From Bacteroidota bacterium (GTDB lineage Bacteria; Bacteroidota; Bacteroidia; Bacteroidales; JAADJA01), in contig JAHLKX010000011.1 of NCBI GenBank assembly GCA_020444515.1, forward strand, positions 28,862-92,861: a DNA stretch of 64,000 nt, in the 5' to 3' direction. Below the pieces are notes generated by a model. The model saw only the letters and a program-made list of their open reading frames with translations. It did not search any database and was not told the origin of the DNA. This document shows positions 1 to 64,000 of this stretch, in pieces (positions within the stretch are counted from its first letter, which is position 1; each line of letters starts with the position of its first letter). The position numbers and the translations under genes are program-made.

Positions 1-3000
1 CCTTGAGCAATAAAAATGAAACCGGCGATGGGAATTAAAATCAACAGGATCAGGTAACGCATGCTGCGCCACTTACCCTGCCGGCTGAGTTTATGTTCAA
101 GCATTTTGGTTTCATCAGGATTGACGGAATATTTAATAAACAGCCGGAAGGTTTCATCAAAAAGCTGGGGAAACGGTTTACGCACGATCAACCCCCGGGC
201 AATTAACTTATTGATCCGGATTTTATTTTTCAGGTTGAGCATGCCATCATCGGCCAGGTCAAATAAAATCATTTTTTCCATGCTATTGAGGTTATTCCAT
301 ATATAAAAATAGTGCGGTTCCATGCGCCCCTGGGTCCCGATGAATTGCTTTAATTTTTCTTCGGATTCTTCAACACATTCTTTCTGGCTTGCTAAGCCTT
401 CTTCGTGTGGAGAAGATTTTGCCGTCGTTGCTCGGCCCAACTCCTCATGAAAGTCAACAGCTCCGGTAAATTTGAAAAAATCACGAATCAAGTTAACCCA
501 GTTTTGCCTGACATAGAAAGTTTCCTTGTCGCCTTCATTTGCTTCCAGCACTTCATCAATGTAATCAAATTCAAAAGGCATGCTGATCACCAGCTTTCCC
601 TTTGACTTCTCCATCAATACCCTCAAATTTTTCAAAAAGAAAGGATGAAGATCTGGCTGGTAAATGATATCCTCTGTTCCGTAAACCCATATCAACTTGT
701 CCTTATTAAGACTGGTCTTATCAATCTCATGATCCTTATTCGACAAATCTCCGGCATAAAGTGGCTCAATTTTATAGCTTGGATTTGATCGGGCACCTTC
801 TTTCGATCTCAAACTGCCTGATGCAAATATGTGCTGCGCCTTTTCTCTATATTTTTTTTCCTGGAGGGTAATGAGTAATATATGAGGTTTGGTTTCATCC
901 GTTAGAATTTCAGCCCAGTTATTGGTTGGCGGATCAATCCATTTAACGATGGCTGTATTGAGGATACTATCGGAAAGGAAAATAAACAGTCGCCAAACAA
1001 ATACAATGGCCAGCAGGATGGGTAATAAAAGGTATAAAACCCAGTTGATCAAGCTGATGGGTTCTTCTTCCCGGGACTTTACGGTCACAAATCCTTCCAT
1101 CCCACCTTTTGAATAGGTGAACAGTGAATCGTTTATCTCCCATTCATTGGCATCACTCTTATTTTTCAATAATTCGGCCAGATCATCCTTTTGGGTTAAT
1201 GGATCAGGCATAAAAGCATAAACCTTCCCAGCCGAGGAGAGTGTGGGTGATAGATCGGATAGTTCTATCGAATCCTGAATTTTAAATGTCAGTCCATCCA
1301 GACCATTTCCCTGAATTTGTCTGAACCACCTCAACTGGCTTTGGTTCCCCATTTGTTTATTCAGCATTAGATTCTGCTCAGCCATATCTTTGACCTTATC
1401 GTAATGCCATAAGTTGTCTTCCTGCAATTTTACAGCACGGTAGTATTCAACCACCGGAACTGCGGTAAGACTCAATAACCAAACAAACATATAAACAAGG
1501 TATATCCTTTTCGTTTGCATTACGGATGCATTGTTCTGCGCTGAATTTGGTTCTTGTTTTTCATTTGGATCAGTTGTGGATAATTGCATTTCCGAACCTG
1601 CGTCGTCCCGATCAACTTTCTTTGAATGATAATGTATATAAATATAGAGAACGACAATTAGCCCAGTTGAAACCAAAAAGCCTATTCCTGGATTCAAATA
1701 CCAAAAAAGTCCGAATAGAATCAGGATGATCAGCATGATGAGTGTACTGGCAAGGTGTGAGGGTTTTAATACATTCCTTAATGGTTCTGATCTTCCTCCG
1801 GCTAAAGCAAGGACCGCCAAACCCGAGAAAGCGATAAATATCATCTGATAAATAAAAAGGCTGATGGGTTCACCTATAAAAAACATACCAAGTCCCTGCG
1901 CAACAATGAGGACAACCTGAACAATGAGTAATTTTTTGTATCGGTATTCCCATTTGGATTGAAACCATAACCACGAAAGTGACCACCCTCCTCGCTTAAT
2001 AAATACATGGTGGGGATTCGATAATTGGATGACCAACATGCCAATGCCAATACAAATGAAAGTGGCCAGCATGAGGTAAAATGTAATCAGAAAGATCCGG
2101 GCATTTTGATTTTGATTTTTTTCCAGGTCCAGAAGGGTAATGTGTGATAAGGGTGTATCAGGGATCGGCACAATCCGTGCCAGCCATTTTTTTTCATTAT
2201 AGGTAATGGGGATGATGGTGCTGCCCCGGTGTTTCATAGCTCCCATTAACTTTACATCCCTGCCGCATTCATCCAGGAAGTTTTCATGAAGATTTTTCGA
2301 CTTGATAGAATGGAACATCACATTTCCCTGCCTATTGATGACCACATAATGAATGTCTTTCGGAAGGGTCTGGTGATACATGGATGGCAGTGCAGAAGTG
2401 ATGGCCATCACGGGCTCTCCAAATAAGTGGGACCAGGTTGAGTCGAGGGGGAATGAAATGGCTGTCTCCTGATAGCCTGTATTGTATGATTTAATGGATT
2501 CGATGTAAAAATTAATTTCTCGGTCCCGTTCATACCAGCTTGAATCCTTGTTTATGGCATTTTTAAAGTAGAGTCGTTCGCTCAAATCTATGGGCACATA
2601 AATATCATTCAATCCTTCCTTTTCAAAGGAAACACTATCCATGAAAGGGGTTCGTGTAGCGGCCTCTGAAACTTTGCCATCCTTACTGATCAGCAGAATC
2701 TCATTAATGGGGATCTTGTTTTTCAACAAAGATTGAGGAAGTTGTGCAATCTTCGAATCAAACATAAAAATCATGTTGGTATACAACGAAAGATCTGTCG
2801 GCTCATATCCCGGTTTTGCAATGATGGCGGAATGCAAATCCAATATTTCATCCACATCATCCTGAAAATTATGATACAATCGACCTGAAATGTTCTCGAT
2901 CCGATTTCGAAGCATCTCCTGGTCAACGACATAATGTTTCATGATGCTGAGCAGGATCAATACAAATAAACCCACTCCCAAAATCAGGGAAAGTGTGGTC

Positions 3001-3902
3001 CAGGATGCATCCCGAGCATGCAATCGCTCTTTTCGATTGATAAAAATCAATTTTAAAACCGGCATCCCGGCAAGGATCAGGAGCAGGACACCTGCAATCA
3101 CAATGAGCAACTGACTATCAATGGATCGCGTCTTTTTCTGATAGGCTTTACCCGACACAAAACCAGCCAGAAAATAATTTTTGCCTAAAAACCGGAAAGG
3201 GACGACCATTACATGCTTTTTCTCTCCTCGCACCCTGATGCTCTCAATGATACCTCCCTGCAGCTTGCGGGTACTGTCGCTGATGGCTTTGGGATTGGTG
3301 ATATCCTGAACAAAATCCTGGTTATAATTATACAGCACCTTCGAACTGTCAAACATGACCATATTATCAAAAAGGCGATCGAATTTAAGGCCTTCCATCA
3401 GTTTCTCAATGGGAACCTTATGCACCAATTCTTGGTCCCCGTCTTTGTTGAAAATAATATCCGTATAGAAATTATGGGATATAAAACTCAAATAACCATT
3501 CTCCAATTTACCCCTATAATTTTTATCGGAGGGACGAATAGCAGATGCAGGAAGGGTATCGGTAACCACACTTCTTTCAAGTCCGCCAATGACATCTTTG
3601 ATTAAATCGATTTCATTGAGCGCATCTTTCAAGTCATTCATCTCATAATCCTGCCAGTCGGATTCAAGGACAAATTTGAAAGTGTAAAATATGTCGTAAT
3701 TTTCGACATGCTTTCTGTAGTAATCATACTTTTCGTGGATGCTGTTACCATATTCTTTAAGAATTCTGAAAGCTCGCCGGTTTAAGGCTTCCTCCTGCTG
3801 TGGTACATAAATAAAGAAGTAGGAAACATAGAGCAAAACGATGGCCAGGAAAATAACGACCCAACCGATGGAATTGACATTGATCAGTCTTTTAGATTTC
3901 AT
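1..3902 (-). CDS. Large (>1300 aa) multi-pass membrane protein with Cache-like extracytoplasmic domains and a cytoplasmic degenerate STAND-like/winged-helix region; 3' end outside the window
   Basis: Manual translation from ATG 3902: MKSKRLINVNSIGWVVIFLAIVLLYVSYFFIYVP...IDLSERLYFKNA...YVVINRQGNVMFHS...HYFYIWNNLNSMEKMILFDLADDGMLNLKN...LIARGLI...MRYLILLILIPIAGFIFIAQ. The frame is open to position 3, so there is no stop in the window and the ORF track omits it. A TAACTTTG promoter element lies upstream. Confidence 0.85.
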   Translation of the reverse strand, partial: MKSKRLINVNSIGWVVIFLAIVLLYVSYFFIYVPQQEEALNRRAFRILKEYGNSIHEKYDYYRKHVENYDIFYTFKFVLESDWQDYEMNDLKDALNEIDLIKDVIGGLERSVVTDTLPASAIRPSDKNYRGKLENGYLSFISHNFYTDIIFNKDGDQELVHKVPIEKLMEGLKFDRLFDNMVMFDSSKVLYNYNQDFVQDITNPKAISDSTRKLQGGIIESIRVRGEKKHVMVVPFRFLGKNYFLAGFVSGKAYQKKTRSIDSQLLIVIAGVLLLILAGMPVLKLIFINRKERLHARDASWTTLSLILGVGLFVLILLSIMKHYVVDQEMLRNRIENISGRLYHNFQDDVDEILDLHSAIIAKPGYEPTDLSLYTNMIFMFDSKIAQLPQSLLKNKIPINEILLISKDGKVSEAATRTPFMDSVSFEKEGLNDIYVPIDLSERLYFKNAINKDSSWYERDREINFYIESIKSYNTGYQETAISFPLDSTWSHLFGEPVMAITSALPSMYHQTLPKDIHYVVINRQGNVMFHSIKSKNLHENFLDECGRDVKLMGAMKHRGSTIIPITYNEKKWLARIVPIPDTPLSHITLLDLEKNQNQNARIFLITFYLMLATFICIGIGMLVIQLSNPHHVFIKRGGWSLSWLWFQSKWEYRYKKLLIVQVVLIVAQGLGMFFIGEPISLFIYQMIFIAFSGLAVLALAGGRSEPLRNVLKPSHLASTLIMLIILILFGLFWYLNPGIGFLVSTGLIVVLYIYIHYHSKKVDRDDAGSEMQLSTTDPNEKQEPNSAQNNASVMQTKRIYLVYMFVWLLSLTAVPVVEYYRAVKLQEDNLWHYDKVKDMAEQNLMLNKQMGNQSQLRWFRQIQGNGLDGLTFKIQDSIELSDLSPTLSSAGKVYAFMPDPLTQKDDLAELLKNKSDANEWEINDSLFTYSKGGMEGFVTVKSREEEPISLINWVLYLLLPILLAIVFVWRLFIFLSDSILNTAIVKWIDPPTNNWAEILTDETKPHILLITLQEKKYREKAQHIFASGSLRSKEGARSNPSYKIEPLYAGDLSNKDHEIDKTSLNKDKLIWVYGTEDIIYQPDLHPFFLKNLRVLMEKSKGKLVISMPFEFDYIDEVLEANEGDKETFYVRQNWVNLIRDFFKFTGAVDFHEELGRATTAKSSPHEEGLASQKECVEESEEKLKQFIGTQGRMEPHYFYIWNNLNSMEKMILFDLADDGMLNLKNKIRINKLIARGLIVRKPFPQLFDETFRLFIKYSVNPDETKMLEHKLSRQGKWRSMRYLILLILIPIAGFIFIAQ

Positions 3903-3938
3903 AGCGTACCAGGATATGGTTGTTTGTTAAGGTTCTAA

Positions 3939-3946
3939 CAAAGTTA
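3939..3946 (-). promoter_or_regulatory. Bacteroidota sigmaA -7 element (TAnnTTTG)
   Basis: TAACTTTG on the minus strand, 36 nt upstream of ATG 3902. Confidence 0.55.
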
Positions 3947-4022
3947 ATCCAATACAGCCGTAAAATCAATTAATTAACGTTTTAATAACAGAAATATAGT
4001 GAAATTGTCCACGACACGTGGT

Positions 4023-4200
4023 TTAATTCAGGTGCTCTAAAATGGAATGGATACTGGGCCTTTTCCTGTAATCCCGGTCAAACCATGTTTTTTCTATAAT
4101 TCCTGAAGAATCAATAATATAGGTAGCCGGAACCGGCAGGTAGTGAATCCGTTCGGGCTGCGGACATCATAAGATATAAAGTAAAAATTCCTGCTTTCAT
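4023..4200 (-). pseudogene. Internally deleted remnant of a peroxiredoxin-like (AhpC/TSA) gene
   Basis: 4166..4023 reads CPQPERIHYLPVPATYIIDSSGIIEKTWFDRDYRKRPSIHSILEHLN*, a typical AhpC/TSA-like C-terminus, and is preceded by an in-frame TGA. An out-of-frame signal-peptide-like start (MKAGIFTLYLMMSA) begins at 4200. Confidence 0.6.
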
Positions 4201-4292
4201 GAAGGAGTTATTTATTGTCATAGACAAAAAGAAGTGATTCTCCTTACAAAATCAGCCTGAAGAAAAAAGGAATTCTCGGATTCAAATAAAGA

Positions 4293-4982
4293 TTATGTAG
4301 AAGTGGCAGCGACAGCCGGCATGATGGTGGTTATCATAATAGCGGCCTGCATGGCCTCGATGGCCTCCTGGGTGGCTTTGCCCATCAATTCACCTTCGGT
4401 CAATTGTTTGATCCGTTGTTTCTTCTCCTTCAATCTTTTGCGGTCAAATAGTTTGGGCAAAAGGTGAACAGCCTGGCAAATGGAGATCAGGATCACTGTT
4501 TCGGGATCGGGAGAAGTGGATGAACCAAATATGGTTTTTTCAAGGCTGTCAATAATGGCTTTCTCAGGTTTTGGATTCACTTCCGGATACACCCGGTGTT
4601 TAAAAAAGAACAATACCTTTTCTTCTTTTTCCTTTAAGATCCCCTTTCTGCAGAGCTGCTTGGCTGTTCGCTGTTTTAAACTTTTTAGTCCGGAAAATCG
4701 TTGGACCCAGGTTTGCAGTTGCGCCCGTCTTTTGGCCTGGGCAATTTTTTTCAGACAGGCATCTAGCAACACGTCACCCGAAGATTTTGATGTCTCAAGC
4801 TTAAGGTATTTTCGTTTACGTACATTTTCAACCGACACATATTGTTTTAAGAGCAATTCTGCTAACATCGCGCCTGCAAGTGCATGGCGATAATTAACTG
4901 TAGCAAAAAAAGTTCCTTCTTTATCCTTCAGGGCCAAAAGAAATATCTTCTCATAAAGGTGTAAATTATAATCTGTCTGCAT
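4293..4982 (-). CDS. GPP34 (GOLPH3/Vps74-like) family protein
   Basis: 229 aa; LHLYEKIFLLALKDKEG, ALAGAMLAELLL, GDVLLD and LCRKGIL...VLFFF...YP match the family pattern. Confidence 0.85.
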   Translation of the reverse strand: MQTDYNLHLYEKIFLLALKDKEGTFFATVNYRHALAGAMLAELLLKQYVSVENVRKRKYLKLETSKSSGDVLLDACLKKIAQAKRRAQLQTWVQRFSGLKSLKQRTAKQLCRKGILKEKEEKVLFFFKHRVYPEVNPKPEKAIIDSLEKTIFGSSTSPDPETVILISICQAVHLLPKLFDRKRLKEKKQRIKQLTEGELMGKATQEAIEAMQAAIMITTIMPAVAATST

Positions 4983-5175
4983 GGTTCTGTATTTTATTTA
5001 CTTATTAAAGATTCGCTAAATTATGCAATCTTCATCAAAAGATAATATTTAGTAAAAATATGCATTAATCAACTTTTTGCCAGTGATAATTAACAATTCG
5101 TAAATCCTAACTGACCAATGGTTAATCCCACCGAGTCAATGGTAATAGCAACCTCAAAAACATCTGGAAAACTCC

Positions 5176-5183
5176 TATATTTG
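5176..5183 (+). promoter_or_regulatory. Bacteroidota sigmaA -7 element
   Basis: TATATTTG, 17 nt before ATG 5201. Confidence 0.6.
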
Positions 5184-5200
5184 CATGAAACCTCAAAATC

Positions 5201-6880
5201 ATGCACAAAAAAAACATCCGGTCTTTCCTGCTGACGTTATTGGCCATCGTATTTTCCATAGCGCTGATGTTTGCCTTTATTGAGATACCTGCATTATTAA
5301 ATTCCCTGCTTGAGCAAAAAGTCGGGTTTCCGGGATTTGACCATGGTGCCGATGCCAATTCAGCTTATATGACTGATGTGTATATCGATGCACTGTATCT
5401 TCGCTGGATCGGATATACATGCCTTGGATTGGTCATCGTGTTCATTATACTGGGATTCATGACCAGAAAAACAGGTTGGGCATGGGCTGGTGCTTTCACC
5501 CTCTTTTTGCCCGTTTTCGGACAATTCGCCCTGAGTATGTTTTTTCTTTCCGGTTTGGGCATTTTACGTGCAGGATGGTTTCCCTTTATGGACATTTCAT
5601 GGGACACGCTAAACCTGGGAAGGGTCATATATTTACCTTATGATATAATCATGCAAATCGGTTTTCTGGCCGGTTGGAATGCACATTTTTTCATAGCCTG
5701 GGCCCTCATGGCAGCAGGTTCATTTCTATTTACATGGGGTGTGTTGGTATGGTTCAAAGCCCGCTTTCAGGGTGGCGGTATTGCAACAAACCGGATATAT
5801 AAAATCAGTCGTCATCCACAATACCTCGGATGGATATTATGGAGCTATGGTCTTATGCTTTATGCCTCTAACCTGAATGATATGAAAAAGAGTTGGGGTG
5901 TGGGCTCCAGTCTGCCATGGCTATTGATGACCATGATCATCATCGCCATATGCTTACTCGAGGAACGCAAAATGAGTCAGCAATATGGGGATGCATATGA
6001 TCGATACCGTTCCGAAACGCCTTTTCTGTTCCCCCTACCAAAGTTGATAAAATCAATCATTCTTGCACCATTCCGACTACTCCACCGCAAGTCCTTTCCC
6101 CAAAGCAAACTTGAAATTTTATCGTTTACCGGATTTTATACAATCTTTCTAATAACCGTTTCTGCCATTTGGATCGGTTTTGAAAGAACACCTTTGGAAA
6201 AATTGCCAGATGGAAACACAGAAGCCATCAATATTGACTCCATAGTTAATGAAATCCAGCGACCAGGAATAAAAAGAAGAGACATTGCAAAATTATTTGA
6301 CTACCTCGATCTGGCAGGAAAGCAATCCGAAAACGTGCTCATTGATCTTATCCATAATCCTGAACCAGCGATAAGAGAGTTTTCAGCACAAAGTCTGGGA
6401 CATATAAAATCGGTCAAATCTATTCCATACCTAACTGAATTATTGAAAGATGACCAATCGCGCGTGGTAACAGGAGCCATTATTGCATTAGGAGAAATAG
6501 GTCACCGGGAGTGTTTCGATCCACTTATTGAACGACTCACAGATCCAAAATTCCGGGGTTTCAAAGGCCATATTTTTAATGCCCTTGCAAATATCGGTCA
6601 TTCAGATGCCCTGCCTTATTTGATCGAAGGTCTGGGAGAAACAAACTGGTATACCCGAGTAGCCGCTTTATCAGCGATCCATAAGATCGAACCCAAGGAA
6701 AGTTACCCCTACGTTTATCAATCCCTGACTGATGAACATCCCAGGGTTCGGCGGGAAGCTGTACTTATTTTGCTAAAGGATAAACCGTCGGATGCTTCGA
6801 CTCACCTGGAGAAACTTTTGAATGATGAGGATTTTGAAACCCGGTTTTATGCACGAATAGCTTTACGGACCATCCATTGA
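5201..6880 (+). CDS. Membrane protein: isoprenylcysteine carboxyl methyltransferase/PEMT-like domain fused to C-terminal HEAT repeats
   Basis: Many TM segments; ICMT/PEMT motifs IYKISRHPQYLGWILW and EERKMSQQYGDAYDRYRSETPFLFP; HEAT repeats (IREFSAQSLG, VVTGAIIALGEIG, TRVAALSAI, VRREAVLIL, TRFYARIAL). Confidence 0.8.
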   Translation: MHKKNIRSFLLTLLAIVFSIALMFAFIEIPALLNSLLEQKVGFPGFDHGADANSAYMTDVYIDALYLRWIGYTCLGLVIVFIILGFMTRKTGWAWAGAFTLFLPVFGQFALSMFFLSGLGILRAGWFPFMDISWDTLNLGRVIYLPYDIIMQIGFLAGWNAHFFIAWALMAAGSFLFTWGVLVWFKARFQGGGIATNRIYKISRHPQYLGWILWSYGLMLYASNLNDMKKSWGVGSSLPWLLMTMIIIAICLLEERKMSQQYGDAYDRYRSETPFLFPLPKLIKSIILAPFRLLHRKSFPQSKLEILSFTGFYTIFLITVSAIWIGFERTPLEKLPDGNTEAINIDSIVNEIQRPGIKRRDIAKLFDYLDLAGKQSENVLIDLIHNPEPAIREFSAQSLGHIKSVKSIPYLTELLKDDQSRVVTGAIIALGEIGHRECFDPLIERLTDPKFRGFKGHIFNALANIGHSDALPYLIEGLGETNWYTRVAALSAIHKIEPKESYPYVYQSLTDEHPRVRREAVLILLKDKPSDASTHLEKLLNDEDFETRFYARIALRTIH

Positions 6881-6890
6881 TCCAACCGAT

Positions 6891-6950
6891 ATAGGAGTTG
6901 CAAATGAACATGTTCGATCCTTTCAGATCAAAACAGCACATTGGCTCTAT
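6891..6950. repeat. Long imperfect intergenic hairpin (REP-like or terminator) between convergent genes
   Basis: ATAG-GAG...AATG...TGTT-C-GATC-ctttca-GATC-A-AAACA...CATT..CTC-TAT. Confidence 0.35.
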
Positions 6951-6982
6951 AAGCAGGAAATTTAAGAATTTAAAATGACTGA

Positions 6983-7411
6983 TCAGCTGATCTCAACCAG
7001 CTTAACATCAAATACGAGATCCTTGCCGGCCAATTTATGATTGGCATCAATGACTATGGCTTCTGGCTTTAATTCTTTCACGGTTACCACAATCTGTTGT
7101 CCATCCGGCTGTTGTGAAACCAGCTCCATTCCAACTTCAGGTTTCAGATCGGGGGGCAATTGTGATTTAGGAACATCAATGATCAGATCTTCACGAACAT
7201 CGCCATAAGCTTCTCCGGCATTGATATTTATGGTTTTATTTTCATCAACCTGCATTCCAACAACACCTTCATCAAATCCACGGATAAGTTTACCATCCCC
7301 TACTTTGAACTCAAGGGGTTCCTTTCCTTCCGAAGAGTCAAATACAGTTCCGTCTGTTAATTTTCCGGTGTAATGTACCTTAACGGTGTCGCCTTTTTTT
7401 ACTTGTGTCAT
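6983..7411 (-). CDS. slyD: FKBP-type peptidyl-prolyl isomerase, SlyD/SlpA type (insert-in-flap domain, no His-rich tail)
   Basis: VKVHYTGKLTDGTVFDSS, GEAYG, IDANHKLAGKDLVFDVKLVEI. Confidence 0.9.
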   Translation of the reverse strand: MTQVKKGDTVKVHYTGKLTDGTVFDSSEGKEPLEFKVGDGKLIRGFDEGVVGMQVDENKTININAGEAYGDVREDLIIDVPKSQLPPDLKPEVGMELVSQQPDGQQIVVTVKELKPEAIVIDANHKLAGKDLVFDVKLVEIS

Positions 7412-7579
7412 GATAAAGTCTTTTTTTTAAATGAATAAAAATCCGGAAGAGCACTGATGACAAGGTCAGTTGCATCCGGAGTTTAATTTTTTCCAGAAAC
7501 GATAGCTGAAAAAACCATGAAGGAGGCACGGGCCGTACCTTATGACAAAGCTCAAACAAAGATCGGATCCATCGGCCTG

Positions 7580-7587
7580 CAAAGGTA
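7580..7587 (-). promoter_or_regulatory. Bacteroidota sigmaA -7 element implying a ~160-nt slyD leader
   Basis: TACCTTTG on the minus strand. Confidence 0.45.
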
Positions 7588-7650
7588 AACTTTTTGGTTT
7601 AGAACTCCTAATACGGGGTCAAATTCAGGCCGTCCTAAATCTTCTTCTAT

Positions 7651-10600
7651 CTAATTTTCAGGCAGCGGTTGACCCTCAATCCAGGGAGCTCCACTTTCTG
7701 ACAACAAAGCTTCAAGTTCCGGGATCCGCTGCGTCCGGATCTCTTCCAGTTGGGGTTTAAAAGCATCCATTTCCGATTGGGCTATCTGCAGGTTCTGCCG
7801 GTGTAATGGGGTTGGACCATATGTTCCCGATAATCCTGACTGCGCCACCCTCAGCCAATGTCTGATGGTTGGATTGATTTTTTCACCCACTTCCCTTTTG
7901 GATCGGTTTCCATTTAGGGTTATATCCAGTTCAAAGAGATCTCTTTTTGTTTTGTAAATCATACTATCCAACGCGAGTGTTGCTTCAGGGGCTCTTGATA
8001 ATGCTTTTTCCATTGCCTTCAAGCGATCCATAGAATTTTTCAATGCAATAGCTGTAGCAGAATAGGATGCATTTAATTGATCTACCGATTCCCGGTAAGC
8101 CTTTATATCCTCGTAGGATGCTCGGGCGAGTGCTCCATTTTCATACAATGGCTTAACCACTACCGGAACAGGTCCGGCCAGATCTTCAGATTGCCCGTCG
8201 ATGCTTTTGACCAGTGTAGCATAATAAGTACCGGGCACAACCATAAATCCTTTTGGCTCATAGGATGAATTAGCATCTTCAAGTCGAATGGCATTGACAG
8301 AAGAATACCTTAAATCCCAGGTTGTACGATGAATTCCTTTGCTGGTTGAAGCTTTCACCTCCCGTATCAGATTGCCATTTTCATCACGGATTACAAGTTT
8401 AACCAGGGGTTTATCCTGCATGCGCTCTTCTTCCAGTGCATCCCAACCCGGAAACTGTAGCGGTTTATCTTCTTTGGTCAATTTCTTTTCCTCTTCCTTT
8501 CTTTCTGTCTTCATTGATTTTAGAGATTCTTTCAGATAATAAGTGAATGTAGCACCAAAAGGGGGATTTGGGGCAGTATAATATGCAGCTCCCTGTGACC
8601 CTTTCTCGCCCCATCCGACTTTCATCCGCTCAACATACCATTCGGCATCCCGGGGTTGAAAAAGGAAGGCTTCCCCATCCAGCAGTTCCTGACTTATTTC
8701 GCGCAAAGGGCTGTAATCATCCAGGACGAAAAAGCCCCGCCCGAATGAAGCTCCGACAAGATCATTTTCTCGCTTTTGAATGGCCAGATCCCGGAATGAA
8801 ATGGTGGGAATGCCAGCTTTCAATTGTATCCATTTTTCTCCGCCATTCAAGGTAAAGTAGATACCAAATTCGGTTGCCAGGAAAAACATTTCAGGTTTGA
8901 CATGATCCTGAACAATGCGCCAAAGCAATGTTCGACCCGGCAGGTTCCCCTTGATGGACCTCCATGATTGACCCCGATCAGTACTTTTAAAAAGATAGGG
9001 TTCCAAATCGCCGAATTTGTGATTGTCCAGCACCACATACACCGTATTGGCATCGTAAAGATCGGCTTTGATATCATTGACGAAAGCGGTTGCCGGGACT
9101 CCGGACATTGCACTTACTTCAATTCTGCGCCAGTTTTCTCCACCATCTTCTGTCACCTGGATCAAACCATCATCTGTTCCGGCATAAATCAATCCTTCTT
9201 GCATTGGAGACTCGGCCAGGGATGTAATAGAATTATAATTCGACATGGCTTCAAAATCCCAGGGAGAGTCCCAGCTCCAGGTCTGGTCCATGATGGGCAG
9301 TTCAAGTCTTTCCTGGTTCCGGGTCAGGTCACCCGAAATGGAAGTCCAGCTGTCACCCCGGTCATCAGAGCGCCAGACCCGTTGAGAAGCAAAATAGATT
9401 CTCTTAGGTGTATGGGGGCTGACCAGTATGGGAGAATCCCAGTTGTTTCGTTCGTAAACTTCACCGGCCTCGGGCTGTGGTTTAATATACACCTGTTCAC
9501 CGGTGATCATATCGATGCGATGCAACTCACCTTCCTGCGACTGCGCATAAACAATATTGGGATTTCCCGGTTCGGTAGCCGGCTGATGTCCGTCACCACC
9601 CAAAACAATAGACCAGTCTGCATTGCGAATACCGCTGCGGTTGTCGGTCCGACTGGGTCCTCCCTGCGTACTGTTGTCCTGTGTTCCACCATAAATATGA
9701 TAAAAAGGTTCGGCATCATCCAGGGCCAGTTTATAAAATTGGGTGACCGGTAAATTGGCTACGAATCGCCAGTTTTCTGCCAGGTCGTAGCTTTCATACA
9801 AGCCCCCATCGGTTCCAATGAGTAAATAATCGGGATCGCTTTTTCGGAATGCGATGGCATGATTGTCTGAGTGTTTATATTGCTCACTTAAACGTTTGAA
9901 GGTTTTTCCGCCATCTTCTGACCATTGGATTCTCACGTCCATTAAGTATATCCGGTCAAACTGGTGCGGTGAGGCATACAACTCCTGGTAATAGTGGGGG
10001 CCGGTAGCGCCCGAAACCGTATTGGACATTTTTTTCCAGGATGACCCGCGATCTTCAGATTTATAAACACCACCTGTCCGTCGGTCGAGTTCAATGGCTG
10101 CATATAAAATATCTGGTTTTTGAGGAGAAATGGCCAATCCTATTTTACCCATATTGGACGATGGCAATCCTGATTTAAGTTTCTCCCATGTTTCTCCACC
10201 ATCCGTGGAACGATGAATCCCTGAGCCCGGTCCACCTCCCATATAAGCTGCCACATTTCGGTGACGTTGCCAGGTAGCGGCATACAACCGGTCGGGATTA
10301 CGCGGATCCATTACGACTTCTGTAACACCCGTCCATTCATCGTCACCCAGTGTCCTGGTCCATGTTTTTCCACCATCGGTTGTTTTATATAAACCACGAT
10401 CACCCCCTTTATTCCATAGAGGCCCCTGGGCAGCCACCCACAATACATTCGAATTTTCGGGATGAATGATGATCCTGGAAATATGATGCGATTCTTTCAA
10501 ACCCATGTTCTTCCAACTCTTACCGCCATCCTGGCTTCGGTAAATACCGTCCCCATATCCAACATGGCGTCCGCCTATATTTTCTCCGGTTCCCACCCAA

Positions 10601-10944
10601 ACTGTATGAGGATTAAGGGGATCAACGGTCACACATCCGATGGAATAAGATTTCTCACCATCGAAAACAGGATCCCAGGTTACTCCGGCATTTTCAGTCT
10701 TCCATACCCCACCCGAGCCAACAGCGACATACCAAACATTTTCATCGTCAGGATGAATGGCAATATCGGCAATCCTGCCAGACATAAGTGCCGGCCCGAT
10801 GTTCCTGAATTTTAATCCTGAAAAAGTGGAGGATGACCAAACGTCTTTGTCTGTCGAATCCTTTTCCGCCTCTTGCGAATAAACTGTAAATGAAAAAAGC
10901 AGGATCATCATTCCTGCAATCAGAAGGTTGGTAATTTTCATCAT
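7651..10944 (-). CDS. Secreted VPS10/BNR (Asp-box) beta-propeller protein, glycosyl hydrolase-like
   Basis: Signal peptide; FRNIGPALMSGRIADIA; many S/TxDGGxTW Asp-boxes; helical C-terminus. Confidence 0.88.
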   Translation of the reverse strand: MMKITNLLIAGMMILLFSFTVYSQEAEKDSTDKDVWSSSTFSGLKFRNIGPALMSGRIADIAIHPDDENVWYVAVGSGGVWKTENAGVTWDPVFDGEKSYSIGCVTVDPLNPHTVWVGTGENIGGRHVGYGDGIYRSQDGGKSWKNMGLKESHHISRIIIHPENSNVLWVAAQGPLWNKGGDRGLYKTTDGGKTWTRTLGDDEWTGVTEVVMDPRNPDRLYAATWQRHRNVAAYMGGGPGSGIHRSTDGGETWEKLKSGLPSSNMGKIGLAISPQKPDILYAAIELDRRTGGVYKSEDRGSSWKKMSNTVSGATGPHYYQELYASPHQFDRIYLMDVRIQWSEDGGKTFKRLSEQYKHSDNHAIAFRKSDPDYLLIGTDGGLYESYDLAENWRFVANLPVTQFYKLALDDAEPFYHIYGGTQDNSTQGGPSRTDNRSGIRNADWSIVLGGDGHQPATEPGNPNIVYAQSQEGELHRIDMITGEQVYIKPQPEAGEVYERNNWDSPILVSPHTPKRIYFASQRVWRSDDRGDSWTSISGDLTRNQERLELPIMDQTWSWDSPWDFEAMSNYNSITSLAESPMQEGLIYAGTDDGLIQVTEDGGENWRRIEVSAMSGVPATAFVNDIKADLYDANTVYVVLDNHKFGDLEPYLFKSTDRGQSWRSIKGNLPGRTLLWRIVQDHVKPEMFFLATEFGIYFTLNGGEKWIQLKAGIPTISFRDLAIQKRENDLVGASFGRGFFVLDDYSPLREISQELLDGEAFLFQPRDAEWYVERMKVGWGEKGSQGAAYYTAPNPPFGATFTYYLKESLKSMKTERKEEEKKLTKEDKPLQFPGWDALEEERMQDKPLVKLVIRDENGNLIREVKASTSKGIHRTTWDLRYSSVNAIRLEDANSSYEPKGFMVVPGTYYATLVKSIDGQSEDLAGPVPVVVKPLYENGALARASYEDIKAYRESVDQLNASYSATAIALKNSMDRLKAMEKALSRAPEATLALDSMIYKTKRDLFELDITLNGNRSKREVGEKINPTIRHWLRVAQSGLSGTYGPTPLHRQNLQIAQSEMDAFKPQLEEIRTQRIPELEALLSESGAPWIEGQPLPEN

Positions 10945-11058
10945 TTTTAATTTTTTTAATGCTTATTAAACAGATGACACCGTAAATGTTCAAATTGACC
11001 GATGGCTAGTTTGTTTCGTTAAATTTTATAAATTATCTTCCGGACGATTATCCTGCAC

Positions 11059-11066
11059 CAAAGATA
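11059..11066 (-). promoter_or_regulatory. Bacteroidota sigmaA -7 element
   Basis: TATCTTTG on the minus strand upstream of the VPS10 gene. Confidence 0.45.
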
Positions 11067-11178
11067 ATGGGAATTTCTGCAAAAACAGCAGGAAATTAAC
11101 ATGGCACCGGATTTTTTGCGTTGAGGATGAACTGTCGAATCTTGCTTTTGGATGCATAAAATTTTGAGGGATTGTATG

Positions 11179-11186
11179 TATCTTTG
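11179..11186 (+). promoter_or_regulatory. Bacteroidota sigmaA -7 element
   Basis: TATCTTTG; argues that the true start is 11196 or 11214 rather than TTG 11172. Confidence 0.5.
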
Positions 11187-11195
11187 CCGGATAAA

Positions 11196-13124
11196 ATGAA
11201 CAATACGCCTTACATGATTATATCAATCAAATCCATGCTGTTTGGTTTCCTACTATTCATTGGTTTACAGTCCATAAAGGCCCAGGAAACCCTTTTTTAT
11301 GAACCGGTCAACATCCATCATGCTTACGATAAAGAAACCCGATCCAGAAACGGGAAGCCGGGCCCTCTATACTGGCAAAACCAGGCCAATTATAAGATGG
11401 ACATTCAATTCAATCCCCTGACCAGGGAACTGAAAGGAAATGCCCTGATCACCTATTTCAACAACAGTCCCGATACACTCAAGGAGATGATCCTGCACCT
11501 TTTTCCCAATGTATACAAAACCGGCATGAATCGTGATTTTGAAATTGATCCCGCAGATGCCAGCCAGGGAATGCAAATCACGTCCCTAACCATTGGAGGT
11601 AAAATAGTGGATATTTCTTCGACCAGTGAAATGATGGTTTATGATCAAACCCTGGCCCGCCTTTCACTGAAATCACCCCTGGATTATATATTACCCGATA
11701 CGACTGTAAACATGGCCGTTTCATGGGAATACACAGTGAATGCTTCTTCCCATATGCGCACGGGCCAGATCGATTCAGCCAGTTATTTCATCGCCTATTT
11801 TTTCCCAAGGATTGGGGTTTATGACGATATCGACGGTTGGAATGATTATTATTACCGGGGCACAACCGAGTTTTACAATGACTTCGGAAATTTTGATGTT
11901 TCCATTGAATTGCCGGCAGGATATGTTGTGTGGGCTACGGGTCAGTTGCAAAATCCGGCCCAATGCCTGACCATGAAATACCTCAATCGCTATTTAATGG
12001 CGCTCGATACCAATGTCATGATCCGGATCATCGATCAGCAGGATCTTCTTTACAGGGATTTCACACCCCCCGATCCCGAAGTGATCTGGAATTTCAAAGC
12101 TGACCATGTGACGGATTTTGCTTTTGCCCTTAGCGATCACTATTTATGGGATGCAACCAGCGTCGTTGTTGATAAGAATACTGAACAAACCACCCTTATC
12201 CAAACTGCTTACGATCAGAATTCGGCTGATTTTTTCAAGGTCAACCCAATCGCAAAAAAAGCTGTTGAATACATGTCGTTTGACTTTCCGAAAATCCCCT
12301 TTCCGTATCCCCAGGTTACCGTTTTCAATGGACTGGATATGATGGAATATCCGATGATGGTGAATGACATTTCACTGGAAGACATCAAGGGAACCTTCAG
12401 CCTCACGGCCCATGAGATTTTTCATAATTATTTTCCCTTCAGTACCGGCAATAATGAACGGAAATATGCCTGGATGGATGAAGGCATTACCAGCTTTTTT
12501 GAACTCGTGATGATGCGTGAAATCGTGGATGAAAACTATCTCAGCATATACAAGTACGACTCCTATAAAACCGAATTCGGGCATGAACGGGATCTGCCCC
12601 TGATCGCGCCATCGGAGCTGATCCGTCCGCCTCACTATTACCACAATTCGTATTCAAAAGCTGTCCTGTTTTATTTAACCCTCGACCAGGAAATGGGAAG
12701 GGAACAGTTTACTGCTTTTCTTCAAATGTTTTCAGAAACATGGAAAGGCAAGCATCCCACAGGTTATGATTTTTTGTATGCATTATCCAATTTTACAAGT
12801 CAAAAATTCAACGGGCTGATCCAACCCTGGTTTTTTAAATTTGGTTACGTAGATTATGCCATTGAAAATGTGCAACAACAGGATGACCAGTTGAACATAA
12901 CTATCCACAGGAAAGGAATCCTTCCATCAACCATTATTCTCGCGGCCACCGATGTGAAAGGTGAAATACGGAAAGTACGGATCAATCCTTCGGAATGGGA
13001 TAAAGACAGTGATGTATACCATGCCCGGATCAGTGCAGATGGTGTCCAGAATATTGACCTGGAATTTGATGTTCCCATAGATGCCTATCCCGAAGATAAC
13101 CATTACACATTCAGCCCGGAATAA
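11196..13124 (+). CDS. M1 family zinc aminopeptidase, secreted
   Basis: MEYP, AHEIFHNYF (HExxH), WMDEG, YSKA; YWQNQANY N-terminus; signal peptide; exact start uncertain. Confidence 0.9.
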   Translation: MNNTPYMIISIKSMLFGFLLFIGLQSIKAQETLFYEPVNIHHAYDKETRSRNGKPGPLYWQNQANYKMDIQFNPLTRELKGNALITYFNNSPDTLKEMILHLFPNVYKTGMNRDFEIDPADASQGMQITSLTIGGKIVDISSTSEMMVYDQTLARLSLKSPLDYILPDTTVNMAVSWEYTVNASSHMRTGQIDSASYFIAYFFPRIGVYDDIDGWNDYYYRGTTEFYNDFGNFDVSIELPAGYVVWATGQLQNPAQCLTMKYLNRYLMALDTNVMIRIIDQQDLLYRDFTPPDPEVIWNFKADHVTDFAFALSDHYLWDATSVVVDKNTEQTTLIQTAYDQNSADFFKVNPIAKKAVEYMSFDFPKIPFPYPQVTVFNGLDMMEYPMMVNDISLEDIKGTFSLTAHEIFHNYFPFSTGNNERKYAWMDEGITSFFELVMMREIVDENYLSIYKYDSYKTEFGHERDLPLIAPSELIRPPHYYHNSYSKAVLFYLTLDQEMGREQFTAFLQMFSETWKGKHPTGYDFLYALSNFTSQKFNGLIQPWFFKFGYVDYAIENVQQQDDQLNITIHRKGILPSTIILAATDVKGEIRKVRINPSEWDKDSDVYHARISADGVQNIDLEFDVPIDAYPEDNHYTFSPE

Positions 13125-13215
13125 ATCCATATTGCCAATCCGGAGATACCGCCTGAAAAGTGAAAAATTGTTATTAAATTAACAATACTTTGTGGCATAA
13201 TCCATATTGGATTTC

Positions 13216-13223
13216 TATATTTG
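13216..13223 (+). promoter_or_regulatory. Bacteroidota sigmaA -7 element
   Basis: TATATTTG upstream of pta. Confidence 0.55.
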
Positions 13224-13261
13224 CACCTTTATTAAAACCCTAAAAAAATTAATGTTAAAGG

Positions 13262-15349
13262 ATGTCCAGTAATTTATACATTGCAGCGGCAGAAGCAGAA
13301 TCAGGAAAGTCCCTGATCACCGTGGGGATCATGAGTATTTTATCAAGACATGTGAAAAGACTGGGGTTTTTCCGTCCCATTGTCAAGCTCGACGGGCACC
13401 ACGATCATGATATCGACCTGATATCAAAGCGTTTGAAGCTGCCATTTCATCACGATGAAATGTATGGATTGTCCAATTCAGAGGCGTTGGATTTTTTACA
13501 GGAAGACAAATCGGATGAACTGCTGACTGCCATCCTCGATAAATACAAAAAACTGGAAAGCAAGTGCGACTTTATCGTGGTGGAAGGAACAGACTTCACC
13601 GGCACCCTGCGTCCTTTTGAGTTTGACTTTAATACGCGATTGGCCAACACACTGGCTGCTCCCGTGCTGGCCGTCGTGAACGGACATCAGAAAAGTGTGA
13701 CGGATGTAGCCGATGTAGCCCAGATGATCAAATCTGTACTGGTCCGCGAAAAATGTAATTATATCGGCATGTTTGTCAATCGTGCAAATGCAAGGGATGT
13801 AGATGCCATATGGGAGGTCCTGATAAAATATCAAACCAATGATGAGATTGATTTTATCATTCCCGAGCTCGAACACCTGCAAAAACTAACCATCCGCCAA
13901 ATCAGTAGTGCCTTGAATGCGGAACGGATCTATGGCGATGACGATGTATTTGACTACGATGTCAATGATTTTAAGATCGGTGCCATGGGCATCGAACACA
14001 TCCTGGGTTACCTCGACACCGGCACCCTGGTTATTACTCCGGGCGACCGATCCGATGTTTTGATCGGTCTTTTTATGTCGTTGCTGTCGGAAAACTTCCC
14101 GAAGATCGCGGGCATCATCCTCTCAGGCGGGCAGAAGCCCCATCCCGAAATGATGCAATTGATCAATGGCATCAAACAATTGCCGGTGGCGGTATTGAAA
14201 GTGGAAACCGATACGTTCACCACAGCCATGAATGTGAGCAACATCAAGCCTTTGCTCTCTCCCGACAATGAAAGGAGGATGGCCATAGCCCTGGGGCATT
14301 TCGAAACCCACGTTGAAGGTAAAAAACTCATTGATAAGGTCTCCCTCACACCCTCCGGTGTGGTTACACCCATCATGTTCGAATACCAGCTTTATGAGCG
14401 GGCCAAAAGCATACGAAAACACATTGTCCTGCCCGAAGGGCTTGACGACCGCATCCTGCGCGCATCAGAGATCCTCCTGCGCCGTGATGCTGTAGACCTT
14501 ACCTTGTTGGGAAATGAAGAAGAAATTTTCAAAAAAGCTGACTCCCTCCATTTGAAACTGAATGGTGTCAATATCATCGACCCCTACGACAATGACCTGA
14601 TCAATGATTATGCTGCCACCTATTACCGCCTGCGGAAAGAAAAAGGCGTTACCAAGGAAAATGCCCACGACCTCATGTTCGATGTGAGTTATTTGGGCAC
14701 CATGATGGTTTACAAAGGACATGCCGATGGCATGGTATCCGGCGCTGCCCATACAACACAACATACCATCCGGCCGGCCTTCGAATTTATCAAAACCAAA
14801 CCCGGTTTCTCCATTGTCTCAAGTTCTTTTCTTATGTGCTTCGAAGATCGTGTGCTGGTTTACGGTGATTGTGCTTTTAACCCCAATCCCAATTCGGAAG
14901 AGCTGGCTGACATTGCCATCAGTTCAGCCGATACAGCGCAGATGTTCGGTATAGAACCCCGCATTGCCATGCTCTCCTACTCTACCGGAAGTTCGGGCAA
15001 AGGTGCCGATGTTGAAAAAGTCAGGGAAGCGACTGAAATTGCCCGGAAACGGCGTCCTGACCTGTTACTGGAAGGTCCGATCCAGTATGATGCGGCCATC
15101 GATCCTTCGGTGGCCCAAACAAAAATGCCGGATAGCAAAGTAGCCGGTAAAGCTACCGTATTCATTTTCCCTGATCTCAATACCGGGAATAACACTTACA
15201 AAGCGGTGCAACGTTCTTCGGGTGCCATTGCCGTCGGACCGGTATCGCAGGGATTGAATAAGCCGGTGAACGACCTGAGCCGGGGTTGTTTGGTGAAAGA
15301 TATTGTGAATACCGTTTTGATCACGGCCATCCAGGCGCAGGAATCCTAA
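13262..15349 (+). CDS. pta: Phosphate acetyltransferase, long form (BioD-like + DRTGG + PTA domains)
   Basis: ESGKSL, VEGTD, ITPGDRSD, IVLPEG, GMVSGAAHTT, EGPIQYDAA, FPDLNTGNNTYKAVQR, NDLSRG. Confidence 0.96.
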   Translation: MSSNLYIAAAEAESGKSLITVGIMSILSRHVKRLGFFRPIVKLDGHHDHDIDLISKRLKLPFHHDEMYGLSNSEALDFLQEDKSDELLTAILDKYKKLESKCDFIVVEGTDFTGTLRPFEFDFNTRLANTLAAPVLAVVNGHQKSVTDVADVAQMIKSVLVREKCNYIGMFVNRANARDVDAIWEVLIKYQTNDEIDFIIPELEHLQKLTIRQISSALNAERIYGDDDVFDYDVNDFKIGAMGIEHILGYLDTGTLVITPGDRSDVLIGLFMSLLSENFPKIAGIILSGGQKPHPEMMQLINGIKQLPVAVLKVETDTFTTAMNVSNIKPLLSPDNERRMAIALGHFETHVEGKKLIDKVSLTPSGVVTPIMFEYQLYERAKSIRKHIVLPEGLDDRILRASEILLRRDAVDLTLLGNEEEIFKKADSLHLKLNGVNIIDPYDNDLINDYAATYYRLRKEKGVTKENAHDLMFDVSYLGTMMVYKGHADGMVSGAAHTTQHTIRPAFEFIKTKPGFSIVSSSFLMCFEDRVLVYGDCAFNPNPNSEELADIAISSADTAQMFGIEPRIAMLSYSTGSSGKGADVEKVREATEIARKRRPDLLLEGPIQYDAAIDPSVAQTKMPDSKVAGKATVFIFPDLNTGNNTYKAVQRSSGAIAVGPVSQGLNKPVNDLSRGCLVKDIVNTVLITAIQAQES

Positions 15350-15525
15350 TAATTTTGAGCATTAGCCGGCACATTTTAAAACAAAAGTTTGCTTTCTGCA
15401 TCCATCCAATTCGCTTCAGACAACTGAAGCCGGGGCTTGAAGAAGATTTGGGAATTGATTAATTCAATTGTGCTCGTGCATTACACAGTATATCGATTGA
15501 GGCCTGGAGAAGTTAAATTCCTGTT

Positions 15526-15744
15526 TCAAAGAAAAACTTTAGCCGCAACAATGATCAGAATAATAACAACGATTCCGATATATGCATAGACATTGCCGAA
15601 ATTGAACGTCCATCCGAGTAATGGATTTAATTTAGGAACGATGATCCTGGGTTCCCTCGGATTGACATATAATACACCCTTCCAGTTGTTGGGATTTTTA
15701 TGCATCAATTCATAATATTCCTTTTTACCTTGCTGATTCATCAT
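15526..15744 (-). CDS. DUF5808-like small membrane protein
   Basis: NWKGVLYVNPREPRIIVPKLNPLLGWTFNFGN followed by a TM helix. Confidence 0.75.
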   Translation of the reverse strand: MMNQQGKKEYYELMHKNPNNWKGVLYVNPREPRIIVPKLNPLLGWTFNFGNVYAYIGIVVIILIIVAAKVFL

Positions 15745-15881
15745 TTTAATTGATTATTTTGATTGTCTTATATTTTTTATCCGATTTTTTCATCAAATAT
15801 CTGATTGGCCATTTGAAGGTATTCATCTTCGATGATGAGGTTTTGTTTTCACTGCTTAATGGATTTATTACGATCTAAAAT

Positions 15882-16000
15882 TGAGTAATAGCGGATTTCT
15901 ACTTCATAACTTTTCAGTTTAGCACTTACCTATATTTTATTTTCAAACATTCGTTTTACTCTTAAATTGCTATTAAATATACACAATGTTGTTGTTAGTT
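15882..16000 (-). repeat. Truncated attC-like palindromic element starting at the serine hydrolase stop codon
   Basis: Minus strand AACTAACAACAACATTGTGTATATTTAATAGC...AGTGCTAAACTGAAAAGT...CCGCTATTACTCA; inverted pair TAATAGC (15886-92) / GCTATTA (15969-75); distal GTT box missing. Confidence 0.45.
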
Positions 16001-17032
16001 TTTCTTTCTCAAAATTTTTACTATCCGATTGTACATTATTTCTGATAAACTCCAATTGTAACCTTCAAAGTCGACTGTATTTGTAAATTGAATGACTACA
16101 GCATCGATGTCTTTGAAGTATTTGGCAATGGTTTGATAGCCAGGAATTAATCCCGTGTGCTCGTATTTATATATTGAGGAGTATATTTCTTGTTCTTGTT
16201 TATCTGTAAACACAGCGCCATCATTCAATGCCCTTATGAATTTACCTAAATCTTCGGCGGTTGCCAACATTGAACCCACATCATCAGTTTTTAAATCCAT
16301 ATCATAGCCCACATAGTATCCACTCATTAAATCATCCATATTTACATCATGAATAGAACCAAAAGTGTGGTTTAGGTTCAGTGGGATTAAAATCTCTTCT
16401 TGGATGTATTGGAATGTACCATATCCAAGAACTCGGTTCAATATTCTATCGATTAATAAGTAGTTTGTGTTGGAATATTCATAATCTTCGCCGGGTTTAA
16501 AATTGGCAGGCATATCCAAAACCAAAGCAAGATTCTCATCTGCCGTTTCTTTCGGAGTCACCCAGTACATATATGTATCGGTGTAATTTGGAATACCACT
16601 TCTATGTTGAACCAACATACGCAAAGTGATTTCATCAGCATATTCTATTCTGTTTTTCAATTCGGGCAAATAATCAGATAGTGTTTTGTCTAATGATAAT
16701 TTTCCACTCCGAACCAGTTTAGCGACAGCCACAGCATGATACAATTTACCTACACTGGCTATTTTAAATAATGAATGAGGATCCGCTGGAATTTTGTTTT
16801 CTCTATTTTTATATCCTGAAGCATAAAATTCAGGTTTTTCACCCTTTTGATCTACATATACGATGATACCATCAAAGCCATAATCCGTCGCTTTATTTAC
16901 TTGTTCCTGAACGGTTTTAGGTATTGGTGTTGTCCAGGCTTTTACAATAGGCCAGGGAACAAAGTATAAAGAGACAATTGTTCCAAAAAGCAATAAAATT
17001 CTAATTATCCATTTTAATTTTTTCTTCGCCAT
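15995..17032 (-). CDS. Serine hydrolase, beta-lactamase class C / D-Ala-D-Ala carboxypeptidase family
   Basis: FKIASVGK (SxxK), LVQHRSGI, YEYSNTNY (YxN), HTG; N-terminal TM. Confidence 0.9.
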   Translation of the reverse strand: MAKKKLKWIIRILLLFGTIVSLYFVPWPIVKAWTTPIPKTVQEQVNKATDYGFDGIIVYVDQKGEKPEFYASGYKNRENKIPADPHSLFKIASVGKLYHAVAVAKLVRSGKLSLDKTLSDYLPELKNRIEYADEITLRMLVQHRSGIPNYTDTYMYWVTPKETADENLALVLDMPANFKPGEDYEYSNTNYLLIDRILNRVLGYGTFQYIQEEILIPLNLNHTFGSIHDVNMDDLMSGYYVGYDMDLKTDDVGSMLATAEDLGKFIRALNDGAVFTDKQEQEIYSSIYKYEHTGLIPGYQTIAKYFKDIDAVVIQFTNTVDFEGYNWSLSEIMYNRIVKILRKKN

Positions 17033-17063
17033 ATTATTTTATGATAATAGATAGTTTAAACTA

Positions 17064-17238
17064 GCCACAACGGTAAATTTTATTGGCAGTGGCACATTGC
17101 GTGGTGCTTTCCTTTCAACCTACTGAAGGGAGTCTCACGAAGCGAAGCAAGTAAACCACTGAGCAGTTTGAGCGGGCTACAAACCTTGATATTTACATTT
17201 ACCAGGTTGCCTGCCATTACTTATACAAAATGTTGTGC
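17064..17238 (-). repeat. attC-like long palindromic element (Bacteroidota type)
   Basis: Minus strand GCACAAC...ATGGCAGGCA...TGCCACTGCCAAT...GTTGTGGC; complementary AAC/GTT terminal boxes and an inner inverted repeat; ends ~30 nt before the next ATG. Confidence 0.55.
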
Positions 17239-17358
17239 TGTCGTGCTTTGTTAATTTTTATTCTCATTTTGATATACAAATTGTAAATTTAGTCAATTAG
17301 AATTATTAGTCAGTAATTTAATTTAAGCTGAATAATAGCATATATCTTTTGAATTTTA

Positions 17359-18288
17359 TTAGTAATAAATCCAATATCCTTTGAATTGTCCTTTTGAATT
17401 GTATTCTAATGCAGGGAAAGGCAATTTTATAAATGTCATCCCTTTAAATAATACTTTTAAAAACTTGGAATTTGTTTTGATTTTAGGCCAATCAATATCC
17501 ATCGAAAAAAGAAATTGCCGATAACGATCAGTTGCAGGAATAGATGTACCTTCATAAATTGATATATTCTCAAATTCGCCATACATGCCATTGGCTCCAT
17601 ATCCTACTGCAAAATTAAGCCACGATGGTATATGATTATTTTTAATAATTATTTTAACGGGCATCGAAAACCAATAGGTATGGCCATTATAGTCATTAAG
17701 CATTCGATCCAAAGCAGTCTTACCGAAGTATCCGTTGGAATTTTTTGAATATTCAGATTCCCAGTAACTGAATTTATACTTAACTACTTGTTCATTAAAT
17801 AGTAATTCCTGTCCAAAAACAAGAGCTGACCCCATTGCGTTTGCTGCAACATCTCCCCATGAAAATCCATAACCTTCATGGAATCCATCCATTATTTCAA
17901 TTGGTAATTGAAGAACAAAGCCAAGGGTTGATCCAAATAATAATGCTTCCTTTCTAGTTGCTCCTTTATGCAATAAAAAGTGATATCCGATATAACTGTA
18001 AAAATAAGAGCCAAACATATGTCCAAACTTATCAACTTGTAAATACGCTCCGTTGTCATTGTAGAAATGAAATGGAACTCTCTTTTTGTCCTTGTACCAA
18101 GTATTGTTCAAAACAAAAATTGAACCTACATAATAAGCACCTGTATAAGCAACAGCCTTGTAAATGGTCCGTTTTTTTATGGTGCTTGTATCTGATTTTG
18201 AACCAATATCCTGAGTAGCTGAAAGTGATATTGGAAGCCATAAAAAACAAATCAATATTATTAATCTAAACAATATAGTATTGCACAT
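17359..18288 (-). CDS. DUF2279 (YfiM-like) domain protein
   Basis: FHFYNDN...DKFGHMFGSY, IEIMDG..GYGFSWGDVAANAMG, LNDYNGHTYW, WLNFAVGYGANGM. Confidence 0.85.
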   Translation of the reverse strand: MCNTILFRLIILICFLWLPISLSATQDIGSKSDTSTIKKRTIYKAVAYTGAYYVGSIFVLNNTWYKDKKRVPFHFYNDNGAYLQVDKFGHMFGSYFYSYIGYHFLLHKGATRKEALLFGSTLGFVLQLPIEIMDGFHEGYGFSWGDVAANAMGSALVFGQELLFNEQVVKYKFSYWESEYSKNSNGYFGKTALDRMLNDYNGHTYWFSMPVKIIIKNNHIPSWLNFAVGYGANGMYGEFENISIYEGTSIPATDRYRQFLFSMDIDWPKIKTNSKFLKVLFKGMTFIKLPFPALEYNSKGQFKGYWIYY

Positions 18289-18397
18289 TGCGAATCATGA
18301 TTATAACTTTTCTTACTCCATATATTTTGTTACGATTTTTTTTAAGGATATTCTATTTAATTCCACCCAATAAACAGTTGTTTCAAGGTTTGAATGC

Positions 18398-18799
18398 CTA
18401 CCGAAATGCCTCACCAGCAATATATGTATCAAAGAATTCTTGAAATTTACTGACTTTATTATCCTTTATTTTAAAAAAATGCACATAATCAGATTCATAA
18501 GTTTTCCCGGTTGGTTTTGCCAAACATTTCATATAGCCAATTACTGCTACAGAATCATTATCAGTTAAAAACTTTTTCGGCTCTAATATTAAAGTATCTT
18601 CTGCATCTTTTCCAATATTCACCCACTCCAAGAAACCTGCATGTCCTTTTCTGGTTCCAGCGGCAGGGTTAAAAGGATTATCAGGTTCACCCCATTCAAC
18701 ATCATCACAGAGCATTTCTATGATTTTATTAATTTCTTTTTTAGAAAATGCATCATATAGCTGTAAAACGATTTCAATATTTTTTTGTCTTATTTCCAT
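18398..18799 (-). CDS. NTF2-like/SnoaL-like protein
   Basis: NIEIVLQLYDAF, DDVEW, YVHFFKIKDNKVSKFQEFFDT. Confidence 0.88.
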   Translation of the reverse strand: MEIRQKNIEIVLQLYDAFSKKEINKIIEMLCDDVEWGEPDNPFNPAAGTRKGHAGFLEWVNIGKDAEDTLILEPKKFLTDNDSVAVIGYMKCLAKPTGKTYESDYVHFFKIKDNKVSKFQEFFDTYIAGEAFR

Positions 18800-18846
18800 A
18801 AACTTGTAATATGATTATTAAAAGGTTTATTATTGCATTTACAAAC

Positions 18847-19626
18847 TCAAACCATTTCTATATTTTTTACCAAATCCTTTATAAAGCGCGCCATATTTGC
18901 TCCATCAATTACATCATGATCCAAAAGAATAGTCATGTTAAGCATTTCTCGTATCTCTATTTTGTTATCCATTACCAATGGCTTTTTCGTAATTGAACTA
19001 ACTCCGAAGCAGATTGGATGAACAGAGGATGGAATAAACCAGCCATTTACTTTTCCTATCATACCAACAGAAGTAATCGCAACATATCCCATTTTCTTAT
19101 AAGCGAATTTGGGGTGCTTCATGAGAAATTTCCAAATATATCTTCTAATAACCCCTGGAAAGAAATAATAGATCTTTTCTAATTGCCCGGCTTTTTTATT
19201 GAGTATAATATCTTGATCTGTAAATTGTTCGTTTCTCACATTAACTTTCTGCCTAGTTATTGAATCAATACTAGTTTCATGGGCTTTTTTAATTACTAAG
19301 GGAATAGGCACTTTCTCACCATTCAATTTTTTTTCAACGAGGATGTAGACATTAATATCTTGAAATATCATTAGTTTGTGCTTCTCGATTAAGTAAGAGG
19401 ATGCGGTTTCATAGTTTTTAATAGTTTGGCTAATTGCGCTTATCAACCATGCAGTAAACGAAATCTTATTGTTTCTACCATTATTGTAATGTTTAATTTT
19501 TTCGCGACTATTTGTTACATCAAGTTCTATCAATGCACTAACATGATGTTTTCGTTTTCCAATCTCGTAAACATCAATGGTTGCAATTCTGGAGTGTGGA
19601 AATTTTTGAATTTTATATTCGTTCAT
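18847..19626 (-). CDS. Stand-alone 2-oxoacid dehydrogenase E2-like acyltransferase catalytic domain
   Basis: LLDHDVIDGANMARF catalytic motif; ISFTAWLI; no lipoyl or E3-binding domain. Confidence 0.85.
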   Translation of the reverse strand: MNEYKIQKFPHSRIATIDVYEIGKRKHHVSALIELDVTNSREKIKHYNNGRNNKISFTAWLISAISQTIKNYETASSYLIEKHKLMIFQDINVYILVEKKLNGEKVPIPLVIKKAHETSIDSITRQKVNVRNEQFTDQDIILNKKAGQLEKIYYFFPGVIRRYIWKFLMKHPKFAYKKMGYVAITSVGMIGKVNGWFIPSSVHPICFGVSSITKKPLVMDNKIEIREMLNMTILLDHDVIDGANMARFIKDLVKNIEMV

Positions 19627-19652
19627 ATGGCCATCAGACTTTGTATAAATTA

Positions 19653-20384
19653 TTAAAAGGAATCCGCACCAATACTGTACTTTTGCGACAGTTTATGATA
19701 TTCTTTTTGCAAAAGCGCTCGTTTGATTTCTCTGCCATGTCCTGGTAAAAACACATCACAATTGGTTTTTAAAAGTTTGTTCCAGCTTTCGATTAATTCA
19801 TTCAAATTATCAGCATAAGGAGGAAATACCGAATTTGGAAAAATACCAAAAAGCGCATCACCAACAATCGCAATTTCATTATCAACCATTACGCTTAATG
19901 AACCGGTTGAATGCCCTGGAGTTTCTAATATTCTTAAATCCAATTTAACTTCTTTAATTTGAAAGTTATCACGAATTAATAGATCAGGTTTGAAGGGAGC
20001 ATAACTAAATCTTTTTAAACCCATTCGAATCCCTAGTTTATAGATAACTTTCGAAAACAACATTGTTCCCCGAGGTACAGGAGTATATCCCTTTTGAACA
20101 TAACTTTGCTCCTTATCACTCATCAATATTTTACAGTTACCTTGTCCTTGGATCTGAGCTGCATTCTGACAATGGTCAAAATGGGTATGTGTCAGTATTA
20201 AAAAGTCAATATTTTTGTTCTGAGAATGAAGCTTATCTAAATTAGATTGAAGTTTTCGGAAAGCTGTAACTTTTCCTGTATCGAATAAAAAATTAATTCT
20301 GTCAGTAGTGATAAAGTATGAATTACTTCGACCTGACAAAACCCTGAATATTTCGTATCCGTTTTTTGTTTTCCAGCTTTTCAT
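19653..20384 (-). CDS. MBL-fold metallo-hydrolase
   Basis: FDTG, THTHFDH, TPGHSTGS, VGDA, PGHG. Confidence 0.92.
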   Translation of the reverse strand: MKSWKTKNGYEIFRVLSGRSNSYFITTDRINFLFDTGKVTAFRKLQSNLDKLHSQNKNIDFLILTHTHFDHCQNAAQIQGQGNCKILMSDKEQSYVQKGYTPVPRGTMLFSKVIYKLGIRMGLKRFSYAPFKPDLLIRDNFQIKEVKLDLRILETPGHSTGSLSVMVDNEIAIVGDALFGIFPNSVFPPYADNLNELIESWNKLLKTNCDVFLPGHGREIKRALLQKEYHKLSQKYSIGADSF

Positions 20385-20404
20385 TCTTCATATGATAAAA
20401 TAAT

Positions 20405-21352
20405 TTAATTGATGTTCTTATTTGTAATTTTTATTTTATCACATAAGCGATTGATAAAAACATCGTTGGTACCACAGCAACCTCCAAATATTTTGAAATG
20501 GAATTGCTGCTGTAAGAAATGCATTTCGTCGACTAAGTTACTAAAATCGTCTTGCTGAAGACCATGGCAGTTATTTAATTCATCAGGACTTAAAATGGAT
20601 GCATTGGCTTGTATTCCCATCATTCTTTTTAATTCAGACCTTCCGCTATTTTTTTCATGAGACAAGGCTATAATTAAATTTGTAGGGTGGACGCAATTAC
20701 ACATAAAACAAATTGGTTTTGGAATTACATGTTCGTCAATTCTTTTAATCGCCTCCGATATCGAGGTCCCATCCAGTAAACAGCCTTCGTTTCGAATCAT
20801 AAAACTAATGATGTAAGGAATATTTGTTTCGGCCATCGCTTTAGCCATTCCAATTGCTTCATTTATTTCAGGCATTATTCCGGCAAATAAAAAGTCAACT
20901 TTTTCTTTTTGAAATTGAATTGTTTGATGCTTATGAAAAGAATATGACTCCCTAATATTCAATATTTCCCTGCCACAATAGGCATCTCCTCTACATCCTA
21001 ATAATCCTCCTATTAATATATTTTTCGCATAACCATCGTATCCATCCTTTATTTTATTTAGAAATGCACAACTGTTTCGAATTATATTTTTATCTCTAAA
21101 ATTTGAATCTTTTATTGATTCGGAATTCACTCTCCTTGTCGGAGTCATAATCATTATAGGAATGTTGTGCTTTTCACCGATTTCAATATATTGCCTGTAA
21201 AGCAATTCTAAGATGTGAGGTTCATTGTAGATCAAACCAGCATGATTTATGGCAACATCCATTTCTGCATGATATTCTGTTTTAAGTCTTTCAACAATCG
21301 CTCCCTCTGTCAGAATGATTTTATATTCATGAAATATTTTTTCAAAAGACAT
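20405..21352 (-). CDS. Homocysteine S-methyltransferase family protein
   Basis: ILTEGAIVERL, GCRGDAY, NCVHP, GGCCGT Zn-binding motif. Confidence 0.88.
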   Translation of the reverse strand: MSFEKIFHEYKIILTEGAIVERLKTEYHAEMDVAINHAGLIYNEPHILELLYRQYIEIGEKHNIPIMIMTPTRRVNSESIKDSNFRDKNIIRNSCAFLNKIKDGYDGYAKNILIGGLLGCRGDAYCGREILNIRESYSFHKHQTIQFQKEKVDFLFAGIMPEINEAIGMAKAMAETNIPYIISFMIRNEGCLLDGTSISEAIKRIDEHVIPKPICFMCNCVHPTNLIIALSHEKNSGRSELKRMMGIQANASILSPDELNNCHGLQQDDFSNLVDEMHFLQQQFHFKIFGGCCGTNDVFINRLCDKIKITNKNIN

Positions 21353-21763
21353 TTTTTAGTTCCTCAAATTTCAGTTACTAATCTTGAACTTATTGATTGT
21401 AAATATATATTTATATTTCAAAATTGCTCAATATATACATGCAACATAACTCATTTATTACAAAAACTCTGGGTCTCAGATCTATTTTCTTTTCCTTGTC
21501 CTAAACTCAAAATGACAAGCATTTATCAGGATTTAATTATATGTAACCGCTTAAGCATAGTTAAACGTTTTGGAATTTTTAATTGGAAATTATTTTTTGT
21601 GGCCTCCTTCACGGGTCGTTTTTAATATAAGGTTAATTTAGAAAAGCAATTGTTTGGATCGGTATTTAATTGATAGATGAAAAGCAAAAAAGCTCCCCTT
21701 CTCAATGGTTCAGAGTGCCCCAGCCATTGTAATTTTATTCTGAATGTCCTCTGCATTTTGTGA

Positions 21764-22306
21764 TCAGGCCAGCCCCTTTGAAAAATAGTTGATGGCCTCG
21801 GAGGCCCACACAGGAGCAGTTTCACCGGTTTCATAATAATTGCCCAGTGCTTCCATCAGGTTTTCCATCTCCAGCTTCTCAACATCGGTCAGCACCTCAT
21901 TCAATACATAATGGGCACCGGTGCGTATCCGGGGCGATTGTCCTTTTTCAATAACCAGTTGTAACAGCGGCACTATGCTTTTACGTCCGATCTTACGTAA
22001 TCCCTCTGCGGCCAACCACCTGAACTCCGATTCTTTATCGTTCATGAGTTTGATCAGCACCGGGATCGACTTTTCAGACGCAATATCTTCCAGTGCTTTA
22101 GCAGCCTCCCAGCGCAACTGATGGTTACCCGATTTAAGCAGGAGGTAAATATCCTCCAGTACCCTCTCCCCCTTTTCCTCTAGGAAATGACGAGCATTTT
22201 TACGCTTCATGGTCTTGTCGTTCATCAGGTCAGGGACTTGTTTCCTTACATCGGGTGTCAGGTTTCTGACATCTATTCCGATTTTATTATCAACTGTTGC
22301 TTTCAT
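21764..22306 (-). CDS. HEAT-repeat protein
   Basis: LRWEAAKALEDI, SIPVLIKLM, FRWLAAEGLRKIG; start at 22306 or 22333, directly after the P-type ATPase. Confidence 0.8.
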   Translation of the reverse strand: MKATVDNKIGIDVRNLTPDVRKQVPDLMNDKTMKRKNARHFLEEKGERVLEDIYLLLKSGNHQLRWEAAKALEDIASEKSIPVLIKLMNDKESEFRWLAAEGLRKIGRKSIVPLLQLVIEKGQSPRIRTGAHYVLNEVLTDVEKLEMENLMEALGNYYETGETAPVWASEAINYFSKGLA

Positions 22307-22338
22307 TTTATATAAGTTTTTAATATTGTACAATGCAT

Positions 22339-24780
22339 TTATTGATTTACGGATTGTAATTTCTTCCCGGGTAATGTTTCATTTTTAAGCATTTTATAAA
22401 TCATCTCTTTAGCACCATCTTCGATGAGGAACCAAACCAAACAATAGAGCCAAACAATGCCGGCCATTTTCCAGCCAATGGGTGTCATGAATACACCATA
22501 TACCGAAATGAGGGTGGCGATGAGCTGGGTGACAATAACGGCCAGCAACAAAGTCATCGAAGGCCGTTCGGTCCAGAAGTTTTTTCGCGTCCGGGTAACA
22601 AATATGGTGAGGTGGCCGGCCACAGACAATTTCAAATAGATCAGTGTTTGGAGGAGTTCCCTTGACAATCCAAGGTATTGTTTTCCCACGTAGAGTAACC
22701 CGAAGGATTCCACCACACCTATCACTCCCAGCACCGTAGCAAGGGTAAATACCAGTGGCATATCCCAGGCTTCGGGATGTTTCGATCCAAGGGTCCGGTC
22801 GTAGGCAATGGAGATGATGGCGCCGTCGTTGAGCAATGCCAGCAAAACGATCATCACCGCTGTGACCGGGTAAAAATTAAAGGTGAGGATCGACAGGGTC
22901 ATGAACAACAGTACACGTATGGTTTCTGTGATCCGGTAAATGGTATAGCTGTTCATCCGCTGAAAGATCTTACGACTCTCTTTAATGGCATCAATGATCA
23001 CGGAAAGTCCGGGTGTCAGCAGCACGATGGCTGATGCAGCCCTGGCCGCATCGGTAGCCCCGGAAACCGCGATCCCGGCATCGGCTTTTTTAAGGGCTGG
23101 GGCATCATTCACACCATCACCGGTCATCCCCACAATGTGTTTCTTTTTCTGCAGTACATCAACGATATGATATTTGTGCTCGGGATAAACTTCAGCAAAT
23201 CCATTGGCTTCCTCGATCCGGTCTTCCATCTGGCCACTTTCATGGTGTTTGGTATCTTCAAAAAGACTGGCATTTAAAATATTCCGACCGATTCCCAATT
23301 GCGCTGACGTTTCCCTGGCGATGGCCTCCTGGTCGCCGGTTACCATTTTAACATCGATCCCCATTTCCCGTGCATTTGCAATCACCGCTTTGCTATCATT
23401 ACGGGGCGGATCCAGCAACGGCAAAAGCCCGAGGTATTCCCAATCATTCTCCTTTTTTGATATGGCTACTCCCAGTGATCGATATCCCCTGCCTGCCAGA
23501 TCATCAATTTCTGTCTTGATCTTTTCGGCTTGTTGCTGTTCTGGATGGCAAAGGTTCAAGATCACCTGCGGGGCTCCTTTTGATACAAGCAGCTTGTTCC
23601 CATCTGCATCCTTCACTTCAGCTTCGGTACGTTTGATCACGGGATCAAAAGGTTTAAAGTGAACCATTTTAAAACGGGTATCATCCGATTGGCCGCCTCC
23701 AGCCTTGAATACAGCCGAATCAATGGGATCATCATTTTCCTTGCGTGAAGCAAGCTGCGCGTACTCCAGGACCTCATCACCGGAATAGCCATTGAAAGTG
23801 ATCACTTCACCAACTTCGAGTTTATTTTTTGTAAGTGTTCCCGTTTTATCCGAGCAGAGCACATCAATGCCAGCCAGTTCTTCGATGGAGGACAATTTCC
23901 TGACAACAGCTTTTTTCTTTGACAATATCTTTGCTCCTACCACCATGGTTACCGATAATACGGTGGGCATGGCTACCGGAATGGCAGCAATGGTCAGCAC
24001 AAGACAAAATCGCAGGATGGTCAGGAATTCATCACCTCTGTAAAGGCTCACGGCCAGGATGGCAGCCACCAGAATCAGGGCGATTATGATCAGGTAATTA
24101 CCAATTTTGAGCACAGCCTTTTGGAAGTGACTGGTAGAACCAGCCTCTTCAACCAGGGAAGTTGTCTTACCAAAGAAAGTGGAAGCCCCGGTAGCTTTTA
24201 CCACCGCAGAGGCCTCCCCTTGTCGGATCACAGACCCGGAGTATAGTAGGTCTCCCTGGAATTTATCCACAGGGAGGGATTCGCCCGTCAGGGCCGACTG
24301 ATCAGCCTGCATTTTCACTTCATCCATCAAAACGGCATCGGCCGGGACGATGTCGCCCAGTCGCAGCCGGATGATGTCACCGGGAACCAACCCGCTGGCA
24401 TCCATGGTTGACCAGTTACCATTGCGGAGCGCCCTTGCTTTTACTGCCAACGATTTTTTAAGCGCGGCCACCGCATTGTCGGCCTGGTATTCTTCAATGA
24501 AACCCACTACCGCATTGGTAAGGAGCAATAACAGGATGATACCGAAATCGGTCCAGTCGGCCACAACGGCAGACAGGATCACTGCTGCCTCTATCATCCA
24601 GGGAATAGGTCCCCAGAAATATTTAAGGAATTTGATAAATAAACTTTCCTTCTTTTCAGCTATTTCGTTAGGTCCGTATTTTTTGAGTCGAGACTGGGCT
24701 TCGGAATCACTGAGCCCATCATGAGATACATTTAATTGGCGGAAGAGTTCGTCAATTGAAATTCTGCTTTTTGATTGCAT
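22339..24780 (-). CDS. P3A-type plasma-membrane proton-efflux P-type ATPase
   Basis: GPIPWMIEAA, LTGES, IPVAMPTVLS, CSDKTGTLT, KGAPQ, TGDGVNDAPALKKAD, YRITETIR, ALLNDG (the TM5 Arg and TM6 Asp of H+-ATPases). Confidence 0.93.
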   Translation of the reverse strand: MQSKSRISIDELFRQLNVSHDGLSDSEAQSRLKKYGPNEIAEKKESLFIKFLKYFWGPIPWMIEAAVILSAVVADWTDFGIILLLLLTNAVVGFIEEYQADNAVAALKKSLAVKARALRNGNWSTMDASGLVPGDIIRLRLGDIVPADAVLMDEVKMQADQSALTGESLPVDKFQGDLLYSGSVIRQGEASAVVKATGASTFFGKTTSLVEEAGSTSHFQKAVLKIGNYLIIIALILVAAILAVSLYRGDEFLTILRFCLVLTIAAIPVAMPTVLSVTMVVGAKILSKKKAVVRKLSSIEELAGIDVLCSDKTGTLTKNKLEVGEVITFNGYSGDEVLEYAQLASRKENDDPIDSAVFKAGGGQSDDTRFKMVHFKPFDPVIKRTEAEVKDADGNKLLVSKGAPQVILNLCHPEQQQAEKIKTEIDDLAGRGYRSLGVAISKKENDWEYLGLLPLLDPPRNDSKAVIANAREMGIDVKMVTGDQEAIARETSAQLGIGRNILNASLFEDTKHHESGQMEDRIEEANGFAEVYPEHKYHIVDVLQKKKHIVGMTGDGVNDAPALKKADAGIAVSGATDAARAASAIVLLTPGLSVIIDAIKESRKIFQRMNSYTIYRITETIRVLLFMTLSILTFNFYPVTAVMIVLLALLNDGAIISIAYDRTLGSKHPEAWDMPLVFTLATVLGVIGVVESFGLLYVGKQYLGLSRELLQTLIYLKLSVAGHLTIFVTRTRKNFWTERPSMTLLLAVIVTQLIATLISVYGVFMTPIGWKMAGIVWLYCLVWFLIEDGAKEMIYKMLKNETLPGKKLQSVNQ

Positions 24781-25004
24781 AGCTTCAATTTTGCGCTATG
24801 GGTTTCAAAAAATATTCCGCAAAGGAAGTTTTGCCTTTTTTTTAGGATTGTTTAACGTTTCATGACAAAAATCAAATCGTTAAAAAAATGAGGCTTTGCA
24901 AAGCAATAGATTGTTATTACAAACAATTGTGGCCTAATAGACTTGTCATCTCAATGATGATACAACCAAATCATATGTAATAATTTATATCAATGTGAGC
25001 GGGA

Positions 25005-25511
25005 TCATGGAATTCGCTCATACGTTGCATAAGTGTGTGGAAAGGGATTTTTTTCATCAGTATAGGGGAACTTTTCCTCATCAATTTTTTTCCATTCCTT
25101 TTCATTCAGTTCAGGGAAAAAGGTATCCGCCTCAAACTTTTCGTGCACCCAGGTAATGTAGAGTTTATCGGCATGCGGCAGAAACTGCCGGTAGATGGAT
25201 GCCCCGCCAATGATAAAGTTTTCCTCCCTGGGGTTCATTTTCGAAATGGCATCATCAATGGAATAAGCCATGATGCAGTCGTCGATCTGCTCGCCCGGAA
25301 CGTCGGTCAGGATGATGTGAGTGCGGTCGGGCAATGGCCGTTTCGGAAGGGAATAATAGGTATTCTTTCCCATAATAATATAGTGCCCGGAGGTCCTTTG
25401 TTTGAACCGTTTCAAATCTTCCGACAAGTGCCAGAGGAGTTTATTATCTTTACCGATAGCGTTGTTATTGGCTACAGCAACTATTATCGAGATTTTTTTA
25501 TTCGGCTGCAT
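25005..25511 (-). CDS. folA: Dihydrofolate reductase
   Basis: IGKDNKLLWHLSEDLKRFK, IMGKNTY, RPLPDR, IIGGASIY, ADTFFP. Confidence 0.96.
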   Translation of the reverse strand: MQPNKKISIIVAVANNNAIGKDNKLLWHLSEDLKRFKQRTSGHYIIMGKNTYYSLPKRPLPDRTHIILTDVPGEQIDDCIMAYSIDDAISKMNPREENFIIGGASIYRQFLPHADKLYITWVHEKFEADTFFPELNEKEWKKIDEEKFPYTDEKNPFPHTYATYERIP

Positions 25512-25541
25512 AGGCTAAATAGTATTTGAAGAATTTTAAGA

Positions 25542-26366
25542 TTAAACACTTATTGCTCCTTTTATATGCGGATGTGACTGATATCCTACCAGTTCAAAAT
25601 CCTCAAAGTTAAACCCGAATATATCTTTCACTTCCGGGTTGATCTTCATGATCGGTAAAGGATATGGTTCACGGGTAAGTTGCAATTTACACTGATCAAT
25701 GTGATTCAGGTAGATGTGGGCATCGCCGAGGGTATGTATAAATTCACCGGGTTCAAGATCGGTTACCTGTGCCATCATCATGGTCAATAAAGCATAGGAG
25801 GCGATATTGAAGGGAACTCCCAGGAAAATATCACAACTCCGCTGGTACATCTGGCAGGAGAGTTTACCATCGGCCACATAAAACTGGAAAAACGCGTGAC
25901 AGGGTGGCAGTGCAGCACGACCTGCAGCGACATTTTCTGAAAAGGACTTTCCCGGAAGCGGAAGCACACTGGGATTCCAGGCGACAACGAGCATTCGACG
26001 ACTATCGGGATTGGTTTTTATAAGATGGATCACCTCCGCGATCTGGTCGATACCATCACCATTCCAGTTTCTCCATTGCGCCCCATAGATCGGCCCCAGA
26101 TCTCCCTTCTCATCAGCCCATTCATCCCAAATTGTCACTTTGTTATCTTTTAGATATTGAATATTGGTATCCCCTTTCAGAAACCAAAGCAATTCATGAA
26201 TAATGGACCGTAGGTGAAGCTTTTTGGTGGTGAGCACCGGAAAACCAGCTTGCAGGTCGAATCGCATCTGATATCCAAAAACACTGATTGTTCCGGTACC
26301 GGTGCGGTCGCTTTTTTCAATGCCGCGATCCAACACATGTTGCAACAGGTCAAGATATTGTTTCAT
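25542..26366 (-). CDS. thyA: Thymidylate synthase
   Basis: [52 protein letters not shown]. Confidence 0.98.
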
Positions 26367-26548
26367 ACCAGGTAAATCAATTTAAAAACTTTGCAAATTT
26401 AGCCCTTGCCATCCAAACCAGTGGTTCGAATCATAAGGATTTAGTTAATTAATTATTAACAAGGGAAGCGAATGACTGAAATTTCATCCATGACAGAAAC
26501 AAACATGCGAATTAAATTCATCCAAAACTCTAAACTTCGAACATCAAA

Positions 26549-28078
26549 CTACCCCAATATCATCCCCACGATGGTAGCCGATAACAGCGAGGCCAGGGTA
26601 CCACCCAATAGGGCACGCATCCCATAGCGACTCAGCAAAACCCGCTGGTTGGGAGCCAGTGATCCAATGCCCCCGATCTGTATACCGATGGAAGCAAAAT
26701 TGGCAAAACCACACAACATGTAAGTTGCCATGATGATCGACTTGGGATCGAGCATACCGGCGGCTTTCAATTCCGAAAGGCTAACATAACCAATAAACTC
26801 GGTCATGATGATTTTTTCACCCAGCAATCGGCCCACCATGGTAATATCGCTCAGCGGTATACCGATCAGCCACATGATCGGAGCGAAGGTATAACCCAGG
26901 ATAAACTGAAGAGAGAGCTCGTTGTAACGGCCGTTGGTGGCATCTGTAATAACGGCATTCAGGTTGGTCCATGCCCCTATTTTCATGGTAATGTAATTGA
27001 ACATGGCAATAAATGCAATGAACACCAACAACATGGCGGCCACATTCACAGCCAGCTTCAATCCCTGTGTGGTACCATTGGAAATGGCATCCAGCACATT
27101 GCTCCCCACATTTTCTTTGGTCACTTCAATGGTTTTATCGATGTCTTCGGTTTGTGGAACAAGGATCTTAGAAATCACTATGGCACCCGGTGCGGCCATT
27201 ACTGAGGCTGTGAGCAGGTGTTTGGCAAACAATAATTTTTGCAAGGGATCATCACCCCCCAGGAAATCAATGTAGACCGCCAGGACACCCCCTGCCAATG
27301 TTGCCATTCCACCCATCATTACCAACAGGATCTCCGATTTATTCATTTTGGGAAGGTACTCTTTGATCATCAATGGTGATTCGGTCTGTCCAAGAAAAAT
27401 ATTGCCGGCTACTGATAAACTTTCTGCACCCGAAAGCTTCATCAGCTTGGTCATTACCCAGGCCATTCCATATACGATCTTTTGGATGATACCCATATAA
27501 AACAGCAGGCTGGTCAATGCTGAAAAGAAAATGATCGTAGGGAGTATTTTCACGGCAAACGTGATCATGGCCACTTCAATTTGACCTGTCACCATCGATT
27601 CAAATAAAAACTCCACACCGGCCTGCGTGAAATCCAGCACCTTGACAAATAATTTTCCAGCAATCTCAAAAAAAGCCTGGACGAATGGAATGTACAGCAC
27701 CCCAAGGGCTAAGAGAATTTGCACCGATAGGCCGGTAAAAACAACTTTCCAGGAAACAGCCCTGCGGTTTGAACTAAATATAAAGGCAATTCCGATTAAG
27801 GCCAACATACCCAGCAAACCTCGCAAAATCGTTACCAATGAAAACCCACTGCGCGACTTATCGCGGTCAATCAGAAGATTTGAACGATCATTTCCAGCTG
27901 CATTTTGACTATCAATTTCTGTTGCCGGGAGGCTTTCCTCAACCGGACGAGAATCAATTCTGGCGATGGAGTCGGAAACTTTAGAAAGGGTATCCTGCTC
28001 CTGTGCCCGGCCTGAAAATAAGATGCCTGAAATGACGATACCCACCAGGAGTATCAATAAAATTATCTTTTTCGCCAT
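26549..28078 (-). CDS. nupC: CNT family Na+/H+-nucleoside symporter (NupC)
   Basis: LPTIIFFSAL, NIFLGQTESPL, GGMATLAG, TEFIGY, LCGFANFASIGIQIGG; likely start MAKKIIL at 28078. Confidence 0.92.
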   Translation of the reverse strand: MAKKIILLILLVGIVISGILFSGRAQEQDTLSKVSDSIARIDSRPVEESLPATEIDSQNAAGNDRSNLLIDRDKSRSGFSLVTILRGLLGMLALIGIAFIFSSNRRAVSWKVVFTGLSVQILLALGVLYIPFVQAFFEIAGKLFVKVLDFTQAGVEFLFESMVTGQIEVAMITFAVKILPTIIFFSALTSLLFYMGIIQKIVYGMAWVMTKLMKLSGAESLSVAGNIFLGQTESPLMIKEYLPKMNKSEILLVMMGGMATLAGGVLAVYIDFLGGDDPLQKLLFAKHLLTASVMAAPGAIVISKILVPQTEDIDKTIEVTKENVGSNVLDAISNGTTQGLKLAVNVAAMLLVFIAFIAMFNYITMKIGAWTNLNAVITDATNGRYNELSLQFILGYTFAPIMWLIGIPLSDITMVGRLLGEKIIMTEFIGYVSLSELKAAGMLDPKSIIMATYMLCGFANFASIGIQIGGIGSLAPNQRVLLSRYGMRALLGGTLASLLSATIVGMILG

Positions 28079-28147
28079 AAAACCGGAATTAAAAATAAGG
28101 GGAAATACATATGTTTGCATTTCCCTGAATCAAATTATATCTCCTGA

Positions 28148-28738
28148 TTACTTCTTTTTTTTTCGTTTATTGATCTCATCCCTGATGCGGCTGGCTTCCT
28201 CATACTCCTCTTTCTCCACAGCTTTACTCAACATGGATTTCAGCTCTGTCATGGAGAGGGATTCAAAAGGGCTGGCCTCTTCAGCTTCTTTTTTTATTTC
28301 CTCGCGGATGGTCGATGACTTTTTATCTTCAACAATAATCCCGGCAGCCGACATAATCTTTTCATTGGTATAAACCGGGCAATGAAATCTGAGCGCCAGC
28401 GCTACCGCATCTGATGTTCGGGCATCAATCCGATGTTCACGGTTACCATCCAGGCATACCAGCTCTGCATGAAATACGCCTTCAATAAATTTATTGATCA
28501 CTACTTCCTGTAAAGTAATATTAAATGTGTCGGCAAATCGCTTAAACAGGTCATGAGTCAGTGGTCGTGAAGGTTTCATTTTCTCCAATTCGATGGCTAT
28601 GGCTTGCGCCTCGAATCCTCCAATGATGATGGGTAGCCGTCGTTTACCATTTTTCTCGCCCAGGATCAATGCATAGGCACCGCTTTGGGATTGACTGTAA
28701 GACATACCGATTATTTCCAGTTTAATTTTATCCATCAC
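28148..28738 (-). CDS. Bifunctional nuclease (DUF151) with C-terminal UVR domain
   Basis: RLPIIIGGFEAQAIA, RPLTHDLF, DARTSDAVALA, EEYEEASRIRDEI. Confidence 0.92.
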   Translation of the reverse strand: MMDKIKLEIIGMSYSQSQSGAYALILGEKNGKRRLPIIIGGFEAQAIAIELEKMKPSRPLTHDLFKRFADTFNITLQEVVINKFIEGVFHAELVCLDGNREHRIDARTSDAVALALRFHCPVYTNEKIMSAAGIIVEDKKSSTIREEIKKEAEEASPFESLSMTELKSMLSKAVEKEEYEEASRIRDEINKRKKKK

Positions 28739-28978
28739 AAAATGCTCGCCTTTTAAATTGGAAGATAAAAGTACTATTTATTCGTTACACTCAAATTTTT
28801 TTCAACGTAAAATAACAAACCAATCCAGGAGAAACCCTCTTAAAATGCTGATAAAATAGGTATGTATAAAAATACTTCAACAAAGGTATATTTAAAAATT
28901 CTTCATAAATTAACTTTTCAAAGTATAGAAATACTTTATATTTTAGCGCCTTATTTTAGAAACCAAACAACATTATGT

Positions 28979-31363
28979 ATGAAAAAGTTACTGTCCTTAC
29001 TTTCAATTTTGTCCCTGCCGGTTTTATCATTGGCAAGTGAAGCCGACCTGGTCATCCCCGACGGCATTAAATCGGAAACGATTTTGTATTGGGGATTTCT
29101 CATCACCATTGCAGGTTTTGCATTTGGATTGCTACAGTTTGTTGGGGTGAAAAAATTCAGGTCACACAAATCGATGCTGGATGTAGCCCATGTAATTTAT
29201 GAAACAGGAAAAACCTACCTGATCCAACAAGGGAAGTTCCTGGCCATTCTGTTCCTTTTTATCGGAGCTGCCGTAGCTTTTTATTTTGGCTATTTATCGG
29301 ACGCTCATTTTGGAATTGGAGGTGTTTTGATGATTCTGGGCTGGACCGTCATTGGTATTTTGGGTTCATACAGTGTCGCCTGGTTTGGCATTCGCATGAA
29401 CACCCTGGCCAACTCACGAATGGCGTTTGCTTCACTGGAGCGGAAACCCATAAAATTGCTGAACATACCGCTAAGGGCTGGGATGAGTATTGGTGTTGTG
29501 CTGATCTCGCTGGAATTGATCATGATGTTGATCATCCTCATGTTTGTTCCGGGTGAATATGCCGGTGCCAGCTTCATTGGATTCGCCATTGGTGAATCAC
29601 TTGGTGCCTCTGTATTAAGGATTGCCGGTGGTATCTTTACCAAAATTGCCGACATCGGGTCCGACCTCATGAAGGTGATTTTTAAGATCGGTGAGGACGA
29701 TCCGAGAAATCCCGGAACCATTGCCGACTGCGTTGGTGATAATGCAGGCGACAGTGTGGGACCAACCGCCGACGGATTTGAAACCTACGGTGTAACAGGT
29801 GTTGCTTTGATCTCTTTTATTCTTCTTGCTGTTCCCAGCATAGAATACCAGGTTCAACTTCTGGCTTGGATATTCCTAATGCGTATTCTGATGATCATTA
29901 CCTCCATTGTATCCTACTGGGTGAACGGAGCATTGAGTCAATCCAGGTATGGCAAAGCGGATGATCTGGATTTTGAAAAACCACTTACATCTCTTGTTTG
30001 GATAACATCCATTCTCTCCATCATAGTGACCTTCGTGGTCAGTTATTTTGTTGTTGGTGATCTGCCACATAACCTCTGGATTACTTTATCCGTTATTATC
30101 AGTGCTGGAACACTGGGAGCTGCTTTGATACCTGAGTTTACCAAGCTTTTTACCTCCCCAAAATCAATCCATGTGAACGAAGTGGTTGAAGCTTCTAAAA
30201 AGGGAGGGGCATCCCTCAATATTTTGTCAGGTTTAGTAGCAGGTAATTTCAGTGCATTCTGGAAAGGCATGGTGTTTATTTTGTTGATGTTCATCGCCTA
30301 TTTTGCCAGCACATACAGCCTGAGCGATCTGATGATCTATCCTTCTATTTTTGCCTTTGGTCTGGTGGCTTTCGGTATGCTGGGCATGGGCCCGGTAACG
30401 ATTGCGGTCGACAGTTATGGTCCGGTTACCGACAATGCTCAATCCATTTATGAATTATCACTCATTGAAGAAACCGAAGGTATTTCTGAGGAAATTGAAC
30501 GTGATTTCGGATTCAAACCCGATTTCGAAAAATCAAAATATTACCTCGAGGCGAATGATGGTGCCGGAAATACATTTAAAGCAACGGCTAAACCGGTGTT
30601 GATTGGTACTGCAGTAGTTGGTGCCACAACCATGATCTTTTCATTGATCCTCGTTATTAAAAATGTGCTCGGGGTGCAACCTGAAGAGATTTTGAATTTG
30701 CTCAACCCATACAGTATCTTTGGCTTCATTGCTGGTGGAGCGGTGATCTACTGGTTCACAGGCGCCTCCATCCAGGCCGTTACGACAGGTGCAGGAAGGG
30801 CTGTAGACTTTATCAAGAAAAATATCAACCTCGATCCCAATGCGCCTAAAAAAGCAGATGTTGAAAAATCAAAGCAGGTAGTACAAATATGTACTGTTTA
30901 TGCCCAGAAAGGGATGTGGAATATTTTTATTGCCATTTTCTCCTTTGCACTCGCTTTTGCCTTCCTCGCTTCGCCCGCTACAAGCAATGCACCGGTATCA
31001 CTCTTTGTGAGCTACCTTTTGAGTATTGCGTTCTTTGGTTTGTTCCAGGCTATTTTTATGGCCAATGCCGGTGGGGCATGGGACAATGCCAAAAAAGTTA
31101 TTGAAGTGGATATGCAGGAGAAAGGAACCGAACTTCATGCTGCATCAGTTGTGGGGGATACCGTTGGAGATCCGTTTAAAGATACTTCTTCCGTTGCCCT
31201 GAACCCCATCATCAAGTTTACAACCCTGTTCGGGCTCCTCGCAATGGAAATTGCATTAGCTCCCGATTTCAGGGCTGTCGCACATTATATTGGATTCGCA
31301 TTCCTACTGATCGCACTTTACTTTGTTTACAGGTCATTTTATAAAATGAGAATAAACAGCTAA
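28979..31363 (+). CDS. hppA: Membrane-bound ion-translocating pyrophosphatase, divergent K+-independent-type signature
   Basis: GGIFTKIADIGSDL, EDDPRNPGTIADCVGDNAGD, DSYGPVTDNA, GNTFKATAK, NAGGAWDNAKK, GDTVGDPFKDT; likely start MKKLLS at 28979. Confidence 0.93.
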   Translation: MKKLLSLLSILSLPVLSLASEADLVIPDGIKSETILYWGFLITIAGFAFGLLQFVGVKKFRSHKSMLDVAHVIYETGKTYLIQQGKFLAILFLFIGAAVAFYFGYLSDAHFGIGGVLMILGWTVIGILGSYSVAWFGIRMNTLANSRMAFASLERKPIKLLNIPLRAGMSIGVVLISLELIMMLIILMFVPGEYAGASFIGFAIGESLGASVLRIAGGIFTKIADIGSDLMKVIFKIGEDDPRNPGTIADCVGDNAGDSVGPTADGFETYGVTGVALISFILLAVPSIEYQVQLLAWIFLMRILMIITSIVSYWVNGALSQSRYGKADDLDFEKPLTSLVWITSILSIIVTFVVSYFVVGDLPHNLWITLSVIISAGTLGAALIPEFTKLFTSPKSIHVNEVVEASKKGGASLNILSGLVAGNFSAFWKGMVFILLMFIAYFASTYSLSDLMIYPSIFAFGLVAFGMLGMGPVTIAVDSYGPVTDNAQSIYELSLIEETEGISEEIERDFGFKPDFEKSKYYLEANDGAGNTFKATAKPVLIGTAVVGATTMIFSLILVIKNVLGVQPEEILNLLNPYSIFGFIAGGAVIYWFTGASIQAVTTGAGRAVDFIKKNINLDPNAPKKADVEKSKQVVQICTVYAQKGMWNIFIAIFSFALAFAFLASPATSNAPVSLFVSYLLSIAFFGLFQAIFMANAGGAWDNAKKVIEVDMQEKGTELHAASVVGDTVGDPFKDTSSVALNPIIKFTTLFGLLAMEIALAPDFRAVAHYIGFAFLLIALYFVYRSFYKMRINS

Positions 31364-31381
31364 AAATTTTAATTAAATATT

Positions 31382-31411
31382 AAAAACTCCGTGTCTGCAC
31401 GGAGTTTTTTT
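31382..31411 (+). terminator. Rho-independent terminator
   Basis: AAAAACTCCGTG-tctg-CACGGAGTTTTTTT. Confidence 0.9.
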
Positions 31412-31489
31412 ATGTCATATAGCTGTCATTTAAGAACCGATCTTCAAGTTGGCGGAACAATTACTGACACAATGTCCTGATTCATTTAA

Positions 31490-31504
31490 TGGCAAATTAT
31501 TTGT
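31490..31504 (+). promoter_or_regulatory. sigma54-like -24/-12 element upstream of grpE
   Basis: TGGCAAATTATTTGT (GG-N10-G spacing as in TGGCAC-N5-TTGC). Confidence 0.45.
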
Positions 31505-31549
31505 AATTCATGCCCGACGGAAATCTGGCAATTTAAATAAGTTACTGGA

Positions 31550-32146
31550 ATGAAAAGAAAAAGCAGTACCGTGAAAAAGAAAAAAGCTACACAACCGAAA
31601 ACCGCAGACCAACAACACGCGGAAAAGGAAGCGGTGCATAAAGAAAAGGAAAAAAAAGTGGAAGAGAAAAAAACGAAAGCAGTTGAAGCAGATCAGGAAG
31701 TGACCACAGACTGGCAGGCGAAGCATGATGAAATCAACGATAAATACCTGCGCTTATATTCTGAATTTGACAACTATCGCAAGCGTACGATTAAGGAGCG
31801 TCTTGACATGGCTAAATTTGCTTCTGAAGAGGTAATTGTAGAATTGCTGCCCATTTTAGACGATTTTGAACGTGCCATTAAATCAACGGAAGAAGTAAAA
31901 GAATGTGATCCTGTGAAGGAAGGCATGAAACTCATCTTTAATAAATTTTCTGCTACCCTGACCAAAAAAGGATTAAAACCCATTGAAGCCATCGGGCAGG
32001 ATTTTGATACAGACTTCCATGAAGCCATAACTTATATTCCGGCGTCATCTGAAGATCAAAAAGGTAAAATCGTTGATGAAATTGAAAAAGGGTACCTCTT
32101 GAATGAAAAAGTGATCCGCTATGCCAAAGTCGTCATTGGTCAATAA
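31550..32146 (+). CDS. grpE: Nucleotide exchange factor GrpE
   Basis: YLRLYSEFDNYRKR, LLPILDDFERA, FDTDFHEAI, KGYLLNEKVIRYAKVVI. Confidence 0.96.
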   Translation: MKRKSSTVKKKKATQPKTADQQHAEKEAVHKEKEKKVEEKKTKAVEADQEVTTDWQAKHDEINDKYLRLYSEFDNYRKRTIKERLDMAKFASEEVIVELLPILDDFERAIKSTEEVKECDPVKEGMKLIFNKFSATLTKKGLKPIEAIGQDFDTDFHEAITYIPASSEDQKGKIVDEIEKGYLLNEKVIRYAKVVIGQ

Positions 32147-32188
32147 TAAAATTCCAAAAAGGCAGGTAAAAATCAGATTATTCTAAAC

Positions 32189-33352
32189 ATGTCGAAAAGA
32201 GATTATTACGAAATACTGGGCGTTAATAAAAGTGCGAGTGACACGGAAATCAAAAAGGCCTACCGTCAAATGGCATTGAAATATCACCCGGATAAAAACC
32301 CGGGCGATAAGGAAGCAGAAGAAAAATTCAAGGAAGCCGCCGAAGCCTATGAAGTGCTCCGTGACCCGAATAAACGTAGCCGTTATGACCAGTATGGTCA
32401 TGCCGGGATTGGAGGTGCTGCCGGCACGAGTGGTTTCAGCATGTCAATGGATGACATTTTCAGTCAGTTTGGAGATATTTTTGGCGATGCCTTTGGAGGT
32501 GCTTTCGGAGGATTTGGTGGTTTTAGCGGATCGAGGGGTGGCCGCAGAAGAAGGGTTAACCGGGGGTCGAACCTGAGGGTCAAGGTTAAACTTACGCTTG
32601 AAGAGATAGCCAAAGGTGTTGAAAAAAAGATCAAGGTGAATAAATATGTTCATTGCAACACTTGTAATGGCACAGGGGCCAAAGGGGGATCCTCCTACTC
32701 CACTTGTTCCACCTGTCATGGGACAGGCCAGGTAACACGCGTAGCCAATACATTCCTAGGCCAAATGCAAACATCTTCTACCTGTCCCACCTGTGGCGGG
32801 GAAGGGCAAATCATCGAACACAAATGCCCGGCTTGTACAGGGGATGGAATTGTCAAAGGTGAAGAGATCATTTCCATTAAAATCCCGGCTGGTGTTGAAG
32901 AAGGCATGCAGCTTTCCATGAGTGGAAAAGGAAATGCCGGTGCACGTGGTGGTGTTCCGGGTGACCTGATCATCCTCATCGAAGAAATTGAACATGAACA
33001 ATTCGAAAGAGATGGTTTTAACCTGTTGCACGATGCTTTTATCAGCTTTACCGATGCAGCCCTGGGCACCAGCCTGGATGTACCCACCATTGATGGAAAA
33101 GCACGGATTAAAATTGCTCCCGGAACCCAGGCCGGTAAAGTTTTAAGGCTTAAAGGAAAAGGTCTTCCTTCCGTAAATTCATATGGAACCGGCGACCTGT
33201 TGATCAACCTCAATGTGTGGACACCCAAAAACCTCTCTAAAGAAGAAAAAGAAATTCTTGAAAAATTGGGAAAATCCCCTAATTTTATTCCCAGCCCTAC
33301 ATCCCGTGATCGTTCATTTTTTTCCAGGATGAAGGAATACTTTACCCATTAA
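32189..33352 (+). CDS. dnaJ: Chaperone DnaJ
   Basis: J-domain with HPD, G/F-rich region, four CxxCxGxG repeats. Confidence 0.98.
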
Positions 33353-33368
33353 TCGAAATTCATTGCGA

Positions 33369-34295
33369 ATGCAGCCGGTACTTGAAGCCCATAATATTAT
33401 TAAAGACTTTGCCAACCATCGGGCCCTTGATGAAGTCAGTCTATCAGTACCCGGGCAAAAAATTTTTGGTTTGCTGGGGCCCAATGGAGCCGGTAAGACC
33501 ACCCTGATCCGGATCATCAACCAGATTACTGCTCCCGACAGTGGAACAATACACTTCAATGGAAAGCCTTTGAATTCATCACACATTGCCCGCATTGGCT
33601 ACCTTCCCGAAGAACGAGGCCTGTACAAAAAAATGAAAGTAGGTGAACAGGCCATGTACCTTGCCCAACTTAAAGGATTAACGGCCAAAGATGCCAAACA
33701 ACGTCTTACCGGCTGGTTCGAAAAATTTGACATCATGGCATGGTGGAATCGGAAAGTGGAAGAGCTTTCAAAAGGGATGCAGCAAAAAGTTCAGTTTGTC
33801 GTTACGGTGGTTCATGAACCCGAACTGCTCATTTTTGATGAACCTTTCAGCGGATTTGATCCCATCAATGTCAATCTGCTGAAAGATCACATACTGGAAC
33901 TCAAGCGGAAAGGGGCAACCATTATTTTTTCAACCCATAACATGTCTTCGGTGGAAGAATTGTGCGATAACATTGCATTGATCCATCGTTCCAGAACGAT
34001 ACTGGAAGGAAGTGTCGAAAATTTGAAGCAACAATTCAAACCAGATAATATTGAGATTATTTACACCAATGGCAGGCTAAAATTGCAGGAAATTCTGGGC
34101 ACTCAGTTTAGCGTGCTGGAAGAAAAAGATCAGGGTGAATTCAAAATGGCCCGGATACACCTTGAGAAGGGAACTGATTCCAATCAACTGATCGGTAAGT
34201 TGCTTCCTGATATCAACATCAAGTCCTTCCGGGAAATTTTACCCACCATGAATGACATATTTATCAACCAGGTCAATCAGAATGAAAACAAATAG
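33369..34295 (+). CDS. ABC-2 transporter ATP-binding protein
   Basis: GPNGAGKTT, LSKGMQQK, LLIFDEPFSG, STH; ATG at 33369. Confidence 0.93.
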   Translation: MQPVLEAHNIIKDFANHRALDEVSLSVPGQKIFGLLGPNGAGKTTLIRIINQITAPDSGTIHFNGKPLNSSHIARIGYLPEERGLYKKMKVGEQAMYLAQLKGLTAKDAKQRLTGWFEKFDIMAWWNRKVEELSKGMQQKVQFVVTVVHEPELLIFDEPFSGFDPINVNLLKDHILELKRKGATIIFSTHNMSSVEELCDNIALIHRSRTILEGSVENLKQQFKPDNIEIIYTNGRLKLQEILGTQFSVLEEKDQGEFKMARIHLEKGTDSNQLIGKLLPDINIKSFREILPTMNDIFINQVNQNENK

Positions 34296-34298
34296 CGC

Positions 34299-35657
34299 AT
34301 GGAAAAGGTGAAACTGATCATATTGCGGGAGTACCTGACACGGGTACGGAAAAAGTCATTCATTATCATGACCATTCTCGGACCGCTTCTGATGGCTGCC
34401 CTTTTTGTAGTTCCTGTTTTCCTTGCACAACTTGAGGGAGATACCAAAACCATCGCCATAGTGGATGAAACCGGCTTGTTCGCCCCTTCCTTTAAGAATT
34501 CTGAAAACCTGAATTTTATCAGCCTTGATGAAAATGTGGATAGCTTGAAGTTGCAGTTGGATGAACGAAATCTGTATGCCCTGCTTCATATCCCCCTTAC
34601 CGAGTTAACCGTTCCCAATACAGCCAAACTCTATTCCAATGGTCAGCCCAATATCATAGTTACCGGATATGTGCGGGAAACCATGCGCAAAGAAATTGAA
34701 GCCCTCAAGTTAAGTGCTTCGGGGATTGATCCCGAGGTGCTCCGCAGCATCAAATCCTCGGTGAACCTGCTGACCATCCGGGTGAACGAAGGCGGCAAAG
34801 AAGAAAACAGTTCTACAGAACTGGCAATGGCAGTGGGTTATATAGGTGGCATTTTGATTTATATTTTCATTTTTATGTATGGCGCGCAGGTGATGCGAGG
34901 AGTCATTGAAGAAAAAACCAGTCGCATCATTGAAGTGATCGTATCCTCCGTCAAACCTTTTCAATTGATGATGGGCAAGATCATTGGCGTGGCCCTTGTT
35001 GGTTTAACCCAATTTGTTCTGTGGGTAATCCTTACGTTGGTCATTGTAACTTCGGTTCTATCCATATTTTCGGGTGACATCCAATCATATCAATCCTCAC
35101 AATTGCAGGTTAATAAAGACCCGATCATGCTTTATGAACCGGATGGGAGTTCGGTGGATCAACCAGATGCAAACCAGAATCAGGGGGAGATCAATGAAGC
35201 TGTGATCGCTATTTTCGACCGGATCAACTCCATCCCGTTTCAGGTGATCATACCCTTGTTTTTGTTCTATTTCATTGGGGGATATCTTTTATACGGCGCC
35301 TTATTTGCTGCTATCGGATCGGCAGTTGACAATGAAACAGATACGCAGCAATTCATGTTGCCCGTCACAGTTCCGCTCATACTCTCGATCATTGTGGCTC
35401 AGTTTATCATGTTCAATCCGGATGGGCCGCTTGCTTTCTGGCTTTCCATCTTTCCCTTTACTTCACCGGTGATCATGATGGTACGCTTGCCATTTGAAGT
35501 TCCTTACTGGGATGTAGTTTTGTCGATGGCTTTACTGGTAATCGGATTCCTTTTCACCACCTGGCTGGCCGCCAAGATTTACAGGACAGGGATACTCATG
35601 TATGGTAAAAAGATCAATTATAAGGAGTTATGGAAATGGATCCGGTATAAAAATTAA
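34299..35657 (+). CDS. ABC-2 transporter permease (NatB/YhaP-like)
   Basis: REYLTRVRKKSF, VMRGVIEEKTSRIIEV, GYLLYGALFAAIGS, PFTSPVIM. Confidence 0.92.
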   Translation: MEKVKLIILREYLTRVRKKSFIIMTILGPLLMAALFVVPVFLAQLEGDTKTIAIVDETGLFAPSFKNSENLNFISLDENVDSLKLQLDERNLYALLHIPLTELTVPNTAKLYSNGQPNIIVTGYVRETMRKEIEALKLSASGIDPEVLRSIKSSVNLLTIRVNEGGKEENSSTELAMAVGYIGGILIYIFIFMYGAQVMRGVIEEKTSRIIEVIVSSVKPFQLMMGKIIGVALVGLTQFVLWVILTLVIVTSVLSIFSGDIQSYQSSQLQVNKDPIMLYEPDGSSVDQPDANQNQGEINEAVIAIFDRINSIPFQVIIPLFLFYFIGGYLLYGALFAAIGSAVDNETDTQQFMLPVTVPLILSIIVAQFIMFNPDGPLAFWLSIFPFTSPVIMMVRLPFEVPYWDVVLSMALLVIGFLFTTWLAAKIYRTGILMYGKKINYKELWKWIRYKN

Positions 35658-35823
35658 GCTATCATAAGGATAATCCTGTAACAAATTCCTTCCGGATATG
35701 CCCAAAATGGATCATGAATTGAAGTTAACAAATTGAAAATAAAATAATTATAATCCAAAAATCGGATGTTAATAAATAGCAAATAAAGCATTATAGATAA
35801 TTGTTTATTTAATAATGTTGTTC

Positions 35824-35831
35824 TATATTTG
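35824..35831 (+). promoter_or_regulatory. Bacteroidota sigmaA -7 element
   Basis: TATATTTG upstream of secDF. Confidence 0.6.
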
Positions 35832-35874
35832 CACCCTCAAAAAATTTAGGTAGATATAACAAAATCAGAAAGAA

Positions 35875-38800
35875 ATGCAAAGCAGAGGAGCTATTAAATT
35901 TTTCGCAATTTTATTTGCACTGGTCTGTTTATTTCAGCTTTCCTTTACATATGTCACTTCACGCGTAGAATCGAAAGCCAGGGATTATGCAGAGCGTGAT
36001 GTTACCTTCAGGATGGCCAAAGAAATGGCAAATGGAGATGAAGTACTGGAAGGGTACCTCAGAGACTCCATTGAAAGAGCTCGTGAAAACTATTACCTCG
36101 ACTCAATGGCCTCCGAAGTGGTCTATAATATCGGACTCAAGAAATATACCTTCATGGATTGCAAGGAACGGGAGATCAACCTCGGACTTGACCTGAAAGG
36201 TGGTATGAACGTTACCCTTGAAGTATCCATTGGAAGCATTGTTCGCGGATTGTCAGGCAACAGCCAGAATCCTACCTTTTTACAGGCCATGGAACTGGCC
36301 AGTGAAAAGCAGAAGAATAGCACCCAGGATTTCGTGACCCTGTTCGGTGAATCGATCAATGAAATTGACCCCAATTTCAGTCTTGCTTCGATTTTCCTCT
36401 ATGAATTCCGCGATAAAGGTATCACAGCCAATTCTACCAATGATGAAGTGCTGCGAGTTATCAGGCGCGAAACCAGCGGTGCATTCGATAGGACATTCAA
36501 CATTCTCCGGACCCGTATCGACCGTTTTGGTGTGACCCAGCCCAATGTTCAGAAGATTGCCTCTTCGAACCGTGTTTTGGTAGAACTTCCCGGTATTAAA
36601 GATCCGGAGCGGGTGCGTAAGCTTTTGCAAGGAAGTGCAAAACTTGAATTCTGGGATACATACCGCTTTAGTGAACTCGACCAGTATTTTAGTGAAGCCA
36701 ATAAGCGCCTTGTTGAAATCCGGCAGGCAGAAAAAGAAGATACTGAAACCACATCAGAACCTGGTTCAGAGGATGTTGAAGAATCAACACAGGAATTAAC
36801 ACAATCGGAAGAAACTACTTCCGACACCACTGAAGTTTCTTTGCTGGAACAACTGGAGTCGGATACCACATCCATTCCTTCATCGGATGATGCCCAGTTT
36901 GAACAATATAAAAAGGAGAACCCTTTGTTTGCTGTATTGAATCCCGCGCTGGTTCAACAACAGGGACAATACTATCCTGGTCAGTCGGCCACGGTTGGCT
37001 ATGCAGCTATCAAGGATACAGCCATGGTGAATCGCATGTTGCGTCAAACAAAGAATGTATTTCCGCGCGATTTAAAACTGGCATGGATGAACAAACCCCG
37101 TCAGGAAGGGGATAATTTCCTTGAACTGATCGCGCTAAAATATTCCAATCCACGGGATATGGAACCAGCCCTGGGCGGTGAAGTGATAACCACAGCTCGC
37201 CAGGATTATGACCAGAATGGAAAAGTAGAAGTTTCCATGTCGATGAATGCCGAAGGGACAAAAACCTGGAAATTATTGACCGAGGAAGCAGCCGCGGATA
37301 ACAACCGTCAAATCGCCATTGTGCTGGATGATTATGTGTATTCAGCCCCCACAGTCAATAGTCCTATCCCGAATGGTCAGTCCTCCATTTCAGGGAACTT
37401 TACTGTTGAAGAAGCACAGGACCTTGCCAATATTCTGAAGGCCGGTAAATTACCAGCGCCTGCAAGAATTGTTGAAGAGGCCGTAGTTGGACCGTCACTC
37501 GGTAAAGAAGCCATCAGTGCAGGTTTATGGTCGTTTGTGATCGCCTTTGTTTTGGTTTTGGTTTATATGATATTTTATTATAACCGGGCAGGCTTCATTG
37601 CTGACCTTGCCTTGCTTACCAATATATTCTTCCTGTTTGGTGTACTGGCTTCCTTTGGTGCAGTATTAACCCTTCCGGGTATTGCCGGTATTGTATTAAC
37701 CCTGGGTATGGCTGTGGATGCCAACGTGATTATTTATGAGCGTATCAAAGAGGAAGTCAGAGCCGGAAAAGGCCTCAGTCTGGCAATTTCAGATGGATAC
37801 AAGAATGCCTATTCGGCCATCATTGATGGGAACGTAACCACCTTATTAACAGGGATCGTTTTGTATGTTTTTGGTTCAGGACCTGTACAGGGTTTTGCCA
37901 CTACCCTGATCATTGGTATCCTTTCATCATTGTTCTCAGCCATCTTCATTTCCAGGATTATATTCACATGGGCGCTTAAGAAAAACCGAAAACTTGATTT
38001 CGCCAATAAAATGACGCTGAATGCGATGGCCAATGTCAACATTAACTGGCTAAGTATGCGCAAAGTGGGGTATGTCATTTCCGGATTGTTGATTACCGTG
38101 AGTATTTTATCTTTGGCTTTCAGGGGATTGAATTATGGTGTTGACTTTTCTGGTGGACGTACCTATGTGATCCGTTTTGATCAATCAGTTCAAACGGATG
38201 AAATCCGGAAAGCCCTCGAAGGCGTATTCATTGATGAAAACGGTCAATCGGTAACGCCTGAAGTTAAAACATTTGGTCCTGATAAACAGGTAAAAGTAAC
38301 CACCAAATTCATGATTCAGAATGATGCCCCTGAGGTAGACTCTATCATCCAGGCCAAAATCTATGAGGGATTGTTGCCATTTTATTCAGACCAGAATATT
38401 ACCTATAAAAAATTCAGTACCGATACAGAAACAGAAGATAAGCTACTGGGTATTCTGAGTTCACAAAAGGTAGGCCCAACCATTGCCGACGACATCAGAA
38501 ACAGAGCGATTATGGCCGTTCTGATCGCATTGATCGTTATCTTTATATATATTGCCATTCGATTCAGAAGATGGCAATTCGGACTGGCTGGTGTCATTGC
38601 CCTGTTTCACGATACCATCATAACCCTTGGTTTGTTCTCTCTGTTCTACAACCTTTTACCCTTTAATATGGAGATTGATCAGGCATTTATTGCAGCCATT
38701 CTTACCATCATTGGATATTCAATTAATGATACGGTGATCATTTTCGACCGTATTCGTGAGTTCATGGGTCTATATCACAAACGTGAGCTGACTGAAAATA

Positions 38801-39042
38801 TCAATGGGGCCCTGAACAGCACACTGGCACGTACCATCAATACATCAGGAACTACCTTTCTGGTATTGTTGACCATCTTCATTTTTGGAGGTGAGATCAT
38901 CCGCGGGTTTACCTTCGCCTTGATGATGGGGGTACTCATAGGTACCTATTCTTCGGTATTCAATGCCAGCCCGATCGCTTTTGATCTGATCCGATCAAAA
39001 TTCAAGGGTCAGGAAGCGATGGCTAAAAAACCGAAAAAATAA
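35875..39042 (+). CDS. secDF: Protein translocase subunit SecDF (fused)
   Basis: LGLDLKGG, RIDRFGVTQP, VGPSLG, GMAVDANVIIYERIKEE, GVDFSGG, GYSINDTVIIFDRIRE. Confidence 0.98.
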   Translation: MQSRGAIKFFAILFALVCLFQLSFTYVTSRVESKARDYAERDVTFRMAKEMANGDEVLEGYLRDSIERARENYYLDSMASEVVYNIGLKKYTFMDCKEREINLGLDLKGGMNVTLEVSIGSIVRGLSGNSQNPTFLQAMELASEKQKNSTQDFVTLFGESINEIDPNFSLASIFLYEFRDKGITANSTNDEVLRVIRRETSGAFDRTFNILRTRIDRFGVTQPNVQKIASSNRVLVELPGIKDPERVRKLLQGSAKLEFWDTYRFSELDQYFSEANKRLVEIRQAEKEDTETTSEPGSEDVEESTQELTQSEETTSDTTEVSLLEQLESDTTSIPSSDDAQFEQYKKENPLFAVLNPALVQQQGQYYPGQSATVGYAAIKDTAMVNRMLRQTKNVFPRDLKLAWMNKPRQEGDNFLELIALKYSNPRDMEPALGGEVITTARQDYDQNGKVEVSMSMNAEGTKTWKLLTEEAAADNNRQIAIVLDDYVYSAPTVNSPIPNGQSSISGNFTVEEAQDLANILKAGKLPAPARIVEEAVVGPSLGKEAISAGLWSFVIAFVLVLVYMIFYYNRAGFIADLALLTNIFFLFGVLASFGAVLTLPGIAGIVLTLGMAVDANVIIYERIKEEVRAGKGLSLAISDGYKNAYSAIIDGNVTTLLTGIVLYVFGSGPVQGFATTLIIGILSSLFSAIFISRIIFTWALKKNRKLDFANKMTLNAMANVNINWLSMRKVGYVISGLLITVSILSLAFRGLNYGVDFSGGRTYVIRFDQSVQTDEIRKALEGVFIDENGQSVTPEVKTFGPDKQVKVTTKFMIQNDAPEVDSIIQAKIYEGLLPFYSDQNITYKKFSTDTETEDKLLGILSSQKVGPTIADDIRNRAIMAVLIALIVIFIYIAIRFRRWQFGLAGVIALFHDTIITLGLFSLFYNLLPFNMEIDQAFIAAILTIIGYSINDTVIIFDRIREFMGLYHKRELTENINGALNSTLARTINTSGTTFLVLLTIFIFGGEIIRGFTFALMMGVLIGTYSSVFNASPIAFDLIRSKFKGQEAMAKKPKK

Positions 39043-39055
39043 TTTCTGAAAATAT

Positions 39056-39083
39056 AAAAGTCTCCTTCGGGAGACTTTTTTTT
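39056..39083 (+). terminator. Rho-independent terminator with UUCG tetraloop
   Basis: AAAAGTCTCC-TTCG-GGAGACTTTTTTTT. Confidence 0.92.
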
Positions 39084-39090
39084 ATATTTG
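39083..39090 (+). promoter_or_regulatory. Bacteroidota sigmaA -7 element abutting the terminator U-tract
   Basis: TATATTTG, 17 nt before ATG 39108. Confidence 0.55.
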
Positions 39091-39107
39091 CCTGTTATTT
39101 GTGTATA

Positions 39108-39539
39108 ATGAGCAACTTTCTACTTTTCTTTAATATAAGTGGGGGCGAGATACTTCTGATCGTTATCGTGGTCTATCTTGTATTCGGGCCTAAAAAGATT
39201 CCCGAACTGGCCCGCATGCTTGGAAAAGGCATCAATGAGCTCAGACGTGCGACTGATGACATTCGAAGTGAAATCAGCCGGGAAGCCAATAAAATAAAAA
39301 AGGATATCAACCTTGATATTGACGATCCACTGGAAGAAATAACCAAACGCAGGAAAAGGGAACAAAAAAATACCCCCAAAAGCGCCTCAGATCAAGCAAA
39401 TACTGCCTATTCCGAACCGGGAGATCGAACTGAAGAAGATATATCTAAAAATCCCGATCCCCACGTTAAAAATGAAAAGGGATCTCAAAATCCCGAATCA
39501 ACTGCCAGTAAAAAAAAGTCGGAAAATTCGACTGAATAA
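39108..39539 (+). CDS. tatA: Twin-arginine translocase TatA/TatB family subunit
   Basis: ISGGEILLIVIVVYLVFGPKKIPELARMLGKGINELRRA plus charged tail. Confidence 0.88.
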   Translation: MSNFLLFFNISGGEILLIVIVVYLVFGPKKIPELARMLGKGINELRRATDDIRSEISREANKIKKDINLDIDDPLEEITKRRKREQKNTPKSASDQANTAYSEPGDRTEEDISKNPDPHVKNEKGSQNPESTASKKKSENSTE

Positions 39540-39811
39540 CAAACGAAACTCTCATCTCTCAAATCAATCCTGATTTATTTTTTTCTGGATGAAACCTCCA
39601 TTAATAGTTTACGTATCTAAAGGCCTTTAATTCAAAACTACCAATGCGCCATATATAAATTTGTTAAATTCAAAAAACTATAATACATTTAACGGCTGAT
39701 TTCAACATCAATCAAACCTCTTCGCTAATTAGTATATTAATCGTTTGTTTTGAAAGCAAAATAAAACAACCAATAATAGTCATTCATATTTATCAATTTA
39801 AAGTTTAAGTT

Positions 39812-42094
39812 ATGAAAAGTAAATTTTATTTTTTCTTTTTACTTCTGCTTGCCGGAAGTATCCTTATCGGATCCTGCAAAAAAAAGGACGATTCAAATGA
39901 CGACAATAACAATCCTCCTGTGACGGATGACAAAGTCCCACCCCAAATTTCGGTAACCAGTCCTACATCAGACTTTGCATTTCTTACCACAGAAAGTAAC
40001 ATTACCATCAAAGGGGTAGCCAGTGATGATAAAAATGTGAATAAAGTAAAATGGGAAAACAACCAGGGACAATCAGGTACGGCGACAGGGACAACCAGTT
40101 GGGAACTATCAAATGCTTCGCTGACTGCTGGTGATAACCTATTCACCTTCATTGCTTATGACGATGCCAACAATACCGACACCGCCAAATTGCTGGTTAC
40201 CTATAATGAGGTATTCCTGTTTACAGGTCCACCGGTGATCACACCGGATGCTTTCTTCGTTAATACCGATGCCCAGGTACAGATCAAATCAGCACTGATC
40301 AATACGGAGAATGTAGTGGAAAACGGCGTTAAATTGATTCAGGTAAATGATGAAGGAATTGAGATCAACGAAGTATGCGAATTATTTGATGACGGAGACC
40401 TTAGCCATGGTGATGATATTCAGAGTGACGGGGTATTCAGCAACATTCAGTATTTCTTCGAAACTGTACCGCAAATAAAATACCTCCGGGTAAAAGTAAC
40501 CATTAATGATGCGGGGATCGATAAGAATGTATATTCAGAAATAAAATCTTTGTCGGTCGTCAATGAAATATTACAAACGGAAGTGGAAGAAATTCTGGAT
40601 GTACAGTTGGATGCTGATCAATTATTCCAGTCAACAATGGCCTCATCAGGTTTTGATGAAGCCATTGCACAAACCCTTGATTACCTTGAAGGTCAATCCA
40701 ATGTTACCGGAGCAGGACAGACAGCTTCAGGAGATATCTGGATTGAATTTGAATATGGTTTGCCGGGGATGATCCTTACCACTGAAGAAGGCAATGAAGG
40801 TGGTAGCAGTGACAAAAAAAGGGCTACCACAGCAACCGTTCCGATTAGCCAGCAAAGCCGGGGTGTAAATGCTACCTACGGTTTTAAATCGGCACAAAGT
40901 GATGAAAATGCTGTGCTGGATAAAGATGTCATGTTGTTTGCTCCAAACTGGGTTCAATTCAATAGTTGGGGTACAGAATTCCTTGATAATGTGAACAATA
41001 TCATCGATGCCTCCGAGTGTCCCAATTTCGATATTGATTATATGAAAAATGAGGATGCCAATCTGGAAGCCATCCGATCATTTTATGATTATGGATTGAT
41101 CGTTATTCATACCCATGGTGGGCTCGATAAAAATAATAATGTGATATTCCTCACCGGCGATGAAGTTGAATATGTAAGCCTTGACATCCTTGACTGGTTG
41201 CTCGATCGCATCATGCCGATACCACATCAGGGCAAATCATTATGGGCCGCCAAACCCTCTTACATTGCTGCTTATAATGATTATTTCCCAAATTCCATTG
41301 TTTATAATGGATCTTGCGAGAGTGCGCACAACACCACCATGTCCGATGCATTTATCAACAAAGGTGCATCCACCTATTTTGGATTCTCAGAAACGGTAAA
41401 ATCGTGGTTCGACCGGGATATGGCCAACCAACTGTTCCCCGAGCTGATCACCAACAATAAATCTACAGGGGAAGCTTTCGTCCCGGGTCAGCACGACAAC
41501 AATGATCCTGCAGCATATTTCGTCATGATTGGAAATGATGAAGCGCATTTTGCTTCCGATTTTGCCAATGGCGATTTTGAAGAAGGCGATCTCACCGGAT
41601 GGAATACCTTTGGCGATGGACGGGTAATTACCCAGCTGGGCTTCATTGCACCATACGGAGGAAATTTCATGGGTATTATATCCACGGGTCTTGGCTATAC
41701 TACCGAAACAGGTTCAATCAGTCAAAATTTCTGTGTCCCGGAAGGAGTTACAACCTTAACCTTAAACTGGAATTACCTGTCGGAAGAGTTTCTCGAATGG
41801 GTAGGATCAGGGTACCAGGACTATTTCCAAATATCTGTGATAGATGAATTTGGATTTGAGGATGTATTGTATTATAAATCAATCGATGACATTTATAATG
41901 AATTCCCTCTAACCCTGGTTTCTCCAGATATCGTATTTGACCAGGGAGATGTATATTATACTGACTGGCAATACCTTGAACTGGATATATCACTTTATGC
42001 CGGAACCGGCATTACACTGGTTCTTTCATCGGGAGATGTGGGCGACAGTATTTATGACACAGCCATTCTTCTTGATGATATTACCATTTATTAA
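39812..42094 (+). CDS. Surface lipoprotein: Ig-like domains, putative caspase/gingipain-fold protease domain and C-terminal jelly-roll
   Basis: Lipobox LIGSC followed by KKKDD; PPQISVTSP Ig-like domain; LFDDG...GDDIQSDGVFS; IVIHTHGG...VYNGSCES...FINKGASTYFGF; NGDFEEGDLTGW...GDVGDSIYDTAILLDDI. Confidence 0.7.
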   Translation: MKSKFYFFFLLLLAGSILIGSCKKKDDSNDDNNNPPVTDDKVPPQISVTSPTSDFAFLTTESNITIKGVASDDKNVNKVKWENNQGQSGTATGTTSWELSNASLTAGDNLFTFIAYDDANNTDTAKLLVTYNEVFLFTGPPVITPDAFFVNTDAQVQIKSALINTENVVENGVKLIQVNDEGIEINEVCELFDDGDLSHGDDIQSDGVFSNIQYFFETVPQIKYLRVKVTINDAGIDKNVYSEIKSLSVVNEILQTEVEEILDVQLDADQLFQSTMASSGFDEAIAQTLDYLEGQSNVTGAGQTASGDIWIEFEYGLPGMILTTEEGNEGGSSDKKRATTATVPISQQSRGVNATYGFKSAQSDENAVLDKDVMLFAPNWVQFNSWGTEFLDNVNNIIDASECPNFDIDYMKNEDANLEAIRSFYDYGLIVIHTHGGLDKNNNVIFLTGDEVEYVSLDILDWLLDRIMPIPHQGKSLWAAKPSYIAAYNDYFPNSIVYNGSCESAHNTTMSDAFINKGASTYFGFSETVKSWFDRDMANQLFPELITNNKSTGEAFVPGQHDNNDPAAYFVMIGNDEAHFASDFANGDFEEGDLTGWNTFGDGRVITQLGFIAPYGGNFMGIISTGLGYTTETGSISQNFCVPEGVTTLTLNWNYLSEEFLEWVGSGYQDYFQISVIDEFGFEDVLYYKSIDDIYNEFPLTLVSPDIVFDQGDVYYTDWQYLELDISLYAGTGITLVLSSGDVGDSIYDTAILLDDITIY

Positions 42095-42099
42095 TCAAG

Positions 42100-42564
42100 A
42101 TGAAAAGCGTATTGCTGAATTTCGTTGTTTTGTTCCTTCTCTACGGAAGTTGTAATCAAATGCAAAGTAATCAGCAGGACATGGATTCACCCGGATACAC
42201 CCTTCTTTTAAACGGAGCGGTCATCCAGGTGGATCCTGGTCTTTATCACCAGGTTGATTCTGTCATTCGTGAAACGCTCGAATCGTGTGACGACCTGTAC
42301 GAACAAATTGTAATGCCTTCATTCATTGATGACCTGAAGCAAGCCGATTACCTGGAATTGATTTATGATGAACCCATCAATATCAATCTAATGCAAGGGG
42401 GTGATTTGATCGTATCTAAAATATTGATCCCCCTTTCGGGCAAATTCAGAAACAACAATGAACTTACGTTCATTTGTGGCAGTCCGGAATATTCATCACC
42501 TCCTTATGTAAATAGCAAAGGATATGATCAACTGGAACCTTTGCTTAATAAAATGAAACCTTGA
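42100..42564 (+). CDS. Small lipoprotein of unknown function
   Basis: Signal peptide with LYGSC lipobox; starts 5 nt after the upstream gene. Confidence 0.7.
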   Translation: MKSVLLNFVVLFLLYGSCNQMQSNQQDMDSPGYTLLLNGAVIQVDPGLYHQVDSVIRETLESCDDLYEQIVMPSFIDDLKQADYLELIYDEPININLMQGGDLIVSKILIPLSGKFRNNNELTFICGSPEYSSPPYVNSKGYDQLEPLLNKMKP

Positions 42565-42567
42565 TCT

Positions 42568-42593
42568 AAAACCCTGACCATGGTCAGGGTTTT
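42568..42593. terminator. Perfect 26-bp palindrome, probable bidirectional terminator
   Basis: AAAACCCTGACCA|TGGTCAGGGTTTT; the right arm includes the stop codon of the K+ channel gene. Confidence 0.7.
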
Positions 42594-43600
42594 TTACTGG
42601 AAAGTATCGTACGCATGCTGCTGATTTGATCAGGTGTGCCCAGCACAAATAATTTGGATCCCGGGAAAACCTTCATATCCGGGGTGGGGTTCAGAATATA
42701 TCTACCATCCGGTGTTTTAAATCCTATGATATTGGCTCCCGTTCTTCGCCTGATGGCATATTCCCCAATGGTCTTGACCCCTTCATCATCTGAAAGGGCT
42801 GAACATTCAAACTCCTCCAGTGCTGTGGGATCCTGTCCATGAACCGATAAGTGATCCATGAATTCAATGACATCCGGCCGGGTAACCAGGCTTGCCATGT
42901 GAGCCCCTCCCACCCTTTCGGGCATTACAACATTATCAACCCCTGCCATCCGGAGCTTAATTTCAGAGTTTTCATTAGAAGCCCGGCTAATGATCTCCAG
43001 ATTTGGATTTAAAGCCCTTGCCGTTAAAACAACATACAGGTTATCGGCATCAATGGGCAAAGTGGTGATGAGGGCGCGGGCGGTTTTGATATTGGCTTTC
43101 AACAGAACCTCATCCTGTGTTGAGTCACCCTCAATAATCCCAATTGATCTATCTTCAATCTTAATGACGACATCATGGCTCTGATCAATGACCACAAAAG
43201 AATGATGGTGAGCCTTCAGTTCCTTAGCCACTTGCTGACCATTTCGGCCATAACCGCAAATAATAACATGATTTTGCATTTTTTTGAAAGTTTTGGAACC
43301 ATAACCCCTGATGATAAAATTCAATTGCCCTTCGAAAAAGTGGGTGGATATGGTTGTCAGGGCATAAGCATACGTTGTAAAACTTGAAATAATAAGAAAT
43401 ATGGTGAATATCTTCCCCCCCTGGCTCAGTTTATGAATCTCGCCAAAACCAACAGTTGATATGGTGATAACTGTCATGTAAAGCGCATCCAGCAAGGAGT
43501 CCCCTTCGATGACCATATAACCTGTGATACCAATAACCAGGATGGTCAGTAACATTAACAAACCGATGAGGATTTTTGTGCGACTACTAAGCCTTTCCAT
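42584..43600 (-). CDS. Potassium channel protein (2-TM pore + RCK/TrkA domains)
   Basis: TISTVGFGE filter, ICGYGRNG Rossmann motif, GDST, TrkA-C; likely start MERLSS at 43600, with TATCTTTG at 43616-43623. Confidence 0.92.
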   Translation of the reverse strand: MERLSSRTKILIGLLMLLTILVIGITGYMVIEGDSLLDALYMTVITISTVGFGEIHKLSQGGKIFTIFLIISSFTTYAYALTTISTHFFEGQLNFIIRGYGSKTFKKMQNHVIICGYGRNGQQVAKELKAHHHSFVVIDQSHDVVIKIEDRSIGIIEGDSTQDEVLLKANIKTARALITTLPIDADNLYVVLTARALNPNLEIISRASNENSEIKLRMAGVDNVVMPERVGGAHMASLVTRPDVIEFMDHLSVHGQDPTALEEFECSALSDDEGVKTIGEYAIRRRTGANIIGFKTPDGRYILNPTPDMKVFPGSKLFVLGTPDQISSMRTILSSKKP

Positions 43601-43654
43601 TAAACTGATTTTAAGCAAAGATAAAAAAATGGATCCAATCCCTTTCGGAAATTT

Positions 43655-44932
43655 TTATTCCGTGCCCCCGTTGATCAAACGGGCTCCAATGGCACAATGT
43701 AAACATCGTTTGGAATCGCAATAAGCTTGTTTGAGTTCAATCAGGGCTTGTGTAAGAAATGCCGACCGGATATTCATTCCCAATTCTTTCCATTGACGGA
43801 TCATGGAATTGGATTCTCCGGGTACCTGGTCGAGAAACTTGAGCGCTCGATCAACATAGTCAGGCAGCCCTCTGAGTTTCCCATAGGCAAATAAAAATGG
43901 GATAACAGTATTGATCAGGATCAAGTTGATTCCCGCTTTACCGAGTTTCTTGGCCTTTCCTCTATTCAGTTTTCCAAAAGTATAATGATCAGTCCAGTAT
44001 GCAGAAGCATTGCATTGAAACAATAAAGTCAGCTCCCTGATGGTTTCCGCTTCCAGTATCCGTGACCATAAGTGGGAGGATTGATGGATCAAAGCTGAAA
44101 ATTGCGAAAGACGGATCGTGGGAAAGTTGGAGGGGCGCAAACGCATAAAACGCCAAATATGGCCATCCAGGGGTTTCAAATTGTATTTAGTCGCCAAAAA
44201 TTCATATTCTCTTTTCAATTTAAGATAATACTCATCTTTACTTTTAACTGATAACATTCCGGCCTGACCGAATAGCAATGCCTCAATCTGATCCGGATGG
44301 TCCTTGTGTTTAGCCAGTATATTCATGGGTAACGAACGGGCCAGGAGTTCAAAAGGCAGGGCATTGACCCGAAACCCGAAATTGCGTGCCAGCATCTGGT
44401 AGAACGTCTCAGACCAGTTCCTGCTATTGAATTCCAACCGTTCGTTGATTTCATGGGTACGGTGCTCCAATCGCTCCACTAAAACCCTGTCGATCCAGTT
44501 GTTACGGGTAAACCGATCGACTGTACCGATCAGTGGAGCACATGGGATCCAGGATTTGTTTCTCATTAGCAGTTGATAATTTTGCAACAACCTTTCCTCA
44601 AATTTCCCTGACAATTCAACAGTCGGTATGGACTCACCTGATTTGCGCCTGACAGTTTTGTCTTCCAGAAATACCACATGCAAAATAATGTTGTCATAAA
44701 CTTCATCATGATGATGATCATGCCGATACCAGTCGCTGGCATGGATATGGACCTCAACGTTCCCGGCCCAGAGTGTCCCATCAATGCGAATACGCGCATC
44801 CAGGAAATCCGGACCTGAATGGGTATTGTGCAATCCCGGCTTAACTATAACACACGATTCACCGGTTGTGAGCAGGAGGGGTTGTTCGATCAGCCCAAAC
44901 TTCCACAGAAAGTGTAAAAAATCTTCTGTCAT
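43655..44932 (-). CDS. DUF2851 family protein
   Basis: MTEDFLHFLW, GPDFLDARI, WAGNVEVH, RLRPSNFPTIRLSQ, C-terminal CxxCAIG. Confidence 0.92.
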   Translation of the reverse strand: MTEDFLHFLWKFGLIEQPLLLTTGESCVIVKPGLHNTHSGPDFLDARIRIDGTLWAGNVEVHIHASDWYRHDHHHDEVYDNIILHVVFLEDKTVRRKSGESIPTVELSGKFEERLLQNYQLLMRNKSWIPCAPLIGTVDRFTRNNWIDRVLVERLEHRTHEINERLEFNSRNWSETFYQMLARNFGFRVNALPFELLARSLPMNILAKHKDHPDQIEALLFGQAGMLSVKSKDEYYLKLKREYEFLATKYNLKPLDGHIWRFMRLRPSNFPTIRLSQFSALIHQSSHLWSRILEAETIRELTLLFQCNASAYWTDHYTFGKLNRGKAKKLGKAGINLILINTVIPFLFAYGKLRGLPDYVDRALKFLDQVPGESNSMIRQWKELGMNIRSAFLTQALIELKQAYCDSKRCLHCAIGARLINGGTE

Positions 44933-45140
44933 GGTTAATAATCTTATGGCAATCTAAAATACGGAAAAATACTCAGATCCCGAAAAGTTAAAACCAAATA
45001 TTAATTGAAAAAACGAGAAATTGATTGAATGACGGATGCATTTATTTTTGGTGTTAAACCATTAACAATTTAAAACATGCCAATGGTAAGCTGAAATTAA
45101 CAATTTGAAAGGTACCTGTTAAAACCGGAAGCATCTTTAG

Positions 45141-45148
45141 TATATTTG
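45141..45148 (+). promoter_or_regulatory. Bacteroidota sigmaA -7 element
   Basis: TATATTTG upstream of the kinase gene. Confidence 0.55.
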
Positions 45149-45182
45149 CATAAGAACAAGCAAACACTGTAAAACAACAAAA

Positions 45183-47117
45183 ATGCGATCTTTTCGCTTT
45201 ATCTCTGTAATTATCCTTTTTATCGCTATTGACTGTGTTCAGGCACAGGTCAAACAGGATATTGATAGTTTATATCAGCGATTGAATTCCACACTTGACG
45301 ATACAGCCCGTATCGGAACCTTAAGTCGTTTATCGAACCTTATGCTTAAAACCAAGCAGGTCGAAAAAGCAGATTCGTTGATTGAAGTTGCGGAAAAAAT
45401 CATTCAAAATAAAAATTTAAGTACCCCTTATACATTGCACTGGGCAAGGTTTAACCTGTATTTTGAAAAAAAGGAATTGGAAAAGGCCCTCGAGGAAATC
45501 GAAATAACCATCAGTCAACTTGAAGCGGCTGACCACAAGCACCAACTGGCCAAAGCCCGGAATTACAAAGCCATGATTTTCCTTTATTGGGGTCGCTTCA
45601 AAGAAAGCATTGAAGTTTATGAGCAAAACATTGCCTTTATTAAAAAACACAAACTGGATGATCTGCTTCCTTCGGCTTATAGCGGCCTGTCACATGTTTA
45701 TCGCAACATTGGCAATATAGAGGAGATGCGCAAAACGCTCGTATTCATGGCAGATGCTGCCAGCAAGACTGACAATGACTGGATGGAAGCAGATGCATGG
45801 TTCCGGCTGGGAGACATTGGAATGGAATACGACAGTAATTTCGTGTATGCCATTCAACAATATAAAAGAAGTTTAAAAATTTACAAGCAACTTCAGGATT
45901 CTGCCATGACCGCCTTTTTAATTCTCAGAATTGGCTGGAATCAATACCTCAACGGGGACCTCGATTCCGCCCTGAACAGCTTCCTGTATTCGCTTGAATA
46001 CAGCCTGCCAATCAACCGGCTTACAGCGATCACCAATGCCTATGGTAATATTGGTACCATTTACCGGGATAAAAAAGCATATTCAAAAGCCATTGATTAC
46101 TACAAGAAAAGCATCGAATACTCCCATAAAGCACATGACTGGTACAATCTTTCGTGGCTCCATGAAGATATGGCCAAAATGTTTGCCAATATGGGCAAAT
46201 ACAAAGCAGCCTATGAGAATCATATCCTCCACAAGAAGTTCAGTGATTCGCTTGAAATGAGAAAATACAATGCCCAGCTGACGCAAGCCAGAACAAAATA
46301 TGAAACGGAGGCGGCTAAGCAGCAACTCGAACTGCTCACCCTTAAACTTAATCAGCATAAATTTTACACTTATGGATTTGCTGGCTTGATCATCATTGCC
46401 GTTGTAATCGGATTCCTTGTCTTCAGGCAGATTCGGGTCAACAGTAAGCGTAAGATTACTGAGATGAATCACAAAATATCGGAGATCACTCAAAAAAATC
46501 TTCGACAGCAAATGAATCCGCATTTTATTTTTAATACACTGAATTCGATTCAATATTACATGTATCAGCACGATAAAATCTCTACAAACAATTACCTCAC
46601 AAAATTTTCGATGCTGATGCGCAAAACGCTTGAAAACTCGCAGCACACAGCCATTCCCATCAAAGATGAACTGGATGCCCTGGAACTCTATCTTGAACTT
46701 GAATCTCTGCGTTTTAAAGAAAAATTCGACTACAAGATTGAGGTAGATGAAGATATTGATGTTTTGATTCATAAAATCCCCACCATGCTAATCCAGCCTT
46801 ATGTGGAAAATGCCATTTGTCACGGACTTATGAATAAAGAAGATAAAGGGTTTCTGCATGTTGGACTAAAATTGAAAGAAGGTTTTATCGCCTGTACCAT
46901 CGAAGACAATGGTGTCGGAAGAGAAGCAGCCATGGAAATTAAAGAGACCAAAAACAAAAACCATAACTCGCTGGGAACAAAAATAACCGAGTCGAGGCTG
47001 AATCTTGTCAATTCATTGTATGGTAAAAATATGAAGATCGAATACACCGATTTGAAGAATGATGCAGGAGAGGCAAGCGGAACCCGTGTTGTCATTCAGA
47101 TACCAGTCATGACCTGA
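45183..47117 (+). CDS. TPR-containing LytS/YehU-type sensor histidine kinase
   Basis: Signal peptide, TPR repeats, one TM, QQMNPHFIFNTLNSI, LIQPYVENAICHG, IEDNGVG. Confidence 0.93.
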   Translation: MRSFRFISVIILFIAIDCVQAQVKQDIDSLYQRLNSTLDDTARIGTLSRLSNLMLKTKQVEKADSLIEVAEKIIQNKNLSTPYTLHWARFNLYFEKKELEKALEEIEITISQLEAADHKHQLAKARNYKAMIFLYWGRFKESIEVYEQNIAFIKKHKLDDLLPSAYSGLSHVYRNIGNIEEMRKTLVFMADAASKTDNDWMEADAWFRLGDIGMEYDSNFVYAIQQYKRSLKIYKQLQDSAMTAFLILRIGWNQYLNGDLDSALNSFLYSLEYSLPINRLTAITNAYGNIGTIYRDKKAYSKAIDYYKKSIEYSHKAHDWYNLSWLHEDMAKMFANMGKYKAAYENHILHKKFSDSLEMRKYNAQLTQARTKYETEAAKQQLELLTLKLNQHKFYTYGFAGLIIIAVVIGFLVFRQIRVNSKRKITEMNHKISEITQKNLRQQMNPHFIFNTLNSIQYYMYQHDKISTNNYLTKFSMLMRKTLENSQHTAIPIKDELDALELYLELESLRFKEKFDYKIEVDEDIDVLIHKIPTMLIQPYVENAICHGLMNKEDKGFLHVGLKLKEGFIACTIEDNGVGREAAMEIKETKNKNHNSLGTKITESRLNLVNSLYGKNMKIEYTDLKNDAGEASGTRVVIQIPVMT

Positions 47118-47136
47118 TTTGATTAAATGAATTTAT

Positions 47137-47895
47137 ATGGATCCATTAAAAACCATTATCGTTGACGACGAAAAAGATGCAGTGAATTTTATTCATTCCA
47201 TTGTGAATGAATATTGCCCGAAACTGGAGGTTGTGGGTACGGCACATTCAGCCAAAGAAGGATCAAAGCTGATCATCGATAAAAATCCGGATTTGGTTTT
47301 TCTGGATGTTGAAATGCCACAGGGGAGTGGATTCGATCTGCTGGCTAATTTTCCTGGCAAGGCCTTCGATGTGATCTTTATAACAGCCTTTAATCACTAT
47401 GCTATCAAAGCCATCAAGTTCAGCGCGGTGGATTATATCCTCAAACCGATCAACATCAATGAGTTTATCAGCGCCGTGGATAAGGTACTTGATAAAAAAA
47501 ACTCCAATCAACATCGCCATACCGATTTTACCACCCTCCTGGAAAATGTACGATCAACACTTCCGGGTAAACTGGCCATTCCGACTTCCGAAGGGATGGA
47601 ATACCTCAATACCAAAGAGATCATTCGCATTGAAGCCGATCGCAGTTATTCCTGGTTTTATTTGATGGATCGAAGAAAATTATTGGTTTCCAGAAATTTG
47701 AAAGAATACCAGGAGCTTTTATCCGACCGCAATTTTTTCCGTACCCACAATTCCCACCTGATCAATCTGGAGCATGTGAAAAAGTATATCCGTCATGAAG
47801 GTGGAGCCATCGAACTGGTGGACGGATCACAGGTACCCATATCCCGCGGCAAAAAAGATCTTTTCTTATTGCAGATGGCCAAATTATCCCGGTAA
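47137..47895 (+). CDS. LytTR-family response regulator
   Basis: IIVDDE, FLDVEMP, ITAF, YILKP; FFRTHNSHLIN LytTR motif. Confidence 0.95.
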   Translation: MDPLKTIIVDDEKDAVNFIHSIVNEYCPKLEVVGTAHSAKEGSKLIIDKNPDLVFLDVEMPQGSGFDLLANFPGKAFDVIFITAFNHYAIKAIKFSAVDYILKPININEFISAVDKVLDKKNSNQHRHTDFTTLLENVRSTLPGKLAIPTSEGMEYLNTKEIIRIEADRSYSWFYLMDRRKLLVSRNLKEYQELLSDRNFFRTHNSHLINLEHVKKYIRHEGGAIELVDGSQVPISRGKKDLFLLQMAKLSR

Positions 47896-48018
47896 AAAAT
47901 CAAATGCCCATTACCTCTTTTCACAATGTTAAAACTTCGTTTTTAGTTGATTTTGAGCTTTTTATTTCGTATATTTAGGAGCTTCAGATAATCAATAATT
48001 TCTCAAAACTCCAAAATC

Positions 48019-50154
48019 ATGAAAAATCAAATCAATCGCCATTGGGTGTTTTGCTTCGCCAGGGCAATAACACTATTTTTGATCGGGATGCTTTGCATCT
48101 CTCTGTCTGGCATGGCGCAACCACAATCTTTCAATTTCCAGGCCGTTCTCAGGAATTCTGAGGGGCATATACTGGCAGATCAAAATGTTGGAATACAAGC
48201 AAGCATTTTGCAAGGTGGACCATCTGGTCCTGCGGTATATTGTGAAACCCACAGTTTGATTACCACTTCAGCAGGCGTCATTGATATTAAAATCGGAAAC
48301 GGTACGGTTGTATTGGGTATATTTCACGATATTGAATGGGAATCTGATGACTTTTTTATTCAAATCGCGTTGGATGAAACCGGAGGAACCAATTATCAGT
48401 TGATGGGAGTAAGCAAGCTCCTTTCAGTTCCTTATGCTTTGCATGCCCATACAGCAAATGAAATGGTGTTACCCTTTTATCAGCAAACCTCAACCATCAA
48501 TTCTGCCTTTACCATCATCAATGATGCTGATGGAATTGCCATTGAAGGCCAAAACAGCAATCATGAAACCATCGGGTACCTGGGCACGCCCAATCATGGT
48601 GTTTTCGGTCAGCACCCTAACGGGTATTATGGACATATCGGTAGTTCTACCAGCGCTCTTTATGGAGCATATACAGGTCCTGTCGGATCCGGCACATACG
48701 GTTTAATTGCCGACCCGGGGGTTGGTGTAAGCGGGTTCAATGCAGAAGAAGGAACCTCGGGTTCACTTGCAACCTATTCTTATGGCGTCAGGGGCAACCA
48801 CTCAAATGGAAACTTCGGCTACCTGGGTAGCAATGACTATGGTATTTATGGCGAGCATGGCATCGGCAACTATGGATATTTGGGTGGACAATACCATGGT
48901 GTTTATGGTTATGGCGCTTCGGGTCATGCCGGCTATTTTGAAGGGAACACTTATGTTAGCGGAGACCTTGGGATCGGCTACGAATCACCCATGGAGAAAC
49001 TGGATGTAGATGGGTTTATTAGAACCAGCATGGGTTACAAATTCCCGGACGGGAGTCTTCAGACTTCGGCCGGCCAACTAATTCTACCATTGACAGATAC
49101 CGCCTCTGCTCCGGAATCTGCAGTCTTTGAAATCGTAGGCACTTCATGTCAGGCTGTTGTTCGGGGTAAAATTAACTTTGAAGGAACTTTTGGAGAATTG
49201 GGTGCTTCTCATTTTGACGCTCCCGATCCTTTTGGTGTTTTCGGGCAAACCGAATCAGGATATGGAGTTATGGGCAGGTATACATCCAATGGAAGGTTTG
49301 GATACCTGGGAGGCAGTCAATATGCAGTATATGGGCAGGATGCGGATGGAATCCACCGCGGGCACTTGGGAAGCAACGCTGCTGCCGTAAGAGGTGATTA
49401 TTATCATTTAGGTTATGGATATAATATCTATGGAATTTTAGGAACAGGTGCTTTTGGAGTTTATGGAAACAACCCGGAAGGGCCTGGAACATCTGGTTAT
49501 ATTGCAAGTTATAATATTGCTGTGGCTGGGATAAATGGTGACTACGTCAGTGGATATCTCGGAGACACCCAACATGATATGATGGGTTATGGAGTATATG
49601 GCATCCATGATATAGGAAACTCAGGTTATTTGGGCGGATGGTTTCATGGTGTTTATGGCCAAAGTGTATCAGGGAATATTGGATACCTGGCAGGATTTGA
49701 TAATGCTGTTTATGGATCATCAACATCAGGTTTTGCCGCTTATTTTGAGGGGAAAGGTTACTTCAGTAATAACCTGGGAATCGGCACGGATACGCCGGCT
49801 AAACCATTACACCTGGTAAGTGAATACGATCAGCCATTATTAATAGAATCAACCGATCAATACTCCGGAATTGAGTTAAAAGACCCAACAACTACCGTTA
49901 CTCCTAAATTAATGGCAGATGGAGATCATATTTATTTCCAAACAGATGGAACTACAAGGATGAAAATATTATCAAATGGGCATGTAGGCATCAATACTTC
50001 TGATCCTCAAGCAACCCTGCATATCAACGACCTCATGATGCTCGAACCGCGCACCGCTGCGCCAGCATCACCCCAGGAAGGCATGATCTATTATGATGAA
50101 ACAACCCATAAATTGAGGGTTTATAATGGCACTGGTTGGCACGACTGCTTTTGA
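48019..50154 (+). CDS. Secreted Gly-rich repeat, fibre/tail-fibre-like protein
   Basis: Signal peptide; PQSFNFQAVLRN...SVPYALHA head; GYLG/GVYG repeats in two blocks; LGIGTDTP, VGINTSDP; C-terminal EGMIYYD...LRVYNGTGW. Confidence 0.7.
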   Translation: MKNQINRHWVFCFARAITLFLIGMLCISLSGMAQPQSFNFQAVLRNSEGHILADQNVGIQASILQGGPSGPAVYCETHSLITTSAGVIDIKIGNGTVVLGIFHDIEWESDDFFIQIALDETGGTNYQLMGVSKLLSVPYALHAHTANEMVLPFYQQTSTINSAFTIINDADGIAIEGQNSNHETIGYLGTPNHGVFGQHPNGYYGHIGSSTSALYGAYTGPVGSGTYGLIADPGVGVSGFNAEEGTSGSLATYSYGVRGNHSNGNFGYLGSNDYGIYGEHGIGNYGYLGGQYHGVYGYGASGHAGYFEGNTYVSGDLGIGYESPMEKLDVDGFIRTSMGYKFPDGSLQTSAGQLILPLTDTASAPESAVFEIVGTSCQAVVRGKINFEGTFGELGASHFDAPDPFGVFGQTESGYGVMGRYTSNGRFGYLGGSQYAVYGQDADGIHRGHLGSNAAAVRGDYYHLGYGYNIYGILGTGAFGVYGNNPEGPGTSGYIASYNIAVAGINGDYVSGYLGDTQHDMMGYGVYGIHDIGNSGYLGGWFHGVYGQSVSGNIGYLAGFDNAVYGSSTSGFAAYFEGKGYFSNNLGIGTDTPAKPLHLVSEYDQPLLIESTDQYSGIELKDPTTTVTPKLMADGDHIYFQTDGTTRMKILSNGHVGINTSDPQATLHINDLMMLEPRTAAPASPQEGMIYYDETTHKLRVYNGTGWHDCF

Positions 50155-50180
50155 GGATCCAATTTTGTTAAATAAATAAC

Positions 50181-53100
50181 TTAGTGAATAAATACTTTCT
50201 TCGAAATTACATCCGCTTTAGTCCTCAACTTTACAATAACAAAGCCATTTACATTTGGTAGGGCTATTGTTTGGTTGGTACTTTTCAGATTGGAACTTTT
50301 ATGGATCAATCGCCCAGAATAATCGAATATTTCCGCTGATTGAATGGCAGTGCCATACGAAATTATTTGAATACTGCCCTGGTTAGCAAACACATGTATG
50401 GTTTCATCTGTTTCAACAGAATGTTGTTCGGGCTCAAAGAGGGTTAACCTGAATCGCAATCCATCAGCCTCATCAGAATAAAACTGGTAAACAGTATCTT
50501 CTGAGAGTTTTACAATGATATCTTTCTGAATATCCTCTATAAAGAGATCAGTTCCATAATCAAATCCGCTGAATTGTTTGAGCTGCAATGCATAAGATCC
50601 CGAGGCATGGATCCTGACCCCCAGGTTCACCGGAGATGCAATAGCAGCTTCAGGCAATGAGTTCAATGCCATTGGTGTTCAATCATCTGTTATGGAATAA
50701 AGTTGCGGAACCTCTTTCGAGAACAACTTCAATGCATCCAGATGTCCATCGTATTGCAAGCCGGCTCCCTGCTTAAACCGGATGACCGTTTCATCCTGAA
50801 TTCCTTCCGTAAGAACGGATAAACGAATGATCTGAGCAGACGAAGAGGTGTTTTTATAAAATGGGAAATGGTTGTGGTCCCTCACATTGTTATCCATTTC
50901 CAGCACACCATTTTGATGGGCATGTACAAAAAATCCCTGCATGGGTTGAATAACACTTTTACCGTTGTTCACTCCAATGCCGGGTTCAGTGCCATCTGTG
51001 CCGACATAATAGTGATAATTTCCACCACCACCATCTCCAACACCTTCCCAAAAATAAAGGGTATTATCGATGGATGACTTATTCCAGCCAACCGCATTCC
51101 AGTCAATAGATGATGGATAAGGATTTCCTACCAGATTCCATCCCTGGTTGATTTCCCCAGATTGCCTGGTTACCGGAAGCGCCATGTTCCCGTTATTCAA
51201 TATCCCTGAAAAGTTAATGAGGGTATGGCCGGCAGAAGCCCAGGCCGCATACCCTTTCATGGGAAGGATGGGTTCGGAAATCGAGGTAATATAGGGACTC
51301 CAGGCATCAGCTGACTCATTATATGTTCTGAGATACAAATCTTCGAAAACTATTGCATGGGCATCCTGTATCGGGCTGGCGACATAATGCCACTTATCAT
51401 TTGAAATATATAAATTTACACTGGCTGGCACATTATCCGAATGGTGAATGAGGGATCCGGACCCTTCTGGTGAACTTTCAATCAACAAACCGGATGTTCC
51501 TGCTTCATTCATTAATTCTCCAAAAACAGTGAGATCATTGTTGGAAGGGATAACCAAATGGGCACCGGATTCTATTCGAAGATTATTGCAAACAGCTTTT
51601 TCACCACTATTCGCTTCAGGGAAAAAAGGGTCTGAAAGATTGGCTGGAATAACAACATCCGAAACGATTGTAGGCAGGAAACCAATTTCCCAGTTCTCAC
51701 GTTCATTCCAGTCATTGGATACATTACCCAACCACCGGTTTGAAGCAGTCTTTTCCAATTTGAAGCCTCCCATGGCGAATCCCATTTCACCGGGAAAATT
51801 ATTGTCCCATCGTACTGCTATGCTAATCATTCCATCTTCACCAGGCTGTATATTTGTCCATTTTGCTACATAACCATTCACCGTGTTGTATCCGGTACTG
51901 AATGAAACTTCGTTTTCACCATAAACCACCACACCCTTACTGCTTATATTTTTGTAGGAGAGGGCATTATCAAGTCTCACCCGGGTAAAGCAACTTTCAT
52001 CGAGGAGGGGATCGTCATGATTTGCGGTCAATGTCAAAGTATAGAAGGCGTGAGGATCAAGGTTATCAAATTGAAGTATCAATTCATCTGTCGGATTGTC
52101 CAATGGTATCGAATGGCTGAGATCCACAATTATTTCTCCACTTGCACCAAAAACCATTGCTGCATCCGTTCCCGGATTGGTTTGTCCACCTGAATTTTCA
52201 ATCCATGAGAAAGATGTTGGGGTTTGATTCCCCGAAAACAGAACACCCGGCATATTTCCAAGCTGATAATCTATCAAACCCTGCGCAGAGCCATCATAAC
52301 CAACTTCAGTCACAAAGGGTGCATTGTTAGATAAAAGGCCTGGAGAAAGGTCATTAAAAGCCACCCAATCGGAATACAAAACGGCAGGAGAATATGAATT
52401 TCGGGCCACATAATTGCCATTAAAACAATCATGAGGGCTGGACCAAATACCTTTGCTATATCCCAGTCCCAGATCCTCTTCATCGGTATAATAACCGGGT
52501 GCAGAAAAAGGAGCATATAATGCGCTGGCTGATTCCCTTCTGATAATCCCCTCTCTAAAATCGTTGGTGCCAAGAGTATTTCTGATCACCTCCTGTCGGG
52601 GCCATGGCGCACCATCAAAAAAAGAATCACCAGTCAGGATTTCACCAGAAGGTACAGTGCCATCATGACGACCATACAACAAGTAATCCATGTGAACACC
52701 ATTGATCCGCAATTCAACGGATATGGCTTGTTCTAAAACGCCCCCTTCATTGGTTGGAAAATCCAGTGTAGTTTCCAGATCATAATAATTACCATTATAA
52801 GCTTTAACGCCTGATTCGGCAATCAAGAAAAAGCGATGGGGTTCAATCACCATTCCGGGCGAATTTTCTTCAAGTTGCCAGTAAATTTCTGTCATCCCAT
52901 CCTGATTGGCATCTGTACGCACAATAATTTGAAGGTTATCAATGGCAATGGATTCGTCAGTAGGATTGAACAGCTCGATGAATTCCCCCGGGCTTTGTCC
53001 AACCGGATCATCCCAACTTTGAAATCCAGCAATGATCACATTTCCGGTATTGTCGCATCGGTGACCAAACCAACAATCGACTGTTTGTTGTAATCGTTTT

Positions 53101-53981
53101 GCATCTTCAGGCGATGTCAACCATAAATTATTGAGGCCAAGGGTCGGTTTGTTGAATATATAAGAATACAACACCAGGGCATTCAGGTAACGGCCCGTAT
53201 AGTTTTGATGTTTGTTATCGACAGAATACAGATATAAGGGATTTTCTTCTGTCTGGTGATATTGCCAAATATCTCCGATGGGTGCTACCGATATATCATT
53301 GGAGGGGACATACGTCGCATGGTTCGGTACATAATTTTCTGCACAGTCAAAGTAGTGGTAGTGCAACTGCGATAAAAAATCCTCGGGATCTTCAAAGGCA
53401 TATGGGCTATAGTAACCATGGTCTTCCTGGAAAGCCCAGGTTTCAAAAAGAACAATATGGGCACCGGGACTGGTTGCTTTGATCCTGTCATAAAACCAGG
53501 TCACATCTTCCTTAAATTCAAGAGGATCACCGATCTCTGTTGGTTTTATGCTGTATTCCTGCATAACTACATAATCCCAGTTGCCAGCATCTACCAAATC
53601 CAGGCAAGCCTGGTCCTGACGGTAATAGCTAAGTTCACGTCCTCCTTCGACCCGCGCACCAATGTCCGGATCAGGCCATCCAGCATCATTTGCGAAAAAA
53701 TCGACAATTGTCGGAGCATCCGCAGTAAAGCTGTTTCCGATGAAAAGAATCCGCAATCCATCCAAATTAATTGCATATGAACCCTCCGGTTCTGATGATG
53801 GTGGTGATTCTGATAAATTCAATGTCGAATCTGGAACAACCTTATTGGATAATGGATTGGTAAATAATGAAGGGGTAAATCCTGTAAAAAACGCAAAAAA
53901 AACTAACAAGGACAGATTAATTTTACTCCATACAAGCCTTCTCACGCCACTTGCAGGCAAAATTGTAGTTTGGTTTTTCAT
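50181..53981 (-). pseudogene. T9SS-secreted multidomain protein (SGNH/DUF4886-like hydrolase, lamin-tail-like domain, type A CTD) interrupted by one in-frame TGA at 50679-50681
   Basis: ORFs 50679..54035 and 50181..50672 are in the same frame (...YSITDD*TPMALNSLP...). Motifs: LRILFIGNSFT, WDYVVMQE, DNKH; GEFIELFNPT; WLGNVSNDW; GWNLVGNPYPS; CTD IFDYSGRLI...ISKKVFIH. Likely start is MKNQ at 53981. Confidence 0.8.
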
Positions 53982-54074
53982 GTGATCAATGATATTGGTT
54001 GGTAATAGGTTAGGATTAAGATCAGAGTTTATCACATCAATAACACTCCTAATCTCTCATCTCAATTTCATTAA

Positions 54075-54082
54075 CAAAATTA
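54075..54082 (-). promoter_or_regulatory. Bacteroidota sigmaA -7 element
   Basis: TAATTTTG on the minus strand upstream of the T9SS substrate gene. Confidence 0.4.
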
Positions 54083-54271
54083 ATGATTGTTTTAATTGTA
54101 TATAGAATTTTAACGTTTACTTATGAAAATAACGCAAATACAGCAGGCTAAATATTCAGAAAATACTAAATTTCAGCCATTTGCATTAAATATTCTCGCA
54201 AAAGAGAATATCCCATCAAATTAGAAAATTGATTATCTTGCACTAAGATTTTCCATTTTGACAAATATTTC

Positions 54272-54321
54272 TACTTTTGTGCTTTTAAGCAGACTTAAAT
54301 TTTTATTTACCCAAACTTAAA
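54272..54321 (+). promoter_or_regulatory. Promoter followed by tandem DtxR/MntR-type operator candidates
   Basis: TACTTTTG (54272-79); perfect palindrome TTTAAG-caga-CTTAAA (54284-99); degenerate copy TTTAcc-caaa-CTTAAA (54306-21), offset by 22 bp. Confidence 0.6.
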
Positions 54322-54326
54322 CTACC

Positions 54327-54530
54327 ATGAGCAAGAATATAAAAAGCCCTTGTATCCAGGTTTGCAAGTATGATAAAAACGGCATTTGCCAGGGATGTTA
54401 CCGATCTATGGAGGAGATCACCGGTTGGCTTTTTATGACAGATGAGCAAAAACAAAAAATATTGGAAAATGTAGCCAGGCGAAAAGCTCAAATCGAAACA
54501 GAACAAAATAACTACGATCATTACGTTTAG
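54327..54530 (+). CDS. DUF1289 family small Cys-rich protein
   Basis: IKSPCIQVC...GICQGCYRSMEEITGW. Confidence 0.88.
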   Translation: MSKNIKSPCIQVCKYDKNGICQGCYRSMEEITGWLFMTDEQKQKILENVARRKAQIETEQNNYDHYV

Positions 54531-54532
54531 GT

Positions 54533-55189
54533 ATGTCAGTTTCAACAGAGGATTTTCTGAAAGGAATTTATCAATTGAAGGTGGACCTTCATCAAAAGGC
54601 CAACAGCTCTAATCTTGCTGCTCGTTTGAATATCTCCCATGCTGCTGTTACCGACATGGCCCGTAAATTATCAGGAAAAGGATTGATCCTTTACCAAAAG
54701 TATAAGGAATTTATCTTAACTCCTGAAGGAGAAAAGCTAGCCCTTCAAGTGATACGCCACCACCGATTGTGGGAATTGTTTCTTTCAAAGGTGCTCAACT
54801 TTCCTTTGTCAGAAATCCACAATGAAGCAGAATTGTTGGAACACCAAACCAGTGACTTACTGGCCGAAAAACTGGATGAATATTTGGGCAGACCTGAATT
54901 TGATCCTCATGGTGATCCCATTCCTGACAGGGAAGGTAAAATGCCACCAAACAATCACATCCTCCTCACGGATGCCCCTCCGGGAAAAACCTTCGAGATT
55001 GCACGCATCCACTATTCGGATCAGGATATGGTTGAATTTTTCACGAGCAATAACATCACCCTCGGACAAAAGATTTTAATTGAACAGGTGTTCAATAAAG
55101 GCGAAACAATGGCGCTCCGCATCGGTAGTAAGCCCTTTGTTTTAACCAGAACAATTACCCAAAATATTTACCTTAATAACATTACCTGA
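54533..55189 (+). CDS. mntR: DtxR/MntR family metal-dependent repressor with FeoA-like domain
   Basis: [45 protein letters not shown]. Confidence 0.9.
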
Positions 55190-55190
55190 T

Positions 55191-56009
55191 ATGATAGATT
55201 ATGATTTATCAGCCCTGATCGTTGCATTTGCTCTGACCCTCTTTGCTGGTTTATCGACAGGCATTGGTAGCGCGATCGCATTTTTTGCCAAACAAACCAA
55301 TACCAAGTTCCTGGCGATGTCTTTGGGTTTCAGTGCCGGGGTAATGATCTATGTTTCATTTGTTGAAATTATCGTTAAAGCCCGCGACGAACTGATCACA
55401 GAGTTGGGAGTCCGAGGAGGTCATTGGACCACCGTTGCCGCTTTCTTCGGTGGTATTCTGTTTATCGCCATCATTGACAAGTTGGTGCCCTCTGCAGAAA
55501 ATCCTCATGAAATCAGGATGGTGGAAGAAATGGATAACGACCCTGCGAAAAAAAATCGCAAACTTATGCGAATGGGTACCTTCACAGCTCTGGCCATCGC
55601 CATTCACAATTTCCCTGAGGGTTTGGCTACATTTACGGCTGCGCTCACAGAACCCAGCCTGGGGATTGCCATTGCAGTAGCCATTGCCATCCACAACATT
55701 CCTGAAGGTATTGCAGTGTCTGTACCTGTTTACTATGCGACCGGAAACAAGAAAAAAGCATTTACTTTATCATTTCTCTCGGGACTGGCAGAGCCGGTAG
55801 GTGCATTGATTGGATACCTGATCCTGCTCCCTTTTATGAGTCCGGTGGTGTTCGGCGTATTATTTGCCGGTGTGGCTGGTATTATGGTTTTTATTTCACT
55901 GGATGAACTGTTGCCATCAGCCCGGGAGTATGGAGAACATCATCTTTCTATTTATGGATTGATGGCTGGCATGGTGGTTATGGCAATTAGTTTACTTTTG
56001 TTTATCTAA
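55191..56009 (+). CDS. zupT: ZIP family divalent metal transporter ZupT
   Basis: [48 protein letters not shown]. Confidence 0.95.
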
Positions 56010-56019
56010 AACTGATCGA

Positions 56020-56808
56020 ATGAAACGAATTATCACAATCCTTTTCTTTCTGGTTATTTTGATAATCCCCAGCATTGCTCAAACGGATACGATACCCACC
56101 ATCAGCACCGACCGACCAACACAAACCACTTCACCCTATTTTATCCCCAAGGGGGCCTTCCAAATCGAGACAGGTGTGATTTACACCCGACGGACCGACG
56201 ACTTTGATGAAAGGCAAATGATGAGCATTGGTAACAGCAATTTGCGTTATGGCGTATTTGAAAACTTCGAGGTGAATGTGATGGGCAGTTTCGAATCAAT
56301 GACGATCAATCCCAAAGAAAAAGGGAACGACTCTACGCTATCAGGTTTAGGTGGCGTTTCGGCCGGTTTCAAAACTTTTGTTTGTAAAGAAAAAGGAATA
56401 CGACCGGCTCTTGCAATCGTTGGAATCATTGCCCTCAGACATCTCGGAAATGAAAATTTTGCGCCAACATTCTCTTATCCGCTTGGCAAACTGGCTGCAA
56501 CACATACGCTGAGTAACCGGGCATCATTGGGTTACAACATCGGGTTTTCATATAGCGGAGAAGATGCAGATGGATTTTTCATCTATTCGGTTTACATGGG
56601 TTATTACATCACATCAAAACTTTGGTCATTCATCGAAGGATATGGAAATTTTGACAATGGCAATTTTCCCAATCACAGGGCTGACTTGGGGTTAACATAT
56701 TTGATCAGTCCCACTTTTCAACTGGATATATCCGGTGGAACCGGCTTTTCCAATGATGTTGACCGATCCTTTATTAGTGCAGGACTCTCATGGAGAGTTA
56801 ATAAATAA
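56020..56808 (+). CDS. Outer-membrane beta-barrel, Phenol_MetA_deg-like 'transporter' family
   Basis: Signal peptide, ISTDRPTQT, FQIETG, LRYG, terminal beta-strand ISAGLSWR. Confidence 0.8.
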   Translation: MKRIITILFFLVILIIPSIAQTDTIPTISTDRPTQTTSPYFIPKGAFQIETGVIYTRRTDDFDERQMMSIGNSNLRYGVFENFEVNVMGSFESMTINPKEKGNDSTLSGLGGVSAGFKTFVCKEKGIRPALAIVGIIALRHLGNENFAPTFSYPLGKLAATHTLSNRASLGYNIGFSYSGEDADGFFIYSVYMGYYITSKLWSFIEGYGNFDNGNFPNHRADLGLTYLISPTFQLDISGGTGFSNDVDRSFISAGLSWRVNK

Positions 56809-56815
56809 TCAGTCA

Positions 56816-57634
56816 ATGCACAGAAAAAAACAAATATTATTGTTTCTATTAAGTTTATTTGCTTTTTCAGGATTTACCCAGAACCAATCTTTCGTAAATG
56901 TTGCCCCGAGTTGGGCTGTAGAACCACTGGTAACCGATCGTCCCGACCAAACCGAATCATCTGTTACCGTTCCACGAAAAAGTTTGCAAATTGAAACCGG
57001 ATTTATTTACGAGCATTATGCAGAGGATCAGTATGTGCTTGAAAATATGGCATTGGGAACGACCCTGTTGCGATATGGTGTTCTGGAAAACTTTGAATTG
57101 CGGCTTGGATCAAGTTACCAGATCAACACTTTAAAACCTGCCTCCGGCACAGCCGACACTACCCAACAGGGAATAGCCCCCATCTCGGTTGGAATAAAAG
57201 TATACATCGTTCAGGAAAAAGGAATTTGGCCGGAACTTTCTCTTTTGGCCGATTTTACGCTGAACCAGTTGACAGCACTCGATTTTCGGCCAACCTACAA
57301 TTATTCCACCATCCAGTTGGCAGCCTCACATACCCTCAGTGACCGGTTTGGGCTGGGTTACAACCTTGGTTATGCCTATAACGGTGAAGACCCAAAGGGT
57401 TATTTCCTCTATTCGCTAGTCCTGGGGATCAGCGTATCAGAAAGGATCGGTGCTTTTGTGGAAAGTTATGGGAACTTTGATCCCGGAGCCATTCCGCGAC
57501 ACCGGTTTGATGCAGGATTCACCTACCTGATCAGTCAAAATATTCAAGTAGATATTTCAGGGGGTTTCGGACCCAAGGACACGGTCTCCATGGGATTTGT
57601 TTCAATGGGTTTGAGTTGGCGTTTCCCCGAATAA
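56816..57634 (+). CDS. Outer-membrane beta-barrel, paralog of the upstream gene
   Basis: Start MHRKKQILLF at 56816; LVTDRPDQTES, LQIETG, LLRYG, VSMGLSWRF. Confidence 0.8.
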   Translation: MHRKKQILLFLLSLFAFSGFTQNQSFVNVAPSWAVEPLVTDRPDQTESSVTVPRKSLQIETGFIYEHYAEDQYVLENMALGTTLLRYGVLENFELRLGSSYQINTLKPASGTADTTQQGIAPISVGIKVYIVQEKGIWPELSLLADFTLNQLTALDFRPTYNYSTIQLAASHTLSDRFGLGYNLGYAYNGEDPKGYFLYSLVLGISVSERIGAFVESYGNFDPGAIPRHRFDAGFTYLISQNIQVDISGGFGPKDTVSMGFVSMGLSWRFPE

Positions 57635-57635
57635 C

Positions 57636-58805
57636 CTATTCATCCAGATTTTTGAGTAGCTCTGATTTTAAATAGTACACGCCATCCATAGCAATCATAG
57701 CATTTTCGGGCAATGTTTGATCCGGAACTACATGGACAAATCCATCTTCAGTAAACCCTGTTTTTACATTAAATTTTTGAAAAGTCACGGAAGGTCCATT
57801 CACATCATCAGTTGTGTAAAAGCCATAGGTATCATCATCATTATCGATGATGATGGCTGTTTCGGGCAATGCTTCCAGCATTTGCTCACTGGTGTGGATC
57901 TTTGAAGAAACAAACATCCCGGGAATTAAATCCAGTCCCCTGGTTTTTACCGTTGCCAAAACATTGATCACCCTTCCTTCTGAGTCAACAGTGGATCCTA
58001 CATTGTCAATAAATGCTTCATTTTCTTCCGAATCATCTCCGGAAATACTAAAGGTAACACGCTGGCCCTTTTTAACCAGCGGAATATCTTTTTCAAAAAC
58101 TTTGACCTGGAGCATAAGATCAGACAGGTTTACCAATTCGAACAAGGGATGCTGCATATCAGCAAACATGCCAATGTTGGCATATATTTTATCCACGACA
58201 CCTGAAATGGGACTGATGATATTGATATAAGATACAATTTCTCCATTTTCAAGCTTTTCAATATTCACATTCAATAGCTCCAGTTCAGCTTCCGCTGCCT
58301 GAAGTGCTGAAACTGAGCGATTGTATTCGGCTTCCATGGCTTCAAATTCTTTTTCGGATTTGATATTCTGACCAATTAGTTTTTGTTGCCGTTCATATTC
58401 TTTTTTCATCAAAGCAAAATGGCTTTTTGTGTCCAGGTAGTTTTGCTGAATGCTGATAAAATCAGGATGGCTATAGGTAGCCAAAACCTGTCCTTTTCTT
58501 ACGGGCTCACCCGGTACCACATTGATGGTGCGAATAACCCCTCCGATCATCACCGAAACCGAAGCTTTGTTCTGGGGCGGAATAATTACCTGTCCACGAG
58601 CACTGACATCGTATGATAATAACTGGGGTGTAATTTTCCCGAAATAAATCCCGGCCCGCTCGATTTTGTCCTGGGTCAGTGTAATTCCCCCTTTGGTTTG
58701 TTCGACAGCTGTTTCATCGTTAACCACTTCAGGTTGTTGCTGGCAGGATATAAATCCCCATGCAAGGGCAACAATTATAGAGGTTTTTAAGATTGTCATT
58801 TTCAT
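57636..58805 (-). CDS. czcB: RND efflux periplasmic adaptor (CzcB/CusB-like), lipoprotein
   Basis: FISC lipobox, GEPVRKGQVL, ISPISGVV, VFEKDI, LIPGMFV, GVYYL. Confidence 0.9.
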   Translation of the reverse strand: MKMTILKTSIIVALAWGFISCQQQPEVVNDETAVEQTKGGITLTQDKIERAGIYFGKITPQLLSYDVSARGQVIIPPQNKASVSVMIGGVIRTINVVPGEPVRKGQVLATYSHPDFISIQQNYLDTKSHFALMKKEYERQQKLIGQNIKSEKEFEAMEAEYNRSVSALQAAEAELELLNVNIEKLENGEIVSYINIISPISGVVDKIYANIGMFADMQHPLFELVNLSDLMLQVKVFEKDIPLVKKGQRVTFSISGDDSEENEAFIDNVGSTVDSEGRVINVLATVKTRGLDLIPGMFVSSKIHTSEQMLEALPETAIIIDNDDDTYGFYTTDDVNGPSVTFQKFNVKTGFTEDGFVHVVPDQTLPENAMIAMDGVYYLKSELLKNLDE

Positions 58806-58816
58806 ATCTGGTAAAT

Positions 58817-61800
58817 TTACTGTGCTATTAAATATTCAATTTCAATGATGGCTGTATTGTATCTTTCAAGGATATCCAGGTATCGCAGTTTAATATCAAA
58901 AGCAATAGCAGTGTACCTCGCATAGTCAAGGTAGTTGATATCTCCTGACTGGTAACTCACCACCAGGTTCTCAATCAAAGTATTGGCTTTCTCCAGGGCA
59001 CCTTCTTCATAATATGCCAGTGATGCACGATAGCTATCGAGGGCTGTAAATTGTTTCTCAAGCTTATTCCGAAGACTCTGTTTTTCATATTCAAAAGAGT
59101 TTTCAGCCATTTGCATATCAATTTTTGTAGCCTGTACTTTTCCTGAATTTGACCAAAACCACAATGGAAGCGTAGCTCCAACCTGAAATCCTTCAAAACC
59201 ATTTGTCCTGTCAATCGACTGGTTAAAATAACCCACAAAGAAATCAGGCAGGTGCATCATTTTCTGTCTGTTAAAGCTGCGCCGTTGCAATTCCGCCAAT
59301 TGCCATATATACTGGGTTACCACATTGCTGGTGTCATTGATAGAATCTTTCAAAATCAGTGGTGCTGTGAACTTTAGCGCTCCTTCGACAGGTACAATTT
59401 TTTCTTCAATACCCAATAGTTGCAATAAATTCTGTTGTTCCGATACCAGTTCCGCATCAGCTTCCATGAGTTGCGTCTTTATTTTTAACGATTCTGATCC
59501 TGATAGCACCGAGGCGAGTTGATTGATATCCCCCGTTTCGTATTGCAAATCCGTGGCAGCCCTGAATCGATCATAAATGCTATCCATCTCCAGGAAAATC
59601 AAATACTTTTGATACCGCATTGTCCATCGCGAATAGGTACTTTTTACTTCTTTAAGCAGGTTTTGCTGCACCATATGGAACTGATTTTCCTTTAACCTTT
59701 CCAATTCACGGTAGTACTTAACCTGAGAAGTATAAACCGTTGGAAAACTAAAGGGTTGTCTCACCGACCAGTAATGGTCCCGCAAATCTGAATTGATCTG
59801 GCCGTCCTGGTATTCCAGTTCAGCAGGAGGCAGATTAAAACCGCTCTTTTTTAGTTTTTGCGCAGCTTCAATTTCAAGTGTTGCATTTTGAATATTCACA
59901 TTGTTTTCCTGAGCGATGGCAATCGCTTCATCCAGCGACAATATCCTTGTTTGATCCTGAGCCTGCAGTGAATAACCTGAAAACAGCATAAACAGCGCAA
60001 TTACTGTAACCGGTAGTTTTTTAGATTTTCGCATATGGAGTCCTTTATTGAACATGACATAAATCACGGGCAAAATCACCAGGGTCAGAAAAGTAGAGGT
60101 TACCAATCCACCAATCACAACCGTTGCCAATGGCTTCTGGACTTCGGCACCGGGAGCGGATGACAGGGCCATGGGGAAAAAGCCCAGAGCAGCAACGGAA
60201 GCCGTCATTATGACTGGTCGCAACCGGAGTCGTGTTCCTTTCTTCACCCGTTCCATGATATCATCGACACCCTCATCTCTCAATTGATTATAATAGGATA
60301 TTAACACGATTCCATTGAGCACGGCCACCCCGAAAAGTGCAATAAATCCAACCCCTGCTGAAATACTAAAGGGCATTCCGCGAAGGTATAAAGCCCAAAT
60401 CCCTCCTACAGCAGCCAGAGGAATGGCCGTAAAGATCATGATGGATTGCCGTAAAGAATAAAAAGCAAAATAGAGCAACACGAGGATGGTAGCGAGTGCA
60501 ATTGGCACTGCAATGCTGGAGGTACGACGGGCATCCTGCAGGTTTTCAAACTGCCCCCCATAGGTAATGTAATATCCGGGAGGAATGATCAGTTGGGCAG
60601 TCAGTTTTTCATTCACTTCATTCACAAAGGATTCTACATCCCGGTTACGAACATTGATACCAATGGTAATCCGACGTTTGGTATTATCCCTGGAGATTTG
60701 CATGGGGCCCTGCTGGATCGAAATGTCAGCCACCTGACTCAGGGTGATCAATTCACCGGTGGGAGGATTGATGCGCAGGTTTTGTACACTCTTGAACTCA
60801 TTGCGGCAGGTTTCACACAAGCGCACCACCAAGTCGAAACGCTTTTCTCCTTCAAATATGACCCCAGCCGACTCACCAGCATAAGCCATTTTAATAATTC
60901 GATTGATATCGTTGATATTGAGACCGTATTGTGCCAGTTTATCACGCTTGTAATTGATCACCAGCTGCGGCAATCCAACAATCTGCTCTACCTTGACATC
61001 ACCAGCACCTTCAACTTCCTGAATAATAGCAGCTGCTTCATTGGCTTTACTGTACAATTGATCCAGATCCTCACCATAAATCTTTACGGCTACATCCGCC
61101 TTTACTCCAGTCATCAGCTCATTGAATCGCAATTGGATAGGCTGCTGAAATTCAAAAGAGAGTCCGGGCAGTACTGAAAGTTTTTCCTTCATTTTTTCCA
61201 CGAGTTCCTCACGTGTTTTTGCCGAGGTCCATTCTTCCTTTTCTTTCAGGATGATCATGATATCGGCATCCTCAATGGCCATAGGATCGGTAGGCACCTC
61301 CGCCGTACCGATCTTGGATACGACTTCAACCACCTCCGGAAAATTATCCAACAGGATCTTTTCTGCTTTGGTGGAAGAGGCAATGCTTTCGGTCAATGAA
61401 GAACCTGGTGCGAGGGTCATCTGGGCAGCGAGGTCACCTTCTTCCAGGGTTGGAATAAATTCACCCCCCATCCTTGCAAATGCTAAAAAGCTGATCACTA
61501 AGATCAGCAAGGTCAAACTGATCATCATGATCCGGTACTTTAAGGCAAAGTTTAAAACGGGCGAATGAGAACGCTGTAGAAATGCAACAATGCGATCGGA
61601 AAATGTAGTTTTATTCACCACCTTTTTGCTCAGTGCCAAGGAGGCCATCATTGGGACATAGGTTAATGATAAGATCAGTGCTCCCAATAAGGCAAAACTA
61701 ACTGTCTGAGCCATGGGCTTAAAGGTCTTGCCTTCAATTCCGGTAAAAGCCAGGATAGGGATGTATACAATGAGGATGATCAATACCCCAAAAACGGCCG

Positions 61801-63139
61801 ACCGACTGACTTTTTTCCCCGCAATCAGTATTTGAGAATCCAACTGTTGCTGAGTAAGCCGCTTAAGACCTGTATTACGGTGTAATTGATGGATGATCCC
61901 CTCAACAACAATGACCGATCCATCCACAATTAATCCAAAGTCGATGGCGCCCAGGCTCATTAGATTTGCAGAAACACCAAACAGGTTCATCATTGAAAAA
62001 GCAAACAACATGGAGAGCGGAATCACGGAAGCTACAATCAAACCAGCCCGGTAATTACCCAGTAGCAAAACCAGGACGAAGATAACGATAAGCCCGCCTT
62101 CGATCAGATTTTTGGAAACGGTATTGATGGTCTTTTTGATCAGCCTGGCACGATCCAGGTAAGCATGAACCTTTAATCCTTCAGGAAGGATTTTACGCAA
62201 TTCATCCATCCGTGACTTTACTTCTTTGATAACCTGGGCGGTATTGGCCCCTTTCAGCATGAGGGTGATGCCACCAACAGCTTCCCCTTTACCGTCCTTG
62301 GTCATAGCACCATAGCGCGGTGGGGAGGATATTTTGACTTCGGCTACATCACTAATGAGGATGGGTATTCCATTGATATTTTTAACGACAATATTTTCAA
62401 TATCATGGTTGTCTTTGATCATTCCTTCAGCCCTGATGTAATATGCACCCGGACCTTTTTCGATATAGCTGCCACCCGAATTCTGATTGTTTGCTTCCAG
62501 GGCATCAAAAACTTCCAGGATGGTGATATCCATGGCCACCAGTGTTCTTGGATTGATTGAAACCTCATATTGCTTGAGAAATCCGCCAAAACTGCTGATC
62601 TCTACAATTCCGGGAATTCCCGAAAGGTAGCGTTTAATGATCCAGTCCTGAATGGTGCGTATGGTCATTGGATCATATACATTCTCATAACCCGGTTCCG
62701 GTTCAATCACATATTGGTAAATCTCTCCAAGGCCCGTTGTTATAGGCATCATTTCAGGTTTTCCATAACCATCAGGAATGTCGTTCTCTGCAATTTTTAT
62801 TTGCTCACTTACCAGTTGCCGGGCAAGATAAGGACTTACCTTATCCTTAAAAACAACTGTAACCACCGATAATCCTGAGCGGGAAATCGACCGGATCTCT
62901 GTCACATCCTGAATATTGGCCATGGTCATTTCAATAGGAAATGTAATGAATTGCTCAACTTCCTGTGGCGCCAGTGAAGGTGAAACCGTAATTATTTGAA
63001 CCTGGTTATTGGTAATATCAGGAACCGCATCAATCGGGAGAATGGTAAAATTATACACTCCCCAGGCAACCAGGGCCAGGGTAAGTAATCCGATGATCAA
63101 TCGGTTTTTTACCGAAAAATCGATGATCTTTTCAATCAT
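58817..63139 (-). CDS. czcA: CzcA/CusA heavy-metal RND efflux pump with fused C-terminal TolC/CzcC-like domain
   Basis: LPIDAVPDITNNQVQ, GAIDFGLIVDG, GFIALFGVAVLNG, RLRPVIMTA, AEVQKPLATVVIGG; ~400-aa outer-membrane-factor tail (LSLDEAIAIA...). Confidence 0.95.
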   Translation of the reverse strand: MIEKIIDFSVKNRLIIGLLTLALVAWGVYNFTILPIDAVPDITNNQVQIITVSPSLAPQEVEQFITFPIEMTMANIQDVTEIRSISRSGLSVVTVVFKDKVSPYLARQLVSEQIKIAENDIPDGYGKPEMMPITTGLGEIYQYVIEPEPGYENVYDPMTIRTIQDWIIKRYLSGIPGIVEISSFGGFLKQYEVSINPRTLVAMDITILEVFDALEANNQNSGGSYIEKGPGAYYIRAEGMIKDNHDIENIVVKNINGIPILISDVAEVKISSPPRYGAMTKDGKGEAVGGITLMLKGANTAQVIKEVKSRMDELRKILPEGLKVHAYLDRARLIKKTINTVSKNLIEGGLIVIFVLVLLLGNYRAGLIVASVIPLSMLFAFSMMNLFGVSANLMSLGAIDFGLIVDGSVIVVEGIIHQLHRNTGLKRLTQQQLDSQILIAGKKVSRSAVFGVLIILIVYIPILAFTGIEGKTFKPMAQTVSFALLGALILSLTYVPMMASLALSKKVVNKTTFSDRIVAFLQRSHSPVLNFALKYRIMMISLTLLILVISFLAFARMGGEFIPTLEEGDLAAQMTLAPGSSLTESIASSTKAEKILLDNFPEVVEVVSKIGTAEVPTDPMAIEDADIMIILKEKEEWTSAKTREELVEKMKEKLSVLPGLSFEFQQPIQLRFNELMTGVKADVAVKIYGEDLDQLYSKANEAAAIIQEVEGAGDVKVEQIVGLPQLVINYKRDKLAQYGLNINDINRIIKMAYAGESAGVIFEGEKRFDLVVRLCETCRNEFKSVQNLRINPPTGELITLSQVADISIQQGPMQISRDNTKRRITIGINVRNRDVESFVNEVNEKLTAQLIIPPGYYITYGGQFENLQDARRTSSIAVPIALATILVLLYFAFYSLRQSIMIFTAIPLAAVGGIWALYLRGMPFSISAGVGFIALFGVAVLNGIVLISYYNQLRDEGVDDIMERVKKGTRLRLRPVIMTASVAALGFFPMALSSAPGAEVQKPLATVVIGGLVTSTFLTLVILPVIYVMFNKGLHMRKSKKLPVTVIALFMLFSGYSLQAQDQTRILSLDEAIAIAQENNVNIQNATLEIEAAQKLKKSGFNLPPAELEYQDGQINSDLRDHYWSVRQPFSFPTVYTSQVKYYRELERLKENQFHMVQQNLLKEVKSTYSRWTMRYQKYLIFLEMDSIYDRFRAATDLQYETGDINQLASVLSGSESLKIKTQLMEADAELVSEQQNLLQLLGIEEKIVPVEGALKFTAPLILKDSINDTSNVVTQYIWQLAELQRRSFNRQKMMHLPDFFVGYFNQSIDRTNGFEGFQVGATLPLWFWSNSGKVQATKIDMQMAENSFEYEKQSLRNKLEKQFTALDSYRASLAYYEEGALEKANTLIENLVVSYQSGDINYLDYARYTAIAFDIKLRYLDILERYNTAIIEIEYLIAQ

Positions 63140-63218
63140 AACACATATAGTTTAAAACGATATAAAAGTACGAAATAAATAAGAGGCAGACACAACTACC
63201 CAAAACAGGAATGTCGTT

Positions 63219-63596
63219 CTAAACTAAAAGCGGTGGGCCACGGTTTACATGCCGCGATAAAATAAAAAGATAAGGGGGCGGAAATTCATGATCAGGCCGG
63301 GGGTATTTCTCCTGGCTGATGTGGGCAACAGAATCAAATTCAATAAATTGCAGGCTTGCATGATCAAAATAAACAATATCCTGATTTCCAGCATCCTTAA
63401 AATTCTCAAGGTGGTGATTTCCTAAATTAAATGAAAGAGATCTCGTTAAAACCTTGAAGATGTCAGTATCCAATTCATGGGTATCAAATGCAACCGCTGT
63501 ATTGGGATGACTGTGAACATGGGGTATAAAAGCGTGCATAAGGGTCAGAAAAAAAGCAAATAGAATCACTTTATATTTTTTTCTGAATCGGTTCAC
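63219..63596 (-). CDS. His-rich leader ORF with an N-terminal hydrophobic segment and a C-terminal RGPP motif
   Basis: GTG start; KKYKVILFAFFLTLMHAFIPHVHSH...LGNHHLENF...EFPPPY...HVNRGPPLLV*; ends 79 nt upstream of czcA. Confidence 0.75.
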   Translation of the reverse strand: MNRFRKKYKVILFAFFLTLMHAFIPHVHSHPNTAVAFDTHELDTDIFKVLTRSLSFNLGNHHLENFKDAGNQDIVYFDHASLQFIEFDSVAHISQEKYPRPDHEFPPPYLFILSRHVNRGPPLLV

Positions 63597-63638
63597 AGCC
63601 TGTTTGATTTGTGTTATTTATATCTGATCTGAATAATG

Positions 63639-63646
63639 TATCTTTG
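63639..63646 (+). promoter_or_regulatory. Bacteroidota sigmaA -7 element
   Basis: TATCTTTG upstream of the flavodoxin gene. Confidence 0.55.
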
Positions 63647-63695
63647 CAAACGCAAATAAAAGAAAAATGTTCATTCTATAAAAGATTAAGCTGAA

Positions 63696-64000
63696 ATGAA
63701 AAAAATAGGTTTGTTTTACGGAACAACATCAGGAAAAACAAAGAGAGTAGCCGAACAGATCAAAAAAGAATTTGGCGAGAAAACTGTGGATCTGTTTGAT
63801 ATCAAGCAGATTAAACCAGAAGATATCCTTAAATATGACAACCTCATTTTTGGCACCTCTGCCTGGGGTATTGTTGATATGCAGGATGATTGGGAGGTAT
63901 TCATTGATGATATGGTAGAACTTGACCTGAAGGGAAAAATCATTGCCTTATACGGCCTTGGCGACCAAAAAGAATATCCAGGCAGTTTTGCGGATGCTCT
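63696..64000 (+). CDS. fldA: Flavodoxin (long-chain type), 3' end outside the window
   Basis: Manual translation: MKKIGLFYGTTSGKTKRVAEQI...LIFGTSAWG...QDDW...IALYGLGDQKEYPGSFADA; absent from the ORF track. Confidence 0.92.
   Translation, partial: MKKIGLFYGTTSGKTKRVAEQIKKEFGEKTVDLFDIKQIKPEDILKYDNLIFGTSAWGIVDMQDDWEVFIDDMVELDLKGKIIALYGLGDQKEYPGSFADA

Follow-up and report, generated by a model that had tools for sequence, protein, structure and literature searches.

The small open reading frame ahead of the heavy-metal efflux gene czcA in a 64,000-nucleotide stretch of Bacteroidota DNA (hereafter the window) is best explained as a cis-acting, CutF-like arrest leader, which gates the pump by a stall-to-ON logic and probably responds to metal, a reading that we consider somewhat likelier to be right than wrong. 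The parts of this reading differ in strength, such that the leader very probably acts as a cis translational gate on czcA and the gate is probably dependent on stalling, while for its tuning by metal the balance tilts slightly in favour. The arrest-leader reading put forward in the original prediction is well supported because the terminal motif, the histidines and their spacing are conserved and a stem lies at the position that a ribosome arrested at RGPP would open, but the RNA element had been misidentified, and CutF (where the stall opens a stem and the pump is ON) is a closer model than the originally proposed CruR (where metal relieves the stall and Rho terminates).

In the proposed mechanism the ribosome would stall at RGPP during the membrane insertion of the His-rich chain, presumably coupled to Sec/SRP, and the stalled ribosome would melt a predicted 13-bp stem hiding the czcA initiation region, so that a longer stall would turn the pump ON. 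A divalent metal bound to conserved His and Glu residues could then slow the pulling and prolong the stall, the order of metals considered being Zn first, then Co, Ni, Cd or Mn. The coordinates of all features are collected in the Table.

Table. Features of the leader, the spacer and the neighbouring genes (positions in the window)
Feature	Position	Strand	Basis
RND periplasmic adaptor (CzcB-like), 389 aa	57636..58805	-	domain matches
CusA/CzcA heavy-metal RND permease fused to TolC-like outer-membrane efflux domain, 1440 aa	58817..63139	-	TIGR00914
Gating stem, 3' arm (czcA -21..-9, contains A-12, A-13, A-14)	63148..63160	-	folding; PMC6847099
Inner hairpin, -6.8 kcal/mol, interrupted U-rich tail; weak terminator-like	63184..63201	-	folding
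Originally predicted hairpin; unpopulated in free RNA, minor alternative once a ribosome blocks the 5' arm	63192..63217	-	folding
Gating stem, 5' arm (last codons, stop and 5 nt)	63214..63226	-	folding
Leader ORF, 125 aa, GTG start	63219..63596	-	no Pfam/NCBIfam match; distant DUF6769 kin
RGPP, residues 119-122; predicted stall with Pro121 in P site, Pro122 in A site	63231..63242	-	register: PMC12992588
LGNHHLE, residues 58-64; H62 and E64 candidate metal ligands	63405..63425	-	homolog conservation
H21-x3-P-H26-x-H28-x-H30 cluster, candidate metal ligands	63507..63536	-	homolog conservation
Hydrophobic segment, residues 10-24	63525..63569	-	Kyte-Doolittle; AlphaFold helix 3-23
TTTGCAAA core common to query, L051 and L052	63639..63654	.	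sequence comparison
Divergent flavodoxin gene, continues beyond window end	63696..64000	+	domain match

The leader and its family

The co-oriented ORF upstream of czcA is present as originally described, and its 11 histidines (residues 21, 26, 28, 30, 40, 61, 62, 79, 92, 103 and 116), the PPP run at residue 106 and the RGPP motif three codons before the TAG stop are all at the places given for them; a spacer of 79 nt separates it from czcA, both genes lying on the minus strand. The N-terminus is basic and then hydrophobic, the claimed hydrophobic segment being found from residue 10 with a mean Kyte-Doolittle value of 2.49 across 15 residues. Since the invariant His21 lies at the end of this segment, the latter is likely an uncleaved signal anchor. 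The leader contains no Cys, and its GTG start is also kept in two relatives (L051 and P0003). RNA-library contigs, which can show neither strand nor level, lie over the leader (X1 63086-63582 and X3 63282-63624, both of one study), and one of them runs 54 nt into czcA; the part of czcA at 62000-63085 is mostly uncovered in four RNA runs, which says nothing on attenuation.

A profile built from 13 sequences retrieved 834 homolog clusters at E<=0.001, forming a Bacteroidota family; a single-sequence search found only two relatives. In a class-wide search 56 of 401 genomes gave a match, a tally that counts the unpublished G846, a genome used for no other result. That the ORF and its motif arose by chance, a notion to which the lack of a Pfam or NCBIfam family lends some colour, is of negligible probability and is refuted by the conservation of the leader across the 834 clusters and of its start in the two relatives, and by the RNA contigs over it. 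The leader is a real, conserved gene.

The check proposed with the original prediction, namely conservation of HxHxH, LGxxHLE, the terminal R[AG]PP and their spacing, came out largely in its favour. Among the best 150 of the 834 homologs H21, H26 and H28 are conserved at 100%, 99% and 100%, against a mean column identity of about 21%, and within GxxHLE the values are 88% for G59, 87% for H62, 91% for L63 and 92% for E64, while CxxC occurs in 4 of the 150. The terminal motifs in the same 150 are RGPP (97), RAPP (32), RGSP (9), RPPP (7), KGSP (1), RSPP (1) and none (3), a count that is circular, as the profile had included the motif. Less circular is the count at 21 loci whose scored match excluded the motif, where 18 leaders end in R[AG]PP, two in RSPP or RGSP and one is unresolved, with the proviso that the initial look by the search tool may still have favoured the motif; a profile of the N-terminus only gave 16 matches, mostly seeds and near copies, and is no independent motif test. 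The distance from HLE to the Arg is 53-67 residues in the homologs (5th to 95th percentile) and 51-63 in nine loci selected by czcA. A point against the preferred reading is that the residue preceding the Arg is Asn in the query, as in 5 of 147 homologs, and is Leu in 71 and Phe in 27 of them.

A second count that is less circular starts from the pump, with 91 czcA loci chosen for an identity of at least 52% in the first 120 aa, three rows from outside Bacteroidota being excluded. Within the 0.6-1.5 kb examined at each, the HMM finds a His-type leader at 16, another 22 carry one of Cys type and 50 have neither, three being too short; among the 50, L031 (10.7 bits) has a weak His-type leader. 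Ten of the 17 His-type leaders found in this way end in R[AG]PP, three in RGSP, RPPP or KGSP, and four are motif-less. The last (L075, L076, L077 and L079) are close homologs forming one clade and keep the His motifs; their termini read KGLHP, KGIHP or KSPLP in place of R[AG]PP. Both these motif-less leaders and the 50 leaderless loci weigh against the arrest-leader reading.

These four homologs, with their His and without the arrest motif, together with the conserved His cluster behind a membrane anchor, are what would be expected if the protein were stable, sat anchored in the membrane and helped the pump in trans by binding periplasmic metal, with RGPP and stem being secondary. This we judge very unlikely, because the AlphaFold model of the leader (pTM 0.40) has only two helices with no folded domain past them, 139 of 147 homologs have the motif 1-5 residues ahead of the stop, the gene heads the operon and its short spacer is conserved, and the leader is missing from half of the related pumps. 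The same model shows no folded metal site, which counts against the preferred reading.

As to named families, the query does not match PF20558 (DUF6769) at the Pfam gathering score, and 8 of 137 members of the leader family match it weakly (best E 8.3e-6); the atlas clusters of the family are unnamed or 14% DUF6769. Membership of DUF2946 was considered and rejected, PF11162 being matched neither by the query nor by any of the 137 aligned proteins (E<=0.01), and the CxxC/CxxxC of DUF2946 is absent from the Cys-free query.

The predicted gating stem and other spacer structures

Folding of the spacer predicts a stem of 13 bp, including one G-U pair, with pair probabilities of 0.82-1.0, the 5' arm of which occupies +10 to +22 when counting starts at the first nucleotide of the Pro121 codon. 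The duplex energy is -17.9 kcal/mol, a value reached in none of 2000 shuffles and by 2 of 150 ordinary gene pairs of the genome. When a ribosome at RGPP is modelled as RNA blocked to +15 from the Pro121 codon, the stem is lost and the opening cost of czcA -22..+3 drops by 6.8 kcal/mol; the unpaired probability rises from 0.0 to 0.65 at A-13 and to 0.88 at A-14, and only to 0.15 at A-12. Speaking against the gate, the czcA AUG is under this model mostly paired still, in a weaker alternative fold, with an opening cost of about 8.5 kcal/mol. According to PMC6847099, A-12 and A-13 stimulate initiation in F. johnsoniae, Bacteroidota being a phylum without Shine-Dalgarno use, and AUG is scarcer than expected near Bacteroidota starts. 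An out-of-frame, four-codon ATG..TGA (ATG TGT TAT GAT TGA, 63149-63135 on the minus strand) overlaps the czcA start, and is also found in L051.

The sequence of the hairpin that had originally been offered as the switch (63217-63192) is present, but it is not the working element, having -5.2 kcal/mol alone and a probability of 0.0 in the context of the free RNA, with outer pairs of at most 0.34 when the ribosome is modelled. Under the modelled ribosome these outer pairs partly compete with the inner, terminator-like hairpin 63201-63184 (0.98 -> 0.65-0.80), which would be in keeping with a CruR-like attenuation, whereby the 79-nt spacer would hold a terminator, intrinsic or dependent on Rho, that is governed by the position of the ribosome at RGPP; likewise, a loose terminator pattern is found in 19 of 71 His-type spacers vs 63 of 505 ordinary pairs, a count that compares across genomes and to which the gating stem itself can contribute by satisfying the pattern. 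Attenuation is nevertheless quite unlikely, given that the hairpin is weak and its U tail broken, that the pairing conserved in the family falls on the initiation region, and that the CruR logic of metal turning expression OFF fits importers and not an exporter.

Recurrence of the stem among relatives

Pairing between the end of the leader and the initiation region was compared across the family. In our test the segment +3..+30 (from Pro1) was paired against -35..+3 of the next gene, with p<=0.05 against shuffles taken as a pass. In a first set of 32 His-type loci with spacers <=130 nt, 12 pass. Each of three controls with shifted windows gives 2 of 32, and of 150 ordinary gene pairs drawn from the 505 of this genome 13 pass; pairing is -7.12 for native vs -4.61 for cross-locus combinations. 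As the windows had been picked after viewing part of this set, the test was repeated unchanged on later-fetched loci, 39 in number (47 minus one misassigned motif, three near-duplicates, three long spacers and one motif-less locus). Of these 15 pass, vs 4, 4 and 3 of 39 in the positional controls, and native pairing is -8.67 vs -5.90 across loci (permutation p 5e-5, overstated as are the other p values since the loci are related and not independent).

When all 71 loci are taken together, the initiation region pairs at no more than 0.10 with sequence ahead of the motif and most strongly, at 0.37-0.46, with +9 to +15 from Pro1, the peak on the side of the next gene being at -24..-12. The opening cost falls by at least 2 kcal/mol in 14 of 32 first-set and 16 of 39 held-out loci vs 14 of 120 ordinary pairs. 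The sequences of the arms vary among loci, and between L142 and L143 both arms differ with the pairing kept. Against the gate, about 60% of the family loci fail the pairing test, and the closest homolog (L051, ending in RGSP) and L054 lack the stem, their opening costs changing by a drop of -0.2 and -0.1; at 14 loci where the leader lies >130 nt from the next gene no pairing signal was found (p 0.37).

The pump and its genomic surroundings

The czcA product scores 1178 bits against TIGR00914 (cut-off 701), and the nearest solved structure is that of ZneA (E 4.6e-207 vs 1.8e-178 for CusA). The pump has the transmembrane motif DFG..DG..E, which we take to be typical of divalent-cation pumps, and at the columns of what are presumably the zinc ligands of ZneA (E136, D602, E610, D654 and D658) it carries E139, D618, D626, L670 and E674.

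Upstream, the TTTGCAAA core likely represents overlapping promoters of the leader and the divergent flavodoxin gene, a reading that assumes the Bacteroidota -7 consensus; a sigma-70 scan, whose model is unsuited to Bacteroidota, found one site vs 4.3 expected. In L051 flavodoxin, promoter core, leader and czcA are all kept. In L052 (czcA identity 89-90%) flavodoxin and core are kept and the leader is absent (L052:800-1510), the czcA start lying about 120 nt from that of flavodoxin. Because L052 has the pump without the leader, the latter is dispensable for possession of the pump, and the arrangement, which provides a natural control lacking the leader, is as would be expected of a removable cis cassette.

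The claim that no regulator is adjacent holds for two-component, MerR and ArsR genes, none of which was found among the scanned ORFs of 52000-64000 (nine proteins), but it had overlooked a gene for a metal-dependent regulator of the DtxR/MntR type 2.4 kb from the czcB end. This gene and zupT (399 bits, cut-off 252) lie on the opposite strand, 1.6-2.4 kb away, within a convergent operon (54327-57634, plus strand) of DUF1289, the DtxR/MntR-type regulator, zupT and two PF13557 proteins, a metal-import counterpart opposite the efflux operon. Elsewhere in the genome there are three Fur-family genes.

Such regulators bear on a further explanation, in which the same stem serves without metal sensing, by plain translational coupling or as a SecM/MifM-like insertion monitor, with RGPP merely lengthening the dwell and metal control being transcriptional, through a Fur-family or DtxR/MntR protein. 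In our model a terminating ribosome opens the gating stem equally to one at RGPP, such that the stem alone needs no stall, and many orthologous pumps are without leader (50 of the 91 czcA loci). We nonetheless consider this explanation unlikely, since five His/Glu residues are 87-100% conserved and the linker is not, the HLE-to-R spacing is narrow, and CzcA-type pumps or RND partners are encoded downstream at most loci, czcA itself being the next gene in 37 of 46 further loci. Outside this pattern, at L136, L138, L139, L141 and L202 the leader family stands ahead of a His-containing small membrane protein and not a pump; an 80-aa piece of this protein gave no Pfam match.

Rarity of the arrest motif in the genome

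Among the 2,467 ORFs of at least 250 aa in this genome (1,322,844 aa) RGPP and RAPP do not occur, vs composition-based expectations of 5.5 and 4.6. Since AGPP and AAPP are likewise low in the same ORFs (2 and 2 observed vs 9.2 and 7.8 expected), the absence is partly due to a depletion of PP. Five of the 17,285 six-frame ORFs of 50-250 aa have an R[AG]PP terminus, and three of the five, among them the query, are hydrophobic at the N-terminus and are followed after 79-115 nt by a long co-oriented gene. Two ORFs outside the window, G000:C9:25159-25560 (-) and G000:C4:738987-739352 (+), have a hydrophobic N-terminus and a RAPP or RGPP end; the former is His/Cys-rich, has a weak stem (p 0.044) and is followed by a gene for a 750-aa protein, TonB-dependent receptor-like in appearance, and the latter is without stem (p 0.95).

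Relation to known systems

According to PMC12992588, RAPP-type motifs arrest with their third codon in the P site and the fourth in the A site; RGPP supports arrest with its two prolines at these sites, and gives the most robust arrest in several contexts. The register of CruR/Bp2923 was established there by toeprint. The query has the hallmark of these arrest peptides, in that it is small and putatively exported and its conserved RAPP/RGPP stands close to the C-terminal end, and it resembles the proteins of Fujiwara et al. in small size, putative export signal and position of RGPP. PMC9973294 defines CutF-like proteins as having <150 aa, a signal peptide, PP in the last 15 residues and a co-oriented gene within 1000 nt, with which the size of the query, the position of RGPP and the 79 nt to the next gene agree; 40% of such proteins come from Bacteroidota after normalising, and ACR_tran is among the neighbours. 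A stem of the CutF type, masking the initiation site of the next gene and close enough for a stalled ribosome to act on it, is found computationally.

CutF of Rhodobacter capsulatus itself follows the same stall-opens-stem logic with copper, according to PMC9973294 and bioRxiv 10.1101/2025.02.05.636593, and shares with the query a small leader (exported in CutF, putatively so in the query), a proline-rich C-terminus, metal ligands (candidates in the query) in the part to be exported, a stem over the initiation site of the next gene and a detoxifying gene downstream. Unlike CutF, the query has His/Glu in place of CxxxC, no DUF2946 similarity and an anchor that is likely uncleaved, and its stem hides an A-rich initiation region, whereas that of CutF hides a Shine-Dalgarno site. 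The CutF-like clusters with His only (14 and 17) precede HupE/UreJ genes, while the query precedes an RND pump. CruR/Bp2923 (DUF2946; PMC9426467) is likewise a uORF in which a metal motif and an arrest site of the RAPP type stand at a constrained spacing, but uses CxxC and copper to turn an importer OFF via Rho across a 162-nt spacer, as opposed to His, an exporter and a 79-nt spacer with a translation-blocking stem in the query. DUF6769 also comprises small His-rich Bacteroidota proteins with a RAPP end ahead of RND genes, the query subfamily differing in that it has GxxHLE and is poor in Cys. CzcI of Cupriavidus metallidurans, as described in PMC9973294, is again a small gene heading a czc RND operon and a suggested metal-sensing regulator, reportedly without the C-terminal proline motif.

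The novelty implied by the original prediction is reduced, inasmuch as the family is already tabulated in the source data of PMC12992588. In its accessible parts CusA/CzcA is an enriched downstream group, one of the 30 of Fig. 4B (50 RAPP vs 7 AAPP), and about 30 leaders before CusA/CzcA pumps are listed, most of them His-rich and including Bacteroidota members of the present family; one of the latter, the ORF on contig JAIOZL010000041.1, is our locus L053. The main text mentions CusA or CzcA zero times, and a test of these leaders or an analysis of His motifs or spacer RNA was not found in the parts covered. Our literature search, short on subscription journals, found no study of Bacteroidota czcA leaders or their stem. 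The concept and the gene lists are thus in print, and the gain would be a specific mechanism for a class already tabulated, not a new kind of system. The metal-sensing arrest leaders tested so far, CruR and CutF, concern copper and come from Proteobacteria; if correct, the mechanism would widen the class to divalent metals other than copper, to efflux systems and to a phylum ignoring Shine-Dalgarno sites, would specify the RNA gate, and would provide a function for DUF6769-like and DUF6660 proteins.

Cys-type leaders in the same position

The 22 Cys-type leaders upstream of czcA (L011, L014, L017, L018, L020-L025, L027, L028, L030, L032, L034, L036, L040, L041, L044, L047, L081 and L082) show the pattern CSPFCxC..WxPP, most ending in WxPP, and the one checked is DUF6660. 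They show the gate more strongly than the His-type leaders, as 14 of 17 such loci pass the pairing test vs 2 of 17 in each control, in a single set with no held-out repeat, and 12 of 17 lose at least 2 kcal/mol with the modelled ribosome. WxPP may be a natural arrest motif, in which case it would lie outside the RAPP class. By extension, and as a tentative proposal that we rate at somewhat below even, an arrest switch free of Shine-Dalgarno sites could operate phylum-wide on the zinc-type RND pumps of Bacteroidota, in which a His/Glu nascent sensor would respond to periplasmic divalent metal and the stalled ribosome would unmask the A-rich initiation element at -12/-13, two unrelated families, His/RGPP and Cys/WxPP (DUF6660), using the same gate.

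In a quick-method czcA tree of 83 rows, leader presence changes about 12 times; with only five Cys-type rows long enough and L011 mislabelled, this tree is too weak for claims of His/Cys swaps. By eye, the close czcA relatives L003, L057-L061 and L071 are preceded by a ferritin-like-looking ORF, and L055 and L064 have an AraC-like-looking ORF ahead of czcA.
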